Origin: Octopus vulgaris
Lineage: Eukaryota
NCBI GenBank assembly: GCA_951406725.2
Contig: OX597820.1
Location: 17,608,001 to 17,672,000, forward strand
Direction of reading: 5' to 3'
DNA length: 64,000 bases
Translations under genes and position numbers: made by a program
Notes under the pieces: model-generated
Databases searched by the model: none
Told to the model about the DNA's origin: nothing
Seen by the model: only the letters and a program-made list of their open reading frames with translations
Part shown: in pieces, positions 1 through 64,000 of the stretch
Layout of the letters: every line of letters begins with the position of its first letter
Position numbering within the stretch: position 1 is the stretch's first letter

Positions 1-142
1 ATGTTTCCGAAAGAGCGAGGAATTCATTTTTACCTTAAGCAATTGTGATGACCCATGGTGGAAGTTCGCTGGGTGGTTCTAGTGAGTTTTTGTGAAATGC
101 TCGGTTTTATAATGCCTGTTAGGTGGTCAATCTAGCGTAGCG

Positions 143-476
143 TGACGTCATCAATGTTTTGACCAATCGTTTCGTTAGGTGGCTTTAATCAAGTGGAACG
201 GGACGTCATCATTATTTTGACCAATCGCTGCATTATAACTCCCTCTTGTTTGTTTCCTGTCTTGACCAGTCGCTTCGTTAGTCAAGCATAGCGGGACGTC
301 ATCCAGATTCTGCCCAATCACGACTTATAGCTACATTAGATCTGCCCCCTGTCTGTACTTGTTAGGTGACTATTCAAGCAGAAAAGGACGTCATCAATAT
401 TCTGACTAATGACTGTCCCCTGTTTGTATCCTGTCCATTCTAGCAGAGCTAGACGTCATCAACTTGTTGACCAATC
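143..476. promoter_or_regulatory. Five GACGTCATC-N10-CCAAT units (CRE-like site + CCAAT box) downstream of the PLE ORF
   Basis: GACGTCATC at 144, 202, 295, 387 and 452, each followed after exactly 10 nt by CCAAT (CTAAT in unit 4). Function is inferred. Confidence 0.55.
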
Positions 477-643
477 AGAATCGGGTCTGACCCTTAGCTG
501 TATCGTATGTATCAGGGTCAGATTTGCACGAAATAATTTTTTTCCTTTTTTACTAAGGCATATTTCCGTCAGAGTGAGTGTCTGTTTGAAGTAGCGGCCG
601 TGGTGAAATTTGGTTCTCCTTATCGGAGGACTTATCTTTTGTT

Positions 644-2476
644 TTAGTATTCCTGGCCCAGGGTGTTTAAACTTGGTCTAAATTTTTTTATGAAATATAG
701 TTCTTTATTTTGGCGTTGTGTGAAGGTTGCGTTGTCACTGAATTTATAGAGCGGGTTAGTTGTAAATTTCGGATTTACATTTCCAGCACATCTATCTATG
801 TGTCCGCTGACCGGTATTTTGCGGTAATCAGGGTTTCTAATTTGTGATTTATGCACCGCCATCCTGTTACGTAAGCTATTTTTTGTATGGCCTATATACT
901 GCCTATTGCAGCCTGCGCATGTTATGACGTAAATTAAGTTTTCTGATGCGCAGGTGAAGTTTGTTCTAATGGTGAACTGGTGGCCTTGTTCCAGTATAAA
1001 TTCTGATCCTTCTTTCAAGATGACACAGATTCCGCAGTTGGGCCTTCCACATTTTCTAACTGCTGGTTTTGTGGTTGATGTTGAGTGCAGTGTAGCTTGG
1101 GTTAAAATCCTTTTCAAGGATTTTGGTTGCCGTTTACTTTTAATGATGGTGTGTGTTTCGAGGATCCGGTTCATCTTTGGGTCTCCCTTTAGTAGGGCTG
1201 TGCTTTGTAGTATGGTGTTGAAGGCCTCATTGTTGAGTGGGTTGTGTGTAGAGATGTAGGGACGGGTTTTTAATTGTTCTTTCTTTTTTGGTTTTGTTTG
1301 TCTCAGGTCTTCTATACTTAATTTAAGTACCCGTTGGATTGCACTGTCTATTAGGGGCTGTGGATAGTTTCTATTTGTGAGTGTGGTTCTAAGTTCCTGG
1401 AGACGTGTGTGTCGGGTGTTTGTGTCTGATATTATGGTGCAAATCCTTCTAGCTAAACAAAAAGGGACATTCATTCTAGTGTGTCGTGGGTGGCATGAAT
1501 CAAAGGGTAGGTACTGTTTAGAGTCTGTCGGTTTATAGTAGATATCTGTCTCTATTTTGTTGCCGGTTTTCTTAATGAGGATGTCTAAAAATGGTAATTC
1601 TTTTTCGTTGTGGTCCATCGTGAATTGTATATTGTCATTTATTCCATTTAATAGAATTTTAAATTCCTCAAGTTTCTCTATGCCTTTGTCCCAGATGATG
1701 AAACAGTCATCGAGGTATATTTTCCAGTTGTTATGGATATAGGTGGCGAAGGTGTTTCCATATTTCTCGAGTGTCATCCGGTATAGTATTTTCTCGAGGT
1801 ATCCCATCACTAGGTTGGCAAAAGATGGTGCAGTACGCGTGCCCATCGCTGTTCCCGATCTTTGCCTGTAGAAATCATTGTCAAAAATAAAATAATTGTT
1901 CTCTAAAATGAATCTAAGTCCTTCTATTATAAGGTCTTTGTTTATGCGAGTTGGGAGTTCAAAGGGGTAGTTATTCAGCCAGAAGGTGATTGCTTCTATT
2001 CCTAGGTTGTGAGGGATGTTAGAATAAAGATTAACTACGTCGAATGATACTAGAAGGGTTTTCTCATTGACTGTTTTAGGGAGGTGGTTGAGCATATCTA
2101 TATCGTCTCTTACGTAGCTTTTGATGTGTTTTAGGAAAGGATTAAGAAGTGTGTCTAAGAAATTGCTGAGGCGGTGAGTTTCACATGCTGGCCCTGCTAT
2201 TATCGGTCTTAGTTTAAGATCATTTGGTGAAGGAATTTTGATGAGTGTGTCGGTGGATGTTTTGCACGTTTCTCTAATGGTTTGGCTTTTGTGTACCTTA
2301 GGGATACCATAGAACAAACTCGATTTGCATTTGAAGTTAGTGATGTATTCATACTCCTTGTTCGTGAGTCCTTCTTGGTATGTGTTGATTAATGTCCTAA
2401 GGTTATGCATTATTTTTTGCTGGTTATACTGTTGGGCCCTTTCATAATACGTTTCATCTCTTAATAGGGATAGCAA
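644..2476 (-). CDS. PLE reverse transcriptase/GIY-YIG endonuclease (N-terminally truncated)
   Basis: Uninterrupted 610 codons with the RT catalytic YLDD and a C-terminal GIY-YIG domain. Confidence 0.9.
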   Translation of the reverse strand: MLSLLRDETYYERAQQYNQQKIMHNLRTLINTYQEGLTNKEYEYITNFKCKSSLFYGIPKVHKSQTIRETCKTSTDTLIKIPSPNDLKLRPIIAGPACETHRLSNFLDTLLNPFLKHIKSYVRDDIDMLNHLPKTVNEKTLLVSFDVVNLYSNIPHNLGIEAITFWLNNYPFELPTRINKDLIIEGLRFILENNYFIFDNDFYRQRSGTAMGTRTAPSFANLVMGYLEKILYRMTLEKYGNTFATYIHNNWKIYLDDCFIIWDKGIEKLEEFKILLNGINDNIQFTMDHNEKELPFLDILIKKTGNKIETDIYYKPTDSKQYLPFDSCHPRHTRMNVPFCLARRICTIISDTNTRHTRLQELRTTLTNRNYPQPLIDSAIQRVLKLSIEDLRQTKPKKKEQLKTRPYISTHNPLNNEAFNTILQSTALLKGDPKMNRILETHTIIKSKRQPKSLKRILTQATLHSTSTTKPAVRKCGRPNCGICVILKEGSEFILEQGHQFTIRTNFTCASENLIYVITCAGCNRQYIGHTKNSLRNRMAVHKSQIRNPDYRKIPVSGHIDRCAGNVNPKFTTNPLYKFSDNATFTQRQNKELYFIKKFRPSLNTLGQEY

Positions 2477-2640
2477 TAATTTTTATAATTGTTTGTATTC
2501 ATTATTACTATCGCGTTGCCCTTATCTGCCTCCTTAATTGTTATTGTTTTGTCTTCTCTTAGTTTGATGAGGTCGTTCCATTCTCTTTTGTTGAAGTTAG
2601 GGCTGTGTTTTTGTTTCTTGATGAATTGAAACGGGAAATT
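644..2640 (-). mobile_element. Penelope-like retroelement (Neptune-like), RT + GIY-YIG, 5' truncated
   Basis: The 610-aa ORF 644..2476 has PLE RT motifs (FYGIPKVHK, LRPII, SFDVVNLYSNIP, GTAMGTRTAPSFANL, YLDD, LPFLDI, YYKPT), a CxxxxCxxC linker (CGRPNCGIC) and GIY-YIG (LIYVITCAGCNRQYIGHT...R...H...E...LN). Upstream, 2477..2610 reads ...TITIKEADKGNAIVIMN (DKG motif) in another frame, so there is one frameshift. The 5' end abuts (TA)n. Confidence 0.95.
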
Positions 2641-2660
2641 AATAATATATTTTTTTTAAA

Positions 2661-2718
<58 letters not shown>

Positions 2719-2737
2719 TATATCTTTTAATAATATA

Positions 2738-3094
2738 TTATTATTATTAATATAAGGAAACCAAATTCAAATTTTTCACAAATATATACCCATATGAAAG
2801 ACTTTATGTATTAAAAATATATATAGATAAATAAATAAATATTAAAAATATAAATATAGTTAAGTCAAGTTAAGTTATGTTAAATATGATGTATAAAATA
2901 AATTTGAAAGTTAAAAAGTTTTGAATTTTGTTTTTAAGCATCTTTTTAAACTTTCAAATTTATTTTATACATCATATTTATATTTTTAATATTTATTTAT
3001 TTATTTATATATATTTTTAATACATAAAATCTTTCATATGGGTATATCTTTGTGAAAAATTTGATATTTATTTCCTTATATTAATAATAATAAT
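2738..3094. repeat. Imperfect AT-rich inverted repeat between (TA)n tracts
   Basis: 2738..2918 (taatataaggaaa...tttttcacaaa...atacccatatgaaaga...aatttgaaagtt) is mirrored at 2943..3094. Confidence 0.8.
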
Positions 3095-3247
3095 TTTTTT
3101 TTTTAAATATATGTATATATCGCTCATATTAAATATACAAATACTTTAATAGTATTAATATTATTTTATACAATGGAGCCCTTAATATAAATTCAGTATA
3201 TAATATTCTTATTGAATATATTTACCTAATGAATTATATATATTAGT

Positions 3248-3298
<51 letters not shown>

Positions 3299-3302
<4 letters not shown>

Positions 3303-3426
3303 TAAACAAGAAGGGTAGTAATATTATTTACTACCAGGTGCCCAGCACCAAAGACGAATTAGTCAATTCGTCTTTGGTGCTGGGCACCTGGTAGTAAATA
3401 ATATTACTACCCTTCTTGTTTATATT
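3299..3426. repeat. Perfect 62-bp inverted repeat (4-nt loop) starting at a (TA)n tract; probable inverted pLTR stub
   Basis: 3299..3360 is the exact reverse complement of 3365..3426. A hammerhead motif follows at 3588. Confidence 0.9.
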
Positions 3427-3587
3427 CACATATTACATGATGGATTTATTCGTAAAATTCTTCCCGGCATGCCCTATACTGCCGTGTAAGTTTTGCGTCT
3501 GCGCAGAGATTTGAAAAGTTAAGATCTGCTAGTAGTCGAGACCAACACATGGTCCTACATCGCTGCAGACCTCGATTCAATTTAGGC

Positions 3588-3663
3588 GACTCGCTGACGA
3601 AGCTAGCCTTAGCAAACATATTCTGTGTTTTGCTAGAAAGAAGCAGAAACCGCGGTTCGAGTT
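3588..3663 (+). ncRNA. Type I hammerhead ribozyme motif
   Basis: Stem I GACTCG/CGAGTT, core CTGACGA, extended stem II (first pair is an A-A mismatch), GAAA, palindromic C-CGCG-G, cleavage triplet GTT. Confidence 0.75.
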
Positions 3664-3766
3664 GTTAAAGTTATCGGTAAACGTTTTTGATTTTCACTCT
3701 CGATAAATTCATCCCCTTTTTGTGTTCCCAGCACTCGGCATCTTAATTTAGGAGCCCTTAATTGTA

Positions 3767-3812
<46 letters not shown>

Positions 3813-4121
3813 TCTTCCACTATAGCTTGATAACAGGTTTTGTTTCTGTCGCTGTAACTTAGCGATTCGGCAATAAAAAATGCCCAAAGAATATGATGAT
3901 CGTCAGTGCATGCTTAATCAAAACACATAAACATGAACAAAAAATCAACATACCAGACGAACACCAAATGTATCCAGCATAGTATATAGAATTGTTCATG
4001 AAATCATGTGATGTGGGGCTGAATCTGGTTTTAAAAGGCACGCGTTCGGTACGATGTGTTTATTATGGTAGTTTTGACTTTAAGCGTCCTTCCTAGCATG
4101 AGGCATTTATGCCTTATTAAA

Positions 4122-4172
<51 letters not shown>

Positions 4173-4232
4173 CATATATAAACACATATGAATAAAAACA
4201 CACACACGGGCATGTGTGTATATGTGTATATA

Positions 4233-4282
<50 letters not shown>

Positions 4283-4366
4283 CATATATATATATATGTG
4301 TGTGTGTGTATACATATATATGTACATATATATATATACATAAACATATATATATATGTGTGTGTA

Positions 4367-4398
<32 letters not shown>

Positions 4399-4433
4399 CA
4401 TATATATATGTATATACATATATATATACATAC

Positions 4434-4494
<61 letters not shown>

Positions 4495-4529
4495 TATATA
4501 TATATACACACACACTTATGCATTGATGT

Positions 4530-4837
4530 GGGTTGGTTGTTCCTTATCGAGCCACGCCTGGCTCATTAGGGCCGGTTTCCCGGTTTCTTTGGCGTATAGG
4601 TTCCCCATCTGGACGGGACGCCGGTCCGTCGCGGACGAGCTGCAAGATGCAGGAGGAAAGAGTTAGAGAAAGTTGTGGCGAAAGAGTCAGCAGAAGTTCG
4701 CCATTACCTTCTGTCGGAGCCGCGTGGAGCTTAGGTGTTTCGCTCATAAACACACACATCGCACGGTCTGAGATTGGAACGCACGGTCCCTTAACCGCGA
4801 GTCCGCTGCTCTAAACAGTAGGCCATGTGCCTCCACG
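4530..4837 (-). mobile_element. tRNA-derived SINE (family C, related to 63432..63817)
   Basis: tRNA-like head gtggaggcacatggcctac...agagcagcggactcgcgg. Shares aaacacctaagctccacg.ggctccg with the 63.5 kb copy. Confidence 0.75.
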
Positions 4838-5294
4838 TGTATTTGCATCTATGTTTGTATCTAAAGAGAGCGGTTCACACACTCACACACTCACACATAT
4901 ACACTCACAAACACACATATGGTGACACATACAGATAAACAAAAAACAGAGACAGAGTGAATGCATGAATTAATGAATTAAAGAAATAGTAAAGAAATTG
5001 TGTGAGAGAGAAATGAGTAGGTACAGATATATATATATATATATATATATAAATATAGATATATATATGAAAATAGTTGAGTATATATATATGTATTTGA
5101 GTATATATATATGTATATATATATATATATGTGTGTGTGTGTATATATATACATATATATATATATATATGTGTGTGTGTGTACATATATACACTTATAT
5201 ATACGCGCACGCACACATATATATATACACTATACCTGTTCCACGTCCTCGCGTTGTTGTGTTTTCTCTTTGTGTTTTCATGTTTGGATTAGGG

Positions 5295-5344
<50 letters not shown>

Positions 5345-5405
5345 ATATATAAATGTATATATAAACATTTATATATATATATATGTATGTGAATGTATAT
5401 ATATG

Positions 5406-5477
<72 letters not shown>

Positions 5478-6636
5478 CTTAGACAATACATTGTGTTCGT
5501 AGGCGTCCGTCTGTTTGTGTGTGACTGCATATGTGAGTTTTTTGACTTGTGTGAATATGTGTGTGTATCTTGAAGTGAAATAGCTTCTGGTCTTTTGTTT
5601 TTCCTATTTATTAAATGAACTTCGTTTAGATATGTTTTCCTTACTGATTTCATTGTTTCCTCTTATCAGAATTAAATGCTGGTTGCCACATAATAAACGG
5701 GAGAGGAAAAAAAACTAAACTATATTCTCGATATCTAGGTTTCGTCGAAAAGTAAAATATACTAACAGCTGACATATTTGTTCCAACATATATAGTCTCT
5801 CACTTCAATGTATGTTTTATATACTTTCTTGTCATGTCTTCTATTTAATACATTTATCATCCTCCATTTTATTCCAAATCCCTCCTGGGCCTTTTATTTC
5901 AACTATATATAGATTGGATGTCAATCAAGACACAAGAAAATTACATATCGAGACTACTTACTTGAAATTTCCTCAGGGGCACAATATTGAAAATAGCACA
6001 GAAGTACGTTTGTCAAAACTTTTCTTAATTATGATGAGATTATTCATTTATTTATATGCTTATTTATTTGTGTTTGAAGCATGGCCGTATCGTCTTTGTT
6101 AACTCTTAATTTCGGAATGAACTTATTTCTTTCTTGCAATATATAACACTTAACTAACCAGCGCTGATTTCTACAAACAGCTACGTTCAGGCTATGTGTA
6201 CTATAGAATATATGCATGAGTTATATCTACATATACTTTTAGTCTACGCACGCACATCTTTGTAGGAACATCTATTCATATATATGTCATATCAATTATA
6301 TGCATGTGTATGATTTAAATGTATGTATGTGTACACAAATGGAAGAAATAGAGTAGAGAATGTCTATAACCCCATATCCAGCAGCAAGATGACACCAGGT
6401 AGCGGATAACTATGGCGTGCTTTTCAAGGCATTCTACAATATTACTTAGCTTTATATATGAATGCATATATATACGTCTGAAAGCATTATATATATATAT
6501 ATTTATTTATTACAGATACAGGGTAAAGAATTATTAATTTAATAAAGTAATAAATTTTACCAAGTAGTTTCGGTATGGAAAAGAACCATATTTGGTAAAA
6601 ACTGATACAAAAAGTATTTTTTTTTTATATATATAA

Positions 6637-7081
6637 TTATAGTAATAATTAAGGGTTTAGCATCAAGTTGCTTAACCACATACCGAAAATTTAGAAAGAG
6701 CAGCCAAAAGACCACTATTTCTTTTTCCTATAAAATATGTCTCCGCAGATAACAATATTTGTAACTCGCATAGGTAAAAAGAAGAAAAATAATGAAATCA
6801 AACAGTCTTCGATTAATTACGGACGCGTTTCTGGATTAGAATTTTTTAAAATTCATTTCCTTTGTCAACATAATATTTCGAGAATTATAAATTTGAAAAT
6901 GCTAGGAAAACTTACCCTTTGCATTTCTGATCACACGCCATCAGAACATAACACATGTGAGTTACAAATATTGTTATCTGTGGAGACATATTTTGTAGGA
7001 AAAAGAAATAGCAGTCTTTTGGCTGCTATTTTAAAATTTTCGGTATGTGGTGAAGCAACTTGTTGCTAAACCCTTAATTAT

Positions 7082-7088
<7 letters not shown>
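6637..7088. repeat. ~130-bp inverted repeat arms with ~190-bp spacer, flanked by TA tracts
   Basis: 6637..6767 mirrors 6959..7088 with scattered mismatches. The spacer on the - strand contains CTGATGG...GAAACGCGTC, a decayed hammerhead-like motif. Confidence 0.8.
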
Positions 7089-7146
<58 letters not shown>

Positions 7147-7330
7147 GTATGTATTTATGTGTCTGTGTTTGTCCTCCACCATCGCTTTACAATCGAAGCT
7201 GGTGTGTTTACGTCCCAGTTATTTAGCGATTCGGGAAAAGAGACCGACAGAATAAACCGATTTGTTCGGATAAAAGCGGTGCTCCAACATGGCCGCATTC
7301 AAATGACTGAAACAAGAAAAAGAATATATT

Positions 7331-7650
<320 letters not shown>

Positions 7651-8858
7651 ATATATATATATATATATATACATACGTGTGTGTGTATATGTGTGTGTAT
7701 GTGTGTGCGTATGTGTGTGCGTGTTTGTATGTGTGTGTTTGTTTGTGTGTGTGTCTGTGATATGCTTCCAAGCTGTTTCCGCCTAATGAATTCACTCACA
7801 AGGTATCGGTCCAACTGGGACCATGGTAGAAGGCACTTGCTCAAGGTGCCGAGTGGTGGAATTGAATCCGAAACCAAATGGACACGGATCGAACCTGCTA
7901 ATCCTGTAGCCAAGCTTGCACCAATGTTTACATCAATTTTCATAAGATAATTCGGTATTATCAGAAGAATACATGGATGCAAATCCTAACACATTTTTCT
8001 ACCAGTTCGAGGTTCCCCGCTGGTGCAAAAACCCACGTAATTCTCCAAGGATTACAAGTGCCATACTAACATTTTTATCCTTTTCCTTTTAGCTTCCATT
8101 TCTTATTTTATTATATATTTCTTTCAAGAAATATCCGCTTCGCAGATTACACAAGTAATACATTCAAAAAGGGGAAACAAACAGAATCATTCAATTGCAA
8201 AATGAAAAATGCTGTTGCATGATTTAATCTGTTTTAAGAAAATATCAGATATGTTAGAAGAACAATTTTTCTGGAATACATGAAAGTATATTGCCAGGAA
8301 ACCACAGCGCGTGGTACAATATGTGTATATAATATATATCTATATATCCACTTGGCAGGCCAAAATAAACAACAGAAGGAGAAAAAATATGCTTTAGGAG
8401 ATCAGTAGGCTACAAATCAAAAGAGCGAGTGAGAAAAGTTATGTTTCTCAGGCAATTATTACAGATGGACTTATATATATATTATAGATGGACTTTATAT
8501 ATACATATATGTATATATAAATATATATGGTCCATCTAAGATATATATATATATATATTGTATCATGGTTTATTTTATATATATATTATGGTATATCTTA
8601 TATTGTATTATGCTATATTATATATGTGAATATGCGTGTGTGTGTGAGTGTGTGTGTGTGGAGAGAGAGAGAGGGCGAGATTAAGAGTGATAGATAGATG
8701 CATGTATATATATATATGTATATATATATATGTATATATATATGTATATATATATGTGTGTGTATGTGTGTGCATGTATATATATTACACGAGCGCGTAC
8801 ATTATCTGTGTGAAAGCGATATAAACTTAAAATAGGTTACTTATATTATTTTCTGCGC

Positions 8859-8934
<76 letters not shown>

Positions 8935-9519
8935 TATATTATGCACGCGCGCGTGTGTGTGTGTGCATGCATGTATACTAGTGCGAACATTATCTGTATG
9001 ACGGCGACATCGACTTAAGCCATGTTAGTGATATATTTTCGTGCAACATCTATGTTTCAGCGAATTATTCAAAAAGCAAGTTTAAAATCCGGAGACAGAT
9101 CTTATAAAACATACACACACACACATTCGCTAACACTCACGGACTCGCACACGCACACGTACGCACACACGAATACAGAACCATTAACAGTAACACATAT
9201 ACGGACGACTCGAAAACCAGCATGAACAAAGCGTGTCTGTAGACTTGCCATTTCCCACACAACAAATAATATATAGCCATATAGCATCTTCCATCTGTCT
9301 TTCCCACATTGTTCGTCTTCAGTTACTTACTTCTTACCAAACTTGCTATTCTAGTGATATGTTGGATGTCTTTTCTAGTTTTATTCCATCTTGTTTGGAT
9401 CTCATTGTATTTCTTTTACTTTATCGTTGTTTCTGACAGGTTATTTATTATTTTTTTTGCACGTCAATACAAAAATCATGATATGATAAAGTGGTTAAGC
9501 ATGCCGAGTAGCTGCAGGT

Positions 9520-9580
9520 CATACATACATACATACATACATACATACATACATACATACATACATACATACATACATAC

Positions 9581-9611
<31 letters not shown>

Positions 9612-9809
9612 CTTACATACATGCATACATACATACATACTTACATACATATATACATACATACATACATACATACATACATACATGCATACATACATAC
9701 ATACATACATACATACATACATACATACATACATACATACATACATACATACATACATACATACATACATACATACATGCATACATACATACATACATAC
9801 ATACATACA

Positions 9810-9842
<33 letters not shown>

Positions 9843-10036
9843 GCATACATACATACATACTTACATACATACATACTTACATACATACTTACATACATGC
9901 ATACATACATACATACTTACATACATATATACATACATACATACATACATATATGCATGCATACATACATACATACATACTTACATACATACTTACATAC
10001 ATGCATACATACATGCATACATACATACATACATAC

Positions 10037-10070
<34 letters not shown>

Positions 10071-10193
10071 GCATGCATACATACATACATACTTACATAC
10101 ATACATACTTACATACATACTTACATACATGCATACATACATACATACTTACATACATACATACGTACATACATACATACATACATACATACA

Positions 10194-10227
<34 letters not shown>

Positions 10228-10275
10228 CATACATACATACATACATACATACATACATACATACGTACATACATA
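9520..10275. repeat. (CATA)n microsatellite, ~750 bp
   Basis: Direct inspection; variant units CTTA and CATG. Confidence 0.97.
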
Positions 10276-10432
10276 AATGTATGCGTATATATATACATGC
10301 GCGTGTGCATATGTTTGTGAGCGTTCCAATTATTAATATGCATTTACTTCGGCATTCTATATTCAATCAACAAGCACTCACACACATACACATGCACATG
10401 CACAGACACAAACATACATACATACACACACA

Positions 10433-10475
<43 letters not shown>

Positions 10476-10557
10476 ATATATAGCTACGTACATGTAATTA
10501 CATTTAAGTTCATATAGATAGACTGATAGATAGATAGATATTATATATATATAGTTG

Positions 10558-10606
<49 letters not shown>

Positions 10607-10627
10607 GTAGGTAGGTAGGTAGGCAGG

Positions 10628-10676
<49 letters not shown>

Positions 10677-10677
<1 letters not shown>

Positions 10678-11772
10678 TGTTTCTTTATTAGCCACACAGG
10701 GCTGCACACAGATAGAACAAATTACAAGGTAGAGCTTTTCTTTTGAAGGTTTAAAAAAAAAAAAAAAAAAGGAAGGGGGAGTTTCAATCAAAAGGGATCG
10801 TAAAAGGAGAGAAAGAGGACAAAAAAAGGGGGGTTAAAAAAAGGGGGAGAGGAAAAAAAAAAAAAAGTTGATCAATAGGGATCGTTATCACAGAAATGTC
10901 AATATGAAGTGTAAAGGGGAGGACAGGTGAGGTTTACCCGTGGAAAGAAAAGCCTACGGAAAAGACTACGGTAACCTCGGTCAATGAAGTCACATTTTAT
11001 ATTTCTTTTTTTTTTTTTTTTTTTGCAAATAAGCAACTCTCAGTTTTCGATTTCTAGGTTCATAGGACTATGCTCAAGGTGGCTTCGTCATTCATACGTG
11101 CCATTCTTGCTACATTCACCCATCTTTTTTAAAACATTCGCTAGACAAAACTTGCCTCTCTACTCTCACTTTCCTTTTCAAGTGGTACTTGAAGAAGTTG
11201 ATGAGAGATTGACCAGAGAGGAAAGTGTTTGTCTCCAATCCTTTCAGACGCGTCCACCAGATACATTCTTTCGCCATAGCCACAAGGATGATGAAAATAG
11301 CTCTTCCTTCCCTTTGAAGGAGGGAGGCGTGACAATATTAACGATAGACTCAGCTGATAAACCGACTCGTCCCACACGTGACAGCAGTTGTTCGACACAA
11401 GCCCACAGGTCGGAAATTGTTGGACACTGCACGAGTGCGTGCAGAACGGTTTCGTCGCTCTGACCGCATCTCGGGCAGGTCGGCCCCGTGTTTCTCGAGC
11501 CGTGTCTGTAGAGCTTATCCCGAACGGGTAGCGCTTCTCGGTAGCACTGCCAGGCCAGGTATCTCTGGAAGTTGTCCATGGGTCCTGGCCCGAAAGTCGT
11601 CCTGAACAGGCGGGTCAGGTACTCCTCGTCGACGTCCAGGTTCGCCCCGAGCTCGTCGTCGTACCTCCCCTCCACTAAACCCCTATAGAATGCTTTGGTT
11701 GTGTTGAAGTCACTCAAGGTCGACCCAGGACGGCAGAGTTGCTTGAGAGCAACGCGACACTCGCGGTGCCAT
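10677..11772 (-). mobile_element. 5'-truncated L1/Tx1-type LINE (ORF2 C-terminus + 3' UTR) inside (TATC)n
   Basis: zf-RVT-like WQCYREALPVRDKL...CPRCGQSDETVLHALVQCP. ORF2 stop near 11060, T-rich 3' UTR, AATAAA just before the (TATC)n. (GATA)n lies on both sides. Confidence 0.85.
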
Positions 11773-11827
<55 letters not shown>

Positions 11828-11856
11828 GTAGGTAGGTAGGTAGGTAGGTAGGTAGG

Positions 11857-11923
<67 letters not shown>

Positions 11924-11960
11924 GTAGGTAGGTAGGTAGGTAGGTAGGTAGGTAGGTAGG

Positions 11961-12008
<48 letters not shown>

Positions 12009-12321
12009 GGAGGCGAAGCTTTGTAGTTAAGAATCTCATTTTGCAACCACGTGATATCAGCTTCACTCCCACAGTACGACACCTTGTGCTGGTACCTCCT
12101 ATTATAATTCTGGGTGGATGACTGGCGTGTGAGTGAATCTAATACATGGAATTTTTTTGAAAGCCCATCGTGCGCATGTATGTGTGTGTGTGTATTTCCA
12201 AAAGTTAATTTTTTTTCAACAACTATATAAACACGCAGACCTTCAGCTTGTAACTAGTTTGTTAAGTGCCAACGTACGAAGCTCTCAGAACTTGTGTCAC
12301 TATGTTGCTCCTGCTAAATAC

Positions 12322-13380
12322 TAGGGACAACGTTTCACATTGAAAAACAGTTTCACATGTGATTCGGAGAACCTGATATATGCACTAACCTGCTCTGGGT
12401 GCCAAGTGCAACACATAGGCCAAACAAAAAACAGTCTTCGTAAAAGGATGGCTCTGCACAGATCCCAGATAAAAATTCCCAAAATAGAAAAATCGCATTC
12501 AGCCAGCACATCGACATTTGCGCCAACAACAAAAATTCAAGCTTCAGAATTTCTCTCCTCTACCAATTCAGAGACGGTACAACCTGCAGCCGAGGAATTA
12601 GTAAAGTGACTCTCTTTAGTACAAAATACAGACCCCTTTTCAATGCATCTACAACAAACGACATATCCACCACGGCCTTAGAATAAAGCACACGCAAATA
12701 TTAAAAATGATACATTCAAGAGATACCCAAGAATTCATTAAAAAACAGTTCCAGTCACTGCTATAATCCACAGCGAGTCACTTTTAGGTCACTTGACCAT
12801 TTAACATCCTACTACTATTATACCATCCTGCATTCCCTTATTATTCTCTCTTCTTCTCTTTCTCCTTCTTCTTCTTCGCTATCTACCTCTCCACCACCTC
12901 CTTCCTTACTTTACTACTACTGCTGTTTAGAATAACACCTACGCAAATATTATAAACAATACATTTAAAAGAGATATCTCAAGAATTCAATCACTACTAC
13001 CATTTACAAGTCACTTTCAGGGCGCTTGACTATTTAACATCCTATTACTATCATACCACTCTCACATTCTTCTTCTTCTTCTTCTTCTTCTTCTTCTTCT
13101 TCTTCTTCTTCTTCTTCTTCTTCTTCTTCTTCTTCTGCTAAGAATTCACAACGACCTCGAACCCACAAGAGTAAGCAAGAGAGGCAGAGACAGGCAGAAA
13201 CAAAGAAAATACCACTTGTATTTGAATACTATACAAATATTCTTTTAAAAATCTTTTCATTTACTTTTTCCCAAATTTAATTGTTTTCCATACTTACAGT
13301 TGAAAACGTCTCAATGACCGAAACCGGTACTGAAATTTTTTTATAAAATGATTTTAGCATTTTCTACCTTGACTTTTTCC
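12322..13380 (+). mobile_element. Decayed PLE 3' part (GIY-YIG remnant + 3' UTR/pLTR with hammerhead)
   Basis: FTCDSENLIYALTCSGCQVQHIGQTKNSLRKRMALHRSQI closely resembles the GIY-YIG of the 644..2476 ORF. The downstream region recurs at 14140..14368 (+) and 22515..22985 (-). Ends at (TA)n. Confidence 0.85.
13297..13332 (+). ncRNA. Minimal hammerhead motif, U3-A8 core variant
   Basis: CAG-TTGAAAA-CGTC tcaat GACC-GAAA-CCGG-TA-CTG. Confidence 0.6.
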
Positions 13381-13477
13381 ATATATATATATATATATTA
13401 TACATATATATATACATATATATATATATATATGTGTATTCTATAAAATTATATATATATATATATATGTATATTCT

Positions 13478-14047
13478 TCAGGGAAATCTTGTGTAACTGA
13501 AACCCGAGTGTCTTTTTGGGTTAGCTGAAAGTATTTTGGGCGCAAACTTGGCAGACACGCATCTCATACGTACGTCTTCAGTGATAATGGATTGAACCAT
13601 ATCTGATCTGCATATACTCTGATAACTCACGAATGGTGATTCGACGATTTTCCCCACAGCTGCACGCACATCCGCGATATTTTTCGCAGAACGTTCGTCA
13701 ATATCGACATTTTTTCAACAATCTTGGAAATGTCTTAACCACTCGTATAATCTTGTGCGGCTCATACACTCTTCTCCATACATTTTCTACAAGTTTGCGT
13801 CGGCCTCTGGGCAGGTATCACCATGACAACTTTTTTTGTCATGGTCAATGCGACGATCCCACGCTACACACCTTCATTCCAAGCACTTTTGTAAACAATG
13901 CACGTGAGCTAGAACGCTCAAACTTAGCTCAAACTTAGTGCGCATGCACAGCAGAGGTCAAAGTCAATCTGTGCCCAGTAGCTTTACTCCGTGTGCTTTA
14001 GCTTCGTTATTATGGCAACAGTCCTGATATATATTGATCAGACCTTG
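13478..14047 (-). mobile_element. mariner 5' fragment
   Basis: TIR-like end (TA)caaggtctgatcaatatatatcagg and a decayed transposase segment MRCVSAKFAPKILS (WVPR-type motif). Confidence 0.7.
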
Positions 14048-14053
14048 TATACA

Positions 14054-14139
<86 letters not shown>

Positions 14140-14141
<2 letters not shown>

Positions 14142-14361
14142 ACGGCCTCGAGCACACAAGTGCAAACAAGGGAGACAGAGAAAGGCAGAATGCCACTTAT
14201 ATTTGAACACTATACAAATATTCCTTTAAAAAAACTTTTCTTTTAATTTTTCTAAATTTAATTATTTAATCGTTACAGTTGAAAAGGTCTCAAAATGACC
14301 GAAACCGGTACTGAAATGTTCTTTATAAAATTATTTTAGCATTTTCTATTTTGACTTGTTT

Positions 14362-14368
<7 letters not shown>
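14140..14368 (+). mobile_element. PLE pLTR fragment with U3-A8 hammerhead at 14276..14313
   Basis: Homologous to ~13145..13380. CAG-TTGAAAA-GGTC tcaaaat GACC-GAAA-CCGG-TA-CTG. TA tracts on both sides. Confidence 0.75.
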
Positions 14369-14417
<49 letters not shown>

Positions 14418-14612
14418 TCATTAGAATGCGTTAGAATCTAGGTGTTTCAGCGTATAGGACGCTAGGAAAGGCTGAGGTACTGGGTTTTCAATATAAAGTT
14501 GTCGTTTTTTCAACTTTGCTCCTATGTAACTTACAAGTGGCTTTTCTAGATACTATGTAGCTTGGTGGACAAGTCAACTTATGTTCCTGCATTACCTGTT
14601 TAGTTGTTTAAA

Positions 14613-14691
14613 TCACCTGAAAATGGCGGACTTTTGCCATGATGCAATCTAAAAATGCTCCAGTAAAACGCACCCGAAACAGCTGTTGTGA
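14613..14691 (+). ncRNA. Decayed hammerhead motif
   Basis: TCAC-CTGAAAA...GAAA-C-AGCT-G-TT-GTGA. C3/A8 mismatch and weak stem II. Confidence 0.5.
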
Positions 14692-14709
14692 ATTTTGGAC
14701 TCCACTTAG

Positions 14710-15385
14710 ATAAGTTTCAGCCGGAATTGGTCCAGTCCACGTCTAATCTAATAGCACTACCAGGAAAAGACATTGGATGATGTTTCATATTACAGACCTT
14801 CTTTTAGTACCATAGCCTATTCGAGTAAAGAGTTACTGTTTGCAGAAATATATCCGGGTGTAGGGGATTTATCTAGAATGTGTGGGTGATATTCGTCAGG
14901 TACCCGTGTGAATGCTATGAGATCTTTTTCGTCCCTTATGTGTCTTGGCATGATGTCAAAGAGAGCGGAGCCAATTGAAATGAAATAGTTCTGTTTTAGT
15001 GATGTGTTGTGGAGGCACGTGGCTTAGTGGTTAGGGTGTCAGCATCATGATCGTAAGATTGTGGTTTCGATTCCTGGACCGAGCAACGCGTTGTGTCCTT
15101 GAGCAAAACACTTCATTTCACGTTGCCCAAGTCCACTCAGCTGGCAAAAATGAGTAACGCTGCGATGGACTGGCGTCCCGTCCAGCTGGGTAACACATAC
15201 GCCACAGAAACCGGGAAACCGGGCCCATGAGCCGGGCTAGGCTTGAAAAGGACGCATTTATTTATTTTAGTGTTGTGATGTAACGCGAACATGATTTTTG
15301 TAGAAGGTAGATGGCCCGGAGGCTAAAGACTTGGGTGAATTTTAAAGTTAATATCAATATCATTTGGGCGATGTTATTGGAATAT
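14710..15385 (-). mobile_element. Decayed CR1-group LINE 3' end, interrupted by a SINE
   Basis: The - strand reads ...ALFDIMPRHIRD...TPGYISANSNSL, similar to the ends at 24.8-25.2 kb and 51.4-51.6 kb. Tail ggtagtgctattagattagacgtgg...gaaac. Confidence 0.6.
15010..15268 (+). mobile_element. tRNA-derived SINE (family A)
   Basis: A box TGGCTTAGTGG, B box GGTTTCGATTCC. Near-identical to 32745..32990. Confidence 0.9.
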
Positions 15386-16122
15386 GTAACACATCATACA
15401 AATGATAAAACGCCCACAGCGACGTTGGGGGGAATAAACTTTGAGTTTCCCGAGGCGATCCAAATAATCAAGATCTATAAATTCGTCAGTTTTCCTTGTG
15501 ATCGATCTGTGGGGTGCTTTGATTCTCATACTTCGATTCATGTGTGGAGATCACAGTATTCAAGGCGATGATGGGCATAGGTGCAGAAGAGACGGATAAT
15601 GGAAGAAAATTTATGAATATTTATACACACACACATCGAAAGATATGAAATAAATCATTTTAACGATTTAAAGCTATCCGTTACGATTACGAATTCTCTT
15701 AAACTTATGCCTGTAAAGAGTAAATTTTAGCAGAATATCAAAGCAGCCAAGTAAAGTAATTTATAGATAAATGTCGTGTGGAGTTAAAGAGAAAGAGAGG
15801 ATGAGAGAGAGTGAGATGGCATACTGTGTTGTGTTACTCCAATTACTTAGCTATTTATCCACTCCATGTCAAATTAATATGAATAACAAATCAACGAATT
15901 TGAATTATAATGAGCATATAACAGCTGCAATATCCGGGATCTCCAGTCAGTTTTATTATGCATGTCATTATCGCCTATTGGAATTTTGCTTCACAGAATG
16001 AAAAATCCTAATTTATAAAAATAAATGAGATTATTAGTTAATCAAATAGCACCAATAAAGTAACTTTGAAAGTTCCGAAAGTTATTTGGCTAATCAAGGG
16101 AAATAAGAATACTAAATTATAT

Positions 16123-16173
<51 letters not shown>

Positions 16174-16218
16174 TCATTAACATCATCATCATCATCATCA
16201 TTATTATTATTATTATTA

Positions 16219-16294
<76 letters not shown>

Positions 16295-16317
16295 CATTAT
16301 TATTATTATTATTATTA

Positions 16318-16393
<76 letters not shown>

Positions 16394-16410
16394 CATTATT
16401 ATTATTATTA

Positions 16411-16465
<55 letters not shown>

Positions 16466-16480
16466 CATTATAATTATTAT
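16123..16480. repeat. Compound (GTA)n-(CAT)n-(TTA)n microsatellite
   Basis: Direct inspection. Confidence 0.97.
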
Positions 16481-16690
16481 TCAGTAGTTTTATTTTCATA
16501 GCGTGCTTTCACTTCACTACCGAGCGCAGCTCTGTGTGCCTTGGGTATGTGCTGTGATCTGTTGTGATGCTCTGATGGTTATTGGATGGAAAGTGTTCTG
16601 CGTAGGATGTGTGCAGTGCCTAGTAGTGCAATTTTCTGTATGTTATATGTGTTTGTAAGTCCTGGTGTTTTTGTTATGTATTTGTCTGAA
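16481..16690 (-). mobile_element. 3' stub of an R4/Dong-like (restriction-like endonuclease) non-LTR element inside (TAA)n
   Basis: The - strand encodes ...TYNIQKIALLGTAHILRRTLSIQ*, resembling R4/Dong C-termini, then a short UTR with AATAAA. (TTA)n lies on both flanks. Confidence 0.7.
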
Positions 16691-16759
<69 letters not shown>

Positions 16760-16939
16760 CATTATTATGTGTAGCATTGTAGAATTCACGGCATTCTACT
16801 ATTTGGCTTATTTCGACAGTTAAAATCCTATACATTTCAATTGTGCTACTTTATCTCATCACTGCCCCACTGAAGTATAAAATGTGTTGAGTGATTCATT
16901 ATCGATATTAAGTATTTATATATTTCATTATATCCTTAA

Positions 16940-17002
<63 letters not shown>

Positions 17003-17064
17003 TGTTCTCTCTTTATCATTCTCTCTTCTCTGTCTATCTATCTCTCTGTCTGTCTATCTCTTTG

Positions 17065-17129
<65 letters not shown>

Positions 17130-17556
17130 GAGCATAATCCTATGAACCCAGAAATTGAAAACAGAGGGTTACCCACTTGCAAACAAATGTGGTAACATAT
17201 AACAATATTGACCAAGGTTACCGTGGTCCTTTTCGTAGGCTTTTCTTCCCACGGATAAACCTTACTTGCTTTCCTCTTTACACCATACATCATGACACTG
17301 TGATACACGATCCCTATTGATCATTTTTTTCTCTCCCCCTTTTTTCCTCTTTTTTCTTCTTTTTTCATTTTTCTTTTCTTTTTCCCCTTTTTTGTTTTTT
17401 TTCTTTTCCTTTTTTTTTCTTTTTTTCTTCTTTTTTGCCTTTTACGATCCCTTTTGATCGAAAACCTACGCCACCTTTTTTTTCTCCCCCAAAAGAAAAG
17501 CTCTACCTTGTAACTTGTCCCATCTGTGTGCAGCCCTGTGTGGCCAATAAAGAAAC

Positions 17557-17557
<1 letters not shown>
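17130..17557 (+). mobile_element. Second, shorter copy of the L1/Tx1-type LINE 3' end inside (TATC)n
   Basis: Homologous to the reverse complement of 10677..11075. (CTAT)n on both sides. Confidence 0.85.
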
Positions 17558-17613
<56 letters not shown>

Positions 17614-17998
17614 CATCGCTTACTCTTTCTGTCATTCTGCTTGGATATCTGTCAATCTCTCGTTTAATCTTCCTCCCTGTAGATCTTTCACTCAGATTTT
17701 CTATATCTCCCTCTCACATTTCCTCTTTTTGTCTCGCCATCTCTTTGTCTCGCCATTAACACAAAGTGTTAATGAAAATAACATTTAAAAGATTTTAATA
17801 AAACGTACAAGTCCATCATTTCATATATCTTACACGTGCTTGATAAATATACTTGAAGTTACGTAAGTGTGTGTGGGGGGTTAAGTGCTTGAGTATGTTT
17901 CTGTGTGCATGTGTGTCACATCTATTTTCTTTCCCCCACCTCACGCTCTATTTTGTATTTTATCTAAATTAACTATTATTTAACCATCCTTTCCCGCC

Positions 17999-18046
17999 GT
18001 CTCCGATGACGGGATATAACAAATATCCTGGAAACAGCTGTAAGAC
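17999..18046 (+). ncRNA. Minimal hammerhead motif (U4C variant)
   Basis: GTCT-CCGATGA-CGGGATAT aacaa ATATCCTG-GAAA-C-AGCT-G-TA-AGAC. Stems I and II pair fully (one G-U). Confidence 0.75.
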
Positions 18047-18097
18047 CGTCTATCTATAAATGTTCTACAATCTACAAGCCTTGGTTTTTTTATCTCA

Positions 18098-18470
18098 TTA
18101 CTCTTTTACTTGTTTCAGTCGTTTGACTGCGGCCATGCTGGAGCACCGCCTTTAGTCGAGCAAATCGACCCCGGGACTTATTCTTTTGGTCTCCTTTGCC
18201 GAACCGCTAAGTAACGGGGACATAAACACACCAGCATCGGTTGTCAAGCAATGCTAGGGGGACAAACACAGACACACAAACACACACACGCATATACATA
18301 TATACGACGGGCTTCTTTCAGTTTCCGTCTACCAAATCCACTCACAAGGCTTTGGTCGGCCCGAGGCTATAGTAGAAGACACTTGACCAAGGTGCCACGC
18401 AGTGGGACTGTACCCGGAACCATGTGGTTGGTTAGCAAGCTACTTACCACACAGCCACTTCTGCGCCTAT
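18098..18470 (-). mobile_element. tRNA-derived SINE (family E), full length
   Basis: Head ggcgcagaagtggctgtgtggtaag...ttccggg, internal microsatellite, tail ggcggtgctccagcatggccgcagtc...gactgaaacaagtaaaag. Confidence 0.9.
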
Positions 18471-18489
18471 AACGAAAAGAAATTTACAG

Positions 18490-18578
<89 letters not shown>

Positions 18579-19363
18579 GAGAGAGAGAGAGCGAGGAAGA
18601 AAATGGGAGAGGGGAAGATAGATAGATATATAGTTAGACATTTGTTTGACAAAGATATTCGCAAATAAAAAATTTTCTACCTCATGTCCTTTAATAGAAA
18701 GCGTTATTTCAGATTTTCTGCGCTTTGTCTTCTAATCCTACTGAGATCGGCCATTCTGTTGATAATTCGGGAAACTAGATTTGCGGGATATTGTGTATAT
18801 CTCGATTCCGATGCCAGCAACTGGTACAAAGATGCAAAGGCCCTAACTTTTTCCTTGTATAAGCACCGGTGTCATGTCTTCTTTTGGGAGGATATGGTGA
18901 ATAGCAGTTCGTTATGGAGATATAGATATAATTCTCCTCCATTGATTTAAAGATACAATTTCAATTCTTTTTTGCTTCGTTCATCGCATGTTAACAATCA
19001 TGTAGTTAAATATATGTATTTCTTCTGTTCAAGATGGTTTGAGAAATTACTTGCTTTCGTGAAAAGAAAGGAAATTTTACAATGATTTTCATCTGTAAAT
19101 CACGTATAACCACATTACAAACACGCCAACGTTTTCTTTTCTTTTTATGCGTTTCCTGCTTTATCTATATCTTATCTTTTTATGTTTCTAATAAATTATA
19201 ACTAAATGTTAATAAGAAAAATATATAAACGCCATTCTAATCCATTTACATTTTAACAATAATGCAAGGCTAAAATTAATAATAATAAAGGCTAAAACTA
19301 CAAGGTTTTCGATTTGAAGGCATTACATGTAGTAGATACATGTTGTTCGTCTAAAGCTATATA

Positions 19364-19596
19364 TTGAGTTGTCGGATAAATTCGTTCTTTTTTTTTTTTT
19401 CATTTATTTTAATGCTTATTTTTCAACTATTTTTAAAAAATCAATCAATAATATAATTTCCATTTTTTTCTACGACTTCTTGCCAGCATCCCACTAACTC
19501 ATCAATATCTTGGCAGTAGAAACCACTGTCTCTTGACTCGAAGAATTTATCGAGCCAGGTTTTAGCTTCACGAATGAATTTATTTGACAACCCAAA
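19364..19596 (-). mobile_element. Internally deleted mariner (MITE-like)
   Basis: TIRs ttgagttgtcggataaattcgttc / gaatgaatttatttgacaacccaaa with TA flanks. The - strand reads WLDKFFESRDSGFY...WQEVVEKNGNYII (mariner C-terminus). Confidence 0.75.
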
Positions 19597-19692
19597 TAAT
19601 TCAGAAGAATTTCAGCATCCATTCAGAGAACTTAATGTATTCTTAGAGAGAATATTTTGCTGTAACAAACTCAGGTTTTCCATAATTTTTAT

Positions 19693-20000
19693 CTTTTACT
19701 CGTTTCACTCACTAAACTACGGCCATGCTGTGGCAGCGCCTTAAACGGTTTAGTCGAATTAATCGATCCCAGTACTTCTTTTTTTTAAGAAGGGGTACGT
19801 ATTCCATCAGCCTGTTTTCCCGAACTGCTAAGTTACGGGATCACAAATACACCAATACAGGTTGTCAAACGGTGATGGAAGGACAAGCACAAACACAAAA
19901 ACCCACACCCATATATATCTATATATATATATATATATATCTATATATATATATGGGTGTGGGTTTATCTATATATATATATATATATACATATATATAT

Positions 20001-20079
<79 letters not shown>

Positions 20080-20250
20080 GGTATGACGGTTGTCTACACA
20101 GTTTTTGTCTAACATATTCACTCTCACAAAGCATTAATCGGCTCGGAGCTAGCTGAAGACACCTACTGAAGGTGTTGCGCAGTGGAACTGAACCCGAATC
20201 TACATATTTGCAAGGTGAGCTTCTTAACCATAGAGCCATGCCTGCACTTA
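19693..20250 (-). mobile_element. Diverged SINE family E
   Basis: Same layout as 18098..18470 with an expanded internal (TA)/(CA) tract. Confidence 0.75.
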
Positions 20251-20907
20251 TCGAAATATCTAGATTAATAGCATTAACATCTGACTGTTACTGCTGTTTG
20301 GCGCATGTCCTCCCTGACCAAGATTTATGAACAAAGCGGTCAAACTTTGACCACCATCTCATATTTCATTTAATAGGGATTTAAATCTACGTTACCCAAT
20401 ATGTCATCTTGATTCTAAGACAACAAGGGATTTAGCTTTTAGGTTTCGCAAATAGTGTGAAAGCGAACACTCCTCTCTTGGCTTTTTTAACCCGTTTCCA
20501 ATATATTTGCTTTGTCAATTGTATTATCTAACTACGTAGTCTCTCTTTGCTGTTGCAGCTCATCCGATCGCCAAAATAATGTGGTAATGATGCTAAAATA
20601 TTATTTTGCTATATTTTTCTTTTTAAAAAAATAGTTTCTCTTCGGAAATTATCATGAAAAACGGAGAGAAACAACACTCCCAGAATATCAATTGCATTTG
20701 CCTCTGCCAAGATGAAATCTAAAGTGTTCAAATTAATAACATTTGGCTACTACCACCCGCCAATCAAACGTCCATACGTTCTCTCGTCTTTACCGCCATT
20801 AGCTATTTGTTCCATATTCTGAATCAGAAACAAGCTACTACCGTTACCTTTTTTCGGTTCTTCCACAAAAGAGGACACTGTGCACGACAATTTAACAATT
20901 TTCACAT

Positions 20908-21072
20908 AGGTGCATGATTGGCTTTGTGGTAAGAAGCTTGCTTCCCAACTATATTGTTCCGGGTTCAGTCCCACTGTGCGGTGCCTTAGCCAAGTATCTT
21001 CTACTCTATCCTCAGCACTACCAAAGCCTTGTGAGTGGATGTGGTAGACGGAAACTGAAAGGCGACCGTCAT
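20908..21072 (+). mobile_element. SINE family E, 5' half
   Basis: tggctttgtggtaagaagc...ccgggttcagtcccactg...gtagacggaaactgaaa. Confidence 0.8.
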
Positions 21073-21086
21073 ATATACATACATAC

Positions 21087-21145
<59 letters not shown>

Positions 21146-21207
21146 CAATTGAGGATAAAATCTTTAAAAGAAATTATCAGTAGTCAGCGTGAAAAACCTC
21201 GTATATA

Positions 21208-21252
<45 letters not shown>

Positions 21253-21451
21253 ATCTCTTGAGCACCACCAGCAAAAATATTTTTTTCCTGTCTTCCCTTC
21301 TCGGGATCTTTCCTTCTCCTTCTTTCCGACGAAGAGCTCCGCTCGAAACGTTACACCCTCCTTCCCTTCTTTCCTGAGCGTCAAATAATACTTTCATTGT
21401 TCCACGTCCTCGCGTTGCTGTGTTTTTTTCTGTGTTTTCTTGTTTGGATTA

Positions 21452-21500
<49 letters not shown>

Positions 21501-21504
<4 letters not shown>

Positions 21505-21822
21505 GAAAGAATGGAGTTGAACGACGAATTAACAAAATTCCTTTATTTTCGACATATGTTTCGAAGGCTGCATATTCCTAATTTCGAAGGAATAGGGGGT
21601 GCATTATCAGAAACACTCATTATCGCTATGGGCTCCGTGTGGGCAGTCATCTAAAAGTTTTTGTGCATCTTGATGCTGACATAAGTTCTTTGTTTTTCCT
21701 GATGAGAAGGCGGCATAATGCACCCCTTATTCCTTCGAAATTAGGAATATGCAGCCTTCGAAACATATGTCGAAAATAAAGGAATTTTATTAATTCGTCG
21801 TTCAACTCCATTCTTTCATTTA
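21501..21822. repeat. ~105-bp inverted repeat at a (TA)n junction (inverted pLTR stub)
   Basis: 21501..21607 mirrors 21715..21822 with few mismatches. Confidence 0.9.
21694..21776 (+). ncRNA. Type I hammerhead ribozyme, canonical core
   Basis: TTTTC-CTGATGA-GAAGGC(g)GCATA...TATGC(a)GCCTTC-GAAA-C-ATAT-G-TC-GAAAA. Confidence 0.88.
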
Positions 21823-21973
21823 TTTGTTTTAAAAAAAACAAACAAATTTCCACACGATAGCACGTGATCTCTGCCCTAGGCATGTAGCTTCAACCGTGTT
21901 TCTCTGACGTGAATTTGCTACCCAGGTATCGGTTAACCGAATTATCCATAATAAAATAATTCATTCAACTACT

Positions 21974-22043
<70 letters not shown>

Positions 22044-22514
22044 CTAATATAGGATGACATTTTTTCGAGAAAAAAATTTTATCAATGGCCAGCATATCAA
22101 AAAATACCTTTAAAGGTTAAATTTATAATTTTTTTGTCTTTTTTTCGGCATATTTGGCATTAAAATTTTTCTTTTGCCCTTATTTTGTAAATATATATAT
22201 ATATATATATATATACTAATTTTTAATTATATAAAATAATAAACCTGACTAACACGCTAAAAATAGACGCCGAGCTAGAAATCGATTTACAATTAATCAA
22301 AAATTCTTATTTATTTTTTCATCTGCCCGACTGCAACCTGTGCTAATGGGGTACAGAAGTGACTTTTAACGCCATCCACCATTTAGCGTCTATTTTAACC
22401 GTGTTGGCAAGGCTTATCCGCACCCTTTAATATAATCAATATATATAATTGTGAATTAGTATAAAATGTTACCTACATGTTTTTATTCCACACAGGCCAC
22501 TTGATAAAATCCTC

Positions 22515-22985
22515 AATGCTAAAATGATTTTATCAGGGGAAACATTTTAGTACCGGTTTCAGTCATTGAGACTTTTTCAACTGTAAATATGGAAAACAAT
22601 TAAGTTTTGGAAAAATTAAATGAAAAGCTTTTTTAAAGAATATTTGCATAGTATTCAAATACAAGGGGCATATTCCTAGTTTTTGTATGTCTCTGCCTCT
22701 CTTGTTTACTCTTGTGGGTTCGAGGACGTTGTGAATTCTTGGCAGAGAAGAAGAAGAAAAAGAAGAAGGAGAAGAAGAAGAAGAAGAAGAAGAAGAAGAA
22801 GAAGAAGAAGAAGAAGAAGAAGAAGAAGAAGAAGAAAAAGAATGCGGGAGTGGTATGATATTAGTAGGATGTTAAATGGTCAAGTGCCCTGAAAGTGAAT
22901 TGTTGTGGGTGGTAGTAGTGATTGAATTCTTGAGATACTAAAAACAATACATTCAAAAGAGATATCACAAGAATTCAACCACTAA
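22515..22985 (-). mobile_element. PLE pLTR fragment with U3-A8 hammerhead at 22548..22583
   Basis: Reverse complement of ~12975..13370, including the (TTC)n tract. CAG-TTGAAAA-AGTC tcaat GACT-GAAA-CCGG-TA-CTA. Confidence 0.8.
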
Positions 22986-23411
22986 CCATTATGGGGCATT
23001 TGTTTAAATGAATCCCATCAAGGTGGCGCCCCGGCATGCCCTCAGTTCAATGACTGAAACACATAACAGATAAATGTGGAGCTAAATTGTAGAAACTTCA
23101 CTCAAGCCAAAACCGAAAACCGCCTAAATATTAAATACAAGGGTGTAGAGATTTGATGGAGAATTACGACTCTGAGAAAAGACTCTTGAAATTGATTTAT
23201 CATAATTAATTGACTCTTGAAATTAATTGATCGTAATCTAAACCATTTTTTTATATTTTGCAGCTGTGTGTATATGACGGTCCTAGATAAATAAGTAAAT
23301 TTCCTGCCATTCAGAGTTGGATATCGACGAAGAATTGACTATGAGTGGCGTTGAATTGATCAAATAATCAATTGATAGACATCGATTGAACAATGGCGAA
23401 TTCACGTTATA

Positions 23412-24698
23412 CGAGGGACGTTCAATAAGTAATGCCTCTGACCCACTTGCAGTTGTTTGATCTAGCTGAAATTTTGCATGTGCAATCATTTATATATCTT
23501 TAGAGTAAGTGGCAAATTACAGCTCTGAATTAAATGTGGTTTCTGATTTACAGGTGTTTGAACCGAGTCAAGTGTGAAATGGAGCCTGTTGAGTGTTGAG
23601 CAGTGATCCGGTTTTTGTATTTGAAAGGACGCACACCACGGGAGACTTTTGAAGAAATGAAAGTAACTTATGGTGATGATGCCCCATCATATGACCTTGT
23701 AAAACGCTGGCATCGTGAATTCAAACATGGTCGGAACTCTGTGGAAACAGCTCCCAGATCTGGTCGCCCCTTCTGCCATTGATGAGGCATCTGTCCGTCA
23801 AGCTGAGGCTGCCATTTTGGAAGATCGACGCATAATTATTCGCCAAATAGCCCATGAGGTCAAGATTAGTACCGGGTCTGTGGAAACTATCATTCATGAC
23901 CATTTGCATATGCAAAAGGTGTCTGCCAGATGGATTCCCAGATTGCTCACGCCTTTCCAGAAGCAAGAATGCGTCGAGTGCTCGAGGGTGAATTTGGAGA
24001 TGTGCCAAGAAGATGAGTCAAAATTTTTCAAAAGACTGATTACACAGGATGAAACCTGGGTCCATCACGATGATCCAGAGACCAAAGCCCAGTCAATGCA
24101 GTGAAAGCACCGTGACTCACCCCCTCCAAAGAAGGCATGGGTGCGGCCCTCCGCTGGCAAGGTCATGCTCACAGTCTTCTGGGACCAGGACGGAGTAGTG
24201 ATGACAGATTTCCTGGCAAAGGGTACCACAATTGCAGGAGCCTATTATGCTTCACTTTTGAGGAAATTAAGATAAGTTATCAAAATCAAGAGGCGGGGCA
24301 AGATCAGCAAAGACATCCTCCTCCTGCAGGACAACGCTCCGGTCCACAACTCGCTTGTCGTCAGATCAGAAGCACAGGCGTATGGCTATGAACTCCTCCC
24401 CATCCCCCCTACTTTCCTGACCTTGCACCCTCTGATTTTCACCTCTTCCCAATCATGAAGTTGTTTTTGAAAGGAAAGCGTTTCCCAGATGATGCAGCCT
24501 TGATTTCTGAAGTCATGTTGAGGTTGGAGGACCAAGCTGGGTTCTACAAAAACGGTCTCCAGAGCCGCATCGAACGATGGGAGAAATACGTAACTCTGGG
24601 TGGTTCCTATGTAGAAAAAGACTAATAACTGTGCCAAGTTTCGTTGCTCTACTGCTATGGGAAGTGGGTCAGGGAGATTACTTATTGAACGCCCCTCG
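23412..24698 (+). mobile_element. Full-length mariner (DD34D) DNA transposon
   Basis: ~37-bp TIRs cgagggacgttcaataagtaatgcctctgacccactt / aagtgggtcagggagattacttattgaacgcccctcg, TA target duplication, 1287 bp. Confidence 0.95.
23579..24625 (+). pseudogene. mariner transposase pseudogene
   Basis: PRSGRP, ARWIPRLL, TQDETW, LQDNAPVH, PDLAPSDFHLF motifs, with several stops and frameshifts. Confidence 0.93.
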
Positions 24699-24728
24699 TA
24701 AGTGTGTGTTTGTGTGTATGTGTGTGTT

Positions 24729-24759
<31 letters not shown>

Positions 24760-24806
24760 GCGTGTACGTGTGAATGTATGTATATATGTATGTTTGTGCG
24801 TATAAC

Positions 24807-25205
24807 TTTGATAGGTTTTGGCCAGTATAGGCCCAGGCCATGTCTAACTTAATAGCACCACCTGGTGAAGTCTTTTAGTCATATATGGGGCACCATAGCC
24901 CACTCTAGCAAAGCGTTATTATTGTTGGAGACATATCTGAGTGTAGGAGGTTGGTCCGGGATCTTTTAAAGAAATTTGTCCAGTGGACATTTGAAATTTA
25001 TGGGATCCGTTTCCATTTTGACGTATATTCGTATAATATTAAAGAGAACTGGACTGGTTGAGGTAAAGTCATTTTGATGTAATGTTGCTATGTGTCCTGT
25101 GTTCGATTTTTGTAGCGGGTGGATAACACGAGGGCTATGTCTTGGATGGATTTTAAAATTGATGCCAACATCATTTGTGCAATATTGATGGAATATTTTC
25201 CACAT
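24807..25205 (-). mobile_element. CR1-group LINE 3' end fragment
   Basis: WKIFHQYCTNDVGINFKIHPRH...SPVLFNII...LDKFL. The tail ggtggtgctattaagttagacatggcc...aaacctatcaaag recurs at 31445..31525. Confidence 0.65.
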
Positions 25206-25409
25206 CACACAAATGACGTAGCGCTCCCGGCGGCGTTGGAGATAGTATTTGTGTGAATATATATATATAGTGAGAATTTAACGCTCGGGAAGTAAGAAAA
25301 TATTTTACGTTTCGAGCCTACGCTCTTCAACAGAAAAGAAAAAACACACAAATAAGCAGAGAGAGAAAATAAAATAAGATAAAATAAAATACATACATGC
25401 ATGCACACA

Positions 25410-25506
<97 letters not shown>

Positions 25507-25516
25507 GCACAAAGGA

Positions 25517-25559
<43 letters not shown>

Positions 25560-25748
25560 CTTCCTCTCTATGCCAAACTTTATTTAAGCATTATGAGACA
25601 AAAAGAGGAGAGCAAAGACGTTTCAAATCAAAAACTCCAAAAAAGAAACAACGATTCCCTCCAGTATCAGATAATTTACGAAAGAAACCATACGAAGGGA
25701 AACAACTTCAATAATTGAAATGATTGCGTGCTACTCACAGAATATATA

Positions 25749-25907
<159 letters not shown>

Positions 25908-26279
25908 TATATATACATATATATATTGTTAATCGTGTTGTTGAGCTTGTTGTGGCCGTCTGTGAAATTTTTTGTTTGTGTGTTTGTGTATCGGTTCATA
26001 TTCATATGTTGTATGTGTCCATTTATATATATTTTATCTATCTTTATATCATATATTTATCCCAGATTTGTAACAATTATATCTATATTTGTCTATTTAT
26101 CTATTTATACATATTTTTTTTTATCTTTTATATATCTATCTCTATTTCTCATAAGTATCACAAGTGCATATATGTCTATTGTGTCTGTGTTACCTGAATT
26201 ATTCTGTGTATTATTTACGAATCTTTGTTGCTTTTGTTTTTTCTCTCTCTTCTCATCCCTCCTGGCTTTAGTCGTGACG

Positions 26280-27950
26280 TGCGGTCGTGGGTGTTACTGT
26301 TCCGTTCATGTTTTCTATTGAGGCTCTGTGTGTCTACTGCTATGTGTCTAGCCTTTGTGATCTAAGTATCGAGTCAGTTGTAGGTGTCGATAATACCTTA
26401 ACCTCTATACTATTAATCGAGCCTCCATGTTCTGCCTACGCATGCTGGTAGAGCACTGACAAGCTTTTCCCTTCTTTGAGCTCCCGCCAATGTTCACCTA
26501 TGCGCTCTCCTATGTTGTGTGGAGTCTCTTCAATGTACGCAGTTGTCACGTTTCTGTACCGTTCCTCAGTTATATCGTAAGCTATACACTACACTCCTAA
26601 CCTTAGAGTTAACCCGTGAGTTTATTCTACATACAGCACAACTGTACTTTGTACAGAGGGGCTTATCAATGGGATAGGTATTGCAGATCAGAGATTTTAA
26701 TGGGACATCAGGCCTCTCTACTACTTTAATTCGCAGATTAGCCTTACTTAATGTTTTTCTAAAAAGGCATGGTAGTTCGCCGCCAGGGGTAGCATCGACG
26801 AACATGACACTCTGGTATTTTGTGTTGTCATACGAAGTGTTGGCCTTATTTATCTTATTACTGATCCATTCTGTCTTGTTTACTACTGTACAGCGGGTAG
26901 ATCCCCTTAATGCTAGCTCCTTTGTACAATCTAATCCTGTCCCTTAGGTTGTAGGCAGAGAACTTCATGCGGTGGATGATGTGTTGTATGTGTCTTTCGA
27001 ATTCCTTAGGGTCGCACACGCGAGACACATTCCTCATCACTCTCACCAAGTCAGCTACAAGAATGTTGAACTTGGCGGTGTCCACAATCGCTGCGTTCTT
27101 GTGAACAAGATACTTAGAAGCCATGGGTTTGGCATAACAAGAGTGAAGGATCTGCACCTTACCATTTTTCGTTTCTTGCCAGAGTTCAGTGTCTAAAATG
27201 GGTAATCTATCGTTAGGGTGCTTACTAAGGTAGTCTATCCTTATTTCTATACTCTGGTTGATTGACTTAGCTATTTGCTGGATGCTCTCCATAATGTCGG
27301 CTTCTAGATCCTTAACATTGTCTTGTAGGGGTTCTTTGACTACTACGTAGATATCATCCACGTAGCGGTAGTACATGGTAAGATTTATCGAGTTTTCTAC
27401 TAATTTTTCTTTAAGTCTCTTATCCCACCATACCATAAATAGGTTAGCCACATCGCCAGTAATACTGACACCGATGCCTGCACCTTCCTCTTGGGCGTAT
27501 ATCTTGTTATTAAACTTAAATATATGGCCCTTGAGTATGGTCTTGGTAATCACACCCACCACATGTTCGACCATCTTTTTAATCTGATCTTTATTTTCGA
27601 GGAAGCGTATAGCTCTGGTCCACCCGTTCCATCTCTCTATAGGGATCTTCTTGGCCATAGACGTTAGAGTGGCGGTAGGTCTACATTTTATCGATCTAGT
27701 GGGGCAGAACCAACTAAGGTCATGTTTATCTAAATAGCCATTATCGCATGTCTGTCTCAGGAGGAGTCCTAGTTCTTTAGTATCAACACCACGGAACTCC
27801 ACATTGCTCTCGCTGATCACTTCCACACATCTCTAAACAGCAAAATCAACATCAATGGATGGGTATAGGAACACTGCATCCATATTGCCTGTTATGCACC
27901 CCGTTAGATCGTAGTCATGGTTGCACTCATTGACTGCACTCATTGAATAA
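26280..27950 (-). mobile_element. Decayed Penelope-like element of a third lineage (RT + GIY-YIG)
   Basis: NMDAVFLYPSID (upstream of a stop). ORF 26858..27826 has QEEGAGIG...VANLFM...RYVDD...LPILDT...YAKP. Then FVDATPGGEL...IKVVER...CxxxxCxxC...VVYSL, and YIEETPHNIGERIGEH near 26.5 kb. Confidence 0.88.
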
Positions 27951-28159
27951 TTGTTACTTAGATGAACAGGACCTTAGTTGTTTCTGCCCCACTATATCGA
28001 TAAGAGGAACTTCGAAACAAAATATATTTCTGTTATAGGCAAAAAGCCTGAAATGTTGGACAAGGGGCTAGTTGAAAGGATGAAAGACGAAGTCGACCTC
28101 AGAGAAGCTTCAACACAGGACGTAAAATCAAATGAAATATTGCTAGTTTGCTAACGATT

Positions 28160-28662
28160 CTTATTTCTTTATTGCCCACAAGGGGCTAAACATAGAGGGG
28201 ACAAAAAAGGACAGACAAAGGTATTAAGTCGAATACATCGACCCCAGTGTGTAACTGGTACGTAATTTATCGACCCCGAAAGGATGAAAGGCAAAGTCGA
28301 CCTCGGCGGAATTTGAACTCAGAACGTAACGGCAGACGAAATACGGCTACGCATTTCGCCCGGCGTGCTAACGATTCTACCAGATCGCCGCCTTTTGCTA
28401 ATGCTATTTTGCTAACGATTCTGCCAGTTCGCAGCTTTAAATCTTTTACAAAATATAACCCTTTCAACTATAGGCACAAGGCCTAGATTTCGTGGGGAGG
28501 AGTAAGTTGATTACATCGAATCCAGTACTCAATTTATCGACCGCCGAAAGGATAAAAAGCAAAGTCGACCTCGGTGGAGTTTGAACTCAGAACGTAGCGG
28601 CAGACCAAATATCGCTAAGCATTTCACCCGGCGTACTAACGATTCTGCAAGCTCGCCGCCTA
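28160..28662 (-). mobile_element. Two adjacent SINE family D copies (a more decayed one lies at ~28040..28160)
   Basis: Reverse complement of the family D sequence at 28165..28395 and 28500..28662. Confidence 0.85.
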
Positions 28663-29163
28663 ATCTTTTACAAAAAAAAGAAAACAGGAAAAAATATAGC
28701 GTCTATTTATTTTTGAGATGTGTGTGTCTGAGTATACATACACACATTCATATACACATACATACATTCAGACATACATACATACATACATTCATAAACA
28801 TAGAGATACATACACACACGCATACAAACACACATGCATACAAACATACAAACGTACACACATACACACATACACACACACACGTATATATACATACATA
28901 CACACAGACATACGCTCATACATACATATATACATACAGACCTACAGACAGTCAGACATATACATGTGTGTGAGTGTGGAGGTAGAGGAAGAGAAAGAGA
29001 GAGAGAGAGAGGGAGAGAGGGAGAGAGACAAAGAAATATACGCCTAGAGAGAAATAGACAAATATATGTTAGAGCGGTAGGTAAATAGGTGACTTCGTTG
29101 AATTGTCTATTCATTCTTACTGCAGCAAAGTTATGAAGCATTACAGATTTTTGCCATACGCAG

Positions 29164-29204
<41 letters not shown>

Positions 29205-29767
29205 TATATATATATCATGTATCGGTGTATGTAATTCCGTTTTGCTTGATATTGCTTTTCAAATTCAAACGTGTGTGAGTGTGTGAGTGTTTGGATGGAC
29301 ATTGCAGATATAATAAACTGGTTGATACGTGTTTGTAGTATATAAACGTTACAAATTGATATGGTTGATGTAATGATTGGAATATTGTTATGGGTCCGTG
29401 ATGAAAGCTAAGCCATCAATAACATATACATACATACACACACCTATACATATATGTATATATACATATATATATACAAATATATATATACATATACATA
29501 TTTACATATATATATATACATATATGTATATATATATATATATATATACATACGTATATATACATACATATATATATGCACATATACATACATATATATA
29601 CATATATAAATATATACATATATATATATACATACATATATATATATATAAATATATATATATATAATATATATAAAATATAATATAATATAAAAAAATA
29701 TATATATATATATATATATACATATATATATCATTATATATATATATATTTTATATATATATTATAT

Positions 29768-29854
<87 letters not shown>

Positions 29855-29907
29855 TATATGCATTTATATATATATATGTGTGTGTATATATATATGTGTA
29901 TACACAC

Positions 29908-29951
<44 letters not shown>

Positions 29952-30463
29952 TATATGTATGTATGTATATATATATATGTATGTATGTATGTATTAATGT
30001 ATGTACGTACATATATACATGGTTTTAGATCGAGGTTTATTAAATAGTGACGAAGTTTGCATGTGATTTTTCGAAAATATTTCATTGTATATACTTACAA
30101 ATTTGCCTTTGATGTAATTTAAACACCAAAATATGTATCAGTGACAAGCATTTTTGAAAAACGGAAATGCTGAAAAATTCTTCCTTTGAAAATGCAGATC
30201 TGTGCTTCATTTAATGTCATCAAGCTTAGCTAATACATATCAACTGTCAGCTTTTAATGAATCTCATAAAATATTCTTTCTTATCGCTTCTCGTGGGAGA
30301 AATTTCAGGTGATAGGAAATAGGATATTCTGACGTTTATATTTTCACCAATAGTAAAGGCGTGACTGCAAAATAAGAGGAATGGACGTGCTAATGGTGGG
30401 AGTGTGCTTTCGTAAGCTGCGTTTTAGCCCCGTGTCGCAGAGCCGTGGTACCTTTTTTTACAT

Positions 30464-30885
30464 GAAGGCGGCGAGCTGGCAGAAACGTTAGCACGCCGGG
30501 CGAAATGCTTAGCAGTATTTCGTCTGCCGTTACGTTCTAAGTTCAAATTCCACTGAGGTTGACTTTGCCTTTCATCCTTTCGGGGTCGATAAATTAAGTA
30601 CCAGTTACGCACTGGGGTCGATATAATCGACGTAATCCGTCTGTCTGTCCTTGTTTGTCCCCTCTGTGTTTAGCCCCTTGTGGGTAGTAAAGAAATAAGT
30701 ATTTTGTCTGCCGTTACGTTCTAAGTTCAAATTCCGCCGAGGTTGACTTTGCCTTTCATCCTTTCGGGGTCGATAAATTAAGTAGCAGTTACCCACTGGG
30801 GTCGATGTAATCGACTTAATCCGTTTGTCTGTCCTTGTTTGTCCTCTCTGTGTTTAGACCCTTGTGGGTAGTAAAGAAATAGGTA
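30464..30885 (+). mobile_element. SINE family D with tandem duplication of its 3' ~185 bp
   Basis: 30515..30700 is repeated at 30699..30885. Confidence 0.88.
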
Positions 30886-31444
30886 ATATTTTTACCTGTC
30901 TAATATGAAGGGAAACATTCTGTCTGTGAATTTTGCAAGTGAAATTAACTCTATGCCTACACAAAACTTCTGGGGTTTTTTTTTCTTTACAAGTTTGACC
31001 TGCACGTCCATGCTTCTTTTCAAACGTTTAGTGAGCCTTCGTTTCATATGTTCTGAGCAATACAAAGCTTTCCTTGCATGAGTCTCAAATTACTCAGACG
31101 GTCGAGGAAATCTTGCGTATATGTATCACATATAATGCAAGGATGCCAGAGAAAATAAGTCAAGTGTGTCTCATATGGTGCACAAGTGAAGACGCGTAGA
31201 TTAATGGTTAGAGTATTCGGGTCACGACTCTGAGGTCGTGAGTTCGATTCCTGGCGGCGCATTAAGCAAGACACTTACTTTCACTTTACTCCTGTCAAGT
31301 CGTCTGGTAAAAGTAAAGAATTAGATTTATTTACAAAATTAATACATATATATGTATACCTGTAAAAAGAGAATGTAGACTTCAGATTTTCAGATGGTTA
31401 ACAATCAAGTATAAATTTATATATATATATATACTTTGATACTT

Positions 31445-31530
31445 TGATACTTTGATAGGTTTCGGCCATTATTGGCCCAGGCCATGTCTAACTTAATAGC
31501 ACCACCTGGTGAAGTCTTTCAAGTCAGAAT
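31445..31530 (-). mobile_element. Very short LINE 3' tail insertion
   Basis: Matches 24807..24880 and ends in (atcaaagt)n repeats. Confidence 0.65.
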
Positions 31531-31535
31531 TTGGG

Positions 31536-31589
<54 letters not shown>

Positions 31590-31611
31590 GCATATATATG
31601 TATATATTTAT

Positions 31612-31752
<141 letters not shown>

Positions 31753-31831
31753 TGCATGTATACATGCGCATATGTATATATATGCATATACATATATGCA
31801 CACTTAGACGTCTTAGATACATGCACATATG

Positions 31832-31871
<40 letters not shown>

Positions 31872-31888
31872 AATATATATGTATATAT

Positions 31889-31935
<47 letters not shown>

Positions 31936-32018
31936 GAAATCATGTATCTATACTTATATATCCATGCATCTATATCTGCAAATCTATATACACGTACATA
32001 TATGTATATATATATACA

Positions 32019-32054
<36 letters not shown>

Positions 32055-32703
32055 TGTATGTATGTATATACACACACACACACAAACACATATGCACACA
32101 TTTATTCTGAGAAATGACAACGCTAATGAGCAACTGCAGGAAAACATTCCTTCTATTGCTTTTCCAGTTTAGCACTTTAAAAATGATTTTGAATTACATA
32201 TTCCTTAATTGCAGCATGTGACAATGACTATATGCATATATATATATATATATATTAAAAACTACAGCAGACGTAAACGATGCTGATGGGGCAAAACTGT
32301 TCTCTAAAATAAAAATAAATTCTTGAAAACATATCCCAATTATTAAGGAATATGTTCTCTTCTTAATTTATTACCGTGAATTAAGAAAGCCTCTGAAATT
32401 GTGTCAAAAAGAAACTGCAAAGAATTAAAAAGTAAGTTTCTTCAAACCGTAGTTTGATGTTATCGTCGTTTTGAAATGTAGGTTATCACAAAATCAAAAA
32501 TTAATGCATTACGTACATCCTTATATACCTGGGTGTTTTTTTTTAATCTTTTTTGTATTATATTCCTGATCTATTCCTTGACTACATAACTATATATATA
32601 TATATAAACAGACCGATCGATAGATAGATGTAAATACATATAACAAATACTATATTCGCATATGTATGTATGTATATAAATGTATATATGTATATATATA
32701 TAC

Positions 32704-32743
<40 letters not shown>

Positions 32744-32744
32744 G

Positions 32745-32990
32745 GTGGAGGCACGTGGGTTAGTGGTTAGGGTGTCAGCATCATGATCGTAAGATTGTGG
32801 TTTCGATTCCTGGACCGAGCAACGCGTTGTGTTCTTGAGCAAAACACTTCATTTCACGTTGCTCCAGTCCACTCAGCTGGCAAAAATGAGTAACGCTGCG
32901 ATGGACTGGCGTCCCGTCCAGCTGGGGAACACATACGCCATTGAAACCGGGAAACCGGGCCCATGAGCCTGGCTTTAAAACGGCGCATTT
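32745..32990 (+). mobile_element. tRNA-derived SINE (family A)
   Basis: Near-identical to 15010..15268; lies within (TA)n. Confidence 0.9.
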
Positions 32991-32997
32991 ATATATG

Positions 32998-33077
<80 letters not shown>

Positions 33078-34444
33078 CGAGAGAAAGAGAGAGGTATTAG
33101 TATCCAGAAGCCCCAAAGAGTAACGCTAAGTATGTGCTATGGACAGACCGTAGTGTTAAACTCATGGTTCGAGACGATACGAGTGAGGAGTCTATTGTGG
33201 GTCTTGTATTAGCATGCATATATATATAGATATAATAATTATTATTTGAGGGAATAAAATCCAAACTTACAAGGAAAAAAAATCTCAAATAACTTAGCAA
33301 CGTTCTTTTCTCCTTTTCGTTTGGATTTGTATTTTTCTGTGATTAATGTTTAGCTGAGATTAATTTTGTTATTGATATATTAATAGGTGTCTGTTATTTT
33401 TAGTTGGGTGTTTTCATATTAGTTTCTCCATAAGTTGTGCTTTTCTCAATTTTTTTTTAGTTCATGAGGCTTTAAGGTTTTTCGTTTTTTTGTATTTTTC
33501 ATTGACAAAAATATTTCGCCACGTTCATTGAGTATTTATTCTATTTCTTTGCACTAAGTCTCCAAGCGATAAATTTTATATAAACGCTTTAACTATTTAC
33601 TTTAAAAATCAGTTACCCTTCAATCTTCGCTAAGCTAATTTTGACTCTAAATCGTTTCCCTATCTCATTTGAATATTGAACCGTTGTGTGTTTGAAATTA
33701 TTATTATTGTTGATATTATTATTGTGTGTTGTAATATTATTATTTATTTATAGTTTCTTGATAGTATGTTTTACGTCCGATGTTTGTTATAAAAGATTTT
33801 AACGTCTTACATATTATTTAATTTAATAATTAATATTGTTAGACTATATTTCTTTTAATAATTAGATAATAGTTTCATTAAATAGTATTATTTTTAAATA
33901 AACTAGTTTTTATTTTAATATAAAGTTTATGTTTGTTTAACTTTATTATCGTGTGATATATTAAATCGATAGATATTATACATGGATATTAATATAACGA
34001 GTTTATATAATGGATTTGAGTATATTTGTACTATTTCAAATTTTTTATTGTATTATTCATGAATGGAATCGATTGAGTTGATTAATTAGACGCTTATCAT
34101 TTTAAAATATACATAGATTAACAGAATCGTTGAACTTAGTAATTTAGTTTGCTTATCAATATTAGATAGTTCTTGCTATTATTTTGACTTTGATCGTTGT
34201 TATTATTGTTATTGTTATTGACTGGTTTTGTAGAGGACTGGTGATTGAGATTGTACATCTTCATAGTATATTGTTCTTTGGTTCTAATATTTTTGCACCT
34301 TTCTTTAATTTGAGGTTGATAGGTTTTCTTACTTTCTATTAACATATTATTCTCGCTATTATATCTTTTTATATATTTTTATATATATTGATAGATGATA
34401 GATTTTAGTTACGATAGATATATTAATTATTATATCTCTTATTT

Positions 34445-34483
<39 letters not shown>

Positions 34484-34836
34484 TGGCTTAATGTATTTGT
34501 AATATTAAATTTTAAGTTAATTAGGTATTATATTTTTTGATATTTAGTCAACTTTGTTATAGATTGTTATATTAAATCTATAGATACTACACATGTATAT
34601 TTATTATATGGTTAGCTTATTTAAGGAGTTTGTCTATATTTGAACCATTTCTTATTTTGATTACAATTTAATGACTTGTACTAGCATTGTGTATTTTATT
34701 TTATTTTAAAGTATTTAATTATTTAAGCATTACTTTATTTCTACTTATGTATATTTAGGATTTTCATATATATATATATAAATAAATATTAAAGTATATT
34801 TATAAATTAATTATTTTATTGTTCTAATTTATTTTT

Positions 34837-34923
34837 AACCTGATGAGCGACTATATTTATATCGAAGTGATTTCTCTACTACTATAATCATTTCTTAAAT
34901 ATAGCCACGAAACGCGTGTCGTT
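34837..34923 (+). ncRNA. Type I hammerhead motif with long stem II
   Basis: AAC-CTGATGA-gcgaCTATATTT...AAATATAGccac-GAAA-C-GCGT-G-TC-GTT. Confidence 0.65.
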
Positions 34924-35085
34924 TTTCTACCTATTATATACGTTTTTATTATTATTTTTTGCAATTTACTTAATCTTTGACATTTTATTGTTATTTTAAT
35001 TTAAAGTTTTCTATTATATGTAATTTTCTAGATGGTGTAATTTAATTGTTCATTTTGAATTGATAAAAGGAGTTTTTTTCTAATT

Positions 35086-35149
<64 letters not shown>

Positions 35150-35150
<1 letters not shown>

Positions 35151-35245
35151 TAGACAAAATGAGATAACAAAGCCAAGGGTGTGTGGAGTCTTCAGGACAT
35201 TTAGAAACTCCTCACAGCCTTTGCTTTGTTATCTCATTTTGTCTA

Positions 35246-35246
<1 letters not shown>
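35150..35246. repeat. ~97-bp hairpin between (TG)n and (TA)n
   Basis: ttagacaaaatgagataacaaagc / gctttgttatctcattttgtctaa pair perfectly (24 bp) and extend inward with mismatches. Confidence 0.85.
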
Positions 35247-35302
<56 letters not shown>

Positions 35303-35387
35303 TTAGAGACAAAACCACTATTTTGCAAAACAAACAAGGAAAGACTTAATCAATACATAAAATTTTAATAAAAAGTCAAAAAAACCG

Positions 35388-35430
35388 CCACTACAATTGT
35401 TTCTTGTCCTGATCGACAATCTTCAGGTGG
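35388..35430 (-). ncRNA. Minimal type I hammerhead (inverted pLTR copy)
   Basis: Exact reverse complement of 36470..36512. Confidence 0.9.
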
Positions 35431-36469
35431 ACTTCCAATCTAAAATATAAATATTTTAAAATATAAAAATAATAATTTTAAAATAATTAAAGTATTAATG
35501 AAAAAAAATATAAATATATAATCTATATATAACCTATATATAATCCATATATAATCAATATATAAACAATATATAAACTAAAATAAACCTATCAACAATT
35601 AAATATAAAATATAAAATATAAAACAAAACAAAAAATAAACTATATATACACCCATACACATATAACTAATTATATATAACCATATCTAAATACATACAC
35701 TAAATCACACACCTATATATATATCCCTATACATACACATAAAAACGTCTAGGCAACGATAAATAAATAAAATAGCCAAATACTTCAACACAATACTTAT
35801 TCATACTCCCTCACACACACATACAACCCACATTCCCGCTCTAGAAACGGACATCATTTAAAATTATGAATGGAGAAATGGAACAAATGGAATTAAAAAT
35901 TATATTCACTTGGTAAAACGAACATTACTCAAAAATTATGAATGAAATAATGTAACAAAACAACAGACATCGCAAATAGACACAAATTACTACGAATTCC
36001 TTAATAAAACCACCATGACAAACCAAAACTCACAAAAACATATAATGATAAAATCTCCCTTTACTAAACTCTATAACATACCTATATAGCAATCCCCCTA
36101 ACCTAAACATTCACACACAAATACACACACGTAAACCACACACCCACAACACATACAAATACCCACCCCACTCACACATACCTATACATACATATAAACC
36201 TCAACATATACTCCAAAAACCCACTCAACCCCACACAGACAAATAAACACATACATCCCCAAACCTATATAGCAAACCCATAAACACATTCACACACAAA
36301 TATACATACGTAAAACACACACCATATACATATACATACTCACTAAACTCGATATATACAACAATATTAACACACCCACACTCATACAGATAAACAAATT
36401 ATACAACCAAAATACGCACACACTCACACATTTTTATATTTTAAAATATTGATATTTTAGATTGGAAGT

Positions 36470-36512
36470 CCACCTGAAGATTGTCGATCAGGACAAGAAA
36501 CAATTGTAGTGG
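36470..36512 (+). ncRNA. Minimal type I hammerhead (5' pLTR)
   Basis: CCAC-CTGAAGA-TTGTC gatcag GACAA-GAAA-C-AATT-G-TA-GTGG. Predicted cleavage after 36508. Confidence 0.92.
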
Positions 36513-36746
36513 CGGTTTTTTTGACTTTTTATTAAAATTTTATGTATTGATTAAGTCTTTCCTTGTTTGTTTTGCAAAATAGTGGTTTTGTCTCTAATAA
36601 TATTATATAATATTTTACTATAAAATTGGATTTAATCCTAAATCTGATTTTTCCCTGTAAATTTGGATTTATTCCCTAATATTTATTATTTTTATTTAAT
36701 ATTGATAATTTTGTATATTGAGTGTAATACCTCAATTTCGTAAATT

Positions 36747-39266
36747 ATGGATTTTACAGGTAAGATAGAACCGCTGTTTTGGGATTCATCTTTGAAAGAT
36801 ATTCCTATTCCTTCTAGAAAGGAATTTATCTTGAAACTTGTTAATAATGTTAAAGATTTTATTTCTAGAATTAAATGGAAAGCTTTTTACTATAATTTTT
36901 ATTTATTTAATGATATTGATAGTAGGAATGATAATTTTACCTCTAAATTTAAATCTAGAAAGGAACCTCCATTTAATAAAGAATTACAATTACTTGAAGA
37001 TAGTATATGGAAGGTGGTAAAAATATTGAATTCCATAAATACCCAAATAGAAATAATGAATATTTAAGGAACTTAGCAATTAAAATTAAAGATATGAGAA
37101 ATATGGATGGTATTATAGTACAATCTGATAAAACAAGGAACCTATATAAATTAGATGTTAAATTATATGATAAACTATTAGGGAAAGAAATAATTAAAAA
37201 ATATAAAATTGTTCCAGATGATATTCTTTATAATATTAATAAGGCCTCTAAATTAGTAATGTTAAAATATGAGTTGGATAATAAAACTGAACCTTATGTA
37301 CCTTTGCACCCCAGAATTACTCTTAAAGACCATAAAGATAATTTTTATTCAGACCCTAAAGTTAGATTAATTTGCCCATGTAAATCGGACCTAGGTAAAT
37401 TAAGTAAATTTATTTTAGATAAATATATCGATAAGTTAAATAAACTTAATTATTTAAAATTATGGTTTAGTAATAACAATACATTGAAATGGTTTAATAA
37501 TATTAAAGATAAAAATCGTTATAAATTTATTCAAATATATATAGATAATTATTATTCTTCTATTAATGAAATTGTGTTTAATAAAGCGCTTATTTTCGCA
37601 ATGAATAAAGTGGGTATGTCACGGGAAGAAGTTAATGTAATTAAAATGGCTAGGAAATCGCTAATTAAATATAAAAATAAATTATGGGCTAGGAATGATA
37701 CTAGAGATTGTTTTGATATACCTATGGGAGCACCAGATTCTGCACAGGCTACTGATTTAGTAGGTATTTTTCTTTTATCTGAACTCCAATTAGAAAATCT
37801 TAAGATAGAGGGTGGCTTATATAGAGACGATCTTCTACTAGTTACAAAGAATTGTACTAATAGGAATCTAGAAGTATATAAGAAAAAACTATATAGTTTC
37901 TTTAAAAGATATGGTTTAAGTATTACTATATATAAGGAGAATTATAATGTTAATTATTTAGATGTTAATTTTAATCTTATTACTGGTAAAACACAACCAT
38001 ATCATAAATTTAATGAGAACCTTAGATATATAAATGTTAATAGTAATCACCCATTTTCTATTAAAAAATCGTTGATTAATAATATAAGTAAACGTATTTC
38101 ATTACTCTCTTATGATATAGAGATTTTTAATAAACATGCTAATTATTATAATGAGGCCCTTAGAGGGGCAGGTTATAATAGGAATATTAAATTTTATAAT
38201 ATTAGTGATAAAGATTTAAATGATAATTTTCGAGATACTTCTAATAATAATTATAATTTTGTTAGGTTTAGTGGTAAAAATAATAGATATTATAAAAAAA
38301 ATAATAAAAATGATAAAAAATATAAATAAGAATAATAATAATAATAATAAAAATAATAATAATAATAATACAAATAAGAATAATAAAAATAAAAATAAAT
38401 TTAATAATTATTATAATAATTATATTGATAAAATTAATAATATTAATAATTCCTTAAATGCTGTACACAGATATAATTCTGATAATAATTTTAATAAAAT
38501 AAAGAATTATAAATATATTTATAATAATGATAATAATAATAAGGTTAATAAGAATAAAATTTGGTTAATAGTTCCTTATGGAGATCAAGTAAAAACGAAT
38601 ATTATTAAAGAGATTTTAGATGTTATAGAACTATTTATTAGAGATAATCGTAAATATAGAAACATTTTCTCTATTAATAATTTTGGAGTAGGTTATTCTA
38701 CCACTAATAATGTAGGTAACATTATTTCTTCATTTAATAAATATAAACTGAATAATTTTTATAAAAAGAAATTATTTGATAATAATATTAATAATGATAA
38801 GACTTATATTAATTGTACATGTAGAGATAAATCTAATTGTATGTTAAATAATAATTGTGATATTAACGATGTAGTGTATAAATGTATAGTTACATTACAT
38901 GATAATAACTTTAAGAATAATAATTACCCAAAAGCGGTTTATATAGGTTCTACTTCCTCAAAAATAAAATTAAGAATCGCACAACATATGAATTCTTTTA
39001 AAAATAAAAACTTAATCAACTCAACCGGACTTAGTAAGTACATTTGGAGTCTTAAATCACTAAATATTAATTATAGTTTAATTTGGGAAATAATTTGTAA
39101 AACTAAATCATATACTATAGGAGCTAATTGTTGTTATTTATGCTCTAATGAGTTTAAAGAAATTTTATTTTATAAGTATGATAATTTACTTAATACTGGT
39201 GAAGAGCGCAAAATAAAATGCAGACATAAGTTACTTTACCTATATAATAAGTTTCATGATAAATAG
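36747..39266 (+). CDS. Naiad-type PLE polyprotein (RT, Asn-rich insert, CxCx4Cx4C linker, GIY-YIG), broken by two frameshifts
   Basis: SLKDIPIPS...RIKWKA, SDKTRNLYK, ITLKDHK...RLICPCKSDLG, FDIPMGAPDSA...LVG, GLYRDD, NYLDVNFNL, SNHP, CTCRDKSNCMLNNNC, VVYK...YIGST...R...H, CYLC, KCRH. The frameshifts lie in A-rich runs (~37020 and ~38300). The first RT Asp motif reads QIYIDNYY, so that Asp may be lost. Confidence 0.88.
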
Positions 39267-40689
39267 CATTAATAGTTCCCTATTAGGTTACTTTAGTTTA
39301 GTTTAAATTAGTTTAGATAATTATATTTATTTGGTTATGTAGTCTAGGCTTTAATTATAGTTAGTCTTTATTGATATTTCTTTGTTTTAATTAGTTCATT
39401 TTTAATGTATATTAATATAACAGTTTATGGTACGTTAAAACTTTAATAATTTTTATTAGATTTTTTTATTTTCTTTAATTATATATATTTTTTTTAAAAT
39501 TTTATTTTATTATGTATTTTTATTATGCATTTGTTATATGTATATTGGAGGATATATTTATATGGATGATGGGTGTTATTTAGTGGTGTATATATTGAGT
39601 TTTGTATGTATGTGTGAATGTTTACGATCCCTTTGTTTTTTATTTGGTATGTTGAATTGACAGATTTTATTTGGGTATTGTCTGTTATAATAAAGTACAC
39701 ACACCCATAACAAATACAAGTGCCCACCTCATTCGCGCGTACCTGGAATTACGTATGAGCCTCAACATATGCACCAAGGGACCACTCCCACCCACACGGA
39801 CAAATAAACACATACATCCCCAAAAATGGGCGTAATCCCACTCACACCAATCATACATGTATACAATTACACACACAAGAACAATACATAACTAACCCAA
39901 ATATACAGAACATACCACAAATCACCAACATACCACCATCACAAATGAAACCCACACCCATACAATGACAAAACTCCCCCCTCCATACCCAATTACACCC
40001 ACATAGCAATCCCCATATATTCATCCATACACAAACACACATACGCAAAATACACACACACAACACATACGTACAACCCCCCCAAACACACTCATATACA
40101 TACGTATCAAACTCGACATCCACAACAATACGCTCACACCCATTCACACCCAGATGAACAAACTACACAACCAAAAAACGCACACACACACACGTGTGCG
40201 TATTTTAATTGTGCAATTCACCCATCCGCATGAATGCGGGCGCGAACACACCGTTGCACATATTGAGCCCAACAAGCATGCACATGTACATGTGAGGGGG
40301 TACACGCACATGCCGTGCGCGTATACCCCCCGCACTTATACCCGTGCGTGAATATACACATGGAGACTACCACACAGGTACAAACGTGCATAGCAAAGGG
40401 AGCCCCATCACTACACTCAATGCATACTATTACCCATCCGCACGGATGTGGAAGCGAATCACCGGTGCATATGTTGAGGCTCATGCGTAGCACTATGGAG
40501 GCGAACGTCATTGGAATTATGAGTGGAATAAGTGGAATTGGGAATTGTAACCGGGTGGTGGGCTAGCGTTGCTTAGAGTTGGGAATGGATTAATGTAGTA
40601 GAATAGCAGATATCGAGGATAGACGTAGATTGCTACGAATTGTTTATTAGGACTACCAGGATAAACTAAGGCTCATAAATACATATAAT

Positions 40690-42900
40690 AATTTATCATG
40701 GTAGTTTTATTAAAGAATCCATTCATAATTTTTTTGAGTAGTGTTGGTTTGCCGCGTGAATATAGTTTTTAATTCCATTTATTCTATTTCTCCATTCATA
40801 ATTTTTAAATGGCGTTTGCTTCCGTAGCGCGTATTCTTTTTATACATAAGTTATGTTCCTATGGCAACGTAATTTTGGTTTGATTTTTTTAACGGCTTAG
40901 AATTTAATTTCACTTCATAATTTGAAACTGACTTGAAAGTATGTATATTATTTGTCCTTATGTCATATTGTTATTTTTGATATTCTGGTTAATTACGATG
41001 TATTTTATATATCGTTTTATGTGTAATAATGTTGTTTTTCTTTGGAGTGTTTATGTATGTGAGATTGTGTGTGAGTGTGTGCGTATTTTAGTTGTATAAT
41101 TTATTTATCTGTATGAGTGTGGGTGTGTAAATATTGTTGTATATATCGAGTTTAGTGAGTATGTATATGCGTATATGTGAGGGAGTATATGTATATGTTG
41201 TGTGTGTGTGTTTTACGTATGTATATTTGTGTGTGAATGTGTATATGGGTTTGTTATATAGGTTTGGGGATGTATGTGTTAATTTCTCTGTGTGGGGAGG
41301 GAGTGGGTTTTTGGTGTATATTGAGGTTTATACGTTAGTATAGGTATGTGTGAGTGAGGTGGGTATTTGTATAAGTCGTGGGTCTGTGGTTTACGTGTGT
41401 GTATGTGTGTGAATGTTTAGGTTAGGGGGATTGCTATATAGGTTTGTTATAGAGTTTAGCAAAGGGAGATTTTATCATTATATGTTTTTATGAGTTTTGG
41501 TTTGTCATGGTGGTTTTATTAAGGAATTCGTAGTAATTTGTCTATTTACGATGTTTGTTGTTTTATTGCATTTTTTCATTCATAATTTTTGAGTGGTGTT
41601 CGTTTTACCACGTGAATATTATTTTTAGTTCCATTTATTCCATTTCTCCATTCATAATTTTAAAAGATGTTCGTTTTCCAGAGCGGGAATACTTTTTATA
41701 AATATGTTAGGTTCCTTGGTAACGTAATTTTATGTGGTGTATATGTTGAGGCTTATATGTACTTGTGGGTGTGTGTGAGTGGGGTGGGTGTTTGTATTTG
41801 TTATGGGTGTGTGGTTTACGTGTGTGTATTTGTGTGTGAATGTATAGGTTAAAGGGATTGCTATATAAGTATGTTATAGGGTTTAGTAAAGGGAGGTTTT
41901 ATCATTTATGTTTTTATGAGTTTTAATTTATCATGGTAGTTTTATTAAAGAATCCATTCATAATTTTTTTAAATAATGTTAGTTTACCGCGTGAATATAA
42001 TTTTTAATTCCATTTATTCTATTTCTCCATTCATAATTTTAAATGACGTTTGCTTCCATGGCGCGTATTCTTTTTATACATAAGTTATGTTCCTATGGTA
42101 ACGTAATTTTGGTTTGATGTTTTTAACGGCTTAGAATTTAATTTCACTTCATAATTTGAAACTGACTTGAAAGTATGTATATTATTTCTCCTTATGTCAT
42201 ATTGTTATTTTTGATATTCTGGTTACTTACGATGTATTTTATATATCGTATTATGTGTAATAATGTTGTTTTTCTTTGGAGTGTTTATGTATGTGGGATT
42301 GTGTGTGAGTGTGTGCGTATTTTGGTTGTATAATTTGTTTATCTGTATGAGTGTGGGTGTGTTAATATTGTTGTATATATCGAGTTTAGTGAGTATGTAT
42401 ATGTATATGGTGTGTGTTTTACGTATGTATATTTGTGTGTGAATGTGTTTATGGGTTTGCTATATAGGTTTGGGGATGTATGTGTTTATTTGTCTGTGTG
42501 GGGTTTAGTGGGTTTTTGGAGTATATGTTGAGGTTTATATGTATGTATAGGTATGTGTGAGTGAGGTGGATATTTGTATGTGTCGTGGGTGTGTGGTTTA
42601 CGTGTGTGTATTTGTGTGTGAATGTTTAGGTTAGGGGGATTGCTATATAGGTATGTTATAGAGTTTAGTAAAGGGAGATTTTATCATTATATGTTTTTGT
42701 GAGTTTTGGTTTGTCATGGTGGTTTTATTAAGGAATTCGTGGTAATTTGTGTCTATTTGCGATGTCTGTTGTTTTGTTACATTATTTCATTCATAATTTT
42801 TGAGTAATGTTCGTTTTACCAAGTGAATATAATTTTTAATTCCATTTGTTCCATTTCTCCATTAATAATTTTAAATGATGTCCGTTTCTAGAGCGGGAAT
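40690..42900 (+). repeat. Nested tandem repeats in the Naiad 3' region (~1.2 kb period)
   Basis: 40690..41700 recurs at 41925..42900. The sub-unit tcatggt.gttttattaa.gaat...tttctccatt.ataattttaaa occurs at ~40696, 41505, 41931 and 42715. Confidence 0.85.
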
Positions 42901-43301
42901 GTGGGTTGTATGTGTGTGTGAGGGAGTATGAATAAGTATTGTGTTGAAGTATTTGGCTATTTTATTTATTTATCGTTGCCTAGACGTTTTTATGTGTATG
43001 TATAGGGATATATATATAGGTGTGTGATTTAGTGTATGTATTTAGATATGGTTATATATAATTAGTTATATGTGTATGGGTGTATATATAGTTTATTTTT
43101 TGTTTTGTTTTATATTTTATATTTTATATTTAATTGTTGATAGGTTTATTTTAGTTTATATATTGTTTATATATTGATTATATATGGATTATATATAGGT
43201 TATATATAGATTATATATTTATATTTTTTTTCATTAATACTTTAATTATTTTAAAATTATTATTTTTATATTTTAAAATATTTATATTTTAGATTGGAAG
43301 T

Positions 43302-43344
43302 CCACCTGAAGATTGTCGATCAGGACAAGAAACAATTGTAGTGG
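43302..43344 (+). ncRNA. Minimal type I hammerhead (3' pLTR)
   Basis: Identical to 36470..36512. Predicted cleavage after 43340. Confidence 0.92.
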
Positions 43345-43571
43345 CGGTTTTTTTGACATTTTATTAAAATTTTAATGTATTGATTAAGTCTTTCCTTGTT
43401 TGTTTTGCAAAATAGTGGTTTTGTCTCTAATAATATTATATAATATTTTACTATAAAATTGGATTTAATCCTAAATCTGATTTTTCCCTGTAAATTTGGA
43501 TTTATTCCCTAATATTTATTATATATATATATATATATATACGCGTGTGTATGTGTTCGTGTGTATGTATA

Positions 43572-43619
<48 letters not shown>

Positions 43620-44233
43620 GAGAATGTGTTAACCTCTTGAAGAAATGGTTTCATCCAAAAAATGCTGGTTCAATACCTAGTATTTTGGGAAATGAATTTC
43701 ATTAGTTAAGAAAAAGTTTGTAAGGAAGAGAACTATATTAGCAGAGTTACAGCTTCAAAGGGTTTAAACAAATTCTTCAGTGTGAAGCACATCTTTATTT
43801 TCAACAGGTATTAATGCTTATATTATATTATGTTGCATCATATTATATTATGTTATATTATGTAATATAGTTATACTATTCCATAATTTAATTGCATATT
43901 TATCAAATACTTAAATTTAGAGAACACATATTTTCCCACATGAACACAAGATAAATTTTCTCTTTTCGTAAGTTAAGTAGGGCATTCCTAGAAGTAAGTG
44001 TTTTTAAGGCTTCTGTGATGCATAAATTGCATTTCTTGTTATTAATTTTATAAGTCATTGCCTCAGCAATAATATCCCACTTAATTTCAATTTCAATGTT
44101 ATTATCCTATTATCCTTCAATTCCAAAATAAATTTTACTTAATGCGGTGGACTTGATTTTTTTTTTTTTTTTGCTTATTTTTAAAAGATTGGGGATTATT
44201 AACTTCCCAATCTCCATTTTGTTTTTCTTTTAA

Positions 44234-44292
<59 letters not shown>

Positions 44293-44449
44293 TGTATACC
44301 TGTATTATGTATGTATACGTATATGTACATATAATCATCTATATAAATGTATACACGTATATTTACATACACACATGTTAATATATTCTTGTGCTTATGT
44401 TAGAAACAATTATAGATATATGTATGTATGTATGTATATATATATATAT

Positions 44450-44486
<37 letters not shown>

Positions 44487-44499
44487 TAGATAGATAGAT

Positions 44500-44560
<61 letters not shown>

Positions 44561-45539
44561 TATACATATACATATATACGTTCATCACAACAGTGATAAA
44601 TGAATCGTATCTACGCACTAAATGGAAACAAATATTAGGTCCATCGACTTCAAACTTGTGACCCGTTGCAACGACACTTCCATTGCCATGTATTTTCTAG
44701 TTCATCTCTACCTTTTCTGGTAGATTATACACTTGCCTGCGGAGTATGTTAGGACCAGGCACTGTATATTTTTTTTTCTATTCATTGGTCCCGAGTTTAT
44801 ATGTATGAGCACCGTAAATTTCTAAAAAAAAACAAAAACACGCAAGCTTGTAGCACGGTCATAGAACCACACAGGATAGTCAGTGAATTCTGGGTAGCTG
44901 AGTATTGTGGGTGGTCAGTGGGATGCATTTTTGTAATACAAACAGAAACTTGGACTGATCGCCGAGCCGCGTTATCATAGAATAATCCGTCCTAAGAGAA
45001 ACATGGTTCACAATTAATCGCGCCGTGTTATCTCGGATCAGCCATGACTGAATCAGTGATAAATGAGGTTATATGTTTTAGAATACACTTACTGTTTCTG
45101 TCGTTATTAAAATTATAATGTGAGTAGTATTTTTATTACAGTTCGTTTATGCTTATAAACTTCATAAAGTTCATGGAAAGAAGAAGGATCTGACGTTTCG
45201 TGAATGGCCCTTTATATCAAAGGGAAAAGAACTTTTTCAACTTTTAAACAAGTTTCTCTTTTCCAGACGATGTGTCTGTCACGAAACATTAGATTCCTGT
45301 TCTCCCCGCAGCGTTGGAACTCTTTTTCAAATTTAATCAAAGAACTTTCCTTTGTAACTTTTACGGGTATAAACCGCCATCACGACATTTTACGTGTTAC
45401 ACATGGAAATTATTACCCACCGCACCTCTTTTATGCATTTCCTAAAAGTATTGCTTCTCTTGTAAAATTATAGAAAGACATACCGCTAGTGTGTGCAATT
45501 CATACATATAAAACGCCATAATATGAGCCGCGTCGCTCA

Positions 45540-45764
45540 TAAAGGTGATGAGCTGGCAGAAACGTTAGCACGCCGCGTGAAATGCTTAGCGGTATTTCGT
45601 CTGCCGTTACGTTCTGGGATCAAATTCCGCCGAGGTCGACTTTGCCTTTCATCCTTTCGGGATCGATTAAATAAGTACCAGTTACGCACTGGGGTCGATA
45701 TAATCGATTTAATCCGTTTGTCTGTCCTTGTTTGTCCCCTCTATGTTTAGCTCCTTGTGGGCAG
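45540..45764 (+). mobile_element. SINE family D
   Basis: Family match; abuts a family B copy tail to tail. Confidence 0.85.
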
Positions 45765-46102
45765 TCGGAGACCCCCTTCGGTCACGACACAGACCATGGG
45801 ATTGCACCTAGAAAGTTACCCTCCTAGACACAAGTCCGGGCGAGGTTCTTTATGGAAGACCAGCAGTTGCCAATGCATACCAGCCTCCCCTCTCCACGCC
45901 ACCAGTGTTATCCAAGGGAAAGACAAAGGTCGATACAGCTTGTCACCAGTGACGTCGCAACTCATTTCTACAGCTGAGTGAACTGGAGCAACGTGAAATA
46001 TAGTGCCTTGCTCAAGAACACAACACGCAGCCCGGTCCGGGATTCGAGCTCACAACCTCAAGACCGTAAGCTCGACGCTCTAACCACTGAGCCATGCGCG
46101 TT
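45765..46102 (-). mobile_element. tRNA-derived SINE (family B)
   Basis: Reverse complement of 55815..56160. Confidence 0.88.
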
Positions 46103-46182
46103 TGTAAGAAGCGGAAGTTCAGGAGGGGCGTTTTGATATGAAACGTTCTCTCACTCTGTTTTCGATCTACTTGTCTTTAACA

Positions 46183-46757
46183 TGTTTTAGTTATTTGACG
46201 TTGGACATGCTGGAGCACTACACTGAAGGGTTTAGTCGAACAAATATGTGTGTGTGTATGTATGTATGTATGTATGTATGTATGTATGTATGTATGCATG
46301 CATGTATGCATGTATGTGTATATGTATGTATGTATTTTCAATTGGCTTCTACACCCTTTGTGCCTATCAAATTCATTCACAAGGCATTGGTCGGCTATAG
46401 CAGAAGACACTGGCTCAAGGTGCCGCGCAGATGGACTGGGCACAAAACCACGTGATTGCAGTCGTCTTCTTAACCATACAACTATACCTGCACCCATAAA
46501 AACATGCCGAAGTTGGTTTTAATTGTAAACTGAGATCGGTTTACCGATTCAGCACCTCTTTAAGTACCAACATTTTTGGGGAAGGGACTAGTCGGTTATA
46601 TCAACCCCAGTGTTTCACTGGTACTTAATTTATCGACCCCGAAAGGATGAAAGGCAAAGTCGATCTCCGTGGAATTTGAACTGAGAACGTAGCGACGGGC
46701 GATATACCGTTAAGCATTTCGTCCAGCACGCTACCGATTGTGCCAGCTCGCTGCCTT
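46183..46757 (-). mobile_element. Diverged SINE family E (46183..46495) and family D (46575..46757)
   Basis: Similarity to the other copies in the window. Confidence 0.75.
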
Positions 46758-46758
46758 A

Positions 46759-46811
<53 letters not shown>

Positions 46812-46836
46812 ATTGATGATGATGATGATGATGACG

Positions 46837-46880
<44 letters not shown>

Positions 46881-48197
46881 TTGTGTTGTATTCCATGAAG
46901 ATAGTTCGCTACTTTCCCTCCTCAAGCTTTCAGTCATACTATAACATCTCTTATCCTTCACTCGCCCCAGGACACTGGATGTGTATCAGCAAATGACTGT
47001 AACAAACACGCAGATTAAAAATAAACAATAATGTTAACTAATTTCTTACATCAATGGAAAATATTCGATATTTTAGTTTCAAGGTTGATACAATTGTCTT
47101 TGATAACTTGACACAATAGAAAGGCAAAAGTGGGAATTGAAATCAAATTCTCAACACCATTCACTTAGTGCTTACTTCTACTCTCTTAATTTCTCACTAA
47201 TGCTACATAACTCATTACCAATGCCATTTAAGTTCGGGAAATTGCTACCAGTTGCAGACAATCAGATAACAATATGTGGTTCTATGTTCCACTGTCTTCG
47301 GAATGAATGGCATACATATCTAGATTGACTATCTTTCATTAAAATTCACTATCATTCTTTAAGATCAATAAATACCAGTAATTCTCCTGATGAAATTCAA
47401 TCAACTTTACGATTTCCTATACAATAATGACATACTGCCGATTCGAAACAAATTATTATTATTTCCAGAATATTCTTTTAGTTTTAAATGAGATCTTTAC
47501 TTAAGAATATGCTTTCGTTCACACCAGTATAAGGTCAATTAAATTCGGTGTTGATGCCCCGTGATGACTCGATGCTTTTCCAGATTATTTTCCAACACAA
47601 AATGTCAATTATTATTAGAATCCCTTATCAAGAATTCCTCTCACGAGTGATACACAAGCATCGTGGCAGTGAGTGCAGGTGAGCTCTGAGAAAAAAACAA
47701 ACGAAAACAAAAAATGTTTTATGTTTTTGATACCGTTCATATTATTTTCTTTCAAATCGTTTCTCCCGAGACTTTCCCCAATAAGATTAATCAAAACAAA
47801 TTCTACTGAAATAAAATGAGATATTCAATGAAAAACACAATGAACGTGGTACCAGAAGAATTCTGGCAAGATTTGTAAATGCTTCGGATAAAGATAAACT
47901 GGAAGTGGCATTTAAATTGGACACCGTTTTAATGGTTCCACGTTGTTACTGTTCAACTAGAAATAAAAGACAGCTAAAGAGTAATGGAATAATTTGTCAT
48001 GACTTGAGGACATTTGTTCGCGTTTCTCCTTATTGGTGTCTTTGTATGTGTGTTTGTTAGTGTGTAGCCACTAGTGTGCGCATTGAGTTGGCGGATGTAT
48101 TGTAAGGGTGGAAGAACCAGTGGCCACCGTGAACGTGTTTGTCAGTGTTTGTGTGAGATTCCAGGCTCTGGATTCGATTTAAATAAGTGTAAGGAGG

Positions 48198-48282
48198 ATG
48201 TATGTATGTATGTATCTATATATGTATCTATGATTGCATGTATGTATGTGTATGTATGTATGTATGTATCTATGCATGTTTG

Positions 48283-48316
<34 letters not shown>

Positions 48317-48932
48317 TGTATGTATCTGTGTATGTATGTATGTATGTATGTATGTATGTATGTATTCATGAATGTACGTATGTGTGTATCTATCTATTTC
48401 TGTATGTATGTATGTATGTATGTATGCGTGTATGTATGTATGTATGTATGTATGTTTGTATGTATGTACAGATGGATGGATGTGTATACGTATGTATGAG
48501 TGTGTACGTATATATGTATGTGTTGTATGTATGTGTGTATGTATGTGTGTATGTTTCTATGCATGTATGCAAGTATATATGTATGTATATACACGTATAT
48601 ATGTGTGTACGTAAATGTATATACGAACGTATGTATGCATGTAAATACGTTTGTATATCTGTAGTTATGTATGTGTATATGTATATACGTGTATAAGTAA
48701 ATGTATATGTATATACACATGTATATATGCGTGTATGTACGTTTGTGTTTTTGTATGTATGTATGTATTATGCATGTATGCATACATGTATATATTCTTT
48801 TATTCTTTTATTCGTATGTATATATACATGTATATGTATGTATGTAAATATATATGTATATACGAATGTATGTATGATTGTATGTACGTTTGTGTTTCTG
48901 TATTTATGTATGTATATACGTATGTATATATG
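48198..48932. repeat. Degenerate (TATG)n microsatellite
   Basis: Direct inspection. Confidence 0.95.
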
Positions 48933-49264
48933 TCCAATGACTGCAGTGACCGGAATAAGTAACAGAATACAGGAATAAAAGAATAATAAACCAGGATTCA
49001 GTAAGCAAGTGCAAATACGGAATTCAATGATTAATAAATGAACGAAGTCATTCAACCATAAACCTCCATACCAAAACGACCAAGAGCTAAAAGAATTGTA
49101 ACATGTGCCTCTACACGCTCCAACGGCCTGCTAGAAACAGTAGCCATATACCCCTAAAGTTATTCACTGCCGTCTTGTATAGGGAGGGATCCATTTGCAT
49201 CTACGAGAGAAGGAAGGTGGCTCGAATGGTTAGTTTGTATTTGACAAAACCGTTCAGTTAAGAC

Positions 49265-49603
49265 CATAGGTTCTCAAAGTGGGCGTTACAACCCGCAGCC
49301 CCCGTGGGCGTTGAGACGGTCCAAGGTGGGCGCTTGTGCCTAAGTGGGTGGTGTGGGCGGCGGTAGAGAAAAAGGAGGCGTTGGGAGGAAGGCAGCGAAT
49401 TGGGGGACGCTATGAAGTTATTATAATATTATTGTAGTATTGTATACAAATTATATAATATATTAGATATCAAATGATTCATATTTTATATGAATTAGTA
49501 AAATATAAAATATTTATTTATACATAAAAATAGGAGTGATGGCGCTGAAGGTATTATGCGGCCATGAATGAGGACGGTGAGCCAAAACGTTTGAGAACCT
49601 CTG
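49265..49603. mobile_element. hAT (Charlie-like) MITE
   Basis: TIRs cataggttctcaaa / tttgagaacctctg. The flanking 8-mers gttaagac / gttttgaa match only 5/8. Confidence 0.6.
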
Positions 49604-49867
49604 GTTTTGAATACACATTGCTATACGTTTACCCCACTCATTGTGAACTCGTAATTGCACATCTGGTAATACTTGTGCAAAGGCGTTGGTAATGCGTTCA
49701 TTCAAATGATTTAGGTCTTTTATCTTTACGCGATACACCATGCCTTTCAAATGACACCAAAGATAGAAATCAAGAGGGGTCAGATGAGGGAATCTAGAGG
49801 ATCTTATAAACTGCTTCTTATAAAAAAATAAATTTTTCCTATGCATGGAAACTTTTGAATCGCCCTG
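49604..49867 (-). mobile_element. Internally deleted Tc1/mariner-superfamily element
   Basis: End (TA)cagggcgattcaaaagt is joined to the C-terminal motif RFPHLTPLDFYLWCHLKGMVY...L..RI...R...CI (SPDLTPLDFFLWG type). Confidence 0.75.
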
Positions 49868-49900
<33 letters not shown>

Positions 49901-50022
49901 AAAACATATGGTATATATGCATGTATGTTTGCATATATGTAAATGTATATATACATAAGAAGCTCTAAGTCTTTTTTTATTTATTATTAAAATATGAATG
50001 AGATGCAGCCCAGGGGATATAA

Positions 50023-50112
50023 ACAATATCGAACGCACATACACAAGGTATGTGTTTTGCCTGCCCACCAACTGGCAAAACACATGCCTTGTGTATGTGC
50101 GTTCGATATTGT
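50023..50112. repeat. Near-perfect ~39-bp-arm hairpin next to (TA)n
   Basis: acaatatcgaacgcacatacacaaggtatgtgttttgcc / ggcaaaacacatgccttgtgtatgtgcgttcgatattgt, with one G-T pair. Confidence 0.9.
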
Positions 50113-50144
50113 CTATTTACATACATATATATATATATATCTAT

Positions 50145-50225
<81 letters not shown>

Positions 50226-50887
50226 GTATGTATGTATGTATGTTTGTATATATATATATATGTATATGCATATATATGGAGCTTGCTTACTAAGTCGAAT
50301 AAGAAGCTCTAAATCTGATTTTTTTTATATGTACAATAATGTACATGCTGTTTAATAACGTTTATTGAATTTATAAGTAAACCTCACCCAATAATGCATT
50401 CGTATTTCCATAACATTAATCTAGGTATCAAATAATATGTATATTCAGATACTCCAGAGGAAAATTTCGAAATATCACACTTCGTTTGTAAAGCAACAAG
50501 CACTACCTCACATATATCCTTTCTGTTTTTTTATGTTATATTTTTCAACCAAATATTCGAGATAGATTATCAGGAATGATATTTAACTCAGTCGATGGCA
50601 CCCATCTATGTGCCAACAACACGCTATCACATAGTTATACACTCATCGATGCAGTAAATAGAGACATTGAGTCAGTATCCTTCGTTCAATATGTCAGGTA
50701 CATGCGTAGAAAATATTTCCATGACTGAATTATGAAAATGGAATTCACTTAAGAATATTGAAAATATTATGGACATGGCTCTCTGGATAAGAAGCTCATA
50801 TCACAATTACATAGATCAGAGATTCATCTCTGAGCACGGCACCTTATCCGAGGCCATAGTATTGTATAATAGCATCGAACATGCATG

Positions 50888-50919
<32 letters not shown>

Positions 50920-50985
50920 CATATGTGCATGCATGCATGCATACATACATACATACATACATACATACATACATACATACATACA

Positions 50986-51017
<32 letters not shown>

Positions 51018-51023
51018 CATACA

Positions 51024-51140
51024 TCAGTGCAAAAAATAACACCTATGCTGAACTATTGAGAAATCTGCAGTTACTCTATCCAGATTACAAGTTCAGGTTT
51101 ATACCTGCAATTATTGGAGCCCTGAGATATGTAACACACT
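51024..51140 (+). mobile_element. Small fragment of a restriction-like-endonuclease non-LTR element
   Basis: KNNTYAELLRNLQLLYPDYKFRFIPAIIGAL resembles the K..KY..L...PiiiGalG motif of R4/Dong-type elements. Confidence 0.5.
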
Positions 51141-51301
51141 CTGTTTTCGGCATTTTAATTTAGAAAGTAACATTATAATTAAAAAAGGTACCATCATTTT
51201 GTTAAAATGTCGACACACTAGAATACTTAAAAAATCAGAGCCAGAAGTACCAATATGGTTAAAGTTTTATGCAAAGTAAAATAGTTATTTTTTTATTTAT
51301 T

Positions 51302-54300
51302 ATTTTTATCTAGTTTCAGCTCACAAGCTGTGGCCATGCTGGGGCACCGCCACTTGGTGTTGCTACATGGTTTTACTTCACGAATGCTTTTTAGCAATTA
51401 CCATTTGGTGCATGAGAGAGTTCGATGCAGCTGCCCTCATCTGCACCTCCTGCCGTGAAGTTGGTTCATCTGGGACACCTGACAAGAAGAGATCCAGTTT
51501 TATTTTAAAGACATCTGCGTCCACCCCATGCAGGTCTCTTAGGTTCTTCGGGAGGATATTGAAGAGCTGTGGGCCTTGGAAGCCCAGGCTATCACAGTAT
51601 CTTGTCCTACATCTTGATGGCAAATTTGGAGTCCTTGGCACTATGCAGTGGCGCCCAGTTCTGGCATTTGTATAACTCTCGATGCCAAAGTTTGGGACAA
51701 GTCCTTCTAGGATCTTCCAGATGTATATATTATGGCATATCTTTCTCGCCTACGCTCTAAGGAATAGAGTCTCAATCTCTTGAGTCTTTCCCAATAGCTT
51801 ATATGCTGCACAGAGGCTATCTTCTTCGTGTAGCTTCGTTGGATCGCCTCAAGTTCTGTGATTAACTTGACACTGGATGGTGACCATAGCTGAGAGCAAT
51901 AGTCAAAGTGGCTTAGGACAAGTGTCCTCCAGAGGACCATCATGGTTTCCTGGTCTCTAGTTCTAAAGGTTCTAAGAATCCATCCGGTCATCCGCCTACA
52001 TTTCATTGCCAATTTAGCAACATGCACATGAAAGGTTGCATCATCACTCATGTAAATACCCAGGTCTCGCACTGATTGTGCCTCTGGGATTGCAATCCCT
52101 CTAGGTCCAGTGTATTTATTGGGTATTTGCATTTAGTTTTGCATGCTGATAGCATAAGGCTTGAAACGTTTCAGCATTGAACTGCATGCTATTCTTTTCA
52201 GCCCACTTGTATATTTTGTCCAGCTCACATTGCAGGTGCTTAGTGTCTTCAGGGTTCTGTATTGCCAGTGAAACTTTTGTATCATCTGCATAACTTGTGA
52301 TCGTGGCTCTCTGCGTGGCTGAGGGCATGTCTGAGAGGGACATTATGAACAGTAGTGGTCCCAAAACAGTGCCTTGCGGAACACCGCTCACTATTTGCGT
52401 GTTAATGGAAGTGGCTACTACCACCTGACTTCTATCCTTCAGAAAGTCATGAAGCCATTCTCCTAATTTTCCAACTATGCCAAGATCACGCAGTTTGTGA
52501 CATATCATTCCATGATCAACTTTATCAAAGGCTTTTGCAAAGTCGAGATATATGACTTCCACATTTGAGTGGTTGAGCAGTTGTTTCAGCACCCAGTCAT
52601 AGTGTTGTAGGAGCTGAGTTAAGCAGCTTCTTCCTGGTCGGAAACCATGTTGGGTGTCAGGCAGCAAGTCATTTTCTTCAAGGAAGGTGATTAGTTTCCT
52701 TCTGACTATTCGTTCCATGACCTTGCTGATGTGTGAGGTCAGAGAGATAGGTCTGTAGTTCTTGGCTTCCGCTCTGCTACCTCCTTTATGAATAGGGCAC
52801 CTTTTACCTTCCTTCAGTTTACTTGGAAGTTTCAAATCGCCTAAACAAACAAATTGAAAGCAGTGAAAAGTTCCGCCTGAAAATAAAACTGTTGGAAGTT
52901 GAAAAAGAATAGCATACCCTATTGATTTCACTACCCTAGCAGTGTGCGTCCTTTTCGAGAGGCCTATCCTCAGTGAAAATTCTAATGAGACGGCGTACTT
53001 TTCACTGATTTCAATTTGTTTGTTTAGGCGATTTGAAACTTTTGTACGCCGTCTCATTAGAATTTTCCTCTCTCTGGGGATTTTGCTCTTGTGTACAGTG
53101 GCCTTTCTCTCTGGGACACATTTGTAGTATATGGCTTGCATTACAGACATGAATTGTTGAAGTTTCATGTCGATGTCTGGCGAGGAGAGACATTCAGGCC
53201 AGTTTTGTTTGAGGATCTCTTTCTCAATTTGTTTACAGTTTGCCTTATGGAAGTTCTAGCTGGAAAGATTCTGAGAGTTTCTTGTAGGCTGCATGTCCAT
53301 GCTTTCCTTTGGCCCGTACATGGTCAGCTCTACCATGTTGTGATCCGAAAGTAGTGTCGGTGTCACTTTCACATTATGGATGAGATCCATATTATTTGTG
53401 AAGCAGAGATCCAGTATGTTACCTGCCCTGGTTGGTTGGAGTATTACTTGCTCCATGTACAGAGTGTTGATGAGGTTCAGGAGGGACCTCGCCTGTCCTC
53501 GTTCACATCGTGTCATTCCTGGGAGAGAAAGGTCCTCGGGCCATCTGACATTGGGTAGATTGAAGTCTCCCATAAGAAGTACACTTATGTGTTGTTCTAA
53601 TATGACTAGAACTTCTTCTATTCTTATAAGGCAGTCTTCAAACTTGCCTACATGGCTTGGGGCATCTGGAGGGCGATATGTAGCACATATAACTACACCA
53701 AGTTACCTTATATGTACAATTAGTGTGTCACACACCGAATTTGAGTATGACAAAAGGACCGGGTGTGAGGTCCTCACGGATGTACATAGCAACTCCTCCA
53801 TGACTCCTTTCTTTTCTGTCAGTCCGTAGTACAACATACTGTGGTATGTGTATTTCCGCATCTGCTATGTCCAGTTTCAGGTGTGTTTCCGTAAGTGCTA
53901 TGCATAAGGCTTGATTGCATGCAACAAAGTCTCTCAAGAACGGGATTTTTGTCCTGTTACTGAGTGTTAGCAGTCCTCTGATGTTCAGTAGGAGCATCGA
54001 GGTGATGTGTATGCTGTTGCCGGCGGTGTCGACCTTGGGTCTATTTGCTGTGGTGGTCTTGTGTATTGTGGATAGTCCCATCTGAGAGTTTGAGTTTGAT
54101 GGAGCCAGGTTAGCTGCTGTACAATCTTTTGTGCCATGCACAAAAAAGATTCTTGTTCAGCAGCTGCCCTTTCAATAACATGTTGGCGGTTTGTAGCACG
54201 CACCACATCTGCGTACCTCCGTTTTGGGGCAGGTGGTGCGTGGTCCATTCCTTTTCCTTTTGGTAGTTGGTTTCTGACCTGTTTCATGTTTATGTGGCAG

Positions 54301-54800
54301 GGTCTTTGATGTGCAAAACAGCAGCCTGCACCTTCCTCTCCATGCCAGCAGACACCTTTCAGGTAGAATTTACACATTCGTATGCGCTGTCTGTTTCTAT
54401 CCTTTTTGGTACATGGATAGTCAGGTTTGCTTCTATCCTTGGCTGTTTCATCTTTTGGTTTTGTTTGAATTTTAGTTTTTCCTTCTTTGGCTGTTTCATC
54501 TTTTGTTTTTCTTTTAGTTTTTCCTCCTTTTATATCTTTTTTGGCTCTTTCATCTCCATGGTTTTAGCTTTCGGTGCTGGTAGGAGCACTTGCACTTGGG
54601 TTTACTTCCCTGGCAGGTTTCTCACTTGAATCTTCTTTGTTTTTGTCCTGGGTGTCTACCAAGTGGGAAGTGACATCTTTCATCAGCACCCGCGCCTCCA
54701 TCCTTGCCATCTTTACTTTGTTCGTTGTCAAAGATGGCATCAAGCATGCCAATGTGAGATCTTATGAGTGCATAGTATATATGGTACGCAAATTCATTAT
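51302..54800 (-). mobile_element. Decayed CR1-group LINE (ORF1 with CCCH-like finger; ORF2 APE endonuclease + RT)
   Basis: APE: LLNIRGL, ALTETHL, DR...GGVAMY, YRPP, GDFN, LDL..TN, SDH. RT: NYRPISLTS, QHGFRPGRSC, YLDFAKAFDKV, GVPQGTVLGPLLF, YADD. C-terminal LEAIQR...YWERLK.L.LYSLERRR. Upstream CKFYLKGVCWHG...CCFAH. Multiple frameshifts; the 5' boundary is uncertain. Confidence 0.92.
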
Positions 54801-55404
54801 GTAAAAAATAGGCATTGGGTCAAGACTAAAATTGTGAAGACTTGACAATAACTTAGGCAATAACTCGAGCAAACTTTACTGTGAGTTTGTTGTTATAGGT
54901 AGATTTTACTGTAATATAGAACTAATTTTTGTATTATTCGATTTAATGTACTAACCAATTATGTACTACAATTATTTTTATAACCTATTTTCAAATTTCT
55001 GATTATTAATAAATGATTTTAAAAATCAATTATTTTAAAGTACAAAAAATATTCTGAGTTTTTTTTAAATTATTTTTGATAGAAATAACAAGTAATAACA
55101 AATAAATGTAATAACTTGTAATAAAATTTTTAATTTTAATAAAAGCTTATATTTTCTAAATCTAAATATTTTATTTGAAATTTTGTTCTTAGCAGAAATA
55201 TTTTAAGTAAAAAGTTTCTTGTTCTGTACTTTACCAGATGTAATAACTTGTCCTGAGCTTTTCCAAGTGTAATAACTTTCTCAGGTTTATAATCTTAGGA
55301 ATATTATTTCTCTTGCTCACATTTTCCCATGTAATATAAATATATATCGCTTTGTATGTATATTTCGTTCACATTTTAAAAGTATAAACGTTTAATAGAT
55401 ATGT

Positions 55405-55690
55405 GAATGGGCAAGGTCTAGTGGCTAGGGGTGTTGCACTCACGATTGTGGGTTCAATTCTCAGACCGAACGGTACGTTGCTTTCTTGAGCAAGACACTT
55501 AATTTCACATTGCTCCAGTTCACTCATCTGTCAATGAGTAACCTTGTGGCGGGAGGAGGTGGGGGAGGAATGTTGGCCTACCCGCTAGCCTTGACAGCAG
55601 GGTAGCATCATTCAAAAGCTAAAACGATACGAAGCGCATTGTGACCAGTGATATATGACAACATCCAATTATCTAATCGATACTGTGATA
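55405..55690 (+). mobile_element. Diverged tRNA-derived SINE (A/B-like head)
   Basis: ggtctagtgg...gggttcaattctc...cttgagcaagacactt.atttcac.ttgctccagttcactca, shared with families A and B. Confidence 0.7.
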
Positions 55691-55814
55691 TATATATATA
55701 CTGTGATAGATATATTTCAATTGCATTTAAATTGTATATATGTTAATAGATTTTAATTCCGATGGCATTTAAAATATACAAATATATTTATACAATAATT
55801 ACATTTCATGTAAG

Positions 55815-56160
55815 TGAAGGCGCATGGCTCAGTGGTTAGAGCGTCGAGCTTACGATCGTGAGGTTGTGAGCTCGAATCCCGGACCGGGCTGGGTGTTGTG
55901 TTCTTGAGCAAGGCACTTTATTTCACGTTGCTCCAGTTCACTCAGCTGCAGAAATGAGTTGCGACGTCACTGGTGCCAAGCTGTATCGACCTTTGTCTTT
56001 CCCTTGGAATAACATCAGTGGCGTGGAGAGGGGAGGCTGGTATGTATGAGCGACTGCTGGTCTTCCATAAACAACCTTGCCCGGACTTGTGTCTAGGAGG
56101 GTAACTTTCTAGGTGCAATCCCATGGTCATTCATGACCGAAGGGGGTCTTTACCCCTTAC
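55815..56160 (+). mobile_element. tRNA-derived SINE (family B)
   Basis: A box TGGCTCAGTGG, B box GAGCTCGAATCC. Second copy at 45765..46102. Confidence 0.9.
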
Positions 56161-56532
56161 AATTCATGTTTAATGAATTCGCACTGAAATAACAGTTTCA
56201 AATAATAACAAAGTAAAACAAACTAATGCTTCTAAATGCAAGCAAAACAAAAAGATATTTGCACTCTTCGACTACAAGTGAAACATAGTTACAGGAAAAA
56301 ATTACAGCATTAGTAAATCCGCTAATCTAAATCACTTTTACATTAAAAACAAAAACAAAAAGCTGATTTTATTTTTAAAAAGTTGCACACTCAGACTGTT
56401 TGATGTTCAAAGTGCTTTCTATAAAAAGGTACCATAAAAATGTTAGGAGATATTTAAACATCCAATTTATAATTTTACATTTCGAGATTGGTTTACAGCT
56501 GTGACTGTTACAATGTTTAATACTATAAATAT

Positions 56533-56870
56533 ACTAGGTGCATTCCAAAAGTTTATAGACGTTTTTTAGGAGAGGCAATTATAACTGTCTGGATTATCGT
56601 AATTTTAATATATCATTACTATATGTCTATTAAGCTAACTAACGAATTTTTTCTTTCTTTTTTTTTCTCTTTGATTCCAGATTGAAATAGACGTTTGTAA
56701 CAGCATTCTGAACAGGACCTACTAAACACTGCTTGCCATAGATTTTCATAGGTTTGCAGAATGCATTCGGTACGTGAAGACGACTTGGAAACAGGCTATG
56801 CAATACAGTTTTCTGTTTTAAATTAGGTAAAAACGCCAGAGAAATTTGTGAAATGTTACAGGCTGCTTAT
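56533..56870 (+). mobile_element. Decayed mariner 5' fragment
   Basis: TIR-like tactaggtgcattccaaaagtttatagac. Frameshifted N-terminus ...YAIQF/CFKLGKNAREICEMLQAAY. Confidence 0.55.
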
Positions 56871-58023
56871 TGAAGCAAAATACATACATGCATACATGAT
56901 ACACACATGCATACACAAACGTGTGTACACACATACACACACGTGTGCACACACATACACACATGTGTGCACACACATACAGACACACACACATGTTGGA
57001 GCGCTGAAATCTACAATTTTTTTCATTCCCTTGTTGTTTATTTTCTCTTATTCCTTACTGTTGATGAGCGTAAGCTGGAAATGTAAAAGACCTTTTCATT
57101 TTTCCGAGCCTCAAACTAATACACTTGCTTGTTGTTCATACACCTGTCCTCGTCTTTTATTTCTCTATAAATTTCAACTATATCTATGTGTGTGTGTATG
57201 TGTGTGTGTGTGTGTGTGTGTGTACTTTATTTCTCGGTTAACAAGGACACCAATGGTTTCATGCGAAAAGATTTTCACAATTATTCAAGCATGCCACATG
57301 GAAGTGTCGGTACATGTCTCCATTTTGGATGAGAGCACACAGAGTAAATACGCGTCTGTGTGTATGTGTGTGTGCGTGTCTGTATGTGTGGAGGGTGTGT
57401 ATGTGTGTATATAACGGGTTTCATATTATTAAACAGTAGTTTCTTTTTAGGGAGATTTGGCAGCTATTTCTAACAGATAGAGTAACGGGGTAGAACCTCT
57501 CCCATTAACATTGTAGATGTGTGTGTAATAACACACATATTGAGAAAGCTGCGCTTGCTGAATCTCCTGCTATACAAGTATTTCATTATGCCTCACAGAA
57601 GCACTATTCTAAACATATTAGAAGAAACGATTTCTAACGTGGAAATTATTCCTATTGTTGGTGCAGCATGTACAACTGTTATTGTTGCTGCTGTTATTAT
57701 TGTTTTGACAGTTCAATTCGTAATCCTGTTTTCATATTTATTAATCCATTTGAACTTCCTTCAAAATTGTTACGTTGCGTGTTCTTTCTCCTCGAGAATT
57801 CTTGTAAAGCAAAATAATATGCTATTATTTTTACACGTCAGTTTATGGCGTCAAACTAATTCTTTGATTTGTGTCGGTTAACTTTGATTTTAAGTAGCAT
57901 AGTTTTCATTGTATTTTTAATAGACAAACAGCTAGATGGATAAATAGATAGTTAGTCATACTTATAGTATATATGTATATACAATATATATATATGTGTG
58001 TGTGTGTTTATGTATATATGCAT

Positions 58024-58058
<35 letters not shown>

Positions 58059-58298
58059 GGGGGGGAGTTCACGAAAAAAACAAAAGACGAAGATAGGTGG
58101 TGTACAAAACAAACAGATGTATTAGTATATAATGCTGAGGAATTGAAAAAGTCTTTTACGTTTCAAGCCTACGCTCTTCTACAGAAAGGGACACAGAAAA
58201 AAATAAGGAGGGAAACAAGGAGAGAAAACAATGTGTGTGTGTAGTGGCTACCGATCTATCATGGTGACTATATATACATACATACATACATACATACA

Positions 58299-58403
<105 letters not shown>

Positions 58404-59069
58404 GAACAACTGGCAACTAAAAAATGCAGTCAACTTTCAACCTAATATATTCGTGTTACTCTGAAAGTTGGTGATGTATAAAAGAAAAATTCTTTCAGTT
58501 CTTTAAGGAAAACTTTATTTATAATAATCACTTTCTATATAACAGTGTGTTTTACACGTATGATACTAACATGGTATTTAACACGAAAAATATCACATGG
58601 TTTTTAATACGGAAATAGACGAGTCTATCAAATGTTTTAGGCATAATTGAATAAACGAATGTATAACGCATTTTTGAAGTTATTTTGCCCAAATTTTGAT
58701 GGTTAATCATTTGTTAATATGTTTATGAAAAATTTTGTTCATATATTCTTACGGTGCATCTCTTTATACATTAGAACAATTAGCAACGTAAATCTCAGGT
58801 TACGATTCCAGAAGCTTCAGTTTCCCAATTAAATATGCAATGTTTATTTCATGTATTAATATTTCGTTTTCCTTCGGTTGTAAACACAAATGTCCACTAA
58901 TCCACGTCTATTTGTGTGTGTGTGTGTGCGTCTGTGCGTACTATTCGTGACAGGATGTCAATGAATTTTCCGTCAAATCGCTAAGCAAGTAGTATATGTA
59001 TACCAGTGTAAGTATGTGTTCGTGTGTCGTTGTATATTCATGTCTAATGCGTGTTTTAGTATCAGTATA

Positions 59070-59465
59070 TCTTTATATATAAAAGAGAAGTTGTGTGTCT
59101 GTCTCCTACGATTTAGATTCCTAACTACTCCCACATTTTGCGGTGCAGTTTAACCAAAACCGGGTATCTTATAGTCGTGATTCATATCGAACCCTTCTGG
59201 GTATTAGCGCGCGTCTACGATGAGTCTACGATTTTAAAAAAATTTACCATCATTTTTTTCCATTTTAATGCATTTTTTTCGCTATTATATAAGGGAAGTA
59301 ACTCTCTAAAAATGTCTACGATGAGTCAACGATTTTTAAAAAAATTTACCATCATTTTTTTCCATTTTTAATGCATTTTTTGCTATTTTTTGGCTATAAC
59401 TCTCTAAAAATGCTTATATGGTTATTTCCCTTACAAACCCGAGCAACGCCGGGCGATACTGCTAG
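59070..59465 (+). mobile_element. Non-autonomous Helitron
   Basis: 5' TC (a|TCTTTATATATAAAAG), subterminal GC hairpin CCCG(a)GC-aac-GCCGGG at 59438..59453, 3' CTAG|t, no TSD, internal ~70-bp direct repeat. Confidence 0.88.
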
Positions 59466-59504
59466 TAATATATATATATATTTACTATATTTATATATAT
59501 ATAT

Positions 59505-59908
59505 ATTACTCTTTTACTTGTTTCAGTCATTTGACTGTGGCCATACTCGAGCACCGCCTTTAGTCGAGCAAATCGACTCCAAGACTTATTCTTTGTAAGC
59601 CTAGCACTTATTCTATCGGTCTCTTTTGCCGAACCGCTAAGTTACGGGGACGTAACACACCAGCATCGGTTGTCAAGCGATGTTGGGGGGACAAACACAG
59701 ACACACAAACGTATATATATATATATACATACATACATATATACGACGGGCTTCTTTCAGTTTCCGTCTACCAAATCCACTCAGAAGGCTTTGGTCGGCC
59801 CGAGACTATAGTGGAAGTCACTTGCCCGCGGTGCGACGCAGTGGGACTGATACTGGAACCATGTGGTTGGTAAGCAAGGTACTTACCACACAGCCACTCC
59901 TACACCTA
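59505..59908 (-). mobile_element. SINE family E, full length
   Basis: Matches 18098..18470 and 61927..62345. Confidence 0.9.
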
Positions 59909-60404
59909 TAATATATATATATATACATACATATACATATATATGTATGTATGCATGTATGTATGTATGTATATATGTATGTATGTATGTATATATGTAT
60001 GTATGTTTGTGTGTGTATGTGTGTGTGTGAATAATTTCTCAAATCAACTCACCAGCACATAAAATTAGCAAACAATTGGATAACATTGTTAAGTAGTATA
60101 CAACGATAGTAAAATTCTGTTAAGTGGAATTCAACGAAGCGTGCATTGTAATATATTGACTGCGTGATGTTTGGGAGTAACAGTCAAAGTAGACAGCATT
60201 TTCGTATCTTGAATTCGAAAAGTCGCTTTCACTAATATCTTCGTAAAGGGAATGATTCTAGTAATATTAGAAACTGCCTGGAAATTTCCACTATTTAAAT
60301 CACCCAGAACAAAGAAGCCAGTTTCTATATGATAGAATATAGAGAAATTTCTTTTTGGATAATATGGTTTAAAATTTTGTGCATAACCAGTAATGTTTAA
60401 CAGA

Positions 60405-60586
60405 AGAGGCTTAGTCGAATGCATCGGTTCTAGTACTTAACTGGTACTCACTTTATCGCCCACACTCCCAAAAAGATTAAAGGCAAAGTTGATTTCGGCG
60501 AAATTTGAATTTATAGCGTAAAACCGGAAGATGCGCCATTACGCATTTTGTTCATCGCGCTAACAATTCTGTTAGCTCACCACCTT
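60405..60586 (-). mobile_element. Diverged SINE family D
   Basis: aaggtggtgagct.acagaa head and aaaggcaaagt.ga body. Confidence 0.7.
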
Positions 60587-61926
60587 TCCAACACGGGATA
60601 ATGTAGCCCTATGCGCACCATATCTGAACAATAAGACATGTACTGAATTATGGTTGAAAAAGTTCACTGTAGGTCTGCTTGACCAGGGCTGGCCACGACT
60701 ACACAAAATCAACAACAAGCAATTTACGTTAATAGGAAACTGTTGTTGTGATACTATAAAGTCTGTGTTCTTTCAGCTGTCCACAGAACAATTTACGCAT
60801 TCAGAGCAGAAAGCGACAATATATATTCAGTACATGTTATGTTTATAACACTATATACAGAAACTGCCAAAAATAAAATAATGCTAAAATATGAAACAAT
60901 AATTTAGATTTCTTGCATGACATTTATGATATTTATTGTGACAGATTCATAGGAAAAGTTGGCAAAGTAAAAGACTTTTATATCCAACATATAAGTTTGC
61001 TAAAACTGCAAACAAGTTAGCAGTCACTTTTCTAGAAGTAAATATAAGGATTTTCGATGGCACATATTTTATAACAGTATACACTAGAAAACTCAACACA
61101 TTTCTATATGTGAAGGAAGACAGGAATGTCTAATATATATAATACATCAGTTATATGATTCCTACTCAGAATAGCCTTTAGATTCTTCTTCACAAAAGAA
61201 GAAATACAATATAATAATTTATAATACAGCGAGCGTTAGTCAATAACGGCTATAAATAATTTAAGAGAGCGAACTATACAACAATGCAGGGAAACGCTCA
61301 ACATAATATATAGAACAGGTATAACACCAAGTAAAAATAGACTCACTCGTAAATTATATTGCTTAAACTGAATGCACCCGGGTTAGTGCAATGGGTGAGC
61401 GTGTTATGAAAAAGAAACTCATTAAACATGCATCACTCATTCATAAACTATAATTACTAGTTTATCGTTGAAAAAAGAAAGAGAAAGACCCTCCTTGTTG
61501 ACGACAATCCAAAGGATTGGAAATTACTGAATATACTCCAGATGGTTAATACAGGTCACGGATTCATATGAATGAGAACATTAGACTTACAACATTATGA
61601 CTTTGGTCGTCGCTTAGGCGTAAATGCACTTGGACTTACATTTTCTCGACTGCTGAGCAACACGGCACCTAATTTATAGGTACCACACAACACGATACCT
61701 GTAAATCAGAAGAGATTTTTAAAGTCTTCAAAAAGAATTCGCTTATGTCTCTAATTCCTTCTTTTGTTTATCTTGCTCTTACAACCAACAATGAAGCTGA
61801 GGAATATATGTTCTTTGTGGCTGTTGAAATTCTTGTTAAAAATGTTCCTTTAGTTGACTTCTCTTCTTGACTATTATCCTGCTAAATGTCTGTGTTTTGA
61901 GGATCTCCATTTTGTTCTTATAATTG

Positions 61927-62345
61927 TTACTCTTTTACTCTTTTACTCTTTTACTTGTTTCAGTCATTTGACTGCGGCCATGCTGGAGCACCGCCTTTAA
62001 TACAGCAACTCGACCCCGGGACTTATTCTTTGTAAGCCTAGTACTTCTTCTATCGGTCTCTTTTTGCCGAATCGCTAAGTGACGGGGACATAAACACACC
62101 AGCATCGGTTGTCAAGCAATGCTAGGGGGACAAACACAGACACACAAACACACACACATACACATATATATACATATATACGGCGGGCTTCTTTCAGTTT
62201 CCGTCTATCAAATCCACTCACAAGGCTTTGGTCGGCCCGAGGCTATAGTAGAAGACACTTGCCCAAGGTGCCACGCAGTGGGACTGAACCCGGAACCATG
62301 TGGTTGGTAAACAAGCTACTTACCACACAGCCACTCCTGCGCCTG
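61927..62345 (-). mobile_element. SINE family E, full length, with (AGTAAAAG)n tail
   Basis: Family match; ttactctt repeated three times at the 3' end. Confidence 0.9.
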
Positions 62346-62733
62346 TTGAATATTATTCTTTTCTATTTTACCCCTTATCTTCGATCTGTGTTTCTATTAT
62401 TGTCGCTACCATTGCCAGATTTGTTCTGAGAATTTTACTCTTCCAAAATCTTTGTAGATCCCGGGCATTACCTATTTTCCTTCTCACAATTTTCTTTATT
62501 TATTCGGAGAGTTCGTTGTTCTTATCGCCGTGCCGTTTGGATATCTACCATGCTTTCCTTGTCCCACTTTGGCTGTTGCAAGCAACAAGAATCTAGGAAT
62601 CTATTCTCTGTATCTCCACAGCTTTTCCTATCTGAAATATAACGGCTCTCTCCTAGATTCTCAGATAATAATGTTGAACATTTAAACACCAATTCTCCGA
62701 ATCAGGACAGAGATATCACTATTATCTACCGAC

Positions 62734-64000
62734 TAAACATTAGTAGCAATCTGTCGTATATGTGTGTTTCTATGCATGAGTGCGTCTTTGTGTCATTGTT
62801 TGTTCCTCCTACCGCTTGGTAACCACTGTTCGTGAGTTTACGTCCACCTAACTTAGCGGTTCAGTAAAAGGGACCGATAGGATAAGCACCACACTTAAGA
62901 AAATAAGTAGTTGGGTTCATTCAATCTACTTGAATTTCTTCAAGATTATGCTCCAGTATGGCTGCAGTCTACTAACTGAACAAGTAAAAGAGAAAGGATA
63001 TATACGTCTGAGTGTGGGTGGGGGTGCATGCGTGCGCGCGCGTGTGTGTACGTGCGTGTGCGTGTGTGTGTGTGCGCGTGTGCGTAGTGTATGTGCGCGC
63101 GTGCGTGTGTGTACGCGTGCCTGTGTGTGTGTGCGTACGTCTATGCGCGCGTGTGTGTATGCGTGCGTGTGTGCGTACGTGTGTGTGTGTGTGCTTGCCT
63201 GTGTGTGCGTGTGTGTGCGTATGTGTGTGTGCGTGCGCGTGTGTGCGTCTGTAAGTGTGTATGTGTGTGGTGACAATGGCTTCGATGTTTCACCCTGTTA
63301 ACCGTCATCGGGCTGTTCGAAATTTCAAAGTCATTACCGCTCAACACTCTTCTTGTAAAAGTATATTAAATATGTACATATTTATTGAGTTATCCTTCAG
63401 TTTAACGTAAAATTATTATTATAATTTGACGTGTGGTGACGCAATGGCCCAGCGGTTAGGGCAGCGGACTCGCGGTCGTAGGATCGCGGTTTCGATTCCC
63501 AGACCGGGCGTTGTGAGTGTTTATTGAGCAAAAACACCTAAAGCTCCACGAGGCTCCGGCAGCGGGTGATGGCGAACCCTGCTGTACTCTTTCACCACAA
63601 CTTTCTCTCACATTTTCTTCCAGTTTTTGTTGTACCTGTATTTCAAAGGGCCAGCCTTGCCACACTCTGTGTCACACTGAATCTCCCCGAGAACTACCTT
63701 AAGGGTACACGTGTCAGTGAAGCACTCAGCCACTTGCACGTTAATCCCACGAGCAGGCTGTTCCGTTGATCGGATCAACTGGAACCCTCGTCGTCGTAAC
63801 CGACGGTGTACCACGACATAAATATTAGTAGCAATCTGTCGTATGTGTGTGTTTCTATGCATGAGTGCGTCTTTGTGTCACTGTTTGTTCCTCCTACCGC
63901 TTGGCAACCAGTGTTCGTGAGTTTACGTCCACCTAACTTAGCGGTTCAGTAAAAGGGACCGATAGGATAAGCACCACACTTAAGAAAATAAGTAGTTGGG
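62734..64000 (+). repeat. Local direct duplication (offset 1085 bp)
   Basis: 62734..62915 is nearly identical to 63819..64000 and runs off the window end. Confidence 0.85.
63432..63817 (+). mobile_element. tRNA-derived SINE (family C)
   Basis: A box TGGCCCAGCGG, B box GGTTTCGATTCC. Confidence 0.85.

Follow-up and report, generated by a model that had tools for sequence, protein, structure and literature searches.

Structure of the element and its hammerhead ribozymes

Within the 64,000-nt stretch of DNA analysed (the window), a Penelope-like element (PLE) lies between two (TA)n tracts and comprises an inverted copy of its own 3' end, a direct pLTR, a coding region, a repeat-rich 3' region and a second direct pLTR (Table 1). 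The inverted copy, which differs from its source by seven substitutions and one indel over 1,140 columns, lacks the tail of the 3' pLTR and meets the 5' pLTR head-to-head with an overlap of 1 nt. The two direct pLTRs are spaced 6,832 nt apart and differ by two substitutions and one indel. Our analysis therefore agrees with the preliminary description of a PLE with hammerheads in its pLTRs, (TA)n at both ends, a 1.14 kb inverted copy of the 3' end and a young insertion, the last of which we also regard as likely; the two direct pLTRs that it reported are present, although their lengths are 260 and 261 nt rather than 259 bp.

Table 1. Features of the element, in window coordinates.
Feature	Position	Strand	Remarks
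5' (TA)n target microsatellite	35248..35290	.	no delimitable target-site duplication
Inverted, 5'-truncated copy of 3' end (42302-43442)	35291..36430	-	99.3% identical
Antisense minimal type I hammerhead	35388..35430	-	
5' pLTR, 260 nt	36430..36689	+	includes 80-nt tail 36610-36689 with 19-nt subrepeat
Minimal type I hammerhead, first sense copy	36470..36512	+	predicted cleavage after GUA at 36508
Hydra-type RT and C-terminal GIY-YIG coding region	36747..39266	+	~839 codons, broken
SLKDIPIP	36789	+	
RIKWKA	36867	+	aligns to homologues' RxRWKA; Lys variant of RWK
First frame break	37019..37023	+	A5 run
DKT	37127	+	
RT motif A	37535	+	Tyr at codon 37538
MGAPDSAQ	37724	+	
GLYRDD	37814	+	
Second frame break	within 38220-38329	+	offsets the first
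Asn-rich low-complexity insertion	38220..38555	+	RT thumb/linker junction; approximate limits
CTCRDKSNC	38814	+	CxCX5C linker
VVYKC..YIGST	38871-38954	+	
CYLC	39132	+	CxxC
CRH	39219	+	CxH
AT-rich start of 3' non-coding region	39267..39697	+	no hammerhead core
Old inverted piece of 3' repeats	39698..39824	-	A>G excess on + (14/58 A against T>C 1/19)
Hairpin HP1	39974..40402	.	arms 39974-40185 and 40194-40402; likely edited, now inverted
Hairpin HP2	40490..40830	.	arms 40490-40603 and 40705-40830; inverted piece extends to 40692; likely edited as sense RNA
Older direct duplicate of 41924-42900	40689..41690	+	52 substitutions in 971 columns
G/T-rich imperfect direct repeats and terminal AT-rich stretch	41312..43261	+	
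3' pLTR, 261 nt	43262..43522	+	includes tail 43443-43522
Second sense hammerhead	43302..43344	+	predicted cleavage after 43340; 6,832 nt from first
3' (TA)n microsatellite flank	43520..43615	.	interrupted

The hammerheads are made up of a 4-bp stem I, CUGAAGA, a 5-bp stem II, GAAA and a palindromic ACAAUUGU stem III, the palindrome having been recognized earlier. The three 43-nt copies are identical, as are 66 nt around them, so that the earlier account of three identical hammerheads bracketing the element is correct in number and identity, but one of the three is antisense. Shuffling yielded 0.09 chance hammerheads per 64-kb window, or 0.01 when stems of at least 4 bp were required (100 shuffles), and an Rfam search at E<=1 returned 17 matches, all under family thresholds and none of them a hammerhead. 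The calculated folding energy is -5.5 kcal/mol for the hammerhead monomer, against a minimum of -6.6 kcal/mol, and -6.4 kcal/mol for the stem III homoduplex. In the reading we favour, these ribozymes would cut only as dimers or with the help of a protein. A different PLE did not need cleavage in order to insert in vitro (PMC11167929).

Coding region and clade assignment

The coding region is split by two frame breaks into three frame pieces that are colinear with intact homologues. A programmed frameshift is unlikely, as the closest homologues read through both break sites. The third lesion is the Tyr of motif A. Among 241 proteins examined, this motif could be recognised in 233 homologues, of which 232 have Asp at the position. 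This copy is therefore broken, and the 'near-intact' ORF described previously does not stand. Neither the RT nor the EN was recognised by Pfam and PDB sequence searches, and a fold comparison gave TERT (3du5, E 2e-10) as the top match.

The preliminary description had placed the element in the Naiad clade, citing the SLKxIPIP, GLYRDD and CxC motifs. As defined by Craig et al. 2021 (PMC8557442), Naiad elements have an N-terminal GIY-YIG, DKA, CX2-5CxxC, CCHH and, usually, an IFD, and are without a canonical hammerhead, while Hydra elements have a C-terminal GIY-YIG, RWK in place of GxKF/Y, DKT in place of DKG, CxCX5C and hammerheads, and are without CCHH. The element shows a single RT-then-GIY-YIG ORF, canonical pLTR hammerheads and insertion into (TA)n, and has none of the five positive Naiad features: only one Cys lies between the GIY and YIG equivalents, CCHH is absent from the EN, and RT4(B) is divergent, with no insertion relative to Hydra rows that could represent an IFD. 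The three motifs cited for Naiad are all Hydra motifs. In the parts of the PMC8557442 supplement used, LYRDD matches fell in Hydra rows in 15 of 15 cases, with Naiad motif C not visible there, and Hydra-1_Obim, -1_Ajap and -1_Crog each carry an N-terminal S-x-KNIP. Because of its C-terminal GIY-YIG, RWK-like, DKT, CxCX5C, CxxC/CxH and LYRDD motifs, its hammerheads and its lack of CCHH, the element almost certainly belongs to the Hydra clade, as judged from sequence features. Naiads, which are known from octopus, share with the element the (TA)n targeting, the inverted copy at the 5' side and a motif containing CxC; given the C-terminal EN, DKT instead of DKA, the absence of CCHH and IFD, the canonical hammerheads and the Hydra-type motifs A, B and C, we consider that assignment to have almost no chance of being correct.

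A profile built from 120 homologues gave 417 bits for the RT of the element, against 37.5 for a canonical PLE at 644-2482 of the window. In a quick RT tree that contained no named reference for either Naiad or Hydra, and in which the window row had an unusual composition, the element grouped with unnamed Hydra-motif proteins, with two canonical PLE RTs apart on very long branches. Its closest relatives form an unnamed subclade of P0121, P0122, P0003, P0002 and P0004 of Argonauta hians (GAB1599935.1), with RT identities of 40-49%; together with the element they make a six-row clade with an SH-aLRT of 99 in this tree. Subclade members carry LICP (3/5) and SAQ/SAE variants of motif B, and several have a low-complexity insertion after the thumb. 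The Hydra PLEs of PMC8557442, such as Hydra-1_Obim and Penelope-13_HM, share with the element the single RT-then-GIY-YIG ORF, RWK, DKT, LYRDD, CxCX5C, CxxC and CxH motifs, the lack of CCHH, the (TA)n target and a type I hammerhead with a palindromic stem III, and Penelope-13_HM likewise has an inverted 5' copy. Hydra-1_Obim is a different family, its hammerhead and protein differing from those of the element. The element also differs from these Hydra PLEs in its Asn-rich insertion.

An enlarged 3' region

The unusual length of the unit, flagged previously, is real and is exceptional for Hydra: 14 complete Hydra families span 2,084-2,729 bp and 27 listed families 1,080-3,045 bp, and the 6,832-nt unit exceeds the <3 kb general for Hydra PLEs, a descriptive rather than diagnostic trait. 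The excess lies downstream of the coding region. The distance from stop codon to cleavage site is 4,074 nt here versus 76-549 nt (median 150) in 59 relatives, a sample that short contigs skew toward short 3' regions, that includes many redundant loci and that retains the value of one locus with a misplaced stop (L004). This distance was measurable in 59 of 91 related C-ends; no hammerhead was found in the other 32, of which six had more than 900 nt of room, and seven of 92 loci were without a C-end. Among 101 candidates from viral contigs, no relatives were found.

As proposed earlier, the approximately 4 kb 3' region is non-coding; no frame in it exceeds 114 codons, and a second ORF was rejected. 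It consists largely of repeats, with the direct repeats at 41312-43261 formed of units of ~200-430 nt that are 75-88% alike. The AT-rich start of the region and the sequence preceding the 3' hammerhead are not significantly homologous. The idea that an ancestral pLTR once lay directly downstream of the stop codon found no support, its score of 42 being reached by 40/300 and 88/300 shuffles. A retrozyme array was rejected, the repeats containing no hammerhead core; by comparison, non-LTR retrozymes (bioRxiv 10.64898/2026.07.22.740005) carry type I hammerheads related to pLTRs.

The whole 3' region very probably travelled in the transposed RNA. The 960 nt of repeats at 42302-43261 are present in the inverted copy and so were in the template; older homologues of this same stretch make up 1,829 of the 3,035 nt that precede it. 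It is rather unlikely that 39698-42301 is instead specific to this copy, a shorter element having gained it from a related non-autonomous piece, through a chimeric template or by an assembly error. Such an origin would fit with the short 3' regions of all 59 measurable relatives, with the lack of a second copy when the exact hammerhead was sought in metagenome contigs, where it was not found, and with frame breaks in A-rich runs that could be assembly errors. However, the two pLTRs match and so connect the ORF with the 3' end, and the template contained no less than 960 nt of the repeats. The internal pieces are homologues that have diverged by 5-30% and are older than the insertion, where assembly collapse would yield near-identical copies, and editing marks (see below) imply passage via RNA. 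Two runs also contain 0.59 of the unit's sampled words, whereas the ORF and pLTRs make up 0.44 of its length, a weak indication without linkage. Terminons are likewise oversized PLE units that end in hammerheads, and in a rotifer 4 kb of cargo has been moved between PLE terminal repeats (PMC6431247); terminons, however, are EN-deficient, telomeric and multi-ORF, whereas the cargo here is a self-derived non-coding repeat.

One-way substitutions in two hairpins

Two hairpins in the 3' region carry one-way changes, which the preliminary description had missed. The arms of HP1 differ by 76 transitions leaving G.U pairs on the minus strand versus three on the plus strand (p 3e-19; 14 transversions), the one-way changes being T>C on the plus strand, and the arms of HP2 by 29 A>G-type transitions on the plus strand versus two opposite (p 5e-7; 6 transversions), the limits of both hairpins having been set after the alignments were seen. 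In 66 control inverted pairs outside the element, transitions were symmetric overall (964:1021); three pairs reached p<0.01, all transversion-rich, and the two of these that lie in the window overlap microsatellites. Predicted folds favour the strand bearing the G.U pairs, with HP1 at -240 kcal/mol on the minus versus -98 on the plus strand and HP2 at -138 on the plus versus -75 on the minus strand.

At positions on which two paralogues agree, the right arm of HP1 shows 39 T>C changes, 36 of them seen in this arm alone. A three-way test found nine right-arm sites resembling G>A versus ten fitting A>G in the left arm, and therefore not all 76 HP1 changes can be polarised as A-to-I; the same test led us to reject the reading in which the hairpin arm is ancestral and the terminal repeats underwent C>T loss. 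We attribute the substitution bias, with good probability, to ADAR. Octopus is known for exceptional hyper-editing (PMC5625713), and in squid tissues other than the nervous system, editing is directed at repeats (PMC9068888).

Two other causes were weighed, each of which we judge very unlikely. Selection for RNA structure, tolerating changes that leave G.U pairs and purging others, would account for the prevalence of G.U-compatible changes in both hairpins and for the nine HP1 sites that are G>A on the plus strand, equivalent to C>U on the paired strand. It would have to produce T>C at 43/80 T but G>A at 8/48 in the HP1 right arm despite the element's G+C content of mostly 20-35%, runs such as TTT>CCC and AAA>GGG, and function of the two hairpins on opposite strands, while leaving the transversions of both unpurged; neighbouring repeats differ by just 5-12%. 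A different strand-specific mutator, such as an RT that misincorporates when dNTP pools are skewed, or a deaminase whose substrate is cDNA or an RNA:DNA hybrid, could explain why purine transitions also exceed pyrimidine transitions in three direct-repeat alignments (48/591 vs 14/638, p 1e-6), and the preference by 5' neighbour (G 5/15, U 43/82, A 29/51 edited) has an ADAR-like direction but is non-significant (5/15 vs 85/165, p 0.14). Against such a mutator, the changes are concentrated in the paired arms, in both arms and on one strand, which speaks for a single strand that was folded. Of the A residues in the 1-kb duplicate, 8/36 within the HP2 arm show A>G, which makes up eight of the nine substitutions there, versus 5/184 outside (p 2e-4). 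The plus-strand mark of APOBEC-type DNA editing, moreover, is G>A (PMC2873906), unlike the pattern here. Age estimates of 36-56 My obtained for the inverted pieces were dropped because editing inflates them.

A model for insertion and enlargement

Taken together, our analysis of this one copy suggests that it is probably a broken and likely young Hydra PLE, its unit expanded to 6.8 kb by non-coding repeats that take up 4 kb, in which the A-to-G changes of the hairpins are likely ADAR edits that were reverse transcribed. In the model that we propose, GIY-YIG would cut a (TA)n tract and both DNA ends would prime reverse transcription, one starting at 43522 and the other at 43442, a separation of 80 nt that would define the tail; the resulting cDNAs of 7,093 nt and 1,140 nt would then be joined head to head. 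The inverted-plus-direct structure is modelled on Poseidon PAc of Anolis (PMC11167929), in which two RT start sites also define a tail, both strands are cut and extended, and targets are AT-rich; PAc differs in clade, in a hammerhead that overlaps the ORF start and in a tail of ~30-40 nt. PLE tails are described as 30-40 nt long, versus 80 nt here. All three cDNA passes in this insertion cross the hammerhead cleavage site with no scars, and therefore the linear excised monomer was not the template unless an exact jump occurred. An uncleaved, more-than-unit transcript is slightly favoured as the template, a religated circle is a possible though less likely one, and a template requiring the exact jump is unlikely.

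The 3' region would have grown over earlier rounds through direct duplication and fold-back inversion, the fold-backs giving rise to long double-stranded RNA in which ADAR could have deaminated ~40-55% of adenosines in the most edited arms, with the edited RNA then reverse transcribed and inherited. HP2 would have been edited in its present orientation, and HP1 in the opposite orientation and inverted later, as PLE insertion inverts 3' pieces. The HP1 reading requires an extra inversion or an antisense template. We lean towards a giant Hydra-PLE lineage, in a heavily editing animal that is likely an octopod, that repeatedly built fold-backs, was hyper-edited by germ-line ADAR, survived, and wrote the edits to the chromosome. 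Retrotransposition would then be a working path by which A-to-I editing enters inherited DNA, and the scars, of either polarity, would document one round after another of transposition and inversion throughout the whole family.

Relationship to other editing marks and implications

A-to-G hypermutated avian retroviral proviruses, from experimental or somatic isolates, also carry an editing mark fixed through reverse transcription. The same is true of APOBEC-edited retrotransposon copies (PMC2873906), in which plus strands derived from cDNA show G>A, unlike the A>G changes of both polarities that are confined here to the fold-back arms of a non-LTR-type genomic element. For Hydra PLEs, hyper-mutated hairpins are not mentioned in the consulted parts of PMC8557442, and a literature search, mainly of openly available papers, turned up no description of a PLE with ADAR-type marks fixed in it, which leaves novelty unproven; the O. 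vulgaris repeat library (PMC13282606) may already include the family of this element.

Hammerhead-bearing Hydra elements are already known and ordinary in themselves. The present unit is ~2.5 times longer than the complete Hydra families listed, suggesting that PLEs with a GIY-YIG are able to accommodate 4 kb of non-coding repeat of their own making. Should ADAR be the source of the hairpin bias, the element would preserve in the genome, as a permanent mark, a fossil trace of RNA editing in a DNA-transmitting cell lineage, and the one-strand G.U asymmetry of fold-back arms would offer a simple, scalable test both of A-to-I feedback into animal genomes and of whether editing restricts PLEs or PLEs tolerate it. 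The hairpin scars would also provide a means of ordering PLE inversion events.

Architecture and clade of the insertion

The layout proposed in the preliminary description, in which (TA)n is followed by an inverted copy of the element's 3' end, a pLTR, a coding region, about 4 kb of non-coding sequence, a second pLTR and (TA)n, was borne out. Alignment of the inverted copy with its counterpart revealed 7 substitutions and 1 indel over 1,140 columns, and the two pLTRs differed by 2 substitutions and 1 indel over 259 columns. If the host is an octopus, the insertion, described as young, would indeed be about 1 My old or less at the rate implied in the accessible text of PMC13282606 (JC 0.09 = 25 My). 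A descriptor search recovered an identical 43-nt hammerhead motif three times, as claimed, with two copies in sense and one in antisense. The same descriptor gave a mean of 0.09 matches on shuffled windows (100 shuffles). The two sense predicted cleavage sites are 6,832 nt apart, a distance taken as the unit length.

Features of the Penelope-like element and its fold-back hairpins, in window coordinates
Feature	Position	Strand	Remark
Inverted copy of element's 3' end	35291-36430	-	counterpart 42302-43442
5' pLTR	36430-36689	+	
Coding region	36747-39266	+	
Non-coding region		+	~4 kb, between coding region and 3' pLTR
Hairpin HP1	39974-40402		arms 39974-40185, 40194-40402
Hairpin HP2	40490-40830		arms 40490-40603, 40705-40830
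3' pLTR	43262-43522	+	

The element had been assigned to the Naiad clade, which is defined by an N-terminal endonuclease (EN) and the absence of a canonical hammerhead (Craig et al. 2021, PMC8557442). The definition of Hydra there comprises a C-terminal EN, RWK, DKT, a divergent RT4(B), CxCX5C, CxxC/CxH, absence of CCHH, hammerheads, (TA)n targets and a length below 3 kb. Homologue alignment and motif inspection revealed every Hydra motif in the element's protein, and with this full set and the hammerheads the Naiad assignment did not hold. Among 171 homologues of 640-1000 aa, RWK-like was found in 140, DKT/S in 171, CxCX5C in 159 and LYRDD in 167. All 15 LYRDD matches in the visible part of the lines in the supplement of PMC8557442, which does not extend to Naiad motif C, are Hydra rows. 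In a quick tree of 39 rows, built without named references, the element's reverse transcriptase (RT) fell together with an Argonauta hians protein in a clade of six rows (SH-aLRT 99), and this placement is the chief ground for regarding the host as probably an octopod. A structure model of the element's protein (pLDDT 90.8) had TERT as its best predicted fold match. The related Argonauta hians protein P0004 (GAB1599935.1) is a Hydra-type RT that carries the annotation 'GATA zinc finger domain-containing protein 14-like'.

The ORF, previously thought near-intact, proved to be split over three frame pieces, with breaks in the A5 run at 37019-37023 and within 38220-38329, each of which compensates the other. 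RT motif A reads IYIDNYY, in which Tyr replaces the Asp present in 232/233 homologues (241 proteins examined) and conserved across the PLE rows visible in Craig et al. (PMC8557442, Fig. S1). The EN positions R, H, E and N look intact in the homologue alignment, and as assembled this copy of the element is broken.

A giant among Hydra elements

Complete Hydra families in the accessible part of PMC8557442 measure 2,084-2,729 bp (n = 14). From 92 related loci, a set biased by short contigs and redundancy, 85 yielded 91 C-terminal ends, 59 of which are followed by a hammerhead 76-549 nt past the stop (median 150), with a palindromic stem III in 48 of the 59. No hammerhead was found after the other 32 ends, 26 of which have less than 600 nt of contig remaining. 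Eleven of 13 hammerhead-to-hammerhead spans in relatives measure 2,387-2,847 nt. The element's stop-to-cleavage-site distance, to be set against the 76-549 nt of those ends, is 4,074 nt. The unusual length claimed for the element thus stands for Hydra, among which it is giant, but not for PLEs at large, since these are generally 4-6 kb with larger examples known (PMC6431247, in the text available). Fourteen of the Hydra-type loci (L079-L092) lie within contigs whose titles name a bacterial genome or a MAG; these are probably animal contamination.

The repeats inside the inverted copy span 960 nt and, being included in it, belonged to the template. Upstream of this stretch, 1,829 of 3,035 nt are homologous to it at 5-30% divergence, by which estimate these internal pieces are far older than the insertion; they are arranged as direct duplicates (40689-41690 versus 41924-42900) and inverted pieces. 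Both pLTRs link the ORF to one and the same end. Judged on this one insertion, the whole 3' region very probably belonged to the transposed element.

One-way transitions in the hairpins

Comparison of the old pieces with their paralogues revealed that one transition type makes up most differences, with T>C at 43/80 T versus A>G at 2/38 A in 40194-40363, A>G at 29/88 A versus T>C at 1/37 T in 40522-40692, and A>G at 14/58 A versus T>C at 1/19 T in 39698-39824. Arm against arm, HP1 has 76 transitions leaving G.U on the minus strand and 3 on the plus (14 transversions), and HP2 has 29 on the plus and 2 on the minus (6 transversions). As DNA mutation is strand-symmetric, a 1:1 ratio is expected; 66 control inverted pairs outside the element gave 964:1021, with 3/66 at p<0.01, these being transversion-rich. 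In a three-way test of HP1, 36/39 right-arm T>C changes were private to that arm, and the left arm was of mixed polarity (10 sites fit, 9 do not). Within the 1-kb duplicate, A>G occurred at 8/36 A in the paired arm versus 5/184 elsewhere. HP2 is predicted to fold as a long G.U-rich stem. The 5' neighbours at changed sites ranked U, A > C > G, the order expected for ADAR, without reaching significance (p 0.14); 5'-G depletion at edited sites is described in the text seen of PMC5625713.

Deamination of a folded RNA produces changes on the same strand in the two arms of a fold-back. APOBEC editing of DNA yields G>A (PMC2873906, accessible text), whereas the element's hairpins carry A>G-type changes on one strand. 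Octopus shows exceptional hyper-editing (PMC5625713), and non-neuronal editing in squid is aimed at repeats (PMC9068888), as far as the available text of each goes. If the marks are RNA edits, their presence in DNA requires that the edited transcript was reverse transcribed, and the nearest candidate for this step is the RT of the element itself during earlier rounds. The principle of editing marks fixed in DNA is not new, as retroviral proviruses with A-to-G hypermutation are known. The accessible portions of the literature searched, including PMC6757416 and a retrozyme preprint, contained no long Hydra element and no ADAR marks fixed in a PLE.

Template and mode of insertion

According to the text available of PMC11167929, Poseidon PAc cuts and then extends both target strands, two internal RT start sites delimit its tail, and its hammerhead requires protein, cleavage being dispensable in vitro. 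By analogy, RT would start at 43522 and 43442 in the element, giving a long cDNA of 7,093 nt that exceeds one unit and would span the cleavage site twice, and a short cDNA that would span it once. No scar was found at the cleavage site in any of the three crossings. Since the long cDNA would exceed one unit and all crossings are scarless, an excised linear monomer would be insufficient as template; an uncleaved tandem transcript, or a ligated circle of the kind that Cervera and de la Pena suggested (PMC4209133), would suffice. In the available text of that paper, minimal hammerheads show no activity as monomers and little as dimers, and the marginal predicted monomer fold of the element's hammerhead agrees with this. 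In a read-in transcript from upstream, the antisense copy would pair with a sense hammerhead (-80 kcal/mol, computed), and a new double-stranded RNA of 1.1 kb would form.

At 36430 the young inverted copy stops at template position 42302; at 40193 the left arm of the old HP1 stops at the homologous 42303/41069. Two inversions widely separated in time thus appear to stop at one template site, which suggests a recurrent RT stop or an inversion hot spot.

Other repeats and fragments in the window

A decayed Hydra-like hammerhead of another family (CTGATGA...GAAACGCGTGTC) lies at 34836-34925 (+), and no ORF remnant was detected in the AT-rich, (TA)n-bounded stretch 34482-35081 around it. At 33235-33279 (-), 45 nt ending in (TA)n match the element's 80-nt pLTR tail at 84% and probably represent a related family's terminus; the adjoining ~1.2 kb has no ORF similarity. 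An imperfect 97-nt MITE-like hairpin (35150-35246) sits between (TG)n and (TA)n directly upstream of the element. At 43957-44175 (-) lies what is left of another Hydra-type endonuclease's C-terminus (E 4e-10), accompanied near 43780 by a CTGAAGA core. An unbroken 612-aa canonical PLE frame at 644-2482 (-), which we take to be Neptune-like, encodes RT and GIY-YIG with an upstream Cys cluster, and a 324-aa PLE-type RT fragment with YVDD lies at 26858-27832 (-). Hammerhead-descriptor matches at 3585-3666 (+) and 21694-21776 (+) have a long stem II and sequences unrelated to the element's hammerhead. Translated-frame fragments at 52116-53255 (-) and 11244-11771 (-) are, by their motifs, presumably pieces of non-LTR retrotransposon ORF2.
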